Notes: generated by a model not told the origin, from the sequence alone. A stretch of DNA of 62,436 bases from a bacterium (GCA_023267555.1 JAHFMZ010000001.1:1-62436), one strand, 5' to 3'; positions 1 through 62,436 are shown, counted from the first letter of the stretch. Program-made: numbers and translations.

Positions 1-1090
<1,090 letters not shown>

Positions 1091-1181
1091 GACTAGCACT
1101 AGTGCTGGTTATCATTTATACGTTGTCTACGTATAAATTGTTAGTTGTTCTTTTTTCATGTGTGTTTCATTAAAGTTCAAA

Positions 1182-1301
1182 CGGGGTATAGCTCAGAAAA
1201 ACTTTTAATTGTTTGCCAAGTAAAATCCGGCGGACTTATTAGTTGGCAGAGCGTCCTTGCAAAAGGAAATTTCGGTGGTTCAAACCCACTTACCCCGACC
1301 A
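1182..1301 (+). tRNA. tRNA-shaped element with a ~45-nt insertion in the D loop and a non-canonical anticodon arm (isotype not assignable)
   Basis: Acceptor CGGGGTA (1182-1188) pairs with TACCCCG (1291-1297), followed by A73 and an encoded CCA (1299-1301). The D stem is UA-GCTC..GAGC and the T arm is GGTGG-TTCAAAC-CCACT. About 1197-1240 sits inside the D loop. The anticodon position folds as TCCTT-GCAA-AAGGA (4-nt loop) or as a 3-bp stem with the 8-nt loop TTGCAAAA. Confidence 0.55.
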
Positions 1302-1339
1302 TAACTTGAAACGATTCGCAAAAACAAAGTAATTTTAGG

Positions 1340-1410
1340 GACCTAGTAGCTCAGAGGTGAGTGCCGGTGTTGAATCACAGGAGGTACTGGTTCGAGTCCA
1401 GTCGAGGTCG
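1340..1410 (+). tRNA. tRNA-shaped element directly upstream of 5S, with a 6-nt (or 8-nt) anticodon loop (isotype not assignable)
   Basis: Acceptor GACCTAG pairs with CGAGGTC with one A-G mismatch. It has a UA-GCTC D arm and a T arm ACTGG-TTCGAGT-CCAGT. The anticodon arm pairs CCGGTG/CACAGG around the loop TTGAAT. Flanks TTTTAGG and CCTAAAA extend the acceptor helix. Confidence 0.5.
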
Positions 1411-1431
1411 CCTAAAATTATTTTGAGTTTT

Positions 1432-1547
<116 letters not shown>

Positions 1548-1587
1548 AGAACTCAAAAATAGAACACAGAAAGAAGAAAGTAAATGA

Positions 1588-1616
1588 AGAACGACCCCGA
1601 AGGGGTCGTTCTTTTG
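1588..1616 (+). terminator. rho-independent terminator after the rRNA operon
   Basis: AGAACGACCCC-GAA-GGGGTCGTTCT followed by a T run. Outer arms CAGAAAGAAGAAA (1566-1578) and TTTCTTCTTTCTG (1636-1648) extend the structure. Confidence 0.7.
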
Positions 1617-1661
1617 TATTTCTCTTCTCTCTTGTTTCTTCTTTCTGTTATACTGGGTTTT

Positions 1662-2429
1662 ATGAATTGGAATACAAGACGTCAAATTATTTATGCAGTT
1701 GCCGTTTCTGTGCTTGCTATCGCATCTTTTCTTTATATTTTTCGTGACACATTTTTCCCAACGCCTACTTGTTTTGATAAAAAACAAAATGGTTATGAAT
1801 CAGGCATAGATTGTGGTGGTACCTGTTCACTTCGTTGTAATGATCAAGTTACTCCACTTTCTGTAAAATGGTCCAAATCAATTTTATCTGCACCTTCCAC
1901 CTATGATTTGGTTGCTTTGGTTTCAAATAAAAACATAGACAATGCCTCACGTGCACTTGGATATTCTTTTTTAATTTACAATGAAAAAGGTAGTATTATT
2001 GCCAATGTCACAGGCACGACAACAGCCCCAGTTGATGGTGATTTTCCTATCATTAAACAAAGTGTTCGTCTTCCCGAAGCACCAAAAGAAGTAGTTTTAC
2101 AATTAAATGACACTTCTCATTTTATTGTTTCCGAAAAACCAACTTCACCGACTTTAATCACAGCAAATACTTATTTTGAAAATGGAAGTATTCCACGTGT
2201 TTATTCGACAATTATAAACACTAAACGCGTAACTATTTCAAATCTTCCCGTAAGAGCTGTTCTTTATGATACTAATAACAATGTTTTTGCTGTTGGGGAA
2301 ACTATAATTCCTTTCTTAGATAAAGAAGAAAGCAAGAATATTTCATTCACGTGGGATTTTCCACTCACACAAGCCCCAGTAGTTATTAACATCTATCCGA
2401 TTTTTGATCCGTTTTCAGCCGTTCAATAA
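1662..2429 (+). CDS. hypothetical membrane-anchored protein
   Basis: ORF 1584..2429. The first 26 codons overlap the rRNA terminator, so the ATG at 1662 (MNWNTRRQIIYAVAVSVLAIASFLYIF, one TM helix) is preferred. No family recognised. Confidence 0.6.
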   Translation: MNWNTRRQIIYAVAVSVLAIASFLYIFRDTFFPTPTCFDKKQNGYESGIDCGGTCSLRCNDQVTPLSVKWSKSILSAPSTYDLVALVSNKNIDNASRALGYSFLIYNEKGSIIANVTGTTTAPVDGDFPIIKQSVRLPEAPKEVVLQLNDTSHFIVSEKPTSPTLITANTYFENGSIPRVYSTIINTKRVTISNLPVRAVLYDTNNNVFAVGETIIPFLDKEESKNISFTWDFPLTQAPVVINIYPIFDPFSAVQ

Positions 2430-2434
2430 TATCT

Positions 2435-3568
2435 ATGCCTCGTCATATTCCTTCATTTTTTCGCACAGTTGATGCAACTCTTTTTGCATCCATTATTTGT
2501 GTTTTAGTCGCAGGATTACTCACAATGAGTTCTTTTCAATTACACGATAGTTATTTTTGGAGACAAGGTTTATGGATTATTGTCGCATTAAGTGCTTTTA
2601 TTTTTGCTTCACGATTTGAATATCGTTTTCTTAAACAAACACGTATTGTAGTTGCTATTTATTTTGTATTATTATTTATACTCACACTCATTCTTGTTGT
2701 GGGCCATATTTCAAAAGGGGCACAAAGTTGGTTTCAATTCGCAGGAGTTGCTTTTCAACCGAGTGACGTGATGAAGCTTGGATTGATTATTGTTCTGGCT
2801 AAATATTTTTCACGTCGCCACGTAGAAATTGCAAACATTCGTCATATTATTGTTTCTGGTGTATATGCTTTTATACCTTTTGTATTAGTTATACTACAAC
2901 CCGATTTGGGTTCTGCACTGGTCTTATTTTCGATTTGGCTTGGTATGGTGCTAGTATCTGGTATTTCAAAAAAACATCTTTTTGCTGTGATTGCTATTGG
3001 AATTATTTCTTTTTCTCTTGCTTGGAAACTTGTTTTCAAACCATATCAAAAAGCACGCATAATGAATTTTGTTTACCCACTTCAAGATATACGTGGCACG
3101 GGTTATAACGCTTATCAATCGACTATTGCAGTTGGTTCTGGAGGTTTGATTGGTAAAGGACTTGGTTATGGTACTCAATCACGTCTTAATTTTCTTCCAG
3201 AATATAAAACAGATTTTATTTTTGCAGCTTATGCCGAAGAATGGGGATTTATTGGTGCTTGCATCTTGCTTCTTTTTTATGCGCTTATTCTTTATAAAAT
3301 TGCCACTTATGCGCTTGTTGCTGATTCAACTTTTGAAGCTTTATTTACCTATGGAGTATTCGTTTGGTTTCTCACACATATTGTAATTAATGTTGGTATG
3401 AATATTGGTATTATGCCAGTGACAGGTATTCCACTTCCGTTTATGAGTTATGGTGGATCACATATTCTTGCAGAGTGTGTGGCGTTAGGTATATGTGCAG
3501 GGATGTATAGGTATTCACGCGCTGGCCACAAATATCAACTCCAAAATGAATTCCTTGGCCTCGAATAA
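2435..3568 (+). CDS. FtsW/RodA/SpoVE (SEDS) family peptidoglycan glycosyltransferase
   Basis: Multi-TM protein with SEDS motifs QPSDVMKLGLIIVLAKYF, LQPDLGSALV, GSGGLIGKGLGYGTQSRLNFLPEYKTDFIFA and PLPFMSYGGSH. Confidence 0.85.
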   Translation: MPRHIPSFFRTVDATLFASIICVLVAGLLTMSSFQLHDSYFWRQGLWIIVALSAFIFASRFEYRFLKQTRIVVAIYFVLLFILTLILVVGHISKGAQSWFQFAGVAFQPSDVMKLGLIIVLAKYFSRRHVEIANIRHIIVSGVYAFIPFVLVILQPDLGSALVLFSIWLGMVLVSGISKKHLFAVIAIGIISFSLAWKLVFKPYQKARIMNFVYPLQDIRGTGYNAYQSTIAVGSGGLIGKGLGYGTQSRLNFLPEYKTDFIFAAYAEEWGFIGACILLLFYALILYKIATYALVADSTFEALFTYGVFVWFLTHIVINVGMNIGIMPVTGIPLPFMSYGGSHILAECVALGICAGMYRYSRAGHKYQLQNEFLGLE

Positions 3569-3571
3569 AAT

Positions 3572-3696
3572 AAAACGGCAAAAATCATCCCATCTACTTT
3601 GTCGCTACGGAATTGTTCTTAGTCAACGTACTACCCCGTACGTCTCCTTCGAAAAATTCCTAGGCTTCGCGTATCTGGAATAATTTTTGCCGTTTT
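3572..3696 (+). repeat. stop-codon-proximal ~125-nt imperfect palindrome, copy A
   Basis: Outer arms are AAAACGGCAAAAAT and ATTTTTGCCGTTTT. Motifs are AAAATCATCCCATCTACTTTGTCGC, TCAACGTAC-N6-GTACGTCTCC and GCTTCGCGTATCTGGAATAATTTTT. It starts 4 nt after the SEDS gene stop. Confidence 0.8.
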
Positions 3697-3781
3697 ATGA
3701 GCGGCTTAATTTTGGTCGCAAAAACTTTTCTTGCCTTGTATCTAAAGCAAATTATTCAAGGCCAAACATATTACGATTTAT

Positions 3782-3804
3782 GAGCGACACCGAAGGTGTC
3801 GCTC
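3782..3804. terminator. bidirectional terminator hairpin between convergent genes
   Basis: GAGCGACACC-GAA-GGTGTCGCTC, of the same design as the GAGCGACCAC-GAA-GTGGTCGCTC family. Confidence 0.65.
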
Positions 3805-3852
3805 TGTTATTGTATTTTCTATAACCTAAAACCTAACACCTATAACCTACCT

Positions 3853-5031
3853 TCATTCCCCATATATTTTATAAATCTCGGAACGCATTTTATCCAAATC
3901 AGTAAACGATTGTAAATCTCGGCAGGCGTGTTTTCCTAGATTTTCTCTTAAATCTTTATTTTCTATACAAGTGATAAGTGCCGAGGCAAGTGCGTGAGAA
4001 TCTTCTCTTGGAACAAGCAAACCATTCACTCCGTGATGTATTATTTCTGGCAATCCACCGACATTTGTAGCGACACGTGTTCTACAAGCAAGGCCAGCTT
4101 CGAGTTGTGCATATCCAAGAGCTTCTGTATATGAAGAAGTGATGATAACATCAAAGGCTTTCATAAACAAAGCAGCTTCATTCAAATTATGAATCCACGC
4201 AATATCATTATTTAAATTAAGTTCACGAGCTAGTGTGTGTAAATTAGGGAGTAGACTTCCATTTCCGATACATATTAATTTTGCTTCAGGGTATAAATTA
4301 TGGACTTCTTTAAATGCACGGAAAAGTACGTCGTGACCTTTATTTTTTGTTAGTTCACCAATAATTCCAAAGAGAATAAGTCCTTCGGTTTCAGTGATTT
4401 GAGTTTTGTGAAGCAATACGTCGCGAGCTTTTTCTCTTTCTTTGTATTTTGGTATTTGTATAGCAAGATATATTTGTGTAATTTTTTCTCTAAACATTCC
4501 AAAAGGTCTATCTCTTGCAACGGCTTTGGAAACAGCGATAGCTTTGTGTACACACATAAGTGTCAAAAGTGAAAGTATCTTAAAAATAAAAAGAATGACT
4601 TTCGGTCGTTTTTCATTGTATGGCCAACCGTGTATAGTAAATATTATTTTTTTTATTCCAACTATTCGGCAAGCAATTCCTCCAATAAGTCCCATTTTTG
4701 AGCTGTGTAGATGTACCACATCTGGTTTTACCCGACGAAGAAGACTAATCAAACTAAATAGAGTGCTTAAATCGTGAAGGGGAAGTATAGATCTACGCGC
4801 GTGGAGAAGTCTATACACGGTCACACCTTCTTTTCGAAGTTCGTCCACAAGTGGACCTGTCGGTTGAGTCGCTACCGCTTGTATATATTCTTTGGTGTCT
4901 GTGGCCACATCATAAACATAGCGTTGTGCTCCGCCCCAAGAGGCGCGAGTAATAATATGTAGTACAAAAGGTTTTTTGTGTAGATGATTGACTTTTTCTT
5001 CCTTTATTGTAGTATAGTTATTATCATCCAT
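3853..5031 (-). CDS. glycosyltransferase, GT4 (GT-B fold) family
   Basis: C-terminal motif EALGYAQLEAGLACRTRVATNVGGLPEIIHHGVNGLLV is typical of GT1/GT4 enzymes. 392-aa ORF. Confidence 0.8.
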   Translation of the reverse strand: MDDNNYTTIKEEKVNHLHKKPFVLHIITRASWGGAQRYVYDVATDTKEYIQAVATQPTGPLVDELRKEGVTVYRLLHARRSILPLHDLSTLFSLISLLRRVKPDVVHLHSSKMGLIGGIACRIVGIKKIIFTIHGWPYNEKRPKVILFIFKILSLLTLMCVHKAIAVSKAVARDRPFGMFREKITQIYLAIQIPKYKEREKARDVLLHKTQITETEGLILFGIIGELTKNKGHDVLFRAFKEVHNLYPEAKLICIGNGSLLPNLHTLARELNLNNDIAWIHNLNEAALFMKAFDVIITSSYTEALGYAQLEAGLACRTRVATNVGGLPEIIHHGVNGLLVPREDSHALASALITCIENKDLRENLGKHACRDLQSFTDLDKMRSEIYKIYGE

Positions 5032-5056
5032 ATATATCTAGTATACTGGTTATAAT

Positions 5057-6388
5057 ATGAAATTCCAAAGAAATTTCCATCTCTCCTTTGTCATCATCAC
5101 GGATGTCATTTTTTTAACTTTATCTCTTTATATTGCGCTTTTTTTGCGTAATTTTTTTGATGGTAATACTTTAAATGTTTGGCAACTTTTCTTGGGACAT
5201 ATTTTATATTTCGTACCGCTTTATATTTTAATGATTTCTATTTTATATATTTCTCTTGCATATAGCGATACGACACTTGCTTATTTAAGACGAAGTATTC
5301 CGAAACTTGCAGAATCTTTAACCATCTCTGCAGTCTTTGGTATTTTATATTTTTATATTTTTGCTACTTATTTGCCCATTAGTCCAAAAGTAACATATGC
5401 ATTATTTTTTGCTGTAAGTTTTATTTTGCTTGCTCTTTCTAGAATTGCTTATGCGAAACTTCCTTTACTCGGTGCGCATATAAATGCAGTTGTAATTATA
5501 AAAAGAGGAAGTATTTATGAAAATGTTATTCAAGAAGTGGGAATGAATGCTCCGAGAGCAACTTTTACTCGTGTCACAGAGTTCACAACAAAAAGTGTGG
5601 CGGATTTATTGTCAAAAAGTGGAGCAAGTTTAATCGTTTATGATAATACCGACAAAGAAATTGTTCAATTAATTTCAATGTTGCCGACACATATAATTCG
5701 TTATGCCACAGTCCTTTCGGGAGATATTTTGTATGAACATATTTTTGGTAAAATATTTCTTCCAGCATTTAATGAAGAATCACTTCTTCGTGATTATTTA
5801 AATCAAAAGCCATTTTATGAAATTATTAAACGACTTTTTGATTTAATTATTGCTATACCATTTTTTATTATCACAATTCCTTTTATTGTTGTTGGAATTA
5901 TAGCTATATATATTGAAACTGGACGTCCAGCATTTATTTTTCAAGAACGTTTAGGGGTTGGTCGCAAAATTATGCGTATTCCAAAGTTACGTTCTATGTC
6001 ACAAAATGTAAATGGTGCGTGGGTTGGGGAAGGGGAAAATAAAGTAACCAAAGTTGGAGCATTTTTGAGAAAGACTAGAATAGATGAGTTACCACAACTT
6101 TGGTCTGTAATGAAAGGTGATATGTCGCTCATTGGTCCTCGTCCAGATATGACAGGATTAGAAGCTCGTCTGCGTGAAGAAATTGATTTTTATCACGCTC
6201 GTTATACTGTTCCACCAGGATTATCTGGTTGGGCGCAAGTTACACAAGTCGCTGTTCCTCAAAATGTCGAAGAAACTCGTGAACGTTTTGCTTATGATAT
6301 GTATTATATTAAATATCGTTCTATGTTTTTAGATTTTGGTATTGCTCTTAAGACAGTTCGTATTCTTCTTTCTCGAATGGGACATTAA
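5057..6388 (+). CDS. polyprenyl-phosphate glycosylphosphotransferase (bacterial sugar transferase, WbaP-like)
   Basis: N-terminal TM helices plus a C-terminal sugar-transferase domain: RIDELPQLWSVMKGDMSLIGPRPDM..PGLSGWAQV. Confidence 0.8.
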   Translation: MKFQRNFHLSFVIITDVIFLTLSLYIALFLRNFFDGNTLNVWQLFLGHILYFVPLYILMISILYISLAYSDTTLAYLRRSIPKLAESLTISAVFGILYFYIFATYLPISPKVTYALFFAVSFILLALSRIAYAKLPLLGAHINAVVIIKRGSIYENVIQEVGMNAPRATFTRVTEFTTKSVADLLSKSGASLIVYDNTDKEIVQLISMLPTHIIRYATVLSGDILYEHIFGKIFLPAFNEESLLRDYLNQKPFYEIIKRLFDLIIAIPFFIITIPFIVVGIIAIYIETGRPAFIFQERLGVGRKIMRIPKLRSMSQNVNGAWVGEGENKVTKVGAFLRKTRIDELPQLWSVMKGDMSLIGPRPDMTGLEARLREEIDFYHARYTVPPGLSGWAQVTQVAVPQNVEETRERFAYDMYYIKYRSMFLDFGIALKTVRILLSRMGH

Positions 6389-6512
6389 AATCCAGAAGGT
6401 AGAAAGTAGACAATAGAAGATAGAGGATACAAAAAAAGGCACGAAGTACCTGCTTTTGTATCCGTATTTTCTGTTTTCTTCTCTCTTTTTTCTGCTATAC
6501 TATCTAGCATAT

Positions 6513-7565
6513 ATGAAAATCTTTATTACTGGAGGTGCAGGATATGTGGGAGCAATGCTTATTGATCAATTTGCGAAGCGTCAGGATGTTGAAAAAATAA
6601 TTACACTTGATAAAGAAAAAGAAACAGAACTTACGGCAAAAAATATAAATAAAGACAAAATTATTTATTTAGAAACAAATACATCTGATAATTGGGAAGA
6701 AAAAGTAAAAGAATATAATCCAGATGTTGTGATTCACACAGCGTGGCAAATTCGTCATATGTATGGACAAGAAGAATTGGAATGGAAATGGAATATAGAT
6801 GGATCAGATAAAGTGTTTGATTTTGCTTTTAATACGCCGTCAGTAAAGAAATTAATTTATTTTTCTTCCGTTTCTTCTTACGGAGCATTTGCAGATAATA
6901 GTATGGATCATTTTTATAAAGAGGAAGAACCATTCAGAAAAAGTGGATATCTTTATGCTGAAGAAAAAAGAATTTGTGAAGAACATTTGGAAGAAAGATA
7001 TAAAAAAGCAAAAGAAAATAATTGGAATGGACAAGTATTTATTGTGCGCCCAGCAGCCATCACTGGCCCACGTGGTCGTTATGATCGTATTCGTTTTGGA
7101 CTTCAATCTGCGTTATCTGGTAATCTTCACGGAGGTTTTGCATATAAAATTGTCACCTTGCTCACGTCATTTGTTCCAGTTACAAAGAAATGGTTGCGCC
7201 AATATATACACGAAGATGATGTTACCGATATTGTAGCTCTGTTTACTTTCAATAATTTAGAAGGTTCTTACGAAGTATTTAATATTTCTCCACCGGGAGA
7301 TGTTGTTCTTGGAAAAGATATGGCTCGCGCGGTTAATAAAAATATTTTACCGATTTTCCCGTGGATGGCGCGGTTGGCTTTCTTTTTCTTTTGGCACGTG
7401 ACTCGTGGGAAAATTCCGACATCTCCAGGAAGCTGGAAAGGGTATTCTTATCCAATTGCAGTTGATGGTTCAAAAATTACAAAACAATATGGCTTCCAGT
7501 ACAAATATCAATCAAAAGATGCTTTTGTAAATAATGAAGGAAGATACAAGGTAATTATAAATTAA
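6513..7565 (+). CDS. NAD-dependent epimerase/dehydratase family protein
   Basis: Rossmann start MKIFITGGAGYVG at the internal ATG 6513. The upstream 19 codons of ORF 6456.. overlap a terminator-like hairpin. Confidence 0.75.
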   Translation: MKIFITGGAGYVGAMLIDQFAKRQDVEKIITLDKEKETELTAKNINKDKIIYLETNTSDNWEEKVKEYNPDVVIHTAWQIRHMYGQEELEWKWNIDGSDKVFDFAFNTPSVKKLIYFSSVSSYGAFADNSMDHFYKEEEPFRKSGYLYAEEKRICEEHLEERYKKAKENNWNGQVFIVRPAAITGPRGRYDRIRFGLQSALSGNLHGGFAYKIVTLLTSFVPVTKKWLRQYIHEDDVTDIVALFTFNNLEGSYEVFNISPPGDVVLGKDMARAVNKNILPIFPWMARLAFFFFWHVTRGKIPTSPGSWKGYSYPIAVDGSKITKQYGFQYKYQSKDAFVNNEGRYKVIIN

Positions 7566-7619
7566 AGTTTATATAGTCAGCTTGATTTAGTTAAAGAAAT
7601 ACTGTATAATTGCACAACT

Positions 7620-8249
7620 ATGATGCAGATAACAACTAGCGCTCGCGCTCCAAAAGAAATCAAAAGAGAAGGCTTTATTCCTGCTGTTTATTATGGCGCA
7701 CACCAAGCTTCTACTCCAATTTTTATTGATGCAATTGAATTTAAAAAAGTGAATGCTGCGGTCGGAGAATCAGGTTCTATTGTCCTTGTTACAGAGCACG
7801 GAAATGAAAACGCTATGATTCAAGATGTACAAGTTGACCCAGTAAAAGGTTTTCCAATACACGTAGATTTTTATACTCTTGAAAAGGGTCAAAAAGTTCA
7901 CGTTAAGACTCCGATTACTATTGTTGGGGAATCCCAAGCTGTGAAAGATGGCGGTGTTCTAGTAAAAGTATTGCACGAACTTTCTGTTGAAGGTGATCCA
8001 GCAAAACTTCCTCACGAGTTTACAGTTGATATTTCATCACTTGTTACAAAAGATGACGTTATTCACGTGCGCGATATCAAACTTCCAGCTGGTGTAGAAC
8101 TTTATCACGTAACTTTAGATGATGTTGTTGTTTCTATCACTGAAGCCAAGGAAGAAGTGGAAGAAGTTCCAGTTGCTACTGATTTGAGTGCAATTGAGGT
8201 AGAAGAGAAGGGAAAGAAGGAAGAAGAAGCCGAAGTCCCAGCTGAATAA
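7620..8249 (+). CDS. rplY: 50S ribosomal protein L25/Ctc
   Basis: REGFIPAVYYG..VQVDPVKGFPIHVDFY, with an acidic C-terminal tail; typical Ctc-form L25. Confidence 0.85.
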   Translation: MMQITTSARAPKEIKREGFIPAVYYGAHQASTPIFIDAIEFKKVNAAVGESGSIVLVTEHGNENAMIQDVQVDPVKGFPIHVDFYTLEKGQKVHVKTPITIVGESQAVKDGGVLVKVLHELSVEGDPAKLPHEFTVDISSLVTKDDVIHVRDIKLPAGVELYHVTLDDVVVSITEAKEEVEEVPVATDLSAIEVEEKGKKEEEAEVPAE

Positions 8250-8254
8250 TACAC

Positions 8255-8376
8255 CGATCCATAAATTGGCGACCTGCTTGATGATTTTTGAAAAAAGTTT
8301 TTCAACGTACACGCTAGTACGTCTCTAAACTTTTTTCAAAAATCATCTGCACACCTCATCCAATTTCTGGATTGGC
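8255..8376 (+). repeat. stop-codon-proximal imperfect palindrome, copy B
   Basis: Perfect 21-bp arms GATGATTTTTGAAAAAAGTTT and AAACTTTTTTCAAAAATCATC flank TTCAACGTAC-ACGCTA-GTACGTCTCT. It starts 6 nt after the rplY stop. Confidence 0.75.
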
Positions 8377-8405
8377 TAACGTTGTTCAAGAAAATTCAAA
8401 TACAA

Positions 8406-8440
8406 TACAAAGAGCGACCACGAAGTGGTCGCTCTTTGTA
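8406..8440 (+). terminator. terminator hairpin with core GAGCGACCAC-GAA-GTGGTCGCTC (copy 1 of 3 identical cores)
   Basis: 16-bp perfect stem TACAAAGAGCGACCAC/GTGGTCGCTCTTTGTA with a GAA loop, followed by a T-rich tract. Confidence 0.75.
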
Positions 8441-8549
8441 TTTCTCTCACCTTTATTTCTCTTGACTCTATTCTGTTAATACGTGTGGACAACCATTTAG
8501 ATATTATCTCTACGTAGGGGTATAATAAAAGTAATAAATATCAAATAAT

Positions 8550-9164
8550 ATGGAAATACAAAATACTAATAGTAGTGAAAGTGGGCTTTGTTCTAGTTCT
8601 AATAAACTTATATCCTACATATTTTCTGCTTTTGTCGTCGGGGCTGTTGTTGGAGTGTTGGTAGATCCGTATTTGCCAGCTTCTTTGAGTGGTTCTAACA
8701 AAAGTTATCAAGCTGGTTTTGATAATGCCAAAAGTCTTGTAGAAAACAGCAGTCTCGGGGCTGCGTTCAAAACTCCCAATGAAATAAAACAGTTGTCTGG
8801 CTCTGTTACCGCTATTAATGGAAGTCAGCTCACTCTTAAAGTCAAATCAACAAATCCATTTGACGATCCATCTCTTGCTAACCGTACAGTTCTTTTGAAT
8901 ACTTCCACAAAAGTAGTTAGTCTTACAGCAAAACCTTCTGCAACATATCAAGCCGAAGTAGATAGTTTTATTAAAGCACAATCAAATACGGCAACTACTA
9001 GTGCCACAAAATCTCTCCCTTCTGCTTTCGTTTCATCTCCTGTAAATATTACAAATATTGCCATTGGAGATTCTATTAATGTATTGACTTCACAAAATAT
9101 AAAGACTTTGAAGGAATTTACTGCGACCGAAGTTCAAATTCTACCAAATAATATCGCTAAATAA
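8550..9164 (+). CDS. hypothetical membrane-anchored/secreted protein
   Basis: 204-aa ORF with an N-terminal hydrophobic helix (ISYIFSAFVVGAVVGVLV). No family recognised. Confidence 0.6.
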   Translation: MEIQNTNSSESGLCSSSNKLISYIFSAFVVGAVVGVLVDPYLPASLSGSNKSYQAGFDNAKSLVENSSLGAAFKTPNEIKQLSGSVTAINGSQLTLKVKSTNPFDDPSLANRTVLLNTSTKVVSLTAKPSATYQAEVDSFIKAQSNTATTSATKSLPSAFVSSPVNITNIAIGDSINVLTSQNIKTLKEFTATEVQILPNNIAK

Positions 9165-9176
9165 TTTTTTATTATA

Positions 9177-10022
9177 ATGTCTCTCAAAAAATTGTCACAA
9201 TTAAATATAATAAAATCAGGAGTATTGTTTGTGCTTCTCATTTCATCATTCTTTTTAGGGAATACAAAAGTAGAAGCAGGTGCTGTGTCGTGGGGAGTTG
9301 TCAATGAAGTTTGCTTTGGTTATGATACTACCGCAAGAACCGGAGGGTGGGTTTATACTGATTGGGGAGATCAGTATGTTACTTACCCGGAACCTTTATT
9401 CTCAACTAGTTTTGGTGATGCGACTTTAACACAGCTCTCAGCTTATTTCCAAGAATATCCTATAATCAAACCGGGAACACTTTATTATTATGAAATAATG
9501 ACTAGCGATGGACCTGTTACTTCATACTTTCCTAATTCTGCTTGTAAAGGTGTCGAAAGTACACATTATTTTGCTGCAAATACCAGTAAGCAGATAGACG
9601 AATATGCTCCGGGCGAAACAATAACTGCTTCTCTCGGTGCAAACTCTTCTGGTGGATACACACAAGGTGGATGGAGTGGTTTTACAACTAGTCTTCTATG
9701 GAATCCTATTACTGGACCTATTAGTTGTTTCCTTTTTGGTTGTGATTCTCCACCATATGTTAGAGTGCTTGCTAGTGTGCAAGGACAGTATATTGCTGAT
9801 TGTCACGGTGATGGTACAGCTGGATGTTCGGGTACAATAAATACTCCCAGTGTTCCACTTGCCCCAGGGAGTTACAATCTTCATCTTGAAGGATGCTATA
9901 TAAACTGTTCACCTGTCGGCACTGCAGATATTCCTTTTGTTGTAACTACTCCTGCTGTACCTACTGTTCAATTAAATTTCAGTTTTTTGGATAAAATAAA
10001 ATCTTCTCTAGGAATAATATAG
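9177..10022 (+). CDS. hypothetical secreted protein
   Basis: 281-aa ORF with a signal-like N-terminus (GVLFVLLISSFFLGNTKVEA), several Cys and a Gly/Thr-rich region. Confidence 0.6.
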   Translation: MSLKKLSQLNIIKSGVLFVLLISSFFLGNTKVEAGAVSWGVVNEVCFGYDTTARTGGWVYTDWGDQYVTYPEPLFSTSFGDATLTQLSAYFQEYPIIKPGTLYYYEIMTSDGPVTSYFPNSACKGVESTHYFAANTSKQIDEYAPGETITASLGANSSGGYTQGGWSGFTTSLLWNPITGPISCFLFGCDSPPYVRVLASVQGQYIADCHGDGTAGCSGTINTPSVPLAPGSYNLHLEGCYINCSPVGTADIPFVVTTPAVPTVQLNFSFLDKIKSSLGII

Positions 10023-10039
10023 GGTTGGAAATAATTACT

Positions 10040-10068
10040 AATGAGCGACCACGAAGTGGTCGCTCATT
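10040..10068 (+). terminator. terminator hairpin with core GAGCGACCAC-GAA-GTGGTCGCTC (copy 2)
   Basis: AATGAGCGACCAC-GAA-GTGGTCGCTCATT, 18 nt after the stop at 10022. Confidence 0.75.
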
Positions 10069-10170
10069 GTAATTGTATTTACTCTCGACTCTCTCCTCTA
10101 AACTCTTAACTATTATTTGTCCACACCTGTAATATATACGATAGAATGAACCTAGCGTATACTAAAATCA

Positions 10171-10917
10171 ATGGAAAAAAATACAAAAATTACATTATTT
10201 GTACTGGTTCTTATTATTGTTGGTATTTATATATACACTCTCCCTAGATTTTCAGAGGAAACCTCAAAAGTTAATAGAATATTCAAGAAGCAAACTACTC
10301 CGGCGCTTGTTTTATTGCAAGAAAAGGTTACAGGTGTTTATCCAGATAAACTAAAAATAACTTTCGTTAAGGATTCTGTAGAGAAAACAGTAATTATCAA
10401 TCCAAATACAAAAATTGAAAAGATTATTTCACAAAAAAATGCGAAAGGAGAAGTAGAAAAACAGGCTATTGTAGAAGTAAATATTAGTGATATAAAAAAG
10501 GGAAGTCTAGTAAATATTAATTATCAAACAGAAGTTTCCAATCAATTAAATGGTGTTAATAGTATTTCTTTTGTCGTAAATGGTAGTGTTGATAAACTGC
10601 AAATATCTAAACCAGACACCAATGTGTATATGAAGGGTGAAATTATTTCTGTTGATACCAGTAGTACCACTCAAAAGAGTATTAAATATAAAACTTACAG
10701 TTTAAATTCTACTGGAGCAACTGCAAATATGCTTGTTCCTGATGGAATTGCGATATACAAAGTATCTGATCAATCACGATTATCCATACTTCACGCACGC
10801 GTATCAATTACACTTGCTGATATAAAATCCAAACAAGTTGCTCTTTTTGTACTAGATACAAAAGCTCTTCAAAAAGGAAAAATTATTCCACAAGAGATTA
10901 TTATCTTAGATAAATAA
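10171..10917 (+). CDS. hypothetical membrane-anchored protein
   Basis: 248-aa ORF with an N-terminal TM helix (ITLFVLVLIIVGIYIYTL). Confidence 0.6.
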   Translation: MEKNTKITLFVLVLIIVGIYIYTLPRFSEETSKVNRIFKKQTTPALVLLQEKVTGVYPDKLKITFVKDSVEKTVIINPNTKIEKIISQKNAKGEVEKQAIVEVNISDIKKGSLVNINYQTEVSNQLNGVNSISFVVNGSVDKLQISKPDTNVYMKGEIISVDTSSTTQKSIKYKTYSLNSTGATANMLVPDGIAIYKVSDQSRLSILHARVSITLADIKSKQVALFVLDTKALQKGKIIPQEIIILDK

Positions 10918-10926
10918 AAAAAATAT

Positions 10927-12552
10927 ATGAAATTCTCAACACAAAAAATAAGCACATCCCTCATAAAGATTCTCTTTGTTTGTATTTTGTTGTTGGGTTT
11001 TTCTAATACCGCAGGGGCTCTTGATTGTTTGGCTTCTGGTACTCATACTTGGGGAAAATGTTCCGTACTTCTCGAATCCATACCTAGTTACTCAGGAGGT
11101 TTAAATGTTGGTCAAGCTATTACTTTAACAAATACAGCTTCTGGTTATTCTGGTTCTGAGACTTGGAGTTGTATAGCTGGTCCTGCGTGGAGTGGCCCAA
11201 CTAATTCTTCTTGTGTCGCTGTATGTCCAGCAGATTCTCCATATTCAGAGACTCGTTCTGGAGCTATCGCTCAATATTGTGCTGATTCGGGAGTGGTTTG
11301 TGGTACTGATTATCACTATGTTTCAAGTATATCTTGTCACGCAGCACCAGGTTGGGCTGCTTATGGAAATTCTTGTACAGCACCATCTTGTGGTGGTTGC
11401 GGTTGTGTCGCAGATCCTATCTCTGCATCTATCAATGCTGCTACTCCTGTATTATATGGTACGGCCTCTAATCTCGTATTACAATCATCGGGGGCAACTA
11501 GTTGTAATTTGTCTGGCATAGATCCAAATATATCTACGAATGTACGAGTAGATAGATCTACTGCCATTTTATATTCTAATCAGACATATGCCTTTGGTTG
11601 CAGTAACGCAAATAATAACACCAGCAGTGGATGGCAGTACAAGGAAGTGGTTGTGTGTGCCCAAGGACAAACAATAAGTGGCGGAAATTGTATCTCAGCG
11701 CCTGCTCCAACAACTACAGGTCTAGAAATACATCACACTCCGAATCCAGGTACAATTTATCCAACAACAAATTTTGTTATTTCTTGGAGTGGTGGAAGTA
11801 ATAGTCCAACATACTACAATGCATCTCTCTATAATACATCTCTTGGAAGTCTATATTATCCAAATCTTCTTATTGGAGATGGTACAACTTCTGGAAACAG
11901 GACAGCTACTACATTTCCTGGTGCTCCTAGTGGAGGACTCAGCGGAAGCTATCTCTTGAAGATTCAAGCCTGTAACTCCAGCGGTTGTAGTGATTGGGTT
12001 AATGGAACAACTCTTACAATCACTCCACCAATAGTTGCTCCAACAACTGCGTCGATAACCGTCACTCCTACCACCGTTTCTTCAAATCAAATATTCAGTG
12101 CTTCTTGGAGTGGAAACAATACACCAACATCATATAACGCGAAGATTCATAATACGAGTACTGGTGCTGATCTTACTTATACTGGGTTAACTACCACATC
12201 CTCAGGGGATTTAACTGCCGCAACGATTCCACTTGCCGTTGGAAGTTATATATTTCAGATTCAACCCTGCAACTCCGCTGGCTGTACTCCCGGATGGTTT
12301 GATTCAAACACTTTGTCAGTTGTTTTATCAACAGTGGTTATCGGTACATTTAATGCAAACAGCACGCCCGATAATTTAAATCTTCCATATGGAGGTGGTT
12401 CTGTCACACTTTCTTGGACAACAACAAATGCTACCAGCTGTACTATTACTGGTGGTGGACGAAATGACACATTCACCGGTGCTTCGGCATTGAATGGAAG
12501 CGAAACATTTAATGTTACAACATCTGCGACATATAATATTACCTGCCAGTAA
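10927..12552 (+). CDS. secreted Cys-rich protein with tandem ~100-aa repeat domains
   Basis: Signal-like N-terminus. Two clearly related internal repeats: ..ISWSGGSNSPTYYNASLYNTS..GSYLLKIQACNSSGCSDW.. and ..ASWSGNNTPTSYNAKIHNTS..GSYIFQIQPCNSAGCTPGW.. Confidence 0.65.
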   Translation: MKFSTQKISTSLIKILFVCILLLGFSNTAGALDCLASGTHTWGKCSVLLESIPSYSGGLNVGQAITLTNTASGYSGSETWSCIAGPAWSGPTNSSCVAVCPADSPYSETRSGAIAQYCADSGVVCGTDYHYVSSISCHAAPGWAAYGNSCTAPSCGGCGCVADPISASINAATPVLYGTASNLVLQSSGATSCNLSGIDPNISTNVRVDRSTAILYSNQTYAFGCSNANNNTSSGWQYKEVVVCAQGQTISGGNCISAPAPTTTGLEIHHTPNPGTIYPTTNFVISWSGGSNSPTYYNASLYNTSLGSLYYPNLLIGDGTTSGNRTATTFPGAPSGGLSGSYLLKIQACNSSGCSDWVNGTTLTITPPIVAPTTASITVTPTTVSSNQIFSASWSGNNTPTSYNAKIHNTSTGADLTYTGLTTTSSGDLTAATIPLAVGSYIFQIQPCNSAGCTPGWFDSNTLSVVLSTVVIGTFNANSTPDNLNLPYGGGSVTLSWTTTNATSCTITGGGRNDTFTGASALNGSETFNVTTSATYNITCQ

Positions 12553-12589
12553 ATAGTTTAGAGGTGAGAGTTAAGAGTAGAGAGGAACA

Positions 12590-12620
12590 TAAAGAGCGAC
12601 CACGAAGTGGTCGCTCTTTA
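12590..12620 (+). terminator. terminator hairpin with core GAGCGACCAC-GAA-GTGGTCGCTC (copy 3)
   Basis: TAAAGAGCGACCAC-GAA-GTGGTCGCTCTTTA. Confidence 0.75.
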
Positions 12621-12640
12621 ATGTTTTATATATTACGATA

Positions 12641-12765
12641 GCCAATTCAAAAATTATTTCAGATACGCGAAGCCTAAGGATTTTTTGAGAGAGGTGTACT
12701 TAAATGTACAGTGAATGAGAAAAATCCTGTAGCGACAAAGTAGATGGAATGATTTTAGAATTGGT
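12641..12765 (-). repeat. imperfect palindrome of the same family, copy C (inverted orientation)
   Basis: The reverse complement reads AAAATCATTCCATCTACTTTGTCGCTACAGG..TGTAC-ATTTAA-GTACA..TAGGCTTCGCGTATCTGAAATAATTTTT. Outer arms are GCCAATTC and GAATTGG. Confidence 0.75.
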
Positions 12766-12810
12766 TCATTATTTGTAACAACAATGACCTAGATTTGGTA
12801 TACTATATTT

Positions 12811-14154
12811 ATGAGACGAATATTCGCTAGTTTTATTGTTGCTCTTTTATTTGTCACTGGGGCTACTTATGTATTTGCTCAATCTCGTGAACAACTCGAG
12901 GCAGATTTGGCAAATTTGGAAGCACAAATACAAGCATTAACAAATAGTATTACTCAAACCAAACAACAAGGCACGTCACTCAAAAATGATATTGCTATTC
13001 TTGCTGACAAAATAGCCAAAGCCAAACAAAATATAAAAACTCACGATGCGGCCATATCTGTACTTAATCGAAATATATCCGAGAAGAATCAGACAATAAA
13101 TGTTCTTGATTCAAAAATGGAACGCGAAAAAGATTCTCTTGCGCAAATTATGCGAAAGACAAGATATTTAGAACAGTATTCACTTCTTGATTTCAGTCTT
13201 CAATCACAAAGTCTCTCATCTTTTTTTTCTGATGCTGATTCTTTCTCTACACTCAATCGTGCTATCAATGATAGTTTGCAAGATATTCGTAATACAGAAT
13301 CGGATATTGAAACAGCAAAATCTCAATTAGAAGTTGCAAAAGATTCAGAAACTCAAAAGAAACTTGCTCAAGAAGCGCTCAAGAAGACAGTAGAAATAAA
13401 TCAAAAAGAAAAAAATACACTTCTTTCTATTACAAAAAATCAAGAAACGGCATATAAAAAAGTATTAGCAGATCGTGAAAAAGAAGCTGCACAAATTCGT
13501 GCTCGTCTCTTTGATCTTCGTGATGTGGCAGCTATTTCATTTGGTCAGGCTTATGATTTTGCTTTAGCCGCGTCCAAAACTACAGGTGTTCGTCCTGCAC
13601 TTATTTTGGCTATTTTGATGCAAGAATCATCTCTTGGTATAAATGTTGGTGCTTGTTATTTGAGTAATCCTCAAACAGGAAATGGTGTAAGTATAAAAAC
13701 TGGAGAGATAAGAAATAGAGTTATGAATCCGACTCGCGATGTTCCTATTTTTAGTAGGCTTCTTCCGAAACTTGGACGTGATATGTCAAAGACTCCAGTA
13801 TCTTGTTGGATTGCAGCGTACAGTGGAGGTCAACCAAGTGGTTGGGGAGGAGCGATGGGGCCATCACAGTTTATTCCATCAACGTGGCAATTATTTGAAA
13901 GTAGAATTGAAAGTGTTACAGGTGCATCCCAAGCCGATCCTTGGATTCCATATCACGCAATCACAGCGACATCACTTTATTTGGCCGATTTGGGTGCGGT
14001 AGCCGGAAATGAAGCTAGCGAAAGAAACGCTGCTTGTAAATATTATTCGGGTAGATCTTGTGCTTCATCTTCGGCAGGTGCTGGCTATGGTAATTCTGTG
14101 ATGAAGAAATTATATGCAATGCAGGCGGACATTGATAAGCTTCAAAATAAATAA
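12811..14154 (+). CDS. secreted coiled-coil protein with a C-terminal lytic murein transglycosylase (MltB/SLT-like) domain
   Basis: Signal peptide, ~230 aa of heptad-like Q/K/E-rich sequence, then ALILAILMQESSLG and GAMGPSQFIPSTW, which resemble lytic transglycosylase motifs. Confidence 0.7.
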   Translation: MRRIFASFIVALLFVTGATYVFAQSREQLEADLANLEAQIQALTNSITQTKQQGTSLKNDIAILADKIAKAKQNIKTHDAAISVLNRNISEKNQTINVLDSKMEREKDSLAQIMRKTRYLEQYSLLDFSLQSQSLSSFFSDADSFSTLNRAINDSLQDIRNTESDIETAKSQLEVAKDSETQKKLAQEALKKTVEINQKEKNTLLSITKNQETAYKKVLADREKEAAQIRARLFDLRDVAAISFGQAYDFALAASKTTGVRPALILAILMQESSLGINVGACYLSNPQTGNGVSIKTGEIRNRVMNPTRDVPIFSRLLPKLGRDMSKTPVSCWIAAYSGGQPSGWGGAMGPSQFIPSTWQLFESRIESVTGASQADPWIPYHAITATSLYLADLGAVAGNEASERNAACKYYSGRSCASSSAGAGYGNSVMKKLYAMQADIDKLQNK

Positions 14155-14221
14155 AATAAGGAAAAATTTGCCTGTTCCGGTGCTTGTTTTTTGTTTATAA
14201 ATGTGTTAATATTGCGTAACT

Positions 14222-14431
14222 ATGAAATCAGAAATTCATCCAACATATTTTGAAAAAGCAACCGCAACTTGTGCTTGTGGTGCCAAATATACTGTTGGCT
14301 CAACAAAAGAAAAGATAGAAGTTGAAATCTGTCAGGCTTGTCATCCTTTTTATACGGGGCTAGAAAAAGTACTCGATACAACCGGACGTGTCGACAAATT
14401 CAAAAAACGTTCTGCAGCAGCTAAAAAATAA
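14222..14431 (+). CDS. rpmE: 50S ribosomal protein L31
   Basis: MKSEIHPTYFE..CACGAKY..CQACHPFYTG. Confidence 0.9.
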   Translation: MKSEIHPTYFEKATATCACGAKYTVGSTKEKIEVEICQACHPFYTGLEKVLDTTGRVDKFKKRSAAAKK

Positions 14432-14539
14432 CTCATCTGCTTTGTTAAAAGGCGCAGTTCCTCGTCAACGTACTACGCGTACGCCTCCATCGGAACTGCG
14501 CCTTTTGCCGCGCATCTGAATCATTTTTTAACTGCTGCG
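14412..14539 (+). repeat. stop-codon-proximal imperfect palindrome, copy D (5' arm overlaps the last codons of rpmE)
   Basis: Outer pairing is TCTGCAGCAGCTAAAAAATAACTCATCTGC with GCATCTGAATCATTTTTTAACTGCTGCGA. Inner pairing is AAAAGGCGCAGTTCC with GGAACTGCGCCTTTT. Centre is GTCAACGTAC-TACGC-GTACGCCTCC. Confidence 0.75.
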
Positions 14540-14570
14540 AAATACTTCAAATTATTTTGCTATACTAACA

Positions 14571-15545
14571 ATGATTATGAATTTAGAAGACTTTAAAAAT
14601 AATCCTCGCACTGCCTATCTCGCCCAAGAATACGAGCGACTTTTGAATGCAAAAAATGAAGCAGAGCAACTTCTCGTAGATGAGTCGATGAAAGAGTTAG
14701 CTCAAAGTGAAATAGATACTCTTACTCCACAAATAGAATCTCTTTGGAAACAAATGGAAGACATCGCAACAGTTGCCAAAGAAGAAGATGCCAAACCCAA
14801 AGCGATGATTTTGGAAATCTCAGCTGGTGCAGGCGGAGACGAGTCCACACTTTTTGCTGCCGAACTCGCTTCTGCATATTCACTTTATTGTGAAGCACAC
14901 AAAATTGGTTTTGAAAAAGTTGACGATTCACAAAGTGAAGTCGGTGGATATAAATATGCTTCTTTTGAAATCAAAGGCAAAGACGCGTGGGATACATTTA
15001 AATATGAAAGTGGAGTGCATCGTGTACAGCGTATTCCAGATACTGAAAAAAACGGTCGCGTGCATACTTCCACCATCACTGTTTCGGTTATGCCTATTCG
15101 TGAACAAAAAAAGGTGACAATCAATCCCGCCGATTTAGAAATCGAAACGTCACGCTCAGGTGGTGCTGGTGGACAAAATGTAAACAAAGTCGAAACAGCT
15201 GTGCGCGTGATACACAAGCCGACAGGCATCGCCATTCGTTGTACTATCGAACGCAGTCAATTAAAAAATAAAGAACGTGCACTTCAAATGCTTCAAGCCA
15301 AACTCGATCAATTAGAAGCCGAAAGAGAAGGTACAGATTTTCGTGGAGAGAAGCGTTCGCAAGTTGGTACAGGTGATAGAAGTGAAAAAATCAGAACATA
15401 TAATTTCCCACAAGACCGCGTGACCGACCATCGTATCAAAGAATCCTGGCACGGCTTACCAAAAATTATGGAAGGCAACCTCGACCCAATCTTCACCGCT
15501 CTCCAAAACTTCCAAGGCGACTTCACTGAAGGGGATGAAGAGTAA
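14571..15545 (+). CDS. prfA: peptide chain release factor 1
   Basis: GGQ motif [18 protein letters not shown], and a P-x-T type tripeptide ([14 protein letters not shown]) aligned to the RF1 PAT motif. Shorter N-terminus than usual. Confidence 0.8.
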
Positions 15546-15582
15546 AGCTTTACAAAGTTGTTACAAGGTGTAGTATTGCGGT

Positions 15583-16230
15583 ATGAATAATACAGATATA
15601 TTTTTTCAGTTATCTTCAGCGATTGCGACAGTTTTAACAGCGGGTGTTGCATATTGGTTGTACAGGTTACAAAAAAATGCTGACTTTGAAAGTGGGGCAA
15701 GAATTGTTGTTTTGGAAATAAAAGAAGCTGAAAAAACAATAAGAGCTCTCTTGGAAATAAGAAATAGCGCTCCTGATGTTAACGCTACTATATATCCTGA
15801 AGACGTTGTTAAGATTGTTCCTAATAAATCTTGGAATAAATATTCTCATTTTTTCATAAAAAAACTTTCCAATGACGAATATGATTTAATAAATAATTTT
15901 TATAGCCAGTGTAGTTTACTAGAAAAATATTTAGAAAAAAATTCTCAATTTTTCTGGATTTCTGCAGAAGAAAGGGCAAGGTTAGCAGAAATCGTAGCAT
16001 CTAAAATAGCACACGAGTATTCATCCAAGGATACAGCACCAACAATTGAGCAAATAAACGCCGAGTTTGTTAATTATGAAAAGTTATTTTATGCTATGAA
16101 TTCACTTTATAGGCCACAGAGAACTACTACTAGTATAAATAAGTTACTTTCGTCTGTTGAATTTATATCTAGAACAACAGCTTGGAACTCATTAAAAAAA
16201 CTTGCCGATTATAAAGATGTTTTAGGGTGA
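15583..16230 (+). CDS. hypothetical protein with an N-terminal TM helix
   Basis: 215-aa ORF. No family recognised. Confidence 0.55.
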   Translation: MNNTDIFFQLSSAIATVLTAGVAYWLYRLQKNADFESGARIVVLEIKEAEKTIRALLEIRNSAPDVNATIYPEDVVKIVPNKSWNKYSHFFIKKLSNDEYDLINNFYSQCSLLEKYLEKNSQFFWISAEERARLAEIVASKIAHEYSSKDTAPTIEQINAEFVNYEKLFYAMNSLYRPQRTTTSINKLLSSVEFISRTTAWNSLKKLADYKDVLG

Positions 16231-16485
16231 TTTCATTCTCGGTATTCCCAAACCCCTAATTCTGTGCTAGAATAGTCATATTCATCCAATCGGGCAAATC
16301 AGGATTTGGACACCTGAGCATACTCATCCGCGCATTACAGACGCTTGCAAAACTTGCATTAAGGAGGACGAGTACTGTGGCACGAGGCAAATGTTTATTA
16401 TTAAAAAATAATGTTTTAGAATTTTGTATTGGGTGTTTGTATTTACTACTTTCTACCTTCTTCTTTCTACTACACTAATCAACTT

Positions 16486-17166
16486 ATGTCATCAAATATA
16501 ACAACGGAGGCACTAAAAAATGCAGGTCTCCAATATGGATACTCACGTACTCGTCGTCACCCATCTACAAAACCTTTTATTGAAGGTAATCATAATGGTG
16601 TCGATTTTATCAATCTCGAAAAAACACAAGAGCAGTTAGAAAATGCTTTAACTTTCCTTTCTTCTATGAAGAATGCTGGTAAGGTTATTCTTTTTGTCGG
16701 TGTAAAGCCAGAAATTCGTCAAATCGTAAAAGAAGTTGCTCTTTCATTAAATGCACCATACATCGCAGAAAGATTTATTGGTGGTACACTCACAAATTTT
16801 CCACAAATCAAGAAGCGTATTGAAAAGTTGCACGAACTTTTGAAGAAAAAGGAAACAGGAGAGCTCAATGTTTATACAAAAAAGGAACAGCTACTCATTC
16901 AACGCGACATAGACAGACTAGACCGTGATTTCGGTGGTATTTCTTCACTTACAAATATCCCTCACGCTATTGTTGTGATCGATCCACGTCACGAAGATAT
17001 GTGTATCAAGGAAGCAAAACGTCTCCACATACCTGTGGTTGCACTTTCAAACACTGATTGTAAAATAGATGGTATAGAGTATCCAATCGTTGGAAATGAC
17101 GGTTCAGTCTCTTCTATCCGTTTTGTACTTGAAGCAATCAAGGAAGCTCTCCAAATCGAAGCATAA
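16486..17166 (+). CDS. rpsB: 30S ribosomal protein S2
   Basis: S2-like GLQYGYSRTRRHPSTKPFI..VDFINLEKT..ILFVGVK..VVIDPRHEDMCIKEAKRLHIPVVALSNTD. The ATG at 16486 is preferred over the TTG-started extension. Confidence 0.85.
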   Translation: MSSNITTEALKNAGLQYGYSRTRRHPSTKPFIEGNHNGVDFINLEKTQEQLENALTFLSSMKNAGKVILFVGVKPEIRQIVKEVALSLNAPYIAERFIGGTLTNFPQIKKRIEKLHELLKKKETGELNVYTKKEQLLIQRDIDRLDRDFGGISSLTNIPHAIVVIDPRHEDMCIKEAKRLHIPVVALSNTDCKIDGIEYPIVGNDGSVSSIRFVLEAIKEALQIEA

Positions 17167-17194
17167 TAATTTGTAATTAACTCTTATTTAAACT

Positions 17195-17665
17195 ATGGAC
17201 ATAATCAAAGAACTCCGCGAAGAAACAGGCTTATCTTTTGCTCAAATCAAGAAAGCTCTCGATGAAGCAAATGGTGACAAAGAAAAAGCTCGCACAATAC
17301 TTTCAGCCTATTCATCTACTCAAGCCGAAAAGAAAGCCGACCGCGAATTGGGTGCCGGTATTGTTTCTTCATATATACATTCAACTGGAACAGTTGGAGT
17401 GTTGCTAGAGCTTGGTTGCGAAACAGATTTCGTTGCCAAGAATGAAGAATTCAAAACTTTAGCCCACGATATTGCTATGCATATTTGTGCTATGTCTCCG
17501 ACATCAATCAACAATGAAGATGGTGCCGGTGAAGAAACTGCACTTATGAAGCAACCGTTTATAAAAAATCCAGAAACAACTGTCGAGCAAAAGATTCAAG
17601 CAGCGATACAAAAGTTTGGTGAAAATACAAAAGTAATAAAATTTGTCCGTTATAGTATCTTCTAG
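17195..17665 (+). CDS. tsf: elongation factor Ts (short form)
   Basis: UBA-like N-terminus MDIIKELREETGLSFAQIKKALDEANGDKEKA, then GVLLELGCETDFVAKNEEF. Only 156 aa. Confidence 0.85.
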   Translation: MDIIKELREETGLSFAQIKKALDEANGDKEKARTILSAYSSTQAEKKADRELGAGIVSSYIHSTGTVGVLLELGCETDFVAKNEEFKTLAHDIAMHICAMSPTSINNEDGAGEETALMKQPFIKNPETTVEQKIQAAIQKFGENTKVIKFVRYSIF

Positions 17666-17675
17666 ATATATAAAT

Positions 17676-18065
17676 ATGTTACTACTCATTTTATTAATAA
17701 GCGGAATACTAGTCGCAATCGGTGCGTCACTTATTCTCGTGATTCAATATTATCGTGTAAAACTAGGAGTAGTTAAAATTGATCCAAAATATAATGGTCC
17801 AGCACAAGTATCAAAAACTTTGCACGCCATCATTCGTTATTTACTTAGACGAAGTGTTCATTTTAGAAAGTTTATGATGCAATACATAGCACACTTGGCT
17901 GTGCGTGTGATGTATTACATCGACAAATTGTCTACACATTTATATTCACGTTCACGAAATTGGTTTGTGCAAAATGCCGTGCGAAACAGAGGGACAGTGC
18001 CACATTTTTGGGAACATTTGAAAGTTTATAAGCAAGAGATGGATCGTGAGCGTGAAGAAGAATAG
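17676..18065 (+). CDS. hypothetical small membrane protein
   Basis: Internal ATG gives MLLLILLISGILVAIGASLILVI (TM helix). The longer ORF would overlap the tsf stop. Confidence 0.5.
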   Translation: MLLLILLISGILVAIGASLILVIQYYRVKLGVVKIDPKYNGPAQVSKTLHAIIRYLLRRSVHFRKFMMQYIAHLAVRVMYYIDKLSTHLYSRSRNWFVQNAVRNRGTVPHFWEHLKVYKQEMDREREEE

Positions 18066-18073
18066 CTCCTGCT

Positions 18074-18188
18074 TCCAAAATTACTTCATCTTCGTTGTTG
18101 CGGGTCCCTGCGAGATCGTCATCGTACTATTAAGTACGTCTCCTCGTTCGCTTTCCCGCGCCTAGAATCTAAAGCAATTTTTGAAACG
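18074..18188 (+). repeat. stop-codon-proximal imperfect palindrome, copy E
   Basis: CCAAAATTACTTCATCTTCGTTGTTGCGGGTCCC..GTCATCGTAC-TATTAA-GTACGTCTCC..GCCTAGAATCTAAAGCAATTTTTG. Confidence 0.65.
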
Positions 18189-18263
18189 GCTGACGTAGTT
18201 CTGTTGGGGTGACAAAATAATGAAAAAATGATAGGATATTGTATATTGTTTCAGTGTTAATAT

Positions 18264-18282
18264 GCCGCTTTAGCTCAGTTGG
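18264..18282 (+). pseudogene. orphan 5' fragment of tRNA-Thr (part of a 26-nt direct repeat)
   Basis: GCCGCTTTAGCTCAGTTGG is identical to 18372-18390. With the upstream TTAATAT, the repeat is 18257-18282 and 18365-18390. No T arm or acceptor 3' strand follows. Confidence 0.7.
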
Positions 18283-18371
18283 CACGAGCGCAAGCGAGAT
18301 TGTCAAAAGCCAACGGTTTCAAAACCGTATAAAATTGACACGTTATTTTATTTAGTTGAAATATTTAATAT

Positions 18372-18447
18372 GCCGCTTTAGCTCAGTTGGTAGAGCAACG
18401 GTTTTGTAAACCGTAGGTCCTCAGTTCGAATCTGAGAAGCGGCTCCA
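18372..18447 (+). tRNA. tRNA-Thr (anticodon UGU), CCA encoded
   Basis: GCCGCTT-TA-GCTC-AGTTGGTA-GAGC-A-ACGGT-TTTGTAA-ACCGT-AGGTC-CTCAG-TTCGAAT-CTGAG-AAGCGGC-T-CCA. Confidence 0.9.
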
Positions 18448-18474
18448 TAATAAGCGGAGCTTATTATTAAATGT

Positions 18475-18588
18475 GCCGCTTCAGGATGCCACCTGCGTGG
18501 CATCCGACAGATTCGAATAGGGGTCGCGAAGTCTTTTGTTTTGAACAAAGTGAAAAACTGACTTCGTGACCGAATCTGAGAAGCGGCT
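18475..18588 (+). ncRNA. tRNA-trailing tRNA-mimic module (Thr copy)
   Basis: GCCGCTT+CAG, H1 GATGCCAC-CTGC-GTGGCATC, core AGATTCGAATAGGGGTCG, H2 GGTCGCGAAGTC../..GACTTCGTGACC, then CGAATCTGAGAAGCGGCT, identical to the last 18 nt of tRNA-Thr. Confidence 0.6.
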
Positions 18589-18602
18589 ATCTAGTACACA
18601 TT

Positions 18603-19295
18603 ATGTTCGACATCAAAAAATACATTTTCACTTTTGTCATCACTGCAGCAATATTTGCTACGGCATTTTTTACATCGACTTTTTTTTCAAATAAACGTGT
18701 TGAAACTGTAAAATCTATTCAAGACAATATCGCAATTGATATTCTCTCAAGTGAGACACAATTTTCACTTCTCGGAGAAGTTCCTTGTTCAAATGTGAAT
18801 GACAGCAGTCTTTCCCCAGAACTTTCTACTCTCGGTGATAAATTATCCAAAACAGAAAATGAGCGCGGTTCAACAGATACCGATGTGGTTTATTTAAAGA
18901 AATATTATTCTCTACTTCAAATTAAAGATTATATTCTTTCAAAAAAGTTAGTTGAGAAATGTGGTGTTGCCAAAAAACCAGTTTTCATTATTTATTTTTA
19001 CTCAAACAAAGGAGATTGTGCAGATTGTCAGAAGGAAGGTTTTGTTCTTACTCGATTAAAAGAAATTTATCCAGACTTGCGCGTGTATTCATTTGATTAC
19101 AATCTAGAATTGGCTGCAATTGATTCGATGAAAGCCATTTATCGTATCAAATCCTCACTTCCTGCCCTTGTTATAGAAGACAAAACATATATTGGTTTTA
19201 AATCGATAGAAGATCTAGAAACACTTCTTCCAGATACTCTCAAGGTCGCGACATCAACCACAGCAACTGCAACAAGTACCAAGCGTACTAAATAA
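18603..19295 (+). CDS. membrane-anchored thioredoxin-fold-like protein (CxxC)
   Basis: N-terminal TM helix. FIIYFYSNKGDCADCQKEGFVL resembles a thioredoxin-like CxxC site. Confidence 0.5.
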   Translation: MFDIKKYIFTFVITAAIFATAFFTSTFFSNKRVETVKSIQDNIAIDILSSETQFSLLGEVPCSNVNDSSLSPELSTLGDKLSKTENERGSTDTDVVYLKKYYSLLQIKDYILSKKLVEKCGVAKKPVFIIYFYSNKGDCADCQKEGFVLTRLKEIYPDLRVYSFDYNLELAAIDSMKAIYRIKSSLPALVIEDKTYIGFKSIEDLETLLPDTLKVATSTTATATSTKRTK

Positions 19296-19301
19296 TTTCG
19301 T

Positions 19302-20570
19302 ATGATAGAGAACATTTTACAAGGGCTGATGTATCCATTCCTATTTTTGTCTATGTATTTTCAAGTACTTCTCTTGACTTCATTTTTTGAAAATAAAAGG
19401 AAAATAAAACGTGAAGAAAAACACGAAATACAAAATTATCCAACTGTAGCTGTTGCTGTTCCGTGTTGGAATGAAGAAAAAACTTTGGGGAGTACATTGG
19501 ATTCTTTACTTGCTCTTGATTATCCAAAAGATAAACTTTCAATTATTGTTGTGGATGATGGTAGTAAAGATAGAACTTTTGCTATTGCAGAAGTGTATGC
19601 ACATAATTATCCAAATCAAATAAAAGTATTTGCAAAAGAAAATGGTGGCAAACACACAGCAGTTAATCTCGCTTTAGAAAATTCTACATCAGATTTGTTT
19701 GGTTGTCTTGATGCTGATTCTTTTGTTAATAAAAATTCATTGAAGGTTATAGTCTCATATTTTGAGGCTGATAAAAATACTATGGCTGTGACTCCGTGTA
19801 TTCATATCCGTAATCCACATACACTTATACAACGATTGCAAGCTATAGAATATTTAATGGGTGTATTTTTGCGTAAAGCTTTTGGCCAACTCGATGCCAT
19901 ACAAGTAACTCCCGGACCTTTTTCTATTTTCAAAAAAGAAGTGTTTGATAAATTGGGTGGATATCGCAAAGCTCACAATACAGAAGATTTTGAAATCACT
20001 TTACGTATGCACAAAGCACATTTAAAAATTGTTAATTCACACAAAGCTCTTGTATATACAGTTGGGCCAGCGACAGCTAGGGGTTTCTTTTTCCAGCGTC
20101 TTCGTTGGGCGAGAGGATTTTTGGAAAATTCTTTAGATTATAAAGAATTATTTTTCAAAAAAGAATATGGCAACTTTGGAATGGTAACTCTTCCTTTAGC
20201 TTTTCTTTTTATGTTTTATGGTTTGTATGCAGCAATTTTTTCTGTGTATACATTATTTTCACAGCTATCAACTTATATAAGCAGATGGCTCACAGTTGGT
20301 TTTCATTTTCGTATGCCAGTATTTGATATTTTTTATTTTAATACAACAATGATGTCATTTGTTGTGATGGTGATGCTTTCTATGTTCCTTTTGGTTTTAT
20401 ATATTGGAAATACATTATCAGATGATAAACAGCAATTTTATCGTAATTTCCCAATATTTTTCATTCTCTATCCAATATTTGTTCCGCTATTTCTTGGTCG
20501 TGCAATTTTTGATACATTTACAAAAAGAAAAAATGTATGGGTTTTACAAGACACCAAACACAGCCTTTAG
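19302..20570 (+). CDS. processive family 2 glycosyltransferase (NodC/PgaC/cellulose-synthase-like)
   Basis: VVDDGSKD, LDADS and the QRLRWARG (QxxRW) motif, with TM helices at both ends. Confidence 0.8.
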   Translation: MIENILQGLMYPFLFLSMYFQVLLLTSFFENKRKIKREEKHEIQNYPTVAVAVPCWNEEKTLGSTLDSLLALDYPKDKLSIIVVDDGSKDRTFAIAEVYAHNYPNQIKVFAKENGGKHTAVNLALENSTSDLFGCLDADSFVNKNSLKVIVSYFEADKNTMAVTPCIHIRNPHTLIQRLQAIEYLMGVFLRKAFGQLDAIQVTPGPFSIFKKEVFDKLGGYRKAHNTEDFEITLRMHKAHLKIVNSHKALVYTVGPATARGFFFQRLRWARGFLENSLDYKELFFKKEYGNFGMVTLPLAFLFMFYGLYAAIFSVYTLFSQLSTYISRWLTVGFHFRMPVFDIFYFNTTMMSFVVMVMLSMFLLVLYIGNTLSDDKQQFYRNFPIFFILYPIFVPLFLGRAIFDTFTKRKNVWVLQDTKHSL

Positions 20571-20605
20571 TTTATAGTCGTTATTTTGTATGGTAAAATA
20601 AATCT

Positions 20606-21367
20606 ATGACTGGACACTTACATCCAATTACCTTGGCTATCGCTCGTATATCAGATATCTTTTCCAAGATGGGGTTTGATACTGTTGATGGCCCAGAACT
20701 TGAAGATGAATGGCATAATTTTGATGCATTAAATATTGCAAAAGATCATCCTTCGCGCGATATGCAGGATACTTTTTGGATTAAAAATAAAAAAGGTACA
20801 GATAAATATGGTGAAGAAACAGGATATGTATTACGCACTCATACGAGTAATATGCAGATTCGTACAATGGAAAAATATGTAGCCGAAGGTCGCTCTTTTC
20901 CACTAGCTATTTGTTGTCCGGGAAAAGTTTTTCGTAATGAAGCGACAGACGCGACGCACGAAGCGCAATTTCATCAAGTAGAAATGTTATATGTGTCCAA
21001 AGATGCTTCACTTGCAATGATGATTGGCGTGATTGAAAAGTTTTTCTCAGATTTTTTCGGTACAGATTTGGTGATTCGTCTTCGCTCTAGTTATTTTCCA
21101 TTCGTGGAACCGGGGAATGAAGTTGATATGCAATGTTTTAAATGTAAAGGTAATGGTTGCAATATTTGCAAACAAACTGGCTGGATAGAAATTGGTGGAG
21201 CGGGAATGGTACATCCAAAAGTTTTGGAAGCAGGGGGAATTAATCCGCGAGAATATCGTGGTTTTGCTTTTGGTTGCGGCATAGATAGAATGATAATGCT
21301 CAAATATGGTTTGGATGATATTCGTTTGCTGTACAGTGGTGATCTTCGAGTAGTAAATCAATTTTAA
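20606..21367 (+). CDS. pheS: phenylalanine--tRNA ligase alpha subunit (short N-terminus)
   Basis: THTSNMQIR, GKVFRNEATDATHEAQFHQVE, FPFVEPGNEVD, GWIEIGGAGMVHPKVL, GFAFGCGIDRM. Confidence 0.9.
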   Translation: MTGHLHPITLAIARISDIFSKMGFDTVDGPELEDEWHNFDALNIAKDHPSRDMQDTFWIKNKKGTDKYGEETGYVLRTHTSNMQIRTMEKYVAEGRSFPLAICCPGKVFRNEATDATHEAQFHQVEMLYVSKDASLAMMIGVIEKFFSDFFGTDLVIRLRSSYFPFVEPGNEVDMQCFKCKGNGCNICKQTGWIEIGGAGMVHPKVLEAGGINPREYRGFAFGCGIDRMIMLKYGLDDIRLLYSGDLRVVNQF

Positions 21368-21369
21368 AT

Positions 21370-23724
21370 ATGAAATTTTCCAAATCGTGGTTACAAGATT
21401 ATATTGTTGATGTGCTTCCAAAAGATGAAGTAATTGTCGACACATTAAATAAAAAAGCTTTTGAGGTTGAAGAAACAATAAAACTTTCTGATGATACTGT
21501 TTTTGATATAAAAATTTTACCGAATCGCGCACACGACGCGCTTGGTCACAGTGGTATGGCGCGCGAACTTTGCGCAGATTTTGGTTTTAAATTTAAAGAA
21601 GATAAATTTATACAAAAAAGTAAAAATTTATTAGATAAAAAAATTTCTATTCCGCTTCTTGCAATTGATGACGAAAAAGCCTGCACTCGTTTTATGAGCA
21701 TACGTATAGACGATATAGTGGTCACAGATAGCCCCCAGTGGCTCAAAAATCGCCTAGAATCGATAGGACAACGCAGTATCAACAATATAGTGGATATTAC
21801 AAATTACGTGCAATTTGCGTTAAATAAGCCAATGCACGCATATGACACTCGCACCATTTCCGGCACACTTCGCGCACGTTTTGCTAAGTCTGGCGAGACA
21901 TTAACAACCCTTGATGACAAGTCTCTCACACTAGACGAACAGACTCTTGTGATTGCGGATGATACAAAAGCCCTCGGTCTCGCTGGAATAAAAGGTGGCA
22001 AGTTTAGTGGCATACAAAAAGACACAACGAGTGTAATTTTGGAGAGCGCGAATTTCTCACCATCACTCATCAGAAAGACTTCACAAAGATATGGACTTCA
22101 TACCGATGCTTCCAAACGATTTGAAAATGGTATTGCAAATTCTTTAGTCGAAGAGGGTTTATATATGACTGCCAATTTGATAAAAGAAATTTGTACCGAT
22201 GCAAAATTAAGTGAAGTTGTAGATATTTATCCAAAGAAAGATACAGAATATTATGTGGGAATTTCTCGCAAAGAATTGAATGATATTTTGGGTACAAAAT
22301 ATACAGACGATAAAATTAAAAAAACTTTTGAGCAGATGTCATTTTCATTTGAAAATATTGTTCCCGAAAATTATATTAAAGAAACATATCCGAAACTTGT
22401 TAATGCTCTTTATAAAAATCCTTCAAATATGCGCGAGGATGCTCCGAAGGCATTTAGTTGTTCGTCACTTATCAGTTATTTATACAAAGGTATTTGGATG
22501 CCAAGTCTTTCTATTGATAAATATGTATTTGCAGAAAAAATAAAAAAAGAAGAATTGCGTTTTGGTGATTTAGTTTTCGCAAATACTGGTGAAGGTAAAA
22601 TTCGTTTTGAATCAGAAGAATTTTTGCGTGGCACAAAAGTTCCCGAAGGTGTTGATCATATTGGTATGTATTTAGATGATAATAAAATTATTCACGCAAC
22701 AAAAATTGTTGGAAAGGTTGTGATTGAAACACAAGAAGAGTTTGAAGTTAATCGCAAAATTGTTGGTTATGGGAGAATATCAAATAACTTAAAAGAAGAA
22801 AGATATATTGTAAATATTCCAAAAGAAAGACTTGATATTCATATCAAAGAAGAGTTGGCCGAAGAAATTGGTCGTATAATTGGATATGAAAAAATTACCC
22901 CGACACTACCAGAACTTACAAATGTTGGTATTATTCATAAGCGAATGTTTTATGAAAATGAAGTTCGTGAAATTTTGCTCACAAGAGGGTATTCTGAAGT
23001 GATGACCTACACATTCGGAAATGAAGGCGAAGTAGAAATCGTAAAAGGTTTGGCTGATGATAAAGAAAAATTACGTACAAATATTGGTAAAGGATTATTG
23101 CAATCGCTTCTGCTTAATATTTATAATGCGCCACTTCTAGGACAAAAAACTATAAAGATTTTTGAATTTGGAAATGTTTTCTCTAATAATAAAGAAACTA
23201 GGAATTTTGCACTAGCGAGCGATGACGGTGCAAAGAAAAGTAATTTTACTGAAGAAGTTGATATGATACTTGCTGAAATTAAACGTCGCCTTGGTGTCAG
23301 TGGTATTGAATGCACAACAGTATCTGCCAAGCCATATGTAATTGAAATTGATTTTGATACACTTATAAATAAATTACCAGAACCAACAAAATATGAAGCA
23401 CCCACATTCTCGTCTTTACCTTTGGTTAGCTATAAATCAGTCTCGCCTTATCCGTTTATCGCCCGTGATATTGCTATGTGGGTATCTGATAACGCGGAAT
23501 GGGAAAGTATCAAGTCTCTTTGCGATAAAGTATCTAATCCTCTTGTCGCTCGTGTTGATCTTTTTGATACGTTCTCCAAAGAAATAGATGGTGTAAATAA
23601 AACTTCGTATGCTTTTCGTCTTGTTTTCCAAAGTTATGAAAAAACTTTGACTGATGATGAAGTAAATAAAATGATGGAGCCGTATTATGAATTATTTAAG
23701 AATAAGGGTTACGAAATAAGATAA
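21370..23724 (+). CDS. pheT: phenylalanine--tRNA ligase beta subunit carrying an inserted NlpC/P60-like domain
   Basis: MKFSKSWLQDYI start, B3/4 and B5 strings (..IPKERLDIHIKEELAEEIGRIIGYEKI) and a C-terminal FDX-ACB-like end. About 150 aa with C..H..H papain-like motifs lie between the two halves of B5. Confidence 0.85.
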   Translation: MKFSKSWLQDYIVDVLPKDEVIVDTLNKKAFEVEETIKLSDDTVFDIKILPNRAHDALGHSGMARELCADFGFKFKEDKFIQKSKNLLDKKISIPLLAIDDEKACTRFMSIRIDDIVVTDSPQWLKNRLESIGQRSINNIVDITNYVQFALNKPMHAYDTRTISGTLRARFAKSGETLTTLDDKSLTLDEQTLVIADDTKALGLAGIKGGKFSGIQKDTTSVILESANFSPSLIRKTSQRYGLHTDASKRFENGIANSLVEEGLYMTANLIKEICTDAKLSEVVDIYPKKDTEYYVGISRKELNDILGTKYTDDKIKKTFEQMSFSFENIVPENYIKETYPKLVNALYKNPSNMREDAPKAFSCSSLISYLYKGIWMPSLSIDKYVFAEKIKKEELRFGDLVFANTGEGKIRFESEEFLRGTKVPEGVDHIGMYLDDNKIIHATKIVGKVVIETQEEFEVNRKIVGYGRISNNLKEERYIVNIPKERLDIHIKEELAEEIGRIIGYEKITPTLPELTNVGIIHKRMFYENEVREILLTRGYSEVMTYTFGNEGEVEIVKGLADDKEKLRTNIGKGLLQSLLLNIYNAPLLGQKTIKIFEFGNVFSNNKETRNFALASDDGAKKSNFTEEVDMILAEIKRRLGVSGIECTTVSAKPYVIEIDFDTLINKLPEPTKYEAPTFSSLPLVSYKSVSPYPFIARDIAMWVSDNAEWESIKSLCDKVSNPLVARVDLFDTFSKEIDGVNKTSYAFRLVFQSYEKTLTDDEVNKMMEPYYELFKNKGYEIR

Positions 23725-24281
23725 TGAAATTAGAAGTCCCATATTATTCGCAGTTTATTGATGTAGAAGATAAGTTTTGGATGCTACGGGCTTGTGGTGC
23801 TGTGTGTTTTAAAATGGTTGTTGAATATTACGGGGAAAATATACCCGATATTGTTAAATTTTGTAATGAAGCCAAAGAAAATGGTGGATACGATATAAAT
23901 AATGGTTGGGTACATAATTATTTAGTAACAAAAGCAGAAGAACTTGGATTACAGGCACGTAGATCGGAAGGACTTACGAGTATTACAGATGAAATAATGG
24001 CATCACTTGATGCTGGAAATCCTGTAATTGTTTCAGTAGAAAAAAGAGTGCTCGAGCAAACACGTTTTCATCTCATTGTTCTTGTTGGTTATGAAAAAGG
24101 AGATGAAGGGGATCTTACAGTTGTATCTGAATCTTCTAGTCCCTATCACCTATCACCTAACACCTATTTCTATTATCACGAACCAGAATCTACTGACAAA
24201 ACTCGTGGTGCGTATCGTATTTGCGATGTAGAAATTTTCAAAAATTATTGGCGGGGGAAAGCAATTTTTATTTCCAAATAA
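23724..24281 (+). CDS. peptidase C39-like (papain-fold) domain protein
   Basis: VPYYSQ..W..RACGAVCFKMVVEYYG and FHLIVLVGYE resemble the C39_2 family Cys and His motifs. The start overlaps the pheT stop (ATAATG). Confidence 0.6.
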   Translation: MKLEVPYYSQFIDVEDKFWMLRACGAVCFKMVVEYYGENIPDIVKFCNEAKENGGYDINNGWVHNYLVTKAEELGLQARRSEGLTSITDEIMASLDAGNPVIVSVEKRVLEQTRFHLIVLVGYEKGDEGDLTVVSESSSPYHLSPNTYFYYHEPESTDKTRGAYRICDVEIFKNYWRGKAIFISK

Positions 24282-24282
24282 T

Positions 24283-25566
24283 ATGCAGTTGAGAGATTAT
24301 AAAAATGTACATTGTATTGGTATTGGAGGTATAGGACTTTCAGCTATTGCTAGATATTGCAATTCTAATGGTGCGAAAGTTTCTGGTTCAGATGTTTCTT
24401 CTTCTCGCATCACAGATGATTTACAGAAAGAAGGAATAAATATTTTTATCGGACATAAGTCCGATAATTTAAAAAAAGATACAGACTTGGTCATTTATTC
24501 AATTGCTGTTTTAGACGACAATCCAGAATTGATTGAAGCAAGAAATAAAAATATTTTGTGTATGACTTATCCCGAGGCATTAGGTACTCTTACACAAGAA
24601 TATAAAACTATTGCTGTATGCGGCACTCACGGCAAGACGACAACGACTGCTATGATTGCTTCTATGTTAAAAGCTTGTGGCAAATCACCTACAGTTATTG
24701 TGGGTAGCCTTTTATCTGAAGGTGGAACAAATTTTATACAAGGTAATAGTGAATATTTAGTTGTTGAAGCGTGTGAATATAGGCGTTCATTCCTTAATCT
24801 TTTTCCAACATATGTTGTTGTGACGAATATTGATGAAGATCACCTTGATTATTATAAAGATATGAATGATATTCATTCTGCCTTCCAATCATTCGCGGAT
24901 AAGGTTCCAAAGGATGGATGTCTGGTTACACATAGTGATGTCAAATTAAATACGCAAGGTAAAAAAATAAATGATGATTCTATTGATGCAAATAATATCG
25001 AACTTTCTGTTCTTGGTAATCATAATCATTCAAATGCAAACTTAGCTCTTTCTTTAGCAAAAACTCTTGGTCTTGATGAATTAAAAGCTCGCGAGGGATT
25101 GAAAAATTTTACAGGAACGTGGCGTAGATTGGAATATAAAGGCAAAACAAAGAATGGAATTATAGTTTATGATGATTACGGACATCATCCGGTAGAAATA
25201 AAAGCAACACTAGAAGCTCTACGTGAAGCGTATCCAAAAGGAAAAAATATTTTGCATATATTTTTTCAACCACATTTGTATTCACGTACAAAATTATTAT
25301 TGGATGATTTTGCAAAAGCGTTTGATGAAGCAGACATTGTTTACGTGATGCCAATTTATGCTGCCAGAGAAAAAAATGACAATACTATTTCTAGTTTAGA
25401 TTTGGTAGAAAAATTAAAATTACGCGGAGTGAACGCTCAAATACTTGATAATATACAGGTGATGAAATCATTTATAGAAAATATTACAGACTCAAAATCT
25501 ATTGTGCTTAATTCTGGTGCTGGAGATGCGTACACAGTGCTTAATGAAATTAATCTTGTGAAATAA
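24283..25566 (+). CDS. murC: UDP-N-acetylmuramate--L-alanine ligase
   Basis: VHCIGIGGIGLSAIARY, CGTHGKTTTTAMIASML, and the Mur ligase middle and C-terminal domains. Confidence 0.88.
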   Translation: MQLRDYKNVHCIGIGGIGLSAIARYCNSNGAKVSGSDVSSSRITDDLQKEGINIFIGHKSDNLKKDTDLVIYSIAVLDDNPELIEARNKNILCMTYPEALGTLTQEYKTIAVCGTHGKTTTTAMIASMLKACGKSPTVIVGSLLSEGGTNFIQGNSEYLVVEACEYRRSFLNLFPTYVVVTNIDEDHLDYYKDMNDIHSAFQSFADKVPKDGCLVTHSDVKLNTQGKKINDDSIDANNIELSVLGNHNHSNANLALSLAKTLGLDELKAREGLKNFTGTWRRLEYKGKTKNGIIVYDDYGHHPVEIKATLEALREAYPKGKNILHIFFQPHLYSRTKLLLDDFAKAFDEADIVYVMPIYAAREKNDNTISSLDLVEKLKLRGVNAQILDNIQVMKSFIENITDSKSIVLNSGAGDAYTVLNEINLVK

Positions 25567-25569
25567 TCT

Positions 25570-26898
25570 ATGAAAAAGGATTTGTATTTTCCATATTTTG
25601 AAAATAAAAAAGTTACAGTGCTCGGGCTCGGGCTTTTGGGTAGAGGGATTGGTGATACAAGATTTTTAGCGATGAATAATGCAGAAATTATTGTGACTGA
25701 CAAAAAAACAGAAGAACAATTGGCTTCGTCTGTTTCAGAGCTTAAAGATTTTCAAAATATAAAATATGTTTTGGGTGAACATCGTTTAGAAGATTTTCAA
25801 AATAGAGATTTTATTTTAAAAGCTGCAGGAGTACCGACTGATAGTGAATATATACAATGTGCAAAGGAAAATAATATTCCTGTTTATATGTCTGCTGCGC
25901 TTATGTGTGATATTGTGATGAGAGAATTACCACAGGTAGTTATTATTGGCATCACTGGCACACGAGGAAAAAGTACGGTTACAGAATTGATAGCATATAT
26001 TTTACGAGAAAATGGTTCACGGGTGCATCTAGGTGGAAATATTCGTGGAGTAGCCAACCTTCCTTTGCTTGATGTTATCGAAGACGGAGATTTTTTAATT
26101 TTGGAATTAGATTCTTGGCAATTACAAGGGTTTGGAGATATGAAAATAAGTCCGCATATTGCAGTCTTCACTAGTTTTTTGGATGATCATATGAATTATT
26201 ATAAAAATGATAAAGAATTATATTTTGCAGATAAGGCAAATATTTATCGCAATCAGCATAGTGGAGATGTATTGATTGCTAGCGCTCAGGCTGTGGGAGA
26301 GATTCTTATTCGAGAAAGAGTGTCTGTTATCGTTCCAGAAAAAAAAGATTTTGAAATGAATCTTATCGGTGAACATAATAAAGTTGCAGCAGGACTTGCT
26401 TATGAAGTTGCTGCGCAATGTGGATTGGATGATGAAAGTATAAGAGGAGCGATTAAAACTTTTAAGGCGGTAGATGGTCGTTTGCAAGATATGGGGTTGT
26501 TTAAAAATAATGTAATAGTTTTTAACGATAATAACGGTACCACAGAAGATGCGACAATTGTGGCTATCAATTCCATTTTTGAAAAGTTTGATAAAAAACC
26601 TATTTTGATTGTAGGTGGTGGAGATAAAGGTTTACCAATTAATGAACTCGAAAAAATAATACAAGAAAAAACAAAAGCAGTTGTTTATTTATCTGGAGCA
26701 GGTACAGATAGGATTTCTATTAAAAAAGAATATGAATATGAAAAACTTTCAGATTGTATAGTCAAAGCCTTTGAATTGTCAGAAGAGGGAGATATTATTT
26801 TATTTTCTCCAGCTTTCGCATCTTTTTCAAAATATTTTAATAATGAATATGAACGTAATGATACTTTCGTAAAAGAAGTAGAAAAGTTTAGAAAATAA
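25570..26898 (+). CDS. murD: UDP-N-acetylmuramoylalanine--D-glutamate ligase
   Basis: KKVTVLGLGLLGRG Rossmann-like start, GITGTRGKSTVTELIAYIL P-loop, and a Mur ligase C-terminal domain. Confidence 0.8.
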   Translation: MKKDLYFPYFENKKVTVLGLGLLGRGIGDTRFLAMNNAEIIVTDKKTEEQLASSVSELKDFQNIKYVLGEHRLEDFQNRDFILKAAGVPTDSEYIQCAKENNIPVYMSAALMCDIVMRELPQVVIIGITGTRGKSTVTELIAYILRENGSRVHLGGNIRGVANLPLLDVIEDGDFLILELDSWQLQGFGDMKISPHIAVFTSFLDDHMNYYKNDKELYFADKANIYRNQHSGDVLIASAQAVGEILIRERVSVIVPEKKDFEMNLIGEHNKVAAGLAYEVAAQCGLDDESIRGAIKTFKAVDGRLQDMGLFKNNVIVFNDNNGTTEDATIVAINSIFEKFDKKPILIVGGGDKGLPINELEKIIQEKTKAVVYLSGAGTDRISIKKEYEYEKLSDCIVKAFELSEEGDIILFSPAFASFSKYFNNEYERNDTFVKEVEKFRK

Positions 26899-26928
26899 AA
26901 TACCCGCCTTCTTGTGGGCGGGGTATTT
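26898..26928. terminator. bidirectional terminator hairpin
   Basis: AAATACCCGCC-TTCTTGT-GGGCGGGGTATTT between convergent genes. Confidence 0.65.
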
Positions 26929-26942
26929 GCAAATTGTAAAAA

Positions 26943-27212
26943 CTATTTTTTTATTATAAACCAGACTAACCAAGAGTCGTTCCCGTCTGTCTTTACGCGA
27001 ATGGTATTACTTTCGACTTTTATTCGCAACTTTTTCCCGTCTTTTTGAAACATAGTGACGGAGCCATCACAACCGGGCATATAGTTCGTAAAGATTTCAG
27101 AAGCGAGAACTTCGTGGTCAAATGGGTCGATCAGCTTGAGATTTTTGTCGCTACGCCAAGCTCTGAGAAATCCTGCAGTTTCTTCACTTACAGCTTGAAC
27201 TATCTGTCCCAT
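26943..27212 (-). CDS. hypothetical small protein
   Basis: 89-aa ORF. No family recognised. Confidence 0.45.
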   Translation of the reverse strand: MGQIVQAVSEETAGFLRAWRSDKNLKLIDPFDHEVLASEIFTNYMPGCDGSVTMFQKDGKKLRIKVESNTIRVKTDGNDSWLVWFIIKK

Positions 27213-27324
27213 ATTTGCATCCCCCTTGAACTAGCTTTTATTATTATACTACATATTTGTCAATGTGTAAATACCAAAAATGTGGGTAATTTTTACTGGC
27301 AAAAATGTTTAAAAAATGTTATAA

Positions 27325-29421
<2,097 letters not shown>

Positions 29422-29424
<3 letters not shown>

Positions 29425-29546
29425 AGCCAAAAAATTATCCAATCTACTTTGTCGCGATAACTTTTTTCTTAGTCAACGTACATTTAGGTACGTCTCCCTC
29501 GAAAAAAATTATCGCTTTGCGTATCTTGAACAATTTTTTGGCTTTA
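29422..29546 (+). repeat. stop-codon-proximal imperfect palindrome, copy F (starts on the gyrB stop codon)
   Basis: Outer arms TAAAGCCAAAAAATT and AATTTTTTGGCTTTA. Motifs ATCCAATCTACTTTGTCGC, AGTCAACGTAC-ATTTAG-GTACGTCTCC and GCTTTGCGTATCTTGAACAATTTTT. Inner helix GCGATAA..TTATCGC. Confidence 0.8.
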
Positions 29547-29580
29547 GAACCTTCGTTTTGGAAAAGCTTTTCTATACAAC

Positions 29581-31341
29581 CTACAACCTACCCTTAATTT
29601 CAGTATTTAATTTTTCTGCGAGTTCACTGATTTTCATCTCACCTATTTTACCAAGAGTGCGATGTTCGAGTGTAATTGTTCCATTGGTAACTTCTGCATC
29701 TCCAATCACTGCCCAGTATGGAGTTTTCATTTCTCGAGTGTTACGAATCTTTTTACCAAGACCTTCTCTAGAATTATCAAGTGTTACACGAATATCTGAA
29801 TTTTGTAATTCATTAAATATAGTTTCTGCGTATTCATTATGTTTATCTGTGATTGGAAGTATAGTAATTTGATTTGGAGATAGCCAAAGAGGGAAATTAC
29901 CAGCGAAGTGTTCTATCATCACACCCATAAATCTTTCTAGTGAACCAGCTATAGCTCGATGTATCACAACTGGTCTTTCTTTTTTACCTTCAGCATTTAT
30001 GAAATTCAAATCAAATCTTTCTGGAAGATTAAAATCACATTGTATTGTGGCTAGTTGCCATTCACGACCGATTGCGTCTTTAAACATAAAGTCCAATTTT
30101 GGTCCATAAAAAGCTGCCTCGCCCTCAACTTTTTTATAATTAAGTTTATTTGCTTTTGCTGCTTCTTCCAAAGAAGTTTCTGCAAGGTTCCAAGCGTCAT
30201 CTTCTCCAAGATATTTACTTCTATCATCTCCTCGAACAGAAAGTGATACCCAATATCCATCCAACATATTCATAGTTGTATAAAATTCTTTGATGATACC
30301 AACGATAGTAGAGACTTCTTCTTTTATTTGTGATTGTGCGCAAAAAAGATGTCCGTCATCTTGGGTGATAGCACGCACACGAAGTAGTCCTCCTAATTGT
30401 CCAGACTTTTCATCACGATAGACGGTGGCTGGTTCAAAGTATCGTACTGGCATATCTCTGTATGAAAATTGATTGTCCGCAAAGATTTGCATATGATGTG
30501 GACAATTCATTGGTTTCATAATAAATTTATCTTCTTTACCTTGTACACGAAAAAGTTCATCACCAAATTTTGCAGCGTGTCCTGATGTTTCATATAGTGC
30601 TTCTTTTGCAATATGTGGAGTCCATACACGAGAATAACCTTTTTTGCTATGAAGTGACCACAAATAATCTTCAATTTCTTTGCGGATAATCATTCCATTT
30701 GGTTGCATTAGTGGAAGACCGGGACCAATAAGGGGAGAAACAGTAAAAAGTTTTAATTGTGCACCGATAATTCTATGATCTCTTTTCTTCGCTTCTTCTT
30801 GTTGTACTATGTATGCATCAAGTTCTTTTTTATTTTCAAACGCAAGTCCATAAATACGAGTGAGCATTGGTTTTGTTTCATCTCCTCGCCAATACGCACC
30901 AGCTAAATGTGAAAGAGTAAAACAATCGAGTGGAATTTCTTTTGTATTTTCTACGTGAGGTCCTTCACATAAATCAAAAAAGTCATCACCCGTGCGATAA
31001 ATAGTCACTTCATCTCCTTTTTGTGCGATTCCGTCTAAGAGTTCTATTTTGAAAGGATTAAATTCAAAAATAGAACGAGCTTCTTCAATAGAAATAATTT
31101 CTTTTTTAAATGGTAGATGACGTTTGATAATATCTCGCATTGTCTCTTCTACTTTTTTTAAATCTTCTACGCTTATTTTTGTATCATTAGAAAAATCGAT
31201 GTCATAATAAAAACCATTATCTATAACTGGCCCGATAGTGGGTTGCGCGTGAGGAAAATGATGTTTTATGGCCATTAAAAGAATATGCGCCAAAGAATGA
31301 CGTATACGAAAAATAGGGGTTTGCTCGATATTGTTTAACAT
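29581..31341 (-). CDS. thrS: threonine--tRNA ligase (no N-terminal TGS domain)
   Basis: RHSLAHILLMA (editing-domain HxxxH), class II core motifs, and a C-terminal anticodon-binding domain. Confidence 0.9.
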   Translation of the reverse strand: MLNNIEQTPIFRIRHSLAHILLMAIKHHFPHAQPTIGPVIDNGFYYDIDFSNDTKISVEDLKKVEETMRDIIKRHLPFKKEIISIEEARSIFEFNPFKIELLDGIAQKGDEVTIYRTGDDFFDLCEGPHVENTKEIPLDCFTLSHLAGAYWRGDETKPMLTRIYGLAFENKKELDAYIVQQEEAKKRDHRIIGAQLKLFTVSPLIGPGLPLMQPNGMIIRKEIEDYLWSLHSKKGYSRVWTPHIAKEALYETSGHAAKFGDELFRVQGKEDKFIMKPMNCPHHMQIFADNQFSYRDMPVRYFEPATVYRDEKSGQLGGLLRVRAITQDDGHLFCAQSQIKEEVSTIVGIIKEFYTTMNMLDGYWVSLSVRGDDRSKYLGEDDAWNLAETSLEEAAKANKLNYKKVEGEAAFYGPKLDFMFKDAIGREWQLATIQCDFNLPERFDLNFINAEGKKERPVVIHRAIAGSLERFMGVMIEHFAGNFPLWLSPNQITILPITDKHNEYAETIFNELQNSDIRVTLDNSREGLGKKIRNTREMKTPYWAVIGDAEVTNGTITLEHRTLGKIGEMKISELAEKLNTEIKGRL

Positions 31342-31511
31342 TATGTGTTTAATAATAACAGAAAAAGGTAAAAGTGAGTAGTATATTAGACGATAAAAGT
31401 TTTTGGTTATTATCTTGACATTGCTAGTAGGTTTTGTACTATGTATTAACTAGCCAAACATCCTCTACGATACATCGAAATAATTGTTTGGCAAGTTTTA
31501 ATTTAAACTTT

Positions 31512-32066
31512 ATGTCACCACTTTATATTGGTCTTGGAATCATAGTTATCTTAGTTCTTATTGTAATTGGTATTTACAATGGTCTTGTTACTTCTCGTAT
31601 GCACGTAAAAGAAGCGTGGGCAGATATTGACGTACAACTCAAACGTCGTTTTGATCTCATTCCCAATCTTGTGAACACTGTAAAGGGTTCAACAAATTTT
31701 GAAACTTCTACATTGGAGAAAGTTATACAAGCTCGTAGTAAAGGTCTGGAGGCTCGTACTCCATCTCAAATGGGTGAAGCTGATATCGCTATGCGAGGTG
31801 CGCTTAATGGATTTTTTGCTCTTGCAGAAAGTTATCCAGATTTAAAATCGAATCAGAATTTTATTGCTCTACAAAATGAGCTTTCAGATACTGAAAATAA
31901 AATTCAAGCAGCTCGTCGTTTTTATAATGGTATTGTAATGGATTACAACACCAAGCTTCAAACTTTCCCATCAAATATTTTTGCGTCAATGTTTTCATTC
32001 AAATCATCAGATTTTTTTGAGCTTGATAAAGATGAGGCGCGTGATCCAGTAAAAGTAAAGTTTTAG
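31512..32066 (+). CDS. lemA: LemA family protein
   Basis: TM helix then VKEAWADIDVQLKRRFDLIPNLV..RRFYNGIVMDYN. The internal ATG at 31512 is preferred. Confidence 0.85.
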   Translation: MSPLYIGLGIIVILVLIVIGIYNGLVTSRMHVKEAWADIDVQLKRRFDLIPNLVNTVKGSTNFETSTLEKVIQARSKGLEARTPSQMGEADIAMRGALNGFFALAESYPDLKSNQNFIALQNELSDTENKIQAARRFYNGIVMDYNTKLQTFPSNIFASMFSFKSSDFFELDKDEARDPVKVKF

Positions 32067-32123
32067 ATTTCGATACGTATTAATATATGTAGTTGTATTT
32101 TGTATTCTATATAACCTATACCT

Positions 32124-33041
32124 ATGGCAACATTATATTCACATCAATCTTCAAACATTAGAAAAACTTGGTTTCTAATGACGGGATTTTTGGTTGGAGT
32201 TATTTTGCTGGGTTTTATTTTGGCTTATGTTTACGGAAATCCAAATATTTTATATTTTGCATTTTTTGTCAGCATATTTATGAATATTTCTGCGTATTGG
32301 TTTTCGGATAAAATAGTTCTTTCAATGGCACACGCAACAAGAGTAGAGTCAAAGAATGATTATCCAGATTTGTGGAATACAATGGAAAATCTTTGTATTA
32401 CAGCTGGGCTTCCAATGCCAAAGCTTTATGTTATTGATGATCCAGCACCAAACGCTTTTGCAACTGGACGAAATAAAAAACACGCAGTTGTTGCAGTGAC
32501 CACTGGGCTTTTACCACTTCTCACAAAATCGGAATTAGAAGGTGTACTCGCACACGAACTTTCTCATATTGGAAATAGAGATATGCTTGTGCAAACTGTG
32601 ATTGTAGTGTTTGTTGGGTTGATTACGCTTGTGGCAAATATTGCTTTACGTGCATCTATTTTTGGTGGACGAGATGATGATAGTAAAAACCCACTTCTTT
32701 TAATATTGGGTGTGGTAGCAATTATTTTGGCACCACTTGCTGCAACTATTATCAAACTTGCGATTTCTCGTGATAGAGAATTCTTGGCAGATGCAACTGG
32801 TGCACTCATCACTCGTTATCCAGAAGGGTTGGCTTCGGCGTTACAAAAGATTAGTAATTTTCATCAACCAATGCGTGTACAAAATAATGCTATTGCTCAT
32901 TTATTTATTTCTGATCCAACGGGGGTGAATGATGAATCAGAATTGCGTGAACACGAAAAAGTTTCTTGGATTGCAAAGTTGTTTATGACACATCCACCTA
33001 TTGCAGAGCGCATCGAAGCTCTTATTGGAAAGAATAATTAA
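32124..33041 (+). CDS. htpX: zinc metalloprotease HtpX
   Basis: HELSHIGNRD zincin motif, four TM segments, and a lemA-htpX gene pair. Confidence 0.88.
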   Translation: MATLYSHQSSNIRKTWFLMTGFLVGVILLGFILAYVYGNPNILYFAFFVSIFMNISAYWFSDKIVLSMAHATRVESKNDYPDLWNTMENLCITAGLPMPKLYVIDDPAPNAFATGRNKKHAVVAVTTGLLPLLTKSELEGVLAHELSHIGNRDMLVQTVIVVFVGLITLVANIALRASIFGGRDDDSKNPLLLILGVVAIILAPLAATIIKLAISRDREFLADATGALITRYPEGLASALQKISNFHQPMRVQNNAIAHLFISDPTGVNDESELREHEKVSWIAKLFMTHPPIAERIEALIGKNN

Positions 33042-33074
33042 AAATTCTTTGTGATAGAATAGAACGGAAAATAT

Positions 33075-33161
33075 GGAGACGTCGCATAGCGGCCTAGTGC
33101 ACTACCTTGGAAAGGTAGCAACGGGGTAACTCGTTCGAGAGTTCGAATCTCTCCGTCTCCG
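33075..33161 (+). tRNA. tRNA-Ser (anticodon GGA), class II, no encoded CCA
   Basis: Acceptor GGAGACG/CGTCTCC, G73, anticodon arm CTACC-TTGGAAA-GGTAG, long variable arm, T arm GAGAG-TTCGAAT-CTCTC. Confidence 0.88.
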
Positions 33162-33189
33162 CAAAATAATGAGCTTGTGAATATATTTT

Positions 33190-33297
33190 GCGAGACGGAG
33201 AAAGCCAACTGCTTGGCTTTCGTAGAGATTCGAATACGGGTCGGAAAATCATCTGCGACGAAGGAGCTGATTTTGTGACCGAATCTCTCCGTCTCCG
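33190..33297 (+). ncRNA. tRNA-trailing tRNA-mimic module (Ser-GGA copy)
   Basis: GAGACGGAG, H1 AAAGCCAA-CTGC-TTGGCTTT, core AGATTCGAATACGGGTCG, H2 GGTCGGAAAATCA../..TGATTTTGTGACC, then CGAATCTCTCCGTCTCCGCAA, identical to the last 21 nt of the tRNA region. Confidence 0.6.
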
Positions 33298-33337
33298 CAA
33301 TGTTTTTAGTATTAGAAGGATTGGATGATATAATAGT

Positions 33338-34039
33338 TTGAATATTATGTTGTTTATATTCAATGTGTTTGTAACAGCAATACTTTTTGGTGTTGGACTC
33401 TATTTTACAGAGAGGCCTAAAAATAGGTGGTTTTATCGTTGGGGTAAAAACCGTGCGATTGTTATTATTTCAATTATTGTAGCTATTACGTCAGTTTCTG
33501 TTAATGTTGTGTCTAAAAGTATTGAGAAGCCTTTAAGCAGGCCTAGTATTATAATTCAAACATTGAAAGAGAAAAATGAAATTGAAATATTAATTAAAAC
33601 AAAAGGATTAGTAGATAGAATTTCATTAAAATATCCTATATTGGGTAATATTACTGACTTCCAAGATTTAAATGATGTTACAGATGCTTCTACTATTTTA
33701 GCAAAGGCAGTTGGTGGTGTAACACAAAATGATGTATTGAATAATTTTCAAATGATCATCACCGACATAAAACCAGATGTTGTATTGCATTATAAATTTT
33801 TTTATAGACCCTCATTTGAGGGTATCGAAATTGCTGGGACTGATAGATATGAACTTGTATATGCATGGGAATATTATGGTGATAAAATTCAGGAGACGGA
33901 ATGGCGGACAATCAAAGGCGACAATTCGACGGTTAAACCTAATGTAGAAATTAAGGGATTTAAAATTTTTAATAAGGCTCTAACACCAGAAGAAGTAAAG
34001 AAGTTGTATGAAGACGGCATATCTCAGATAAAGTTTTAG
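33338..34039 (+). CDS. hypothetical membrane protein
   Basis: 233-aa ORF with two N-terminal TM helices. The C-terminal FNKALTPEEVKKLYEDG resembles the ends of LamG-type domains (weak). Confidence 0.5.
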   Translation: MNIMLFIFNVFVTAILFGVGLYFTERPKNRWFYRWGKNRAIVIISIIVAITSVSVNVVSKSIEKPLSRPSIIIQTLKEKNEIEILIKTKGLVDRISLKYPILGNITDFQDLNDVTDASTILAKAVGGVTQNDVLNNFQMIITDIKPDVVLHYKFFYRPSFEGIEIAGTDRYELVYAWEYYGDKIQETEWRTIKGDNSTVKPNVEIKGFKIFNKALTPEEVKKLYEDGISQIKF

Positions 34040-34059
34040 AGCACCAAATGTGTTAGTAT

Positions 34060-34536
34060 TTGTTTATGAAAATCGCAATCCTAGATAACCTTCGTTCGGT
34101 TTATAATGTTGGTTCTATTTTTCGTACGGCAAATGCGGCGGGAATAGATAAGATTTATTTATGTGGCACCACTCCAACTCCGCTAGATAAAAGAGGTCAA
34201 AGGAGAAAAGATTTTTCAAAAGTGGCACTAGGCGCAGAGGACACAGTTAAATGGGAATATTTTGAAAGTACATCTGAATGTGTAAAGAAAATAAAAGAAG
34301 AAAAATATTTTGTATTAGCTTTGGAACAAGATAAAGACTCAGTAGATTATAAAGATATAGATATTTCCGAAAAAGAAAATGTGGCTTTTATAATTGGCAA
34401 TGAGGTCGATGGTATAACCAAAGATGTTTTGGAATTGTCAGATAAGATTGTAGAAATTTCAATGGTTGGAACTAAAGAATCACTAAATGTAACGATTGCG
34501 TTTGGAATAGCGGTATATCGTATACTGGATGTATGA
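34060..34536 (+). CDS. SpoU/TrmH family RNA 2'-O-methyltransferase
   Basis: NVGSIFRTANAAGIDKIYL, IIGNEVDGI, SLNVTIAFGIAVY. Confidence 0.85.
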   Translation: MFMKIAILDNLRSVYNVGSIFRTANAAGIDKIYLCGTTPTPLDKRGQRRKDFSKVALGAEDTVKWEYFESTSECVKKIKEEKYFVLALEQDKDSVDYKDIDISEKENVAFIIGNEVDGITKDVLELSDKIVEISMVGTKESLNVTIAFGIAVYRILDV

Positions 34537-35081
34537 AATTGATTCATCCGTATTGTAAATATGTTGCAAATTTGATTGATAAAAATGATATAGATAAAAT
34601 TTATCACGATACTCGCTATGGCAGAAGAATAAAAGATGATAATGAATTATTTGGCATTCTTTTGATGGAAATAAATCAAGCGGGACTTTCTTGGCAAATA
34701 ATTTTGAAAAAAGAAAAAGGATTTAGAAGAGCTTACAATAATTTTGATATTAAAAAGGTTGCAAAGTATAAAAAGAAAGATTTTACACGATTGATGAATG
34801 ATTCTGGGATAATTAGAAATAAATTAAAAATAAATGCAGCTATTTATAATGCGCAAAAGATTTTAGAATTGCAAAAAGAATATGGAAGTTTTAGAAAATG
34901 GTTGGATATAAAAAGTAAAGAAATAGAACAAGATAAAAATAAATGGATTAAGGAATTCAAAAAACTTTTTAAATTTATGGGTATTGAAATAGTCGGTGAG
35001 TTTTTGATGGGTATAAATATGTTGGATGGGGCGCACGATAAGCACTGTTTTGTCTATAAAAAAATTTTGAGAATGAAATAA
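34533..35081 (+). CDS. tag: DNA-3-methyladenine glycosylase I
   Basis: YHDTRYGRRIKDDNELFGILLMEINQAGLSWQIILKK. Overlaps the upstream stop by 4 nt. Confidence 0.85.
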   Translation: MKLIHPYCKYVANLIDKNDIDKIYHDTRYGRRIKDDNELFGILLMEINQAGLSWQIILKKEKGFRRAYNNFDIKKVAKYKKKDFTRLMNDSGIIRNKLKINAAIYNAQKILELQKEYGSFRKWLDIKSKEIEQDKNKWIKEFKKLFKFMGIEIVGEFLMGINMLDGAHDKHCFVYKKILRMK

Positions 35082-35106
35082 ATTTTTATGATAGAATATA
35101 CAAACT

Positions 35107-37119
35107 ATGAAAATGAAAACACTACCGCTCACACAAAAAGATTTTAACTGGGTGAAAATGACACCGACAATAATGAAGAAAACATCTGAAGCTTATCTTT
35201 TACACAAGAAAAAAGCTTATGCAGAAATTAAAAATATTCTGCCTGAAAATAGAACATATTTAAATACTTTATATGCATTAGAAAGATGTGATGATTCCTT
35301 TGAAAGTTTTTTTAGCAAAATGGGATTGCTTGGAGAGGTTTCTCCAAAAAAAGAAATACGTGAAGCAGCACACAAAACTGCTATGGAAACTTCAGAGAAA
35401 TTGGTGGATATTGAGTATGATAGAGATTTGTTTATCGCTCTTTGTGAATATTATGAAGGAAATTTTCGTGACGAAAAGAAATCACTTCGCAAAGAAGATA
35501 TAAAATTGTTGGAAGAAACACTTCGTGAATATCGTCGTATGGGATTTGATTTGCCAACTGAGAAGCAAAAGAAATTGAAACAATTAATGAAGAAAACATC
35601 AAAATTGTCGATTATGTTTCGCCAAAATATAAATGATTATCAGGATTATATTCTCTGTACTAAAGAAGAATTATCTGGGTTATCTGAAAGATATATTTCC
35701 ACTTTACCAAAGCATACGGATGATAGATATATTATTTCGCTTCAATATCCGCATATTATGCCGTTTATGGCAGAGGCTGAAAATAGAGAAAAAAGAAAAG
35801 CTTTAGCTGAAAAAAATTTAAAGAAAGGTGGAATTAAAAATCTTAAAATTATTGAAGAGTTGGTAAAAACGCGTCACGAAATTGCCACAATTCTCGGTTA
35901 TAAACATCACGCAGATTTTAGAACAGAAAATCGTATGGCAAAAAATGCAAAGACAGTAGAAGATTTCCAAAATTCACTTTTGAAAACTCTAGCGCCACTC
36001 GCCAAAAAAGAAATGGAAATATTACGTAATCACGCCAAGTCTCTCGGTATCAAGAAATTGGAACATTACGATATTGGTTATACAGCAACAAATTTAAAAA
36101 AGAAATTATACGACATTGATCCAGAAACAATACGGGCATATTTCCCGTTAGAAAATGTAAGGAAAGAATTATTTACTCTCTGTGAAAAATTATTTTCTAT
36201 TTCCATTAAAGAGTTTCCACTTTCTCTTTGGCATAAAGATGTAAAGAGTTATCAAGTTAATGATAAAGATGGAACATTGATTGGATATTTCGCAATGGAT
36301 TTATTTCCGCGTGAAGGAAAATATGGGCACGCGTGTATGGTTGATGTCATAGTCTCTCACGAACATAGTTATAAGAGTGAAGAATATATAGCATCACTTT
36401 CAACGATGATATGTAATTTCTCAACGCCGACAAAACAAAAAGGAAAATTACTTCCATCTTTGCTTTCATTGGGAGAAGTAGAAACTATTTTTCACGAATT
36501 TGGGCATCTTCTTCATATGACACTTTCACGTGCACGACTACAATCGCAAGCTGGAGCAAATGTGGCGTGGGATTTTGTAGAAACACCTTCACAGATTATG
36601 GAAAATTGGGTTTGGAATGAAGAAGTGCTAACAAAAATTTCTAAGCATTATGAAACTGGAAAGCATATGCCAAAAGATATGGTTGGACGTGTGATAAAAG
36701 GAAAGAAATTTCAAAGTGCGTATTTTTACACAGGACAGCTTATTCAAGGAAAATTAGATTTGGATTTGCATACAGGAAAAGTAAAAGATGCACGAGTTGC
36801 TCACAGAAAAATGAATAAAGTTTATTTCAACATTGATCTTCCAGAAAAAGAAACTTTGTTTCCTGCAGGATTTGGGCATCTCGTTGGATACGATGCAGGA
36901 TATTATTCTTATCTTTGGGCTTTAGTTTACGCTTGTGATGCCTTTGGTGATTTTCAAAAGAAAGGAAATAAAAATGTGATGACAAATAGCGAAGTTGGAA
37001 TGAAGTGGCGCAGGGAAGTTTTGGAAAAAGGAAGTAGTGAAGATGAGATGAAATTGGTAAAGAATTTTCTAGGGCGCACTCCGAATCAAAAAGCTTTTTT
37101 GAAAGAAATTGGTATTTAA
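35107..37119 (+). CDS. M3 family metallopeptidase (oligopeptidase)
   Basis: HEFGHLLH zinc motif within a 670-aa thimet/oligopeptidase-like architecture. Confidence 0.8.
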   Translation: MKMKTLPLTQKDFNWVKMTPTIMKKTSEAYLLHKKKAYAEIKNILPENRTYLNTLYALERCDDSFESFFSKMGLLGEVSPKKEIREAAHKTAMETSEKLVDIEYDRDLFIALCEYYEGNFRDEKKSLRKEDIKLLEETLREYRRMGFDLPTEKQKKLKQLMKKTSKLSIMFRQNINDYQDYILCTKEELSGLSERYISTLPKHTDDRYIISLQYPHIMPFMAEAENREKRKALAEKNLKKGGIKNLKIIEELVKTRHEIATILGYKHHADFRTENRMAKNAKTVEDFQNSLLKTLAPLAKKEMEILRNHAKSLGIKKLEHYDIGYTATNLKKKLYDIDPETIRAYFPLENVRKELFTLCEKLFSISIKEFPLSLWHKDVKSYQVNDKDGTLIGYFAMDLFPREGKYGHACMVDVIVSHEHSYKSEEYIASLSTMICNFSTPTKQKGKLLPSLLSLGEVETIFHEFGHLLHMTLSRARLQSQAGANVAWDFVETPSQIMENWVWNEEVLTKISKHYETGKHMPKDMVGRVIKGKKFQSAYFYTGQLIQGKLDLDLHTGKVKDARVAHRKMNKVYFNIDLPEKETLFPAGFGHLVGYDAGYYSYLWALVYACDAFGDFQKKGNKNVMTNSEVGMKWRREVLEKGSSEDEMKLVKNFLGRTPNQKAFLKEIGI

Positions 37120-37199
37120 TTTTTTAAGTTTTTTGTTTTTGCATAACGACATTTAAGGTGTTAGTATTTGTTTATTAGATGTTCTTTTGGGAGGTTCAA

Positions 37200-37373
37200 A
37201 TGAGTCTTTTAGATTTTTTCCAGTGGCTAGTTGCCTTAAATCCTATTTTTTTGATTTTAGCATTAGTTACTAATGGTAGGACAAGAGTCTTTTTTGCCAA
37301 GATTTGGGGTATTGTTTTTCTTCTGGGTATTGCTGCTATTATTCTTTTGGTCAAAAGCGGACAGCTCTCTTAG
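37200..37373 (+). CDS. hypothetical small membrane protein
   Basis: ATG preceded by GGGAGG-N5. Two hydrophobic helices, 57 aa. Confidence 0.4.
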   Translation: MSLLDFFQWLVALNPIFLILALVTNGRTRVFFAKIWGIVFLLGIAAIILLVKSGQLS

Positions 37374-37399
37374 AAAATAAATTGCTCAGGAGTATCATA

Positions 37400-37759
37400 A
37401 TGAAAGCCTTTATAAGAAGTAATCGTAATGGCAAACCTTATATATTTTTGGCAGATATAGGAGAGGGTGCCAGCAAGGGAATTATCAAGAGATTACCCAT
37501 AGGGGAAGTAAAAATAGAAGTAGATTTTTCTCTAGTGCGTAAAACTCTTGCGAGTGGACCTGTCGCAAAAAAATTTTCTGTTACAAGTATAGAGGAGGTC
37601 CGTATCGAACAGCAGAATCATTTAAAAAAGATAGCAGCTTTAGAGACTTTTATCAAAGAGCTGGAGGCTGCTCCCGTTTTGAAATCCTCTAAATCACTTC
37701 AAAAAATTCTCGAAGAAAAAAGAAGGCAGCTTAATTGTTTGAGGTCTGGTCAACTATGA
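37400..37759 (+). CDS. hypothetical protein
   Basis: ATG at 37400 preceded by AGGAG-N7. 119 aa with a coiled-coil-like C-terminal half. Confidence 0.5.
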   Translation: MKAFIRSNRNGKPYIFLADIGEGASKGIIKRLPIGEVKIEVDFSLVRKTLASGPVAKKFSVTSIEEVRIEQQNHLKKIAALETFIKELEAAPVLKSSKSLQKILEEKRRQLNCLRSGQL

Positions 37760-37874
37760 AAAAATATTTTGTTTTTTATTTCCGCGTTTGATGCTTCGTT
37801 GTGTCGGCGCGGTTTCATTTTTGAAATAGTTCACATAAAAATTATTTGACTCTCTTCCAAAAAGTGTGCTGTTG

Positions 37875-37883
37875 TGCTATAAT
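37875..37883 (+). promoter_or_regulatory. extended -10 element (TGCTATAAT) upstream of typA
   Basis: TGnTATAAT match. No well-spaced -35 was seen. Confidence 0.4.
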
Positions 37884-37897
37884 GTAACAATCTTAGG

Positions 37898-37934
37898 GAA
37901 AGTGGCGTGTCGCCACAGTCGACACGCCACTTTC
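37898..37934 (+). promoter_or_regulatory. 15-bp perfect GC-rich hairpin in the typA leader
   Basis: GAAAGTGGCGTGTCG-CCACAGT-CGACACGCCACTTTC followed by ATATTTTATT. It lies between the -10 element and the ATG at 37957. Confidence 0.5.
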
Positions 37935-37956
37935 ATATTTTATTAAAGACATCAAT

Positions 37957-39741
37957 ATGCAACAAGAAATTCGTAATATCGCTATTATAGCTCACGTTGA
38001 CCACGGGAAGACAACGCTTACAGACGCACTTATGCAACAGTGCGGTGTTGGTGTTGCTGGACAAACTATGGATTCTAATCCGATGGAAAAAGAACGAGGT
38101 ATTACAATTACAGCGAAGAATACTTCTGTGCCATATAAAGGTGTGAAAATAAATATTCTAGATACTCCTGGTCACGCAGATTTTGGTTCTGAAGTAGAAC
38201 GTGTACTTCGTTCTATCGACTCTGTTTTACTTGTGGTTGATGCTCAAGAAGGTCCAATGCCACAAACTCGTTTCGTTTTGAAAAAGTCTCTTGAGCTAGG
38301 ACTTAGACCTATTGTGGTTATAAATAAAATTGATAAACCAGCGAGTGATGCCAAGCGTGTACACGACGAAGTGTTTGAACTTTTTATGGAACTTGGAGCC
38401 AATGATGCACAACTAGACTTCACAACTGTGTATGCAATTGGGCGTGAAGGTGTGGCAATGAAAAATCTCGATGATGAAAGAAAAGATTTGACCCCGCTAC
38501 TTGAAGTTATACTCTCAAAAGTACCAAAGGCAACGGGAGATATAAATAATCCATTTGTCGCGCAAGTTTTCAATCTCGCATATGATAATTTTCTAGGACG
38601 TATGGCTATTTGTCGTATTTATGATGGAGTCGCAAAAGTTGGTGAAGAAATTATCGTGAAGAAGCCAACCGGAGAAATACGAAAAGGAAAGATTACAAAG
38701 ATGTTTACATTTAATGGTATTACAAGAATTGATGCACAAACGGCCGAGGCTGGAGACATTGTGATGATTGCAGGATTTGCCGATATTTTTATTGGTGAAA
38801 CATTTGTGAAGAATGAAATGGAAGATGCACTTCCAGCAATTCATATTGATGAACCAACTATTGCACTTAATTTTTTGGTTAATGATAGTCCATTTGCTGG
38901 GAAGGAGGGCAAATTTGTGACTGGTCGTCAGATTCGTGATCGTTTGGAAAAGGAACTCGAAGTAAATGTTGGATTAAAAGTAGATTTTGAAATGGATAAG
39001 TTTTTGGTTTATGGTCGTGGTGAACTTCACATCGCTGTACTTCTAGAAACTATGCGTCGTGAAGGATATGAACTTCAAGTATCACAACCGCAAGTTATTT
39101 TTCACGAGAAAGACGGTGTGAAAGAAGAACCGTATGAAGAACTTGTTATCGATGTTCCTGTTGAATCATCTGGTATTGTAATGGAAAAGCTTGGACGTCG
39201 TAAGGCAATTATTTCTGATATGTCGGAAAAGCACGGAGTGAATCGTATCAAAGCCACAATTCCAACTCGAGGACTTCTTGGTTATCGTGGGGAATTTGTT
39301 ATTGATACAAAAGGTTTGGGTATTTTGTCTGCTCGCTTTTTAAAATTTGGTCCATACGCGGGTACTATTACTCGTCGTCTTGTGGGTTCTATGACATCTA
39401 TGACTGGAGGCAAGTCGTTGGCCTTCTCACTTTGGAATCTTCAAGATAGAGGTGTTATCTATATTCTTCCAACAACAGAAGTTTACGAAGGTATGGTTAT
39501 TGGAAACACTTCAAAAGGGGAAGAAATGATGGTGAATCCAACAAAAGGTAAGCAACTTTCAAATATGCGTTCATCTGGTGCTGACGAAGCCATTGTGCTT
39601 GTTCCTGCTTGGGAAATTACTATTGAACGTGGTCTTGAAATTATGAATGCTGATGAATATTTGGAAGTAACACCAAAGTCTGTGCGTTTACGAAAGCAAT
39701 TACTAACTGAATCTGATCGCGCCAAAGCAAATCGTAAATAA
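37957..39741 (+). CDS. typA: translational GTPase TypA/BipA
   Basis: IRNIAIIAHVDHGKTTLTDALM, DTPGHADF, NKIDK, and BipA-type C-terminal domains. Confidence 0.92.
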   Translation: MQQEIRNIAIIAHVDHGKTTLTDALMQQCGVGVAGQTMDSNPMEKERGITITAKNTSVPYKGVKINILDTPGHADFGSEVERVLRSIDSVLLVVDAQEGPMPQTRFVLKKSLELGLRPIVVINKIDKPASDAKRVHDEVFELFMELGANDAQLDFTTVYAIGREGVAMKNLDDERKDLTPLLEVILSKVPKATGDINNPFVAQVFNLAYDNFLGRMAICRIYDGVAKVGEEIIVKKPTGEIRKGKITKMFTFNGITRIDAQTAEAGDIVMIAGFADIFIGETFVKNEMEDALPAIHIDEPTIALNFLVNDSPFAGKEGKFVTGRQIRDRLEKELEVNVGLKVDFEMDKFLVYGRGELHIAVLLETMRREGYELQVSQPQVIFHEKDGVKEEPYEELVIDVPVESSGIVMEKLGRRKAIISDMSEKHGVNRIKATIPTRGLLGYRGEFVIDTKGLGILSARFLKFGPYAGTITRRLVGSMTSMTGGKSLAFSLWNLQDRGVIYILPTTEVYEGMVIGNTSKGEEMMVNPTKGKQLSNMRSSGADEAIVLVPAWEITIERGLEIMNADEYLEVTPKSVRLRKQLLTESDRAKANRK

Positions 39742-39743
39742 AT

Positions 39744-39790
39744 TGAATCATCTACTTTGTCTCATAGCTGAAACAATTTCTGACTTTTTG
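39744..39790 (+). repeat. partial copy (5' arm only) of the stop-proximal palindrome family, copy G
   Basis: AATCATCTACTTTGTC (39746-39761) directly after the typA stop. No centre or 3' arm was recognised. Confidence 0.45.
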
Positions 39791-39813
39791 GGGTGTATAA
39801 TGTATTTATATTT

Positions 39814-40329
39814 ATGAAAAAAATAAGACTCTCTGTAAAAGAAAAAAAGATAACTCGTGGGGTAATTATCTTTTTCGCTATAGTTTTAGTTCTATATGGA
39901 TATCGTTGTATCTCTGAAAAAGTTTGTGAAGTAGACACAATAAATAAATTTGTTCGTCACGACATCACAATTACTATGCCAAATGGTGCGCTTGTAGCTG
40001 AAGTGGCAGACACCAAAAGTTCTCGTGAGCTTGGATTATCTGGACGTAAAAGTATGCGAGCAAACGAAGGTATGTTGTTTGTGTTTGATGCACCTGGACG
40101 ATATGGTTTTTGGATGAAAGATATGAATTTCCCATTAGATATTCTTTGGATAAATCAAAATGGTTATGTGGTGAGTATTGAATCAGATTTTACTCCAGAG
40201 TCGTATTATCAAAAACCTCCGAAGACAGCTATCAATGGTCCAGAAGCAAGTTATGTTCTTGAAATGAATGCTGGACGCGCCGAAGAGTATGGATTATTTC
40301 TAGGTTCTAGAATTATTATTTCGCAATAA
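39814..40329 (+). CDS. DUF192 domain protein
   Basis: LGLSGRKSMRANEGMLFVFDAPGRYGFWMKDMNFPLDILWI. The ATG at 39814 is preferred over the GTG at 39793. Confidence 0.75.
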   Translation: MKKIRLSVKEKKITRGVIIFFAIVLVLYGYRCISEKVCEVDTINKFVRHDITITMPNGALVAEVADTKSSRELGLSGRKSMRANEGMLFVFDAPGRYGFWMKDMNFPLDILWINQNGYVVSIESDFTPESYYQKPPKTAINGPEASYVLEMNAGRAEEYGLFLGSRIIISQ

Positions 40330-40340
40330 ATGCAAAAAAG

Positions 40341-40368
40341 AAAAACGACTCCTTGCGGAGTCGTTTTT
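40341..40368. terminator. terminator hairpin
   Basis: AAAAACGACTCC-TTGC-GGAGTCGTTTTT. Confidence 0.7.
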
Positions 40369-40378
40369 CATCTTTTTT

Positions 40379-40730
40379 GTTCTACCTATAAGCCGAATTC
40401 TGTCTTTGTGCTTACGCACAATGTGTAATCATGTATCTGGGATGATTGTTACCAATCACCTCTAGCGACACTCCCGTATTACTACGGGCACGATCTTGCA
40501 CACACGTAAGGATTTAGCCGTTTCAATTATGTGTTACCACATACATCATCCGTATAAAATTTCTTTTGTACGGAACCTCCAGCTTTCGCTTCGGGCGTCT
40601 CTGCTCGCACCTCTATGATTGCTCACGATGGGAATTACCCACTACGCTTGTTAATCAAATAACTGTGTGTTCGGACTTTCCTCTCTCAATATTAGTATTT
40701 CAAATATGAAGAGCGATTACCTAGTAGAAC
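40379..40730 (-). ncRNA. rnpB: RNase P RNA (bacterial type)
   Basis: The minus strand carries GAGAGGAAAGTCCGAAC (CR-I/P4) and ACAGAATTCGGCTTAT (CR-V/P4). P1 pairs GTTCTAC.. at the 5' end with ..GGTAGAAC at the 3' end. Confidence 0.85.
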
Positions 40731-40736
40731 AAAAAA

Positions 40737-40765
40737 ATAATACAATAAATTAACAAAAAAAGCAA
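40737..40765 (-). promoter_or_regulatory. sigma70-like promoter for rnpB
   Basis: Minus strand TTGCTT-N17-TATTAT. The -10 element ends 7 nt upstream of the predicted rnpB 5' end. Confidence 0.55.
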
Positions 40766-40831
40766 GTGGTATATATGATAGATATTTTATTTCGTGCATA
40801 TATAAGCTTTTTTTGTTAGTATTAAAAGAAT

Positions 40832-42106
40832 ATGATTTTCAGAAATTCTTTTCTTTTGGCTATTTTCAGCATACTTTCTGTCCTCTTAGGAATCTTACGA
40901 GACAGACTACTTGCGACTCACGTTGGAGTGGGTCCGATTCTAGATATTTATAATGCCGCATTTAGATTGCCAGACTTTTTATATGCTATGTCACTTGCTT
41001 TCGTTACAGCAGCGACAGTTGTGCCATTTTTAACAGTCGAAAACAAATCAGGAAATATTGTAGATTCACGCCACAAACTTTCGTCCATCTCACTCTTCTT
41101 TGCCGGAGTCGCTTCTCTCGTCGGTTTGGTTATTGCTGTTACCATTCCACTTTATGCGAATTTAATTGTTCCTGGATTTACTCCTGATCAATTAGTGACA
41201 TTTATTAGTGTCACTAGAATATTAATGATTCAACCAATTTTACTCGGAATCACTTCTCTTATTTCTTGTTTTGCTCAAATGAGAAATCATTTTGTACTTT
41301 ACGGTATTGCTCCGTTAGGATATTCACTTGGAATTATTTTTGGAATTATTAAATTATTTCCAATTTATGGTGTTCACGGCCTTATTTATGGTGTGATTAT
41401 CGGTGCCATAATTTCTTTGATAATTCAAACGTGGACATTGAGGGGCACAAAAATATTGGACGTGTTACCGTATTTTTCTTGGAAACACGTGAAAGAATTA
41501 TTTAGATTATCCTTCCCGAGAACAGGTGTAAATATTCTTACACAATTACGTACAATATTTTTTACAGCGTTTGCCACCACTCTTGGGCCAGGTGTGCTTT
41601 CAAGTTATTTATTCGCTCAAAGAATTACTGATGCTGTGACGCAGATTATTCAACAAAGTGTTACCACAGCGAGTCTACCAGTTCTCTCTAAAGAATTTGT
41701 TGATAAAAATATAAAACAATATAAATATGTAGTAAAAAAGTACGTTCTAATTCTTGGTCTTATAGGTTTGTTTGCCTCTGTTACAATTTACTTTTTGCAA
41801 GACATTGTTATTGGTATTTTGTATGGCAATAGTTCGGCCAATTCATTGATAGCCTTTTTCTTGTTTGGGTTTTTAATTTCATTACCATTACAAATGATGA
41901 TAGGATATATTTCTATTAGTTTATATTCTGCTAAAGATACAAAAAATGTTTTTTATTCTAATTTTATTTCAACTGTCGTAGCCGTAATAGTTTGCTATGT
42001 TAATTTCCCTTTAGGAAATATAAGCTTGGTTTATGGTATTGTTTCAATGACAGTAATCAATTTTCTATCCATAGCACTTTTATATAATCGAAAAAAATTA
42101 AATTAA
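40832..42106 (+). CDS. murJ: lipid II flippase MurJ/MviN family
   Basis: SILSVLLGILRDRLLATHVGVGPILDIYNAAFRLPDFLY start and a multi-TM MOP-superfamily layout. Confidence 0.8.
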   Translation: MIFRNSFLLAIFSILSVLLGILRDRLLATHVGVGPILDIYNAAFRLPDFLYAMSLAFVTAATVVPFLTVENKSGNIVDSRHKLSSISLFFAGVASLVGLVIAVTIPLYANLIVPGFTPDQLVTFISVTRILMIQPILLGITSLISCFAQMRNHFVLYGIAPLGYSLGIIFGIIKLFPIYGVHGLIYGVIIGAIISLIIQTWTLRGTKILDVLPYFSWKHVKELFRLSFPRTGVNILTQLRTIFFTAFATTLGPGVLSSYLFAQRITDAVTQIIQQSVTTASLPVLSKEFVDKNIKQYKYVVKKYVLILGLIGLFASVTIYFLQDIVIGILYGNSSANSLIAFFLFGFLISLPLQMMIGYISISLYSAKDTKNVFYSNFISTVVAVIVCYVNFPLGNISLVYGIVSMTVINFLSIALLYNRKKLN

Positions 42107-42108
42107 AT

Positions 42109-43902
42109 ATGGAAATTAGAAACTTTTCGATTATTGCGCATATTGACCACGGCAAATCTACTCTTGCAGATAGGCTTCTTGAAGTTACTTCGACTGTTGA
42201 TAAGCGCCATATGAAAGAACAAGTGTTGGATAGTATGGAACTCGAGCGTGAGCGCGGTATCACGATTAAGATGACTCCTGTGCGAATGAATTATAAAGGA
42301 AGAGATGGTAAAGAATATATTTTGAATTTGATTGATACTCCGGGGCATATAGATTTTTCGTATGAAGTTTCTCGTTCGCTTCGTGCTGTTGAAGGAACGT
42401 TACTTTTGGTTGATTCCACTCAAGGTGTACAAGCGCAAACTTTAACTACACTTGAAATGGCGAAAGAAACAGGACTTACAATTATTCCTGTGATAACAAA
42501 AATTGATAGTCCACTAGCACAAGTGGATGATGTAAAAGAAGAAATTGTGCGATTACTTGGTTGTCGTGAAAGTGAAATACTCGCAGTGTCTGGGAAAACA
42601 GGTGAAGGTGTCAAAGAATTAATTGAAGAAATAATTTTGCGTGTACCAGCACCAAAAAGCGAATATGTAGATGAAAAAGGCAATCAAACACGGGCGCTTA
42701 TTTTTGATTTTGAATACAGCAATCATATGGGGGTTATTTTGTATGTTCGTGTACTAGACGGCAATGTGAAAGCTGGAGACACTTTAACTTTCCTTCAGTC
42801 CAAATCAAAATTTATTATTCGTGAAGTCGGAACTTTTTCTCCAGAAAAACGTGAGAAAGAAATTGTGAAAGCTGGTGAGATTGGATATATTGTGACAGGC
42901 ATCAAAGAACCAGGTATCGCACGTGTTGGAGATACAGTTACCACAGCGTCTCGACCGCTTCCAGCTTTCCCAGGATATGCCGAACCAGTGCCAATTGTAT
43001 TTGCGTCAATTTATCCAGAAAGCCAAGATGAGTTTGATGATTTGCGCTCATCTCTTTCAAAATTAAAATTATCGGATTCGTCATTAACTTTTGAAGAAGA
43101 ATCTTCTGGTGCTCTTGGCCGTGGATTTCGCTCGGGCTTCTTGGGTATGCTTCACTTAGAAATTGTAACGGAAAGACTTCGTCGTGAATTTGATCAAGAA
43201 CTCGTAGTCACGACCCCGTCTATTACTTATGAAGTGACACTTAAAAATGGAGAAGTAGAAATGGTTTATACACCGATACATTTTCCTGATCACGGTATGT
43301 ATTCTTCTGTTCGTGAGCCGTGGATTATTTTGACTTTGATTACACCCCACGACTATGTAAGTCCTTTGATGCAATTATTCCCACCACACGAAGCCGAAGT
43401 GATAAATTTGAGTGATTGGGGACATAATCGTGTAAAGATACAACTTAATATGCCACTTCGTGAACTTATGCGTAATTTTTTTAATGAAGTAAAATCTGCA
43501 TCAAGTGGTTATGCTTCTATTGTTTATGAAAAAGGGGAAATGAAACAAGCTGATGTGACACGTTTGGATGTATATGTTGCTGAAGAAAGAGTGACTGCAT
43601 TTTCTCGAGTGATACCAGAATATCGTACACGCGAAGAAAGTGAAGAAGTGGTAGAAAAATTGGAAAAGATTTTACCCAGAGAAATGTTTCGTGTAAAAAT
43701 ACAGGCTTATGTACACGGTAAAATTATTGCATCTCGTTCTATTGCACCAATGAAAAAAGATGTGACAGGATATATGTACGGAGGAGATATTACTAGAAAG
43801 ATGAAATTGCGAGAGAAACAGAAAAGGGGAAAGGATAGAATGGAAAGAGAGGGTAAGGTTCACATATCACACGATACTTTCCTTTCAATGATGAAGCCCT
43901 AA
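42109..43902 (+). CDS. lepA: elongation factor 4 (LepA)
   Basis: IRNFSIIAHIDHGKSTLADRLLE, DTPGHIDF, and the LepA C-terminal domain. Confidence 0.93.
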   Translation: MEIRNFSIIAHIDHGKSTLADRLLEVTSTVDKRHMKEQVLDSMELERERGITIKMTPVRMNYKGRDGKEYILNLIDTPGHIDFSYEVSRSLRAVEGTLLLVDSTQGVQAQTLTTLEMAKETGLTIIPVITKIDSPLAQVDDVKEEIVRLLGCRESEILAVSGKTGEGVKELIEEIILRVPAPKSEYVDEKGNQTRALIFDFEYSNHMGVILYVRVLDGNVKAGDTLTFLQSKSKFIIREVGTFSPEKREKEIVKAGEIGYIVTGIKEPGIARVGDTVTTASRPLPAFPGYAEPVPIVFASIYPESQDEFDDLRSSLSKLKLSDSSLTFEEESSGALGRGFRSGFLGMLHLEIVTERLRREFDQELVVTTPSITYEVTLKNGEVEMVYTPIHFPDHGMYSSVREPWIILTLITPHDYVSPLMQLFPPHEAEVINLSDWGHNRVKIQLNMPLRELMRNFFNEVKSASSGYASIVYEKGEMKQADVTRLDVYVAEERVTAFSRVIPEYRTREESEEVVEKLEKILPREMFRVKIQAYVHGKIIASRSIAPMKKDVTGYMYGGDITRKMKLREKQKRGKDRMEREGKVHISHDTFLSMMKP

Positions 43903-43910
43903 AGAAATCT

Positions 43911-43990
43911 CCAAAATCATTTCATCTACTTCGTTACGGGTCCCAAGTTTCTCAGTTAACTTACAGACGATATCTTCTTTGATTTTTTAT
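43911..43990 (+). repeat. shortened copy of the stop-proximal palindrome family, copy H
   Basis: CCAAAATCATTTCATCTACTTCGTTACGGGTCCC (compare copy E) .. GATATCTTCTTTGATTTT (compare the 3' arm of copy F). The central GTAC hairpin is missing. Confidence 0.5.
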
Positions 43991-44097
43991 TGAAACAATG
44001 CAATTACTGAAAATCCAACCATTCCGACAATAGCAACAATTGATACTATTGCCCAGATATGTTGTATCCTTTTTCTATTTTTTGTACTGAAATTCAT
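43987..44097 (-). CDS. possible 36-aa membrane peptide
   Basis: My own translation, below the ORF-track cutoff: MNFSTKNRKRIQHIWAIVSIVAIVGMVGFSVIALFQ, one TM helix. Confidence 0.3.
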   Translation of the reverse strand: MNFSTKNRKRIQHIWAIVSIVAIVGMVGFSVIALFQ

Positions 44098-44138
44098 ATG
44101 TTTATTTATTTAGTTCTTGGTATAATACTAGCAAAGCT

Positions 44139-44534
44139 ATGAAAGAATATCAACAGAAGTATATGGTGCGCACGTTACTCTATTCTAGAGTAACAATAAT
44201 TTTCTTATTTCTTATCTGTATTTTGCTTTTACGTTCAATAATGGAATTGAATGATAAACGTATTGAATCTGCAAAACTTCGTAACGATTCAGCTGTTGAA
44301 CGCAAAGCTTTAGAAGATAAAGTAGCAAAAGCAGAAGCAAAAAATGCTGATATTGCTACTCCTCGCGGATTTGAAAATTATGTACGTACTACGTATCCTG
44401 TGGTAAAAGAAGGCGAAGGTGTTATTGTGATTTATGATGAAGCAAACAATTTAGTTAGCCCTGTACGTGAAGATATGACTATTTGGGAGCGTTTACTTGT
44501 GTGGTGGAATAGATTTGTGTCGCGTAAAGGTTAG
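44139..44534 (+). CDS. hypothetical protein, FtsB/DivIC-like layout (TM helix plus coiled coil)
   Basis: TM helix VTIIFLFLICILLL followed by a charged heptad-like segment. The family call is weak. Confidence 0.45.
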   Translation: MKEYQQKYMVRTLLYSRVTIIFLFLICILLLRSIMELNDKRIESAKLRNDSAVERKALEDKVAKAEAKNADIATPRGFENYVRTTYPVVKEGEGVIVIYDEANNLVSPVREDMTIWERLLVWWNRFVSRKG

Positions 44535-44542
44535 TAAAATAT

Positions 44543-44613
44543 GCGGGATTAGTTTAGTGGTAGAATGCGACCTTCCCAAGGTTGAGGCACGAATTCGATT
44601 TTCGTATCCCGCA
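44543..44613 (+). tRNA. tRNA-Gly (anticodon CCC)
   Basis: Acceptor GCGGGAT/ATCCCGC, anticodon arm CGACC-TTCCCAA-GGTTG, T arm ACGAA-TTCGATT-TTCGT. Confidence 0.85.
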
Positions 44614-44688
44614 CAAAAAAGTTTTGATTTATTTTTCTAAAATCTAGTCCCTAGTCCCTAAAACCTATCCTTGTTATACTGAACATCT

Positions 44689-44928
44689 ATGGAAACAAAA
44701 AAAGTAGAAATTTATAGTACAGAAACTTGTCACTTTTGTCATATGGCAAAAGATTGGTTGAAAGAAAAAGGTGTTCCATTCACAGATTATAATGTTGGGA
44801 CAGATATGGGAAAAAGAAAAGAGATGGTAGAACTTACAGGACAAATGGGAGTGCCGGTTATAAAAATTGGGGATGAAGTTGTGGTGGGGTTTAATGAAGG
44901 TAAGTTGAAGGAATTATTGGGGGTATAA
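44689..44928 (+). CDS. glutaredoxin-like protein (NrdH/YruB type)
   Basis: VEIYSTETCHFCHMAKDWLKEKGVPF..GVPVIKIG. Confidence 0.85.
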   Translation: METKKVEIYSTETCHFCHMAKDWLKEKGVPFTDYNVGTDMGKRKEMVELTGQMGVPVIKIGDEVVVGFNEGKLKELLGV

Positions 44929-44934
44929 GCCATA

Positions 44935-45149
44935 AATCACTTCATCTGCAAGAATCGGTCACAAAAGCTATTTTAATATTCTGGTCACGAGTTACTAATT
45001 GTGCTAACCACACTACGTGTGGGTTGCTCATAAGTACTCTCGACCCCGCCTCGTGGTTTTGTAAAAGTCAGGAATACAACTTTTACAAAACATCACTGCG
45101 GCCCACAAAACTAAAAATCTTTAGCAGAAAAGATTTTCTTAACGTTTTG
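44935..45149 (-). ncRNA. divergent, longer relative of the tRNA-trailing module (downstream of tRNA-Arg)
   Basis: The minus strand has a hairpin AAAATCTTT-TCTGCT-AAAGATTTT, GGCGGGGTCG, a long arm GGTCGAGAGTACT../..AGTAACTCGTGACC, and GTGACC-GATT-CTTGC, which matches the tRNA-Arg T loop and stem. No acceptor-strand copy is present. Confidence 0.35.
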
Positions 45150-45221
45150 TGCCCCCGGCAAGAATCGAACTCACATTAATCCCTTAGGACGGGATTGTTC
45201 TATCCATTGAACTACGAGGGC
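45150..45221 (-). tRNA. tRNA-Arg (anticodon CCU)
   Basis: Minus strand GCCCTCG..CGGGGGC acceptor (one G-U pair), D arm GTTC-AATGGATA-GAAC, anticodon arm ATCCC-GTCCTAA-GGGAT, T loop TTCGATT. Confidence 0.8.
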
Positions 45222-45289
45222 GTTTAACGATTCTATCACATTTGTACACTTGGTAGGATATAAAAATACTATATACTAATAATATACAT

Positions 45290-45613
45290 ATGTCGTCAGA
45301 TTTAAATAATCAGGAAAAATTAGAAGCAATCTATCAGATGACATTAGAAAATAATGCTGTGTTACGTACAATACGTAGACAACAATATTTTTCTACTGCT
45401 TTAAGAGTTCTCTACTGGTTAATAGTATTAGGAGTACTGGGAAGCGTTTATTACTTTGCAAGACCACTTGTTACAGGACTCTCTGAAAATTCTAACAGAA
45501 TAGAGGAAACTCTTACTCAATTCAATCAATTACGTGGACAATTACCAGAAATAAAGATGCTTAATCAAGTCATCAATGGTATTACGCCCGCAACAGCGAC
45601 CCCAGCACAGTAA
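45290..45613 (+). CDS. hypothetical protein with one TM helix
   Basis: 107-aa ORF. ALRVLYWLIVLGVLGSVYYF is hydrophobic. Confidence 0.5.
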   Translation: MSSDLNNQEKLEAIYQMTLENNAVLRTIRRQQYFSTALRVLYWLIVLGVLGSVYYFARPLVTGLSENSNRIEETLTQFNQLRGQLPEIKMLNQVINGITPATATPAQ

Positions 45614-45662
45614 AATTAAAAACCACAACAATTGTTGTGGTTTTTAATTTTACTGTGCTGGG
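45601..45662. terminator. perfect 31-bp palindrome (bidirectional terminator candidate) spanning a CDS stop and the tRNA-Phe 3' end
   Basis: CCCAGCACAGTAAAATTAAAAACCACAACAA|TTGTTGTGGTTTTTAATTTTACTGTGCTGGG has no mismatch and no loop. Confidence 0.7.
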
Positions 45663-45728
45663 AGGCAGGCTCGAACTGCCGACCCTTTGCTCTTCAGGCA
45701 AATGCTCTACCAACTGAGCTATCCCAGC
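45656..45728 (-). tRNA. tRNA-Phe (anticodon GAA)
   Basis: Minus strand GCTGGGA-TA-GCTC-AGTTGGTA-GAGC-A-TTTGC-CTGAAGA-GCAAA-GGGTC-GGCAG-TTCGAGC-CTGCC-TCCCAGC-A. Confidence 0.9.
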
Positions 45729-45834
45729 ATATATTTTATTTTAACAAACTTGTTTTATAAAAATATAAGTATTATTTTAGCATAAAATTAGTAAAAATAA
45801 AACGTCGAGAAAAGGGTGTTATAATATCCTGAAT

Positions 45835-46065
45835 ATGGAAACAACAATACAAATCATCGGCTGGGTTGGAACCTTTTTAATTCTTTTGGCTTACTATCTT
45901 GTTTCAAACAAAAAGGTTGGGGCTGAAAGCAGGATGTATCAAGCAATGAATCTCATTGGGGCTATTTGTATGGGTATTAATGTTTTTTATCAACAGGCGT
46001 GGCCAGCTGTTGCTTTGCAAACTATCTGGGGAGTTATAGCAATTGTTTCCTTGGTAAAAAAATAA
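45835..46065 (+). CDS. hypothetical small membrane protein
   Basis: 76 aa with three hydrophobic segments. Confidence 0.5.
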   Translation: METTIQIIGWVGTFLILLAYYLVSNKKVGAESRMYQAMNLIGAICMGINVFYQQAWPAVALQTIWGVIAIVSLVKK

Positions 46066-46086
46066 AACCACCTTTTCGGTGGTTTT
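46064..46086. terminator. bidirectional terminator hairpin
   Basis: AAAACCACC-TTTTC-GGTGGTTTT with T and A runs on both sides. Confidence 0.7.
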
Positions 46087-46092
46087 ATTTTT

Positions 46093-46638
46093 TTAAATTG
46101 ACTTCACTTTCAATTTTGTTTGTCTAGCCTTGTCCACCTTCGGTAATCTAATTATCAAAAGTCCGTGCTTTTCTACCGCTTCTGCATCTTCAATTTCTAC
46201 TTCGTGTGGAAGTAAAATCGTTCTTGTGAATGTTCCCCAGTAAAGTTCTTTGTAAAAATAATCATCGTGAGTGATTTGTGTATTACCATCACGTCGTCCT
46301 TTGATAGTAACCATATCACGAGTGATAGAAAGATGAAGATCTTCTGGTTTTACACCTGCCACCATAGCTTCTATGATAATTTCTGTTGGTGTTTGATAAA
46401 CATCGACTGAAAGTTCTCCTTCTTCCATATCAACATCCATATCATCCATATCTTCATTAACCATAGGACTGTGTGCTCGTGCTTTTGTTTGGAGATTTTC
46501 ATTTTTCTTACCTATATGTTTGATAGGTAATTCTTCAGCATCTTCATCTTCTCTACCGAAATCTACAATTTCATCCTCATCATCCACGCTTATAGAACCA
46601 GCGAGACGTTCAAAAAATGATTTTTTTTCTTTAAGCAT
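46093..46638 (-). CDS. Hsp20/alpha-crystallin family small heat-shock protein
   Basis: Alpha-crystallin domain ..VDVYQTPTEIIIEAMVAGVKPEDL..FTRTILLPHEVEIEDAEAVEKHGLLIIRLPK. Confidence 0.8.
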   Translation of the reverse strand: MLKEKKSFFERLAGSISVDDEDEIVDFGREDEDAEELPIKHIGKKNENLQTKARAHSPMVNEDMDDMDVDMEEGELSVDVYQTPTEIIIEAMVAGVKPEDLHLSITRDMVTIKGRRDGNTQITHDDYFYKELYWGTFTRTILLPHEVEIEDAEAVEKHGLLIIRLPKVDKARQTKLKVKSI

Positions 46639-46751
46639 AATAATAGACAGTTATATGTGTATGTGGACAGTATACAGCTTGTATTGTGTTAATGGTGAAT
46701 AGTTATACACAGGTAATAGCTTTAGCTATCAAAATACGAAATTTATTAATA

Positions 46752-48896
46752 CTAATTCCAGCTAGTCACTAAAAGAATATTATCTTTTTCATTTTTTATA
46801 TATTTCCAAAGTTCTTCTGTAATAAAAGGCATAAACGGATGTATAGTTATTATCTGTTCACGGAGTAATTTGAGGAGTAGTGTTTGCGCACTTTCCTTGT
46901 CCTTATTTTCTAATATACGAACTTTGCGAGTTTCAATAATTTCATCACAAAAAACCTTCCAAAAATAATCATAAATTTTTTCTGACGCTAAATGTAGGCG
47001 ATAATTATCAATATCACTAGTTATATCAGCGTGTTTATCTCTCCAAGCGTTGTAGGTATTTTGATCTTCATCTATAAGTTCTACTTCTTTTTCAAAGTCT
47101 TCTGTTTTTTCGAGTACAAATCGTGTTGCATTCCATATTTTATTCGCAAATAGTTTATAGGCTTTTATTTTATCTTCACTCAATTTCAAATCATTTCCCG
47201 GTCCGTTTCCAACAAGTAGCGCCATACGAAGCGCGTCTGTTCCATATTTTGAAGATAATTCACGTGGATCAAGAACGTTGCCAAGTGACTTACTCATCTT
47301 TCTTCCTTTGGCATCGCGCACCAATCCGTGAAGATAAACACTTTCAAAAGGGACTTCATTTAATGCGTATGTTGAAAACAAAATCATACGTGCTACCCAG
47401 AAAAATAAAATGTCGTGCCCAGTTTCCATCAAAGATGTCGGGTGATACAATTTCATATCTTCAGTTTTATCTGGCCAACCCAAAGTGGAGAATGTCCAAA
47501 GTCCAGATGAAAACCAAGTGTCGAGTGTGTCCTCGTCCTGCGTCCAACCTTCTCCTTCTGGTGGATTTACTCCACAATATATTTCATCTCCTTTATACCA
47601 AACAGGAATACGGTGTCCATACCAAATTTGTCTACTTATACACCAATCACGCAAATTTTCTATCCAATGGAAATATACTTTTTCAAATCGGTCTGGAATT
47701 ATTTTTATTTCTTTACCCTCAACCGCATTTATCATTAATTTTTTAAGCGTTGTCTCTATTCCAAAATGTTTAAATGGTTTATTTACAGCTATCCACCATT
47801 GTAATTTTGGTAATGGTTCAATAACTCCGCCAGTTCTTTGGGCTGTTGGAATATTTTGTACAACTTCTTCTCCATTTATAAGCAATCCTTCTGTTTTTAA
47901 CCAATTCACAACATATTCACGTGCGTCAGTTACCTTTTTGCCATTTAATTCTTCATTCGCTAGCCCATACATCTTGGCATATTCATTGATAATTTGTGGA
48001 CGAGGTAAATTATGTCTATCAGCAATTTCCCAGTCAGTCATAGAATGTGCGGGAGTTACACCGAGCGCCCCTGTACCAAAATCTTTATCAACAACTGCAT
48101 CAGCAATAACTTTTATTGTAATAGGACATCCGGCAAAAGTCATTTTGTATTCTTTTCCAACATATTCTTTATATCGCACGTCATCTGGATGCACAGCCAC
48201 TGCCACGTCACCCACTTTTGTTTCTGGTCGAGTAGAAGAAATAGCAATAGGAAAGTCGGCCGAGTATTTAAATGTATACATTATTCCTTTCCTTTCCTCG
48301 GATACAGTTTCATCGTCTGAAATAGTTGTTTGACCTTTTGGATCCCAATTCACTATTCTTTGTCCACGATAAATAAGACCATCGTCATACATTTTTTTAA
48401 ACATTGTACGTACTGCGAGATTCCTTTTTTCATCAAGTGTAAAAGCAAGACGGGACCAATCGAGAGATGAACCCATAGAACGTGTCTGTGACAAAATTGT
48501 ATTTTGACTTTCTGTTACAAATTCACCGATGCGTTTTAACATCTCTTCTCGACCAATATCGTGGCGACTTTTACCTTCTTCTTTATATATTTTCTTTTCT
48601 ATAACTGATTGAGTCGCAATAGCTGCGTGGTCGGTACCAGGGAGCCATAAAGTTTTGTATCCGTGCATACGTTTAAAACGCACAAATGTATCTTGAATCG
48701 CGAGCATAATAGCGTGTCCGGTGTGTAGTGTTCCTGTTACATTTGGTGGAGGTAATATAACTGAATAGGTTTCTTTTCTTTCCCCAGGTAAATTATCTGG
48801 ATTAAAATATTCACTTTTCTCCCACATTTCATACAAAGACGACTCAACGGATTGAGCGTTAAATGGTTTGGTTAATATCTCGGGCAATGGTTTCAT
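46752..48896 (-). CDS. valS: valine--tRNA ligase (short C-terminus)
   Basis: PPPNVTGTLHTGHA (HIGH region), KMSKSLGN, and a CP1 editing domain. Confidence 0.9.
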   Translation of the reverse strand: MKPLPEILTKPFNAQSVESSLYEMWEKSEYFNPDNLPGERKETYSVILPPPNVTGTLHTGHAIMLAIQDTFVRFKRMHGYKTLWLPGTDHAAIATQSVIEKKIYKEEGKSRHDIGREEMLKRIGEFVTESQNTILSQTRSMGSSLDWSRLAFTLDEKRNLAVRTMFKKMYDDGLIYRGQRIVNWDPKGQTTISDDETVSEERKGIMYTFKYSADFPIAISSTRPETKVGDVAVAVHPDDVRYKEYVGKEYKMTFAGCPITIKVIADAVVDKDFGTGALGVTPAHSMTDWEIADRHNLPRPQIINEYAKMYGLANEELNGKKVTDAREYVVNWLKTEGLLINGEEVVQNIPTAQRTGGVIEPLPKLQWWIAVNKPFKHFGIETTLKKLMINAVEGKEIKIIPDRFEKVYFHWIENLRDWCISRQIWYGHRIPVWYKGDEIYCGVNPPEGEGWTQDEDTLDTWFSSGLWTFSTLGWPDKTEDMKLYHPTSLMETGHDILFFWVARMILFSTYALNEVPFESVYLHGLVRDAKGRKMSKSLGNVLDPRELSSKYGTDALRMALLVGNGPGNDLKLSEDKIKAYKLFANKIWNATRFVLEKTEDFEKEVELIDEDQNTYNAWRDKHADITSDIDNYRLHLASEKIYDYFWKVFCDEIIETRKVRILENKDKESAQTLLLKLLREQIITIHPFMPFITEELWKYIKNEKDNILLVTSWN

Positions 48897-48964
48897 ATTA
48901 AAATAGGTATCACTTTATACTATCATATTTTGAAAAAAATAATTTTTCTAGTATCATTGTTTGA

Positions 48965-49477
48965 ATGTTAAAGAAACAATCGGCACTTTTAAAGAAAGGC
49001 GGAAAAACAGTAAAAAAAATAGGAAGTAAATTATCACCGAATACCAAACATTTGCCAGACCATCATTTTAAACTTGTAAAAGTAAAACGAGGACTATCGG
49101 GCTTGGGACTTTTTGCGCAAGAACCAATCAAGAAGGGTGAATTAATTATCGAATATATTGGTAATATTTTAAACAAAGAAGAAGCTGCAAAGAAAATTAC
49201 TTGTCAGTATCTTTTTGAAATAAATCCTAATAAAACAATTGACGGAACTCCGAGATGGAATATTGCGCGATATTGTAATCACGCTTGTGAAGACGCCGCA
49301 AATGCAGAAAGTGATATCAAAAAGGGACGCGTTTTTATTAAGGCAATCAAGAATATAAAAGAAGGTGAAGAAATCGTTTATGATTATGGGGAAGAATTTG
49401 TGGAAGAACACATCGCTCCACACGGATGTAAATGTATTGGTTGTAATGTAAGAAAAGTATTAGACCATAAATCTTAA
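48965..49477 (+). CDS. SET domain protein (putative protein-lysine methyltransferase)
   Basis: GLGLFAQEPIKKGELIIEYIG, RYCNHACEDAANAE (NH motif), EGEEIVYDYG, and a Cys-rich post-SET-like tail HGCKCIGCN. Confidence 0.75.
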   Translation: MLKKQSALLKKGGKTVKKIGSKLSPNTKHLPDHHFKLVKVKRGLSGLGLFAQEPIKKGELIIEYIGNILNKEEAAKKITCQYLFEINPNKTIDGTPRWNIARYCNHACEDAANAESDIKKGRVFIKAIKNIKEGEEIVYDYGEEFVEEHIAPHGCKCIGCNVRKVLDHKS

Positions 49478-49586
49478 TTTATTAATTTTTTGTTAAAACA
49501 AAGATCTCAATTTTGAGGTTTTGTTTTTGTTTTAACTATATGATAGTTTGGTAAATAGTAGCCCATTGTTGTCTAAATTAAGGAGA

Positions 49587-50117
49587 ATGGCCGTGTTTAA
49601 ATCAAATGATGAAAGAGTTATGTTTTTGAATGACAGTACTTTGTTGTTCCCAGAAATAACTACAGATAATCGTAGCCTAGAAGAATTAATTGAAAGTGTT
49701 ATAGCGAAAGGCTATCGTATCGATAAATTCTCAAGGGAAATATTAGATAATGAGAAAGAAGCATTGGTTGCTACCGACAGCAAAAAAATAAGACTAGCTG
49801 TTGTCAGGGGACATCCTTACTCGGACTGTGTAAGTCCACCTACGGCCAATGCTTTTGCTTATAACGCCAAGCTGTCTCGTCCATCTTTGCGTGATACTCT
49901 TTATCTTTGTGAGCTCCTTTCCTCAATAAATCTTGAACGATTCAAGGTTCGTCTTTTGTTTGTAATGCACGAACCAGTTTTACTTCCAAGAGTAACAGGG
50001 AAGGAACATTTGCTTTGGATAGGTTTTGGTGATGGTGAAAAAGTTTTGGCGGCTTTTTACTATAACGAAGGTGATATTTATTATCAAAACACCGGATATG
50101 CTTTCTTCTTGCCGTAA
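49587..50117 (+). CDS. hypothetical protein (start uncertain: TTG 49548, ATG 49587 or GTG 49593)
   Basis: ORF 49548..50117. AAGGAG lies just upstream of the ATG and GTG candidates. No family recognised. Confidence 0.5.
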   Translation: MAVFKSNDERVMFLNDSTLLFPEITTDNRSLEELIESVIAKGYRIDKFSREILDNEKEALVATDSKKIRLAVVRGHPYSDCVSPPTANAFAYNAKLSRPSLRDTLYLCELLSSINLERFKVRLLFVMHEPVLLPRVTGKEHLLWIGFGDGEKVLAAFYYNEGDIYYQNTGYAFFLP

Positions 50118-50387
50118 TTTTCCAACGCATAATTTTTTGTTTTTTTAGAAAACTTCTACAGATTTTTAGTAGAGGTTTTTTATTTTTTAACTTATTTATG
50201 CGAATGCTTTGCACTTGCATCTATATAAAAAATAATTTAAAAAAATAATTTTGAGTTATCCACATATTTGTTTTGTAAATCTATTGTTGTTGTTTGTATG
50301 TGTGTAATACTTATAAGTAGAGAGGTGATGATCATGGTCGTGATCAAAATACAAACACTCTCTTATTTGTATAACATAAAAAATATT

Positions 50388-50468
50388 ATGGCAGCAAAAA
50401 AGAAAGCAGCTAAGAAATCAGCTAAGAAGAAAGTTGCAAAGAAGAAGAAGTCAGCAAAGCGTGGTTAA
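50388..50468 (+). CDS. possible 26-aa Lys/Ala-rich basic peptide (histone H1-tail-like)
   Basis: MAAKKKAAKKSAKKKVAKKKKSAKRG is the only plausible part of ORF 50268..50468. It is followed by the hairpin AAAATCACCG..CGGTGATTTT. Confidence 0.35.
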   Translation: MAAKKKAAKKSAKKKVAKKKKSAKRG

Positions 50469-50635
50469 TCACACTTTGTGAAACTTGAAAAAATCACCGC
50501 TCCCACGGTGATTTTTTCTTTATTTTGTTTATAAAATAGCGTTTGATTAACAAGAGGGTTTGTTGTAATATTGTTACGGTATTAGATGATAATTAGTTTT
50601 TACTTTGTTCTTATTTATATGAGGGAGGGTCGACT

Positions 50636-50863
50636 ATGTATGATGTGCGTGCGAGTGAGATTTTTGCAGAACGAATTTCTGCGAATGTCGTTAGAGAGAC
50701 TTTTCTTGTTTTGCAAGAACAAAAATTTTTACCGTGGAAAGCAATACATAATGAGTGTTTGAGTTTACCGTTGGCAATAGCCAAAGCGTCACTTACAAGT
50801 TCAAAAAGAGGCGATGGTCACCTTTTGGAAAACGAATTGGATATATTTGTTAACCCTAAATAA
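50636..50863 (+). CDS. hypothetical small protein
   Basis: 75-aa ORF preceded by a strong GAGGGAGG-N7-ATG. Confidence 0.55.
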   Translation: MYDVRASEIFAERISANVVRETFLVLQEQKFLPWKAIHNECLSLPLAIAKASLTSSKRGDGHLLENELDIFVNPK

Positions 50864-51028
50864 ATATATGGCCCAAGTTTGTCTTCAAGTCGGAGATATG
50901 TCCCACGTTCATTCTTTTTTACGTGCTGCTCATACAAAATAAATAACAAAAATAAACAAAATAAAGTATTGAGTAATGCTCCGCCTAGTGTGGGGCATTT
51001 GTTATAAATATGTTATAATAGCTCGACA

Positions 51029-53575
51029 ATGTCTTTGATTTCCAAAGGGCTAAACGCTCTTTTCCCAGATGAATCTATACAGACTATTAAAAAACTTACC
51101 CCAATTGTGGATGAGGTTTTTTCGTATGAAGAAGAGTTAAAAGGACTTTCGGATACCGAATTAAAGCATCGCAGTTTGGCCCTCAAAGAGCGCGTACAAA
51201 AAGATATAGAAGGTTTGGTTGGGGAAGAACTCAAAAATACAGAAAAGAAAGTTTTGGAAGCGGTTCTTCCAACAGCTTTTGCTCTTGTACGTGAAGCTGC
51301 TCGTCGCACACTTAAAATGATGCATTATCGTGTGCAAGTTGTTGGAGGAATACTTCTTCATCGTGGACATATTGCCGAAATGCGTACTGGAGAAGGAAAG
51401 ACTCTTGTGGCAACTCTTCCTGCATATTTAAATGCGCTTACAGGACGTGGGGTGCATATTGTCACAGTGAATGATTACCTTTCACGTCGTGACTCGGTTT
51501 GGATGGGGCAAGTATATGATGCGCTCGGTCTTTCGGTGGCAGTTATTAATCATCAGTCATCATTTTTATATGACAGTACTCATTTGAGTGAAGAAGAGGA
51601 AGAAAAAGATGATACGAAACGAGATGAAGTTGGGTCATACAAAGTAGTTTATGATTTTCTCAAACCTTGTGGACGTCAAGAAGCTTATCTTGCGGATATT
51701 ACTTATGGAACAAATAATGAATTTGGTTTTGATTATCTTCGCGATAATATCGGTTATAGCAAAGAAGCTATCACTCAACACACACATCATTATGCTATTG
51801 TGGACGAAATAGATTCTATTTTGATTGATGAAGCACGTACGCCACTTATTATTTCTGCTCCTGCGCAAGAATCGAGCGATATGTATATGAAGTTTGCCAA
51901 GCTCGCGGAAACTATGATTGAAGGTGATGATTATACTGTTGATGAAAAACAACGCGCTATTGCTCTTACCGAAGAAGGAATAAATAAAGCCGAAGCTTAT
52001 TTAAATCTTTCGAATATTTATTCGGTTGAAGGAATGAAATATGTTCATCATCTTGAAACGGCTGTCAAAGCTAAAGCACTTTTTATAAAAGAAAGAGAAT
52101 ATGTAGTGCGTGATGGCGAAGTGATTATCGTAGACGAATTTACAGGTCGTATGCAACCTGGACGTCGTTGGTCAGACGGCCTACATCAAGCGGTAGAGGC
52201 CAAAGAAGGGGTCAAGATTGAACAAGAATCGCGTACACTGGCGTCTATTACTTTCCAGAATTATTTCCGTTTTTACGAAAAATTAGCGGGAATGACTGGA
52301 ACAGCCGAAACTTCCAAAGAAGAATTTTACAAGGTGTATGGTCTTGTGGTGACTCCAATTCCGACTCACAATCCGACTCATCGTGTAGATCACAATGATT
52401 TAATTTTTCAAACTGAAAAAGGAAAGTGGCAAGCACTTACTCGTAAAATAAAAGAATTAAATGAAAAAGGTCAACCTGTTCTCATCGGTACAATTTCTAT
52501 TGAAAAAAATGAAGCTATTTCAAAATATTTAGAACACGCAGGAGTTCCGCACTCTGTTCTTAATGCCAAGAATCACGAAAAAGAAGGAGAGATAGTTGCG
52601 GCTGCAGGAAAGAAAGGAGCGGTGACTATTGCAACAAATATGGCAGGTCGTGGAGTGGATATTAAACTTGGTGGTCCACAAGCCACAGAAGCTGAACGCG
52701 AAACAGTACTTTCTTTGGGTGGACTTTTTGTGATTGGTACTGAAAGACACGAAGCTCGTCGAATAGATAATCAGCTTCGTGGTCGTTCTGGACGTCAGGG
52801 AGATGTGGGAGAAACTCAATTCTTTGTTTCTCTTGAAGATGATTTGATGCGCGTGTTTGGTTCAACTAATATTAAAAGTATGATGGGTCGTTTTGGTATT
52901 CCAGAGGATGAACCAATAGCAAGTGGACTTGTATCTCGCGCCCTTGAATCGGCTCAAGAAAAAATAGAAGGTTTTCATTTTGATACTCGTAAGCATACTT
53001 TGCAATACGATGATGTGCTTAATCATCAACGTACAAGTATTTATGAAAAGCGTCGCAAGATTTTGTTTAATGATGAAGCTTTTGTGGATGAAGTGATAGC
53101 AGAATTGATTGCTCAAAAACCTGAACTTGCAGAAACTATTAAACAAAAAGAGACACAATATACAAAAGAAGCTGTTTATCATATTTTGCGTGTGATGATG
53201 TTGCAAATTATTGATACTCTTTGGATGGAACATTTGGATGCGATGGAACATTTGCGAAATAGTGTGAATTTGCGTGCGTATGGCCAACGTGACCCACTTG
53301 TGGAATATAAAAAAGAAGGACTTCACGCTTTTCGTTCACTCGAAGCTGCTCTTCGTAATGAACTCATTATGTTTATTGAAAATTTGGATGGATTTTTTGC
53401 AGCACAGCAGGCTCGTGAACAACAATTTGTACCAGTGATTCCAAATGAAGGAAAAGAAGCACAGTTAATTGATGGTCAAAAAGAAAAGTTGGGGAGAAAT
53501 GATCCGTGTCCTTGCGGTTCTGGCAAGAAAGTAAAGAAATGTGACTGTGTCGAATACGAATATTTGAGAAAGTAA
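51029..53575 (+). CDS. secA: preprotein translocase ATPase SecA
   Basis: EMRTGEGKTLVATLPAYLNAL, TVNDYLSRRD, DEIDSILIDEARTPLIIS, and the C-terminal zinc motif CPCGSGKKVKKC. Confidence 0.95.
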   Translation: MSLISKGLNALFPDESIQTIKKLTPIVDEVFSYEEELKGLSDTELKHRSLALKERVQKDIEGLVGEELKNTEKKVLEAVLPTAFALVREAARRTLKMMHYRVQVVGGILLHRGHIAEMRTGEGKTLVATLPAYLNALTGRGVHIVTVNDYLSRRDSVWMGQVYDALGLSVAVINHQSSFLYDSTHLSEEEEEKDDTKRDEVGSYKVVYDFLKPCGRQEAYLADITYGTNNEFGFDYLRDNIGYSKEAITQHTHHYAIVDEIDSILIDEARTPLIISAPAQESSDMYMKFAKLAETMIEGDDYTVDEKQRAIALTEEGINKAEAYLNLSNIYSVEGMKYVHHLETAVKAKALFIKEREYVVRDGEVIIVDEFTGRMQPGRRWSDGLHQAVEAKEGVKIEQESRTLASITFQNYFRFYEKLAGMTGTAETSKEEFYKVYGLVVTPIPTHNPTHRVDHNDLIFQTEKGKWQALTRKIKELNEKGQPVLIGTISIEKNEAISKYLEHAGVPHSVLNAKNHEKEGEIVAAAGKKGAVTIATNMAGRGVDIKLGGPQATEAERETVLSLGGLFVIGTERHEARRIDNQLRGRSGRQGDVGETQFFVSLEDDLMRVFGSTNIKSMMGRFGIPEDEPIASGLVSRALESAQEKIEGFHFDTRKHTLQYDDVLNHQRTSIYEKRRKILFNDEAFVDEVIAELIAQKPELAETIKQKETQYTKEAVYHILRVMMLQIIDTLWMEHLDAMEHLRNSVNLRAYGQRDPLVEYKKEGLHAFRSLEAALRNELIMFIENLDGFFAAQQAREQQFVPVIPNEGKEAQLIDGQKEKLGRNDPCPCGSGKKVKKCDCVEYEYLRK

Positions 53576-53590
53576 ATTTTTATTAATACA

Positions 53591-53621
53591 CAAAGGGTGA
53601 CGCCTAAGGCGTCACCCTTTG
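53591..53621 (+). terminator. terminator hairpin
   Basis: CAAAGGGTGACGCC-TAA-GGCGTCACCCTTTG. Confidence 0.7.
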
Positions 53622-53643
53622 TGCTAAACTAATAGCTATCCTT

Positions 53644-54924
53644 ATGAAAGACTTAATCAAACCGATTGTTATTAAATTATTAACTTGGGAAGCCAAACTC
53701 GTTCTAGCTCGTCATAAACCATTTATTATCGGAGTGACAGGAAATCTAGGCAAGACTAGTACCAAGGATGCGATTTATTCGGTGATGAAGGAACATTTTC
53801 ACGTTCGTCGTAGTGAAAAGAGTATGAATAGTGAATTCGGGGTACCACTCACTATTCTGGGGCAGAAGTCTGCGTGGGCGAATCCATATAAGTGGTTAAT
53901 AGTTCTTGTTCGAGGGATTTTTGTAATTTGGCAAAAAAAATATCCAACACATCTTGTACTTGAAATTGGTGCAGATAGACCAGGCGATATTAAATCAATT
54001 AGTGAATGGATAAAACCAGATATTTGTGTGGTGACACAATTTGGTCAAGTGCCGGTGCACGTGGAATTTTTCGAAGATAGAGAGGCTGTTATTTCTGAGA
54101 AAGGTTATTTGGTAGAAGCACTCAAAAATGAGGGTGTGTTTATTTTTAATGCCGATGATCACGATGCGAAAAAGTTATTTGATAAAACAGCTTGTCGTAA
54201 GGTGAGTTTTGGTATACACGAATCAGCCGATATTAAGGCAGATAATGTTCGATTTTATGGCGACCCAATACAAGGAACAGAAGTAGAAGTTACTATGGAT
54301 GGTGCTAGTCATCACGTCGTTCTTCCTGAAGTTGTTGGAAAATCTCCGGTGTATTGTGCGTTACCTGCTCTCGCGGTTGCTCGTGAATTAGCTATTCCAC
54401 TTGAAATTGCGTGTGCATCGCTACGTGATGCGGATAAACCAAAAGGACGAATGCGTTTACTTTCGGGGATGAATGGTTCAATTATTATTGATGATACTTA
54501 TAATGCTTCACCGAAAGCTGTGGAACACGGCCTAGAGACTTTAAGTAAAATGGAAAGTAAAGGCAGAAAAATTGCAGTGCTGGGAGATATGTTGGAAATT
54601 GGAGATCATACTCACGATGAACATCACAAGATTGGGCAAATTGCCGCGAAGTCTGCACACAAACTTTATACAGTTGGTATTCGTTCTCGAGTGACAGCCG
54701 ACGGTGCGCTTGATGGTGGAATGTTGGATGAAAATATTATGGAGTGTGATACATCTATTGATGCGGGAAAAGAACTGGTACAAGTTTTACAAGAAGGGGA
54801 TATTGTTTATGTGAAAGGTTCACAAAGTATGCGTATGGAACGTGCGGTGAAGATGATATTAGCGGAGACACACGACTCGCGAAAAGTTTTAGTTCGCCAA
54901 GAAAAGGAGTGGAAGAAGAGATAA
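53644..54924 (+). CDS. murF: Mur ligase family protein, probably MurF (short N-terminus)
   Basis: GVTGNLGKTSTKDAI P-loop and DDTYNASP. The MurF assignment rests on overall similarity judged by eye. Confidence 0.6.
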   Translation: MKDLIKPIVIKLLTWEAKLVLARHKPFIIGVTGNLGKTSTKDAIYSVMKEHFHVRRSEKSMNSEFGVPLTILGQKSAWANPYKWLIVLVRGIFVIWQKKYPTHLVLEIGADRPGDIKSISEWIKPDICVVTQFGQVPVHVEFFEDREAVISEKGYLVEALKNEGVFIFNADDHDAKKLFDKTACRKVSFGIHESADIKADNVRFYGDPIQGTEVEVTMDGASHHVVLPEVVGKSPVYCALPALAVARELAIPLEIACASLRDADKPKGRMRLLSGMNGSIIIDDTYNASPKAVEHGLETLSKMESKGRKIAVLGDMLEIGDHTHDEHHKIGQIAAKSAHKLYTVGIRSRVTADGALDGGMLDENIMECDTSIDAGKELVQVLQEGDIVYVKGSQSMRMERAVKMILAETHDSRKVLVRQEKEWKKR

Positions 54925-54926
54925 AT

Positions 54927-55106
54927 CTATCTCTTTGATTTAGACTTTTTTAGTTTTCCAGTGTTTCTGTTATCTGCCTTTCGACATTTGCTACTACAAA
55001 ATTTAATACTATCTTTGTCTTCGCGGGTATCAAAACCTTTTCTAGTGTTTAAATCTAATTTGCAGAAGAGGCATTTTTTGTTTGAATTTGTTGTTGATGT
55101 AGTCAT
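54927..55106 (-). CDS. possible 59-aa zinc-ribbon-like basic protein
   Basis: My own translation: MTTSTTNSNKKCLFCKLDLNTRKGFDTREDKDSIKFCSSKCRKADNRNTGKLKKSKSKR, with CxxC..CxxxC. It lies just downstream of tRNA-Glu. Confidence 0.4.
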   Translation of the reverse strand: MTTSTTNSNKKCLFCKLDLNTRKGFDTREDKDSIKFCSSKCRKADNRNTGKLKKSKSKR

Positions 55107-55125
55107 TTTTATATAATTTAGTGTA

Positions 55126-55200
55126 TGGTGACCCTACGCGGAGTCGAACCGCGCTTTTATCCTTGAGAAGGATACGTCCTAACCGATAGACGATAAGGCC
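55126..55200 (-). tRNA. tRNA-Glu (anticodon CUC), CCA encoded
   Basis: Minus strand GGCCTTA..TAGGGTC acceptor (two G-U pairs), anticodon arm TATCC-TTCTCAA-GGATA, T arm CGCGG-TTCGACT-CCGCG, then A-CCA. Confidence 0.85.
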
Positions 55201-55333
55201 AAGCCTTAAAAACCGTTATTTATTGGGTTTTACCTATTTTAACACTTTTTTGTCCTTTTGTAAATAACCTTTGTAAAATAAGGGTTATTTGGTAGTATAT
55301 ATTGACAAATAGGCTATTTTTGTGGTGAAATGC

Positions 55334-55362
55334 TTGACAAAAGGGTTCGTTTTTGCTACAAT
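55334..55362 (+). promoter_or_regulatory. sigma70-like promoter
   Basis: TTGACA-N17-TACAAT. Confidence 0.55.
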
Positions 55363-55394
55363 GTTATCACACAGTAAAAAGGGTAAAAGTCAAG

Positions 55395-55434
55395 TATCTG
55401 AGTTCGTATCAATGAGTTCAGATATTTATTTTTT
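55395..55434 (+). terminator. terminator-like hairpin about 30 nt downstream of the promoter (leader attenuator or end of a short RNA)
   Basis: TATCTGAGTTC-GTATCAAT-GAGTTCAGATA followed by TTTATTTTTT. The outer pair GGGTAAAA (55381-55388) and TTTTACCC (55431-55438) is an alternative pairing. Confidence 0.45.
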
Positions 55435-55484
55435 ACCCAAGACAGAAAGACACAGATCGTTTTGTAGAGCGTAACTACTAAACT

Positions 55485-56021
55485 ATGATAAAAAACATTT
55501 ATAAGGCTAGTCGGATTCTTGCGTTTGTTCCATTTATGGCCATCCCAAGTTTCTCACTTGTCTCACATATTGGTTCACTCAATGCGACTCCTGTAACAAA
55601 GGTAGAAGTATCGGTGGACGAACTCCGTCAGCAAAAGGCAGATGCAATCGACGTGTATTTTCACGAACGTTCTATGCCACTTGAAGGTACAGGTATGACA
55701 TTCGTACTTGTCGCCGAAAAATATGGTCTCGATTGGACACTTCTTCCAGCTATTGCTGTTCGTGAATCTTCGGGAGGAAAGCAAGCTTGTGGGAATAATC
55801 CATTCGGTTGGGGTTCTTGTAAGCTACATAACTTCTCAAGTTATGAACACGCTATTGAAGCACTCGGTAAAAATCTAGGTGGAGCTAATCCAAGTACTGC
55901 TAGTTATTATGCTGGTAAGTCTACGATGCAAAAACTTTATAACTATAACGGTACTGTTGTTCCAACATACCCGTCCGAAGTTGCTCAAATTATGAAAAGA
56001 ATCGAGACCGACACTAATTAA
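55485..56021 (+). CDS. secreted protein, putative lysozyme/transglycosylase-like peptidoglycan hydrolase
   Basis: Signal-like N-terminus. LLPAIAVRESSGGKQACGNNPFGWGS resembles lysozyme-like catalytic Glu regions (weak). Confidence 0.5.
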   Translation: MIKNIYKASRILAFVPFMAIPSFSLVSHIGSLNATPVTKVEVSVDELRQQKADAIDVYFHERSMPLEGTGMTFVLVAEKYGLDWTLLPAIAVRESSGGKQACGNNPFGWGSCKLHNFSSYEHAIEALGKNLGGANPSTASYYAGKSTMQKLYNYNGTVVPTYPSEVAQIMKRIETDTN

Positions 56022-56061
56022 GTTTTCTTAATTAAAAGTCGATCTCGTACTCAATACCAGA

Positions 56062-56105
56062 GTAAAACAAAACCCGTACACGAAAGTGTGCGGGTTTTGT
56101 TTTAC
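56062..56105 (+). terminator. terminator hairpin
   Basis: GTAAAACAAAACCCGTACAC-GAAA-GTGTGCGGGTTTTGTTTTAC. Confidence 0.75.
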
Positions 56106-56155
56106 TCAATTGTGTTACACTCGATATTGTAAGTTCATAATAAGGAGGCATAATT

Positions 56156-56335
56156 ATGTATGCTCCAGTGTTTGATCCGTGGTTTTGGTTTTCATATTGG
56201 TTGTCGGTGTGTGATGTTCGTACATACACACAACCGTGTGAAGCTATCGTTGAAGGCAAACGTATCAATGAAGCGAAAACGGTTGCGAATGATACCAAGT
56301 TTTCTTCAACCTTACAACTTGTGAAAAATATATGA
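56156..56335 (+). CDS. possible 59-aa protein (not in the ORF track)
   Basis: AAGGAGG-N7-ATG. My translation: MYAPVFDPWFWFSYWLSVCDVRTYTQPCEAIVEGKRINEAKTVANDTKFSSTLQLVKNI. A GC-rich terminator follows. Confidence 0.5.
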   Translation: MYAPVFDPWFWFSYWLSVCDVRTYTQPCEAIVEGKRINEAKTVANDTKFSSTLQLVKNI

Positions 56336-56353
56336 AAGACACAGATGAATGGC

Positions 56354-56381
56354 ACAGGCCGGCGCGAAGGCGCCGGTCTGT
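56354..56381. terminator. bidirectional GC-rich terminator hairpin
   Basis: ACAGGCCGGCGC-GAAG-GCGCCGGTCTGT followed by TTTT. Confidence 0.7.
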
Positions 56382-56406
56382 TTTGTTATAATAAACAAGA
56401 GTTATT

Positions 56407-62436: not shown

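What the first reader, a model, noticed from the sequence alone, without database searches (positions are those of the whole stretch)
33162..33297. tRNA-trailing 'tRNA-mimic' module, reference copy: a conserved structured element that reuses the acceptor and T-stem strands of the tRNA it follows
Directly 3' of tRNA-Ser(GGA) there is a spacer hairpin (GCAAAATA..TATTTTGC) followed by a ~108-nt module. Its parts, in order:
(i) GAGACG, which is 6 of the 7 nt of the tRNA acceptor 5' strand, followed by GAG.
(ii) An 8-bp hairpin H1 capped by CUGC.
(iii) The core AGATTCGAATACGGGTCG.
(iv) A 13-bp arm H2 (GGTCGGAAAATCA / TGATTTTGTGACC).
(v) CGAATCTCTCCGTCTCCG, which is the 3' part of the T loop, the T-stem 3' strand, the acceptor 3' strand and the discriminator of the upstream tRNA, copied exactly.
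By eye this folds into a 7-bp acceptor-like helix stacked on a T-stem-like helix (GAG-ATTC / GAAT-CTC), with H1 and H2 as side arms. That is an acceptor/T minihelix with no D arm and no anticodon arm.
The same architecture recurs at 18475-18588, 57454-57561 and 56976-57086(-), with a divergent relative at 44935-45149(-).
I know of no described bacterial RNA family with this layout. It is too short for tmRNA and has no tag ORF.
Possible roles: a substrate or decoy for tRNA-handling enzymes (RNase P/Z, CCA-adding enzyme, aaRS, EF-Tu), a tRNA transcript 3' processing or termination device, or a small selfish element that copies itself onto tRNA genes.
Basis: partly seen in the sequence, partly recalled or inferred. 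Interest (0 to 1): 0.88.

Follow-up and report, generated by a model that had tools for sequence, protein, structure and literature searches.

The report
Structured repeat element trailing tRNA genes
Many tRNA genes in one group of ultra-small (CPR) bacteria are followed by a previously uncatalogued ~150-base folded RNA element built from a forward and a backward copy of that tRNA's own tail; it comes and goes between related genomes like a small mobile insertion, not like an essential tRNA look-alike.

Summary
Window 33162-33297 is one of four intact copies of a ~150-nt unit placed directly 3' of a tRNA gene (Ser-GGA, Ser-GCT, Ser-'ACT', Thr-UGU). A fifth copy, after Arg-CCU, is decayed.

Each unit contains, in order:
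- a palindromic terminator-like hairpin (S);
- an antisense copy of the tRNA 3' end, split by hairpin H1 (CUGC loop);
- a conserved core carrying hairpin H2;
- a second sense copy (X2) of the tRNA 3' end.

The family has no Rfam match, and four of six literature searches aimed at it found no description. A covariance model finds about 75 copies, all in Paceibacteria-like (Patescibacteria) MAGs, behind about 20 tRNA species. H1, P2 and H2 covary strongly, and only the tRNA-sense strand folds well.

The "tRNA mimic" reading is only partly supported:
- The acceptor-like helix is intact in 19 of 39 copies.
- It runs through the discriminator.
- There is no T loop.
- tRNA models do not detect the module.

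Orthologous tRNA loci in relatives carry this unit, a different unit, or none. Tandem arrays, decay and shuffled H1/H2 variants also occur.

Best reading (about 0.45): a dispensable, non-autonomous, tRNA-anchored insertion element whose RNA fold is under selection. How it spreads is not resolved.

The parts
33075..33161 (+). Host tRNA-Ser(GGA). Its 3' segment X1 (C56 to discriminator G73) lies at 33144-33161.
   Evidence: ARAGORN; Rfam tRNA 52.7 bits; sequence
33161..33191 (+). Spacer hairpin S (GCAAAATA...TATTTTGC). It is a palindrome that continues into X1 on the left and X' on the right. It belongs to the unit: the Ser-GCT copy has the same S apart from one base.
33192..33200 (+). X': antisense copy of the acceptor 3' strand (GAGACGGAG). 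It pairs with X2 to form helix P1, or alternatively with X1.
33200..33221 (+). Hairpin H1: 9 bp with a CUGC tetraloop.
   Evidence: fold; all 9 pairs covary, 98.4% paired across 49 distinct sequences
33225..33232 (+). P2 5' strand (GAGATTCG): antisense copy of the T-stem 3' strand plus T-loop positions 56-60.
   Evidence: tracks CGATT, CGACT and CGAGT T loops in other tRNAs
33233..33238 (+). Conserved unpaired bulge AAUAnG of the core (UCGAAUAnGGGUCG).
33239..33279 (+). Hairpin H2 (GGUCG...GUGAC) with a conserved G.U pair at its base. Its distal part is variable.
33280..33297 (+). X2: second, exact sense copy of tRNA positions 56-73 (CGAATCTCTCCGTCTCCG). With the next 3 nt (CAA) the repeat is 21 nt long.
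18448..18588 (+). Second copy (S plus module) behind tRNA-Thr(UGU) at 18372-18447.
   Evidence: 101 bits
57426..57561 (+). Third copy, behind tRNA-Ser(GCU) at 57338-57425. It differs from the reference copy (33163-33297) at two positions: one in the S loop, and the X2 T-stem base (CTCGCC vs CTCTCC) that follows its own tRNA.
   Evidence: 111 bits
56976..57126 (-). Fourth copy, behind tRNA-Ser('ACU') at 57127-57214(-). H2 is identical to the reference; H1 and S differ.
   Evidence: 110 bits
44935..45148 (-). Decayed, rearranged copy behind tRNA-Arg(CCU) at 45149-45221(-).
   Evidence: partial match only, E 0.5

Best explanation
What it is. The segment is one copy of an uncatalogued family of ~130-170-nt non-coding 'tRNA-tail' units. 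The family is confined to a clade of Patescibacteria (Paceibacteria / 'Nomurabacteria'-like MAGs).

Composition. Each unit lies directly 3' of a tRNA gene, in the tRNA's orientation, and contains:
1. A palindromic, terminator-like hairpin S.
2. An antisense copy of the tRNA gene's 3' end, split by hairpin H1.
3. A conserved core (UCGAAUAnGGGUCG ... GUGACCGA) carrying hairpin H2.
4. A second sense copy (X2) of the tRNA gene's 3' end. It runs from the T loop (C56/N59) to 1-5 nt past the discriminator.

Shown:
- The sense transcript can fold in two mutually exclusive ways. In one, the tRNA folds alone and the unit forms a separate three-way junction. In the other, strand-swapped form, the antisense arm pairs with the tRNA's own 3' strand and the tRNA 5' strand pairs with X2.
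- H1, P2 and H2 are maintained by compensatory change on the sense strand only.
- The unit is dispensable and turns over quickly.

Inferred (most likely):
- It is a non-autonomous insertion element anchored on tRNA genes.
- It is gained, tandemly amplified, exchanged and lost by recombination. The substrates are the repeated tRNA-3' segments, the conserved tRNA gene used as a homology anchor, and the conserved core sequences.
- Because the insertion leaves or supplies a complete tRNA 3' end followed by a terminator-like hairpin, the tRNA stays functional.
- Its RNA fold is kept by selection because the unit is co-transcribed on read-through. A compact fold hides the anti-tRNA arm.

Not identified: the enzyme, if any, that first places a unit behind a new tRNA species.
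For: Family and structure:
- About 75 copies in CPR MAGs and metagenomes, behind about 20 tRNA species.
- 95.4% of cells paired; 20 of 27 pairs show double changes; 0 of 500 shuffles reach the observed values.
- The sense fold is more stable than the antisense fold in 59 of 60 copies, by 8.1 kcal/mol on average.
- Conserved G.U pairs on the sense strand.

Dispensability and turnover:
- The orthologous HtpX-tRNA-Ser(GGA) locus has the unit in the window, nothing in L035, and other small elements in L036 and L037.
- The orthologous tRNA-Thr/230-aa ORF locus, at 84-94% protein identity, has the unit (window), a variant (L156), an unrelated structured element (L155, L158), or only a terminator (L157).
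- Tandem arrays with a 145-nt period in L024 and L031.
- Decayed or truncated copies.
- Contigs often break at units.

Recombination:
- The window's Ser-GGA and Ser-GCU copies differ at only two positions, including S. Each X2 matches its own tRNA, while the GCU copy keeps the GGA-type antisense base.
- H1 and H2 variants at >=85% identity are shared between different tRNAs and genomes, in shuffled combinations.

Origin of the repeat:
- It includes genomic trailer bases (CAG, CAAA...) and not CCA, so it was copied from the gene or precursor.

No cargo and no partner enzyme:
- Every real hit to the left half also has the right half within about 130 nt.
- No transposase, integrase or RT in the window.
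Against: - No mobilising enzyme, autonomous partner or free form was found.
- How units acquire arms matching about 20 different tRNAs is unexplained. The one young copy (Ser-GCU) shows that arms are not re-templated, and it could equally be gene conversion between two pre-existing units.
- Long-term compensatory evolution and conserved unpaired motifs (CUGC loop, AAUAnGG bulge) would also be expected for a host-beneficial RNA.
- Spacer types seem to follow tRNA species across genomes (by eye). That fits old vertical lineages as well as mobility.
- All related sequences are MAGs or metagenome contigs, where repeats can cause assembly chimeras (for example the L012/L028 shared flank).
- No transcript data.
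Confidence: 0.45

Rival explanations
1. A host cis-acting RNA device for tRNA operons. The antisense arm can pair either with the tRNA's own 3' strand or with X2. The unit would therefore act as a fold switch, processing site or insulator on read-through transcripts. Possible roles: an RNase III/P/Z entry site separating the tRNA from downstream mRNA, reinforced termination, or protection of the downstream mRNA's 5' end.
For: - Sense-strand-specific structure and strong covariation.
- The terminator-like S hairpin directly follows the tRNA.
- In all four window copies the predicted lowest-energy fold of the read-through RNA is the strand-swapped form. It is 7-10 kcal/mol below 'tRNA + separate module'.
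- X':X1 complementarity is kept in 32 of 39 copies.
- 29 of 39 units with a nearby downstream ORF are co-oriented with it.
Against: - Absent or replaced at orthologous tRNAs in close relatives.
- Only some tRNAs in a genome carry it: 4-5 of 9 in the window.
- 10 units face a convergent gene and 17 have no nearby ORF.
- Tandem duplicates and decayed copies.
- No need is apparent for tRNA-specific arms in a generic processing signal.
Confidence: 0.2
2. A trans-acting tRNA acceptor/T-minihelix mimic or anti-tRNA RNA. After processing, the module would act as a decoy or substrate for tRNA-handling enzymes or acceptor-stem-targeting toxins. Alternatively its antisense arm would bind the cognate tRNA's 3' end.
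For: - The arms reproduce the acceptor and T-stem 3' strand of the adjacent tRNA, and H1 branches at the acceptor/T-stem junction.
- The arms follow tRNA identity across about 20 tRNA species.
- Conserved loop and bulge motifs could be protein contacts.
Against: - P1 is intact in only 19 of 39 copies.
- P1 extends through the discriminator and trailer, so no single-stranded NCCA-type end exists.
- There is no T loop or elbow.
- Not detected by the tRNA model or ARAGORN.
- The unit is dispensable.
Confidence: 0.12
3. An RNA- or ssDNA-mediated mobile element with guide-like arms. The ~145-nt unit (S, antisense arm, H1, core/H2 and one X) would exist as a rod-like circle or transcript. Its antisense arm would pair with a tRNA gene's 3' end and direct integration there, duplicating X. 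Equivalently, it is an intron-like insertion in the T loop that carries its own copy of the 3' exon plus a terminator, so it never needs splicing.
For: - Structure selected on the sense strand only.
- 145-nt head-to-tail tandem units with a single X between them.
- Extra AC/AT bases at the core|N59 junction and variable right junctions.
- The strand-swapped fold equals a tRNA with a T-loop insertion.
- The arms are complementary to the target, as in guide-directed systems.
Against: - No RT, ribozyme or recombinase is linked to the units.
- No Rfam ribozyme hit.
- The repeat carries the genomic trailer and not CCA, which argues against priming by mature tRNA.
- The young Ser-GCU copy kept donor-type arm bases.
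- No free or viral copies.
Confidence: 0.12
4. Simple att-site scars: direct repeats of the tRNA 3' end left by integrase-carrying islands or prophages that later lost their interior.
For: - A direct repeat that starts in the T loop and runs to the tRNA 3' end is the classical signature of tRNA-targeting integrases (established knowledge: Williams 2002, Nucleic Acids Res).
- Islands do integrate into these tRNAs: an R-M island in L033 and a large-serine-recombinase island in L029.
Against: - None of about 75 copies brackets cargo.
- The interior is a conserved, covarying, strand-specific structure.
- The same interior occurs behind about 20 different tRNAs.
- In L029 and L033 the island lies between the tRNA and a displaced 3'-half, not between the unit's own repeats.
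Confidence: 0.04

Closest known systems
tRNA-gene att duplications made by integrative elements (T-loop 'sublocation' of Williams 2002)
   Same: A direct repeat of the tRNA 3' segment that begins in the T loop and runs just past the 3' end. The tRNA stays intact. tRNA genes serve as hotspots.
   Different: - The repeats are only ~115-150 nt apart, with no integrase or cargo between them.
- The interior is a conserved folded RNA that also carries an inverted copy of the repeat.
- One family serves about 20 tRNA species.
- Repeat length varies from 7 to 23+ nt.
Bacterial structured intergenic repeats (REP/BIME with RAYT, ERIC, Correia, RUP/BOX MITEs)
   Same: Small, non-coding, multi-copy elements that are strongly folded, orientation-dependent at RNA level and co-transcribed with neighbouring genes. 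They show presence/absence polymorphism and no coding capacity.
   Different: - Those elements have constant terminal repeats and a short fixed target duplication, and they insert at many kinds of site.
- This family is found only behind tRNA genes.
- Its 'terminal' arms are copies of the local target, sense and antisense.
- No partner transposase is known.
tRNA-like processing signals and mimics (plant mitochondrial t-elements, mascRNA, bacterial YrlA tRNA-like domain)
   Same: An acceptor-like helix stacked on a T-stem-like helix, placed next to other transcripts. It could in principle be seen by RNase P or Z.
   Different: - Those mimics keep a T loop/elbow and an unpaired 3' end.
- Here the T loop is replaced by a helix plus H2.
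- The helix runs through the discriminator.
- The acceptor-like helix is lost in half of the copies.
Primer-binding sites of retroviruses and LTR retrotransposons
   Same: A stretch of ~18 nt complementary to the 3' end of a specific tRNA, starting after position 58.
   Different: - The complement is interrupted by H1.
- It matches the genomic trailer and not CCA.
- It lies next to the tRNA gene itself.
- No RT or LTR is present.
Non-canonical tRNA introns in the T loop and their transposition in Thermoproteales archaea
   Same: In the strand-swapped fold the locus reads as a tRNA with a ~140-nt insertion in the T loop, at 55/56 to 58/59.
   Different: - Bacterial host, no bulge-helix-bulge motif.
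- The insertion carries its own copy of the 3' exon and a terminator-like hairpin, so no splicing is required.

Membership tests
tRNA (Rfam RF00005) | Cloverleaf with D, anticodon and T arms; scores at least 29 bits with the covariance model | tested here: not met
   No tRNA hit on 33192-33297 even at E<=10. ARAGORN finds only the upstream tRNA.
tmRNA | tRNA-like domain plus a tag reading frame | tested here: not met
   ARAGORN (tRNA and tmRNA mode) and Rfam find none in the window. At 106-114 nt the module is too short.
Any Rfam 15 family (including small self-cleaving ribozymes) | Match at or near the gathering score | tested here: not met
   Gathering scan of the window. Permissive scan of 33000-33400 gives only noise, best sX4 at 30 bits vs a gathering score of 70.
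Integrase att remnant at a tRNA gene | Direct repeat of the tRNA 3' segment starting in a loop | tested here: met
   18-23-nt exact repeats from C56 to past the discriminator.
Integrase att remnant at a tRNA gene | The repeats bracket (or once bracketed) an element carrying a recombinase | tested here: not met
   All ~75 copies are compact. Left-half-only searches found no cargo-bearing form. No recombinase in the window.
MITE | Constant terminal inverted repeats shared by all copies | tested here: not met
   The arms differ with each host tRNA and equal the local target sequence.
MITE | Fixed-length target-site duplication | tested here: not met
   The duplicated segment ranges from ~7 to >23 nt.
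MITE | Related autonomous IS with the same ends | tested here: not met
   None in genome, metagenome or viral scans. The search was limited to exact core patterns.
REP/BIME-RAYT system | A single-copy Y1 (RAYT) transposase gene in genomes that carry the repeats | not testable with these tools
   Only 8-kb pieces of the MAGs were available. None in the 62-kb window.
tRNA-like processing element / minihelix mimic | 7-bp acceptor helix stacked on a T stem with a T loop, and an unpaired discriminator/3' end | tested here: not met
   Helix stacking and the H1 position fit. Against it: the T loop is absent, P1 pairs through the discriminator, and P1 is intact in 19 of 39 copies.
tRNA-like processing element / minihelix mimic | Cleavage by RNase P/Z, CCA addition | not testable with these tools
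   Needs RNA end-mapping or in vitro assays.
Retroelement primer-binding site | Complement of the mature tRNA 3' end including CCA | tested here: not met
   The arms and X2 carry genomic trailer bases (CAG, CAAA, CTAAA), not CCA.

The most novel reading that the evidence does not exclude
The unit is a self-propagating, 'programmable' tRNA-homing element. It would be an RNA or ssDNA rod of ~145 nt whose split antisense arm base-pairs with the 3' end of a tRNA gene and directs its own integration there. In effect it is a T-loop insertion that brings a spare 3' exon and terminator, so the host tRNA is never broken. Retargeting to new tRNAs would happen by compensatory change of arm and repeat. 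This would be a new kind of guide-directed mobile element, with no coding capacity of its own.
Probability: 0.15. Interest if true: 0.88.

Novelty: new variant of a known kind. Interest (0 to 1): 0.62.

Why it matters
The family has four features that matter:
- It is abundant and strongly covarying, yet absent from Rfam 15 and from the searched literature.
- It marks a clade of CPR bacteria whose non-coding repertoire is almost unknown.
- Its design is unusual. Conserved hairpins are framed by a sense and an antisense copy of whichever tRNA it follows. Read-through transcripts therefore have two exclusive folds, one of which unfolds the tRNA's own acceptor and T arms.
- It probably breaks MAG assemblies at tRNA genes.

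If it is a mobile element, it shows a way of colonising tRNA genes without an integrase. If it is a host device or decoy, it would be a new layer of tRNA biology in organisms with minimal genomes.

In either case it is a ready-made candidate for an Rfam family and for metatranscriptome follow-up.

Tried and rejected
1. Known RNA family. Rfam gathering and permissive scans gave nothing.
2. Literature. Six full-text searches were run. The four aimed at CPR/Patescibacteria, Saccharibacteria or tRNA-trailing repeat elements found no description. The other two returned only off-topic papers.
3. Phage or plasmid origin. Two viral-contig scans gave 0 and 75 hits, and no hit is recognised by the model.
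4. Cargo-bearing or autonomous form. A metagenome scan with the left half only: all real hits also carry the right half, and the other 17-mer hits lack any real match to the model and are presumably chance.
5. Mobilising enzyme nearby. A Pfam scan of 48 window ORFs found housekeeping genes only. The RT next to the orthologous locus in L034 is a weak retron-like hit with no link to the units.
6. 'Orphan' units as proof of transposition: rejected. They sit behind a displaced tRNA 3'-half created by islands inserted into tRNA-Ser (a HaeIII R-M island in L033, a large serine recombinase island in L029).
7. H2 as a secondary insertion into a pre-existing palindrome. No H2-less rc(X)-X palindromes exist.
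8. Priming by mature tRNA (PBS model). The repeat carries the gene's trailer, not CCA.
9. Obligatory 5' leader of the downstream gene. 10 units face convergent genes and 17 have no nearby ORF.
10. Promoter inside the unit. None above background.
11. The identical flank shared by L012 and L028 was set aside as a probable assembly-graph artefact.

Full report
OBSERVATION

- tRNA-Ser(GGA) occupies 33075-33161.
- The AT-rich palindromic spacer S (33161-33191) follows it.
- GAGACGGAG lies at 33192-33200.
- H1, a 9-bp hairpin with a CUGC loop, lies at 33200-33221.
- The core AGATTCGAATACGGGTCG comes next, followed by the long arm H2 (33239-33279).
- CGAATCTCTCCGTCTCCG (33280-33297) is an exact copy of tRNA positions 56-73 (33144-33161).

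The 106-nt module folds into a three-way junction at -49.1 kcal/mol, z = -5.3. The three other copies fold the same way, with z from -6.4 to -8.2. A covariance model built later finds exactly four full copies in the window, at 101-111 bits. They lie behind tRNA-Ser(GGA), tRNA-Ser(GCU), tRNA-Ser('ACU', minus strand) and tRNA-Thr(UGU). The region behind tRNA-Arg(CCU) is a decayed, rearranged relative and not a fifth member.

NOT A KNOWN FAMILY

- The Rfam 15 scan at gathering thresholds finds only rRNA, RNase P RNA and tRNAs in the window.
- A permissive scan of 33000-33400 adds only noise, and no tRNA-model hit falls on the module.
- Six literature searches were run. The four aimed at these organisms or at tRNA-trailing repeats found no description; the other two returned only off-topic papers.

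DISTRIBUTION

An exact-pattern scan of one genome per GTDB species gave 33 loci. Twenty-nine are real, and all of those are Patescibacteria MAGs labelled Nomurabacteria, Paceibacterota, Parcubacteria, Saccharibacteria or Gracilibacteria.

HtpX proteins on some of the same contigs are 76-81% identical to the window's. These include contigs labelled Saccharibacteria, so at least those MAGs are close relatives of the window organism despite their labels.

The covariance model R1 finds 56 matches in those loci and 33 in metagenome loci. It finds none in viral contigs.

Units follow about 20 tRNA species: Ser x4, Thr, Pro, Gly x2, Arg x4, Val x2, Ile, Phe, Leu, Cys and Glu x2.

ANATOMY, CORRECTED

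The left arm is not a copy of the tRNA's 5' strands. It is the exact reverse complement of the tRNA 3' segment X. This includes T-loop positions 59-60, which differ between tRNAs:
- CGATT pairs with AATCG;
- CGACT pairs with AGTCG;
- CGAGT pairs with ACTCG.

H1 splits this antisense arm exactly opposite the acceptor/T-stem junction.

The spacer S is part of the unit.
- It is a perfect or near-perfect palindrome, often with a stem flanked by an A-run and a T-run.
- It is continuous with X1 (the tRNA's own 3' strand) on one side and with the antisense arm on the other.
- By eye it falls into a few types that recur across genomes, apparently following tRNA species.

A unit therefore reads: X1 (in the tRNA) - S - rc(X), interrupted by H1 - core/H2 - X2.

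The repeated segment runs from C56 to 1-5 nt beyond the discriminator. The true start may be N59, because CGA is common to all tRNAs. The repeat carries the gene's own trailer (CAG, CAAA, CTAAA) and not CCA. It was therefore copied from the gene or the precursor, not from mature tRNA. Several copies have an extra AC or AT at the core|N59 junction. In about a third of copies X2 stops early, after 7-13 nt.

STRUCTURE UNDER SELECTION, ON THE SENSE STRAND

On 50 aligned copies:
- 95.4% of cells form standard pairs, against 76.6% in shuffles;
- 20 of 27 pairs show changes on both sides;
- no shuffle and no slid register comes close.

Two G.U pairs at the base of H2 are conserved: 47 of 49 and 28 of 49 sequences. 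The sense strand folds better than the antisense strand in 59 of 60 copies, by 8.1 kcal/mol on average. The fold therefore matters as an RNA in tRNA orientation, or as same-sense single-stranded DNA.

THE ACCEPTOR-LIKE HELIX IS THE WEAKEST PART

Among 39 units directly behind a tRNA:
- the antisense arm still matches the tRNA's own 3' strand (X1) in 32;
- it still pairs with X2 (helix P1) in only 19;
- it never pairs with X2 alone.

Where P1 is intact, it usually extends through the discriminator and the duplicated trailer bases. There is no T loop. These points argue against a faithful, aminoacylatable or RNase P/Z-competent minihelix.

TWO EXCLUSIVE FOLDS

For all four window copies, the predicted minimum-energy fold of a read-through transcript (tRNA plus unit) is a strand-swapped form.
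- The tRNA's own 3' strand pairs with the antisense arm across S, with H1 as a branch.
- The tRNA 5' acceptor strand pairs with X2.
- This form is 7-10 kcal/mol below 'tRNA + separate module'.

In that fold the locus reads as a tRNA with a ~140-nt insertion in the T loop. Which fold forms in vivo is unknown. It would depend on co-transcriptional folding and on how well S terminates.

DISPENSABLE AND DYNAMIC

Locus 1: ThrRS-LemA-HtpX followed by tRNA-Ser(GGA). Synteny is conserved in relatives with 78-84% HtpX identity.
- L035 has the tRNA abutting the next gene, with no unit.
- L036 and L037 carry different small repeats.
- The window, L008, L019 and L026 carry the unit.

Locus 2: tRNA-Thr followed by a conserved 230-aa ORF, in relatives at 84-94% protein identity.
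- The window has the unit.
- L156 has a variant.
- L155 and L158 have an unrelated structured element that also ends in a tRNA-3'-like copy.
- L157 has only a terminator hairpin.

Further signs of turnover:
- Tandem arrays of two identical 145-nt units occur in L024 and L031.
- The window's Ser-GGA and Ser-GCU units, 24 kb apart, differ at only two positions, S included. Each X2 matches its own tRNA, while the GCU copy keeps the GGA-type base in its antisense arm, giving an A.G mismatch.
- H1 and H2 variants at >=85% identity are shared between different tRNA species and different genomes, in shuffled combinations.

The hairpins therefore move between loci, by transposition or by gene conversion, while the arms stay local.

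WHAT IT IS NOT

- No copy brackets cargo. A metagenome scan with the left half alone returned only compact units, plus other 17-mer hits that lack any real match to the model and are presumably chance.
- The window encodes housekeeping genes only.
- 'Orphan' units without a tRNA (L011, L016, L021, L029, L033) are explained by islands inserted into tRNA-Ser. These islands push a displaced 3'-half, S and the unit away from the restored tRNA. Examples are a HaeIII-type R-M pair in L033 and a large serine recombinase island in L029.
- Units are followed by co-oriented ORFs in 29 cases, convergent ORFs in 10 and no nearby ORF in 17. They are therefore not obligatory 5' leaders.

INTERPRETATION

The best-supported reading (about 0.45) is a dispensable, non-autonomous insertion element anchored on tRNA genes.

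Shown:
- family membership;
- the sense-strand fold;
- arms equal to the local target in both orientations;
- rapid presence/absence and replacement;
- tandem amplification, decay and mosaicism.

Inferred:
- Gain, amplification, exchange and loss proceed by recombination. The substrates are the repeated tRNA-3' segments, the conserved core and the highly conserved tRNA gene as a homology anchor.
- The insertion is tolerated because a complete tRNA 3' end plus a terminator-like hairpin remains upstream.
- The compact fold is selected because read-through RNA would otherwise expose an anti-tRNA sequence.

Unexplained: how units first acquire arms for a new tRNA species.

Rivals:
- a host cis-acting fold switch or processing device (0.20);
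- a trans-acting mimic or anti-tRNA RNA (0.12);
- an RNA- or ssDNA-mediated, guide-directed or intron-like mobile element (0.12);
- plain att scars (0.04).

VERDICT

This is a real, new, strongly supported structured-RNA/repeat family with an unusual target-matched design. I rate it a new variant of a known kind (structured intergenic insertion elements and tRNA-3' duplications), interest 0.62.

Noticed in passing
window 57127-57214 (-); also L001, L017, L028, L029, L033, L147: A type-II tRNA with anticodon loop UUACUAA (anticodon ACU, called tRNA-Ser(ACT)) is conserved across these genomes and usually sits next to tRNA-Ser(GCU). A34 in a Ser tRNA is unusual in bacteria. It could mean inosine decoding or a special-purpose tRNA.
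   Followed up: partly
window 1340-1412 (+): A tRNA-like gene lies between 23S and 5S rRNA. ARAGORN reports a 2-nt 'anticodon' (tRNA-???), and the Rfam tRNA score is only 38.8 bits. It may be a spacer tRNA-like processing element or a degenerate spacer tRNA.
   Followed up: no
window 1-1086 (+): The last 419 model positions of 23S rRNA (2507-2925) span 1086 nt, so the 3' domain carries roughly 670 nt of inserted sequence. This is an intervening sequence or intron of the kind common in CPR rRNA genes. No long ORF lies inside it.
   Followed up: no
window 45590-45660 (tRNA-Phe 45655-45728, minus strand): tRNA-Phe has the X1 - terminator palindrome - antisense acceptor copy (TGCTGGGG) but no H1/core/H2 module. 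The antisense copy overlaps the last codons and stop of the convergent ORF 45290-45613. It is either a unit remnant or an independently extended terminator palindrome.
   Followed up: partly
L036 5193-5912; L037 3837-4100; L008 1011-1096; downstream of the unit in L033: A second family of small repeats sits behind tRNA-Ser. It has a hairpin AAAATCGCGAGCGTACTCGCGACCAGATTTTGC, then a second hairpin ending ...TATGAATATGCCTCCGC, which regenerates the last bases of the tRNA. It is repeated in tandem in L036. L036 also has a duplicated tRNA 3'-half starting in the anticodon loop.
   Followed up: partly
L029 ~7060-7352 (-) and L015 2405-2610 (+); L155 247-370 and L158 1118-1200: Other classes of tRNA-trailing structured elements share the same logic (hairpin, antisense or structured domain, then a copy of the tRNA 3' end). 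One class has no H1 and a ~150-nt central domain (GGGTCGGGGAAAC...). Another starts GGGCG.../GCGAGC... behind tRNA-Thr.
   Followed up: partly
L033 4755-6777 (-); L029 1538-7072: Small islands are integrated into tRNA-Ser('ACU'). One is a HaeIII-type restriction-methylase pair. The other is a ~5.5-kb island with a large serine recombinase next to the tRNA. Each is bounded by the intact tRNA and a conserved pseudo-3'-half with the odd T loop TACTTAA.
   Followed up: yes
L034 604-1686 (+): A 360-aa retron-like reverse transcriptase (weak NCBIfam hits) replaces ThrRS upstream of LemA-HtpX in the closest relative of the window. A GC-rich, structured-looking 600-nt region lies upstream of it.
   Followed up: partly
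window 21370-23724 (+): The phenylalanyl-tRNA synthetase beta chain carries an NlpC/P60 peptidase-like domain (residues 359-465) inserted between its B3/4 and B5 domains.
   Followed up: no
window 33338-34039 (+): A 233-aa ORF with no Pfam match lies between the unit and SpoU. In L035 the tRNA-Ser(GGA) abuts SpoU directly, so this gene is also part of the variable region behind the tRNA.
   Followed up: partly
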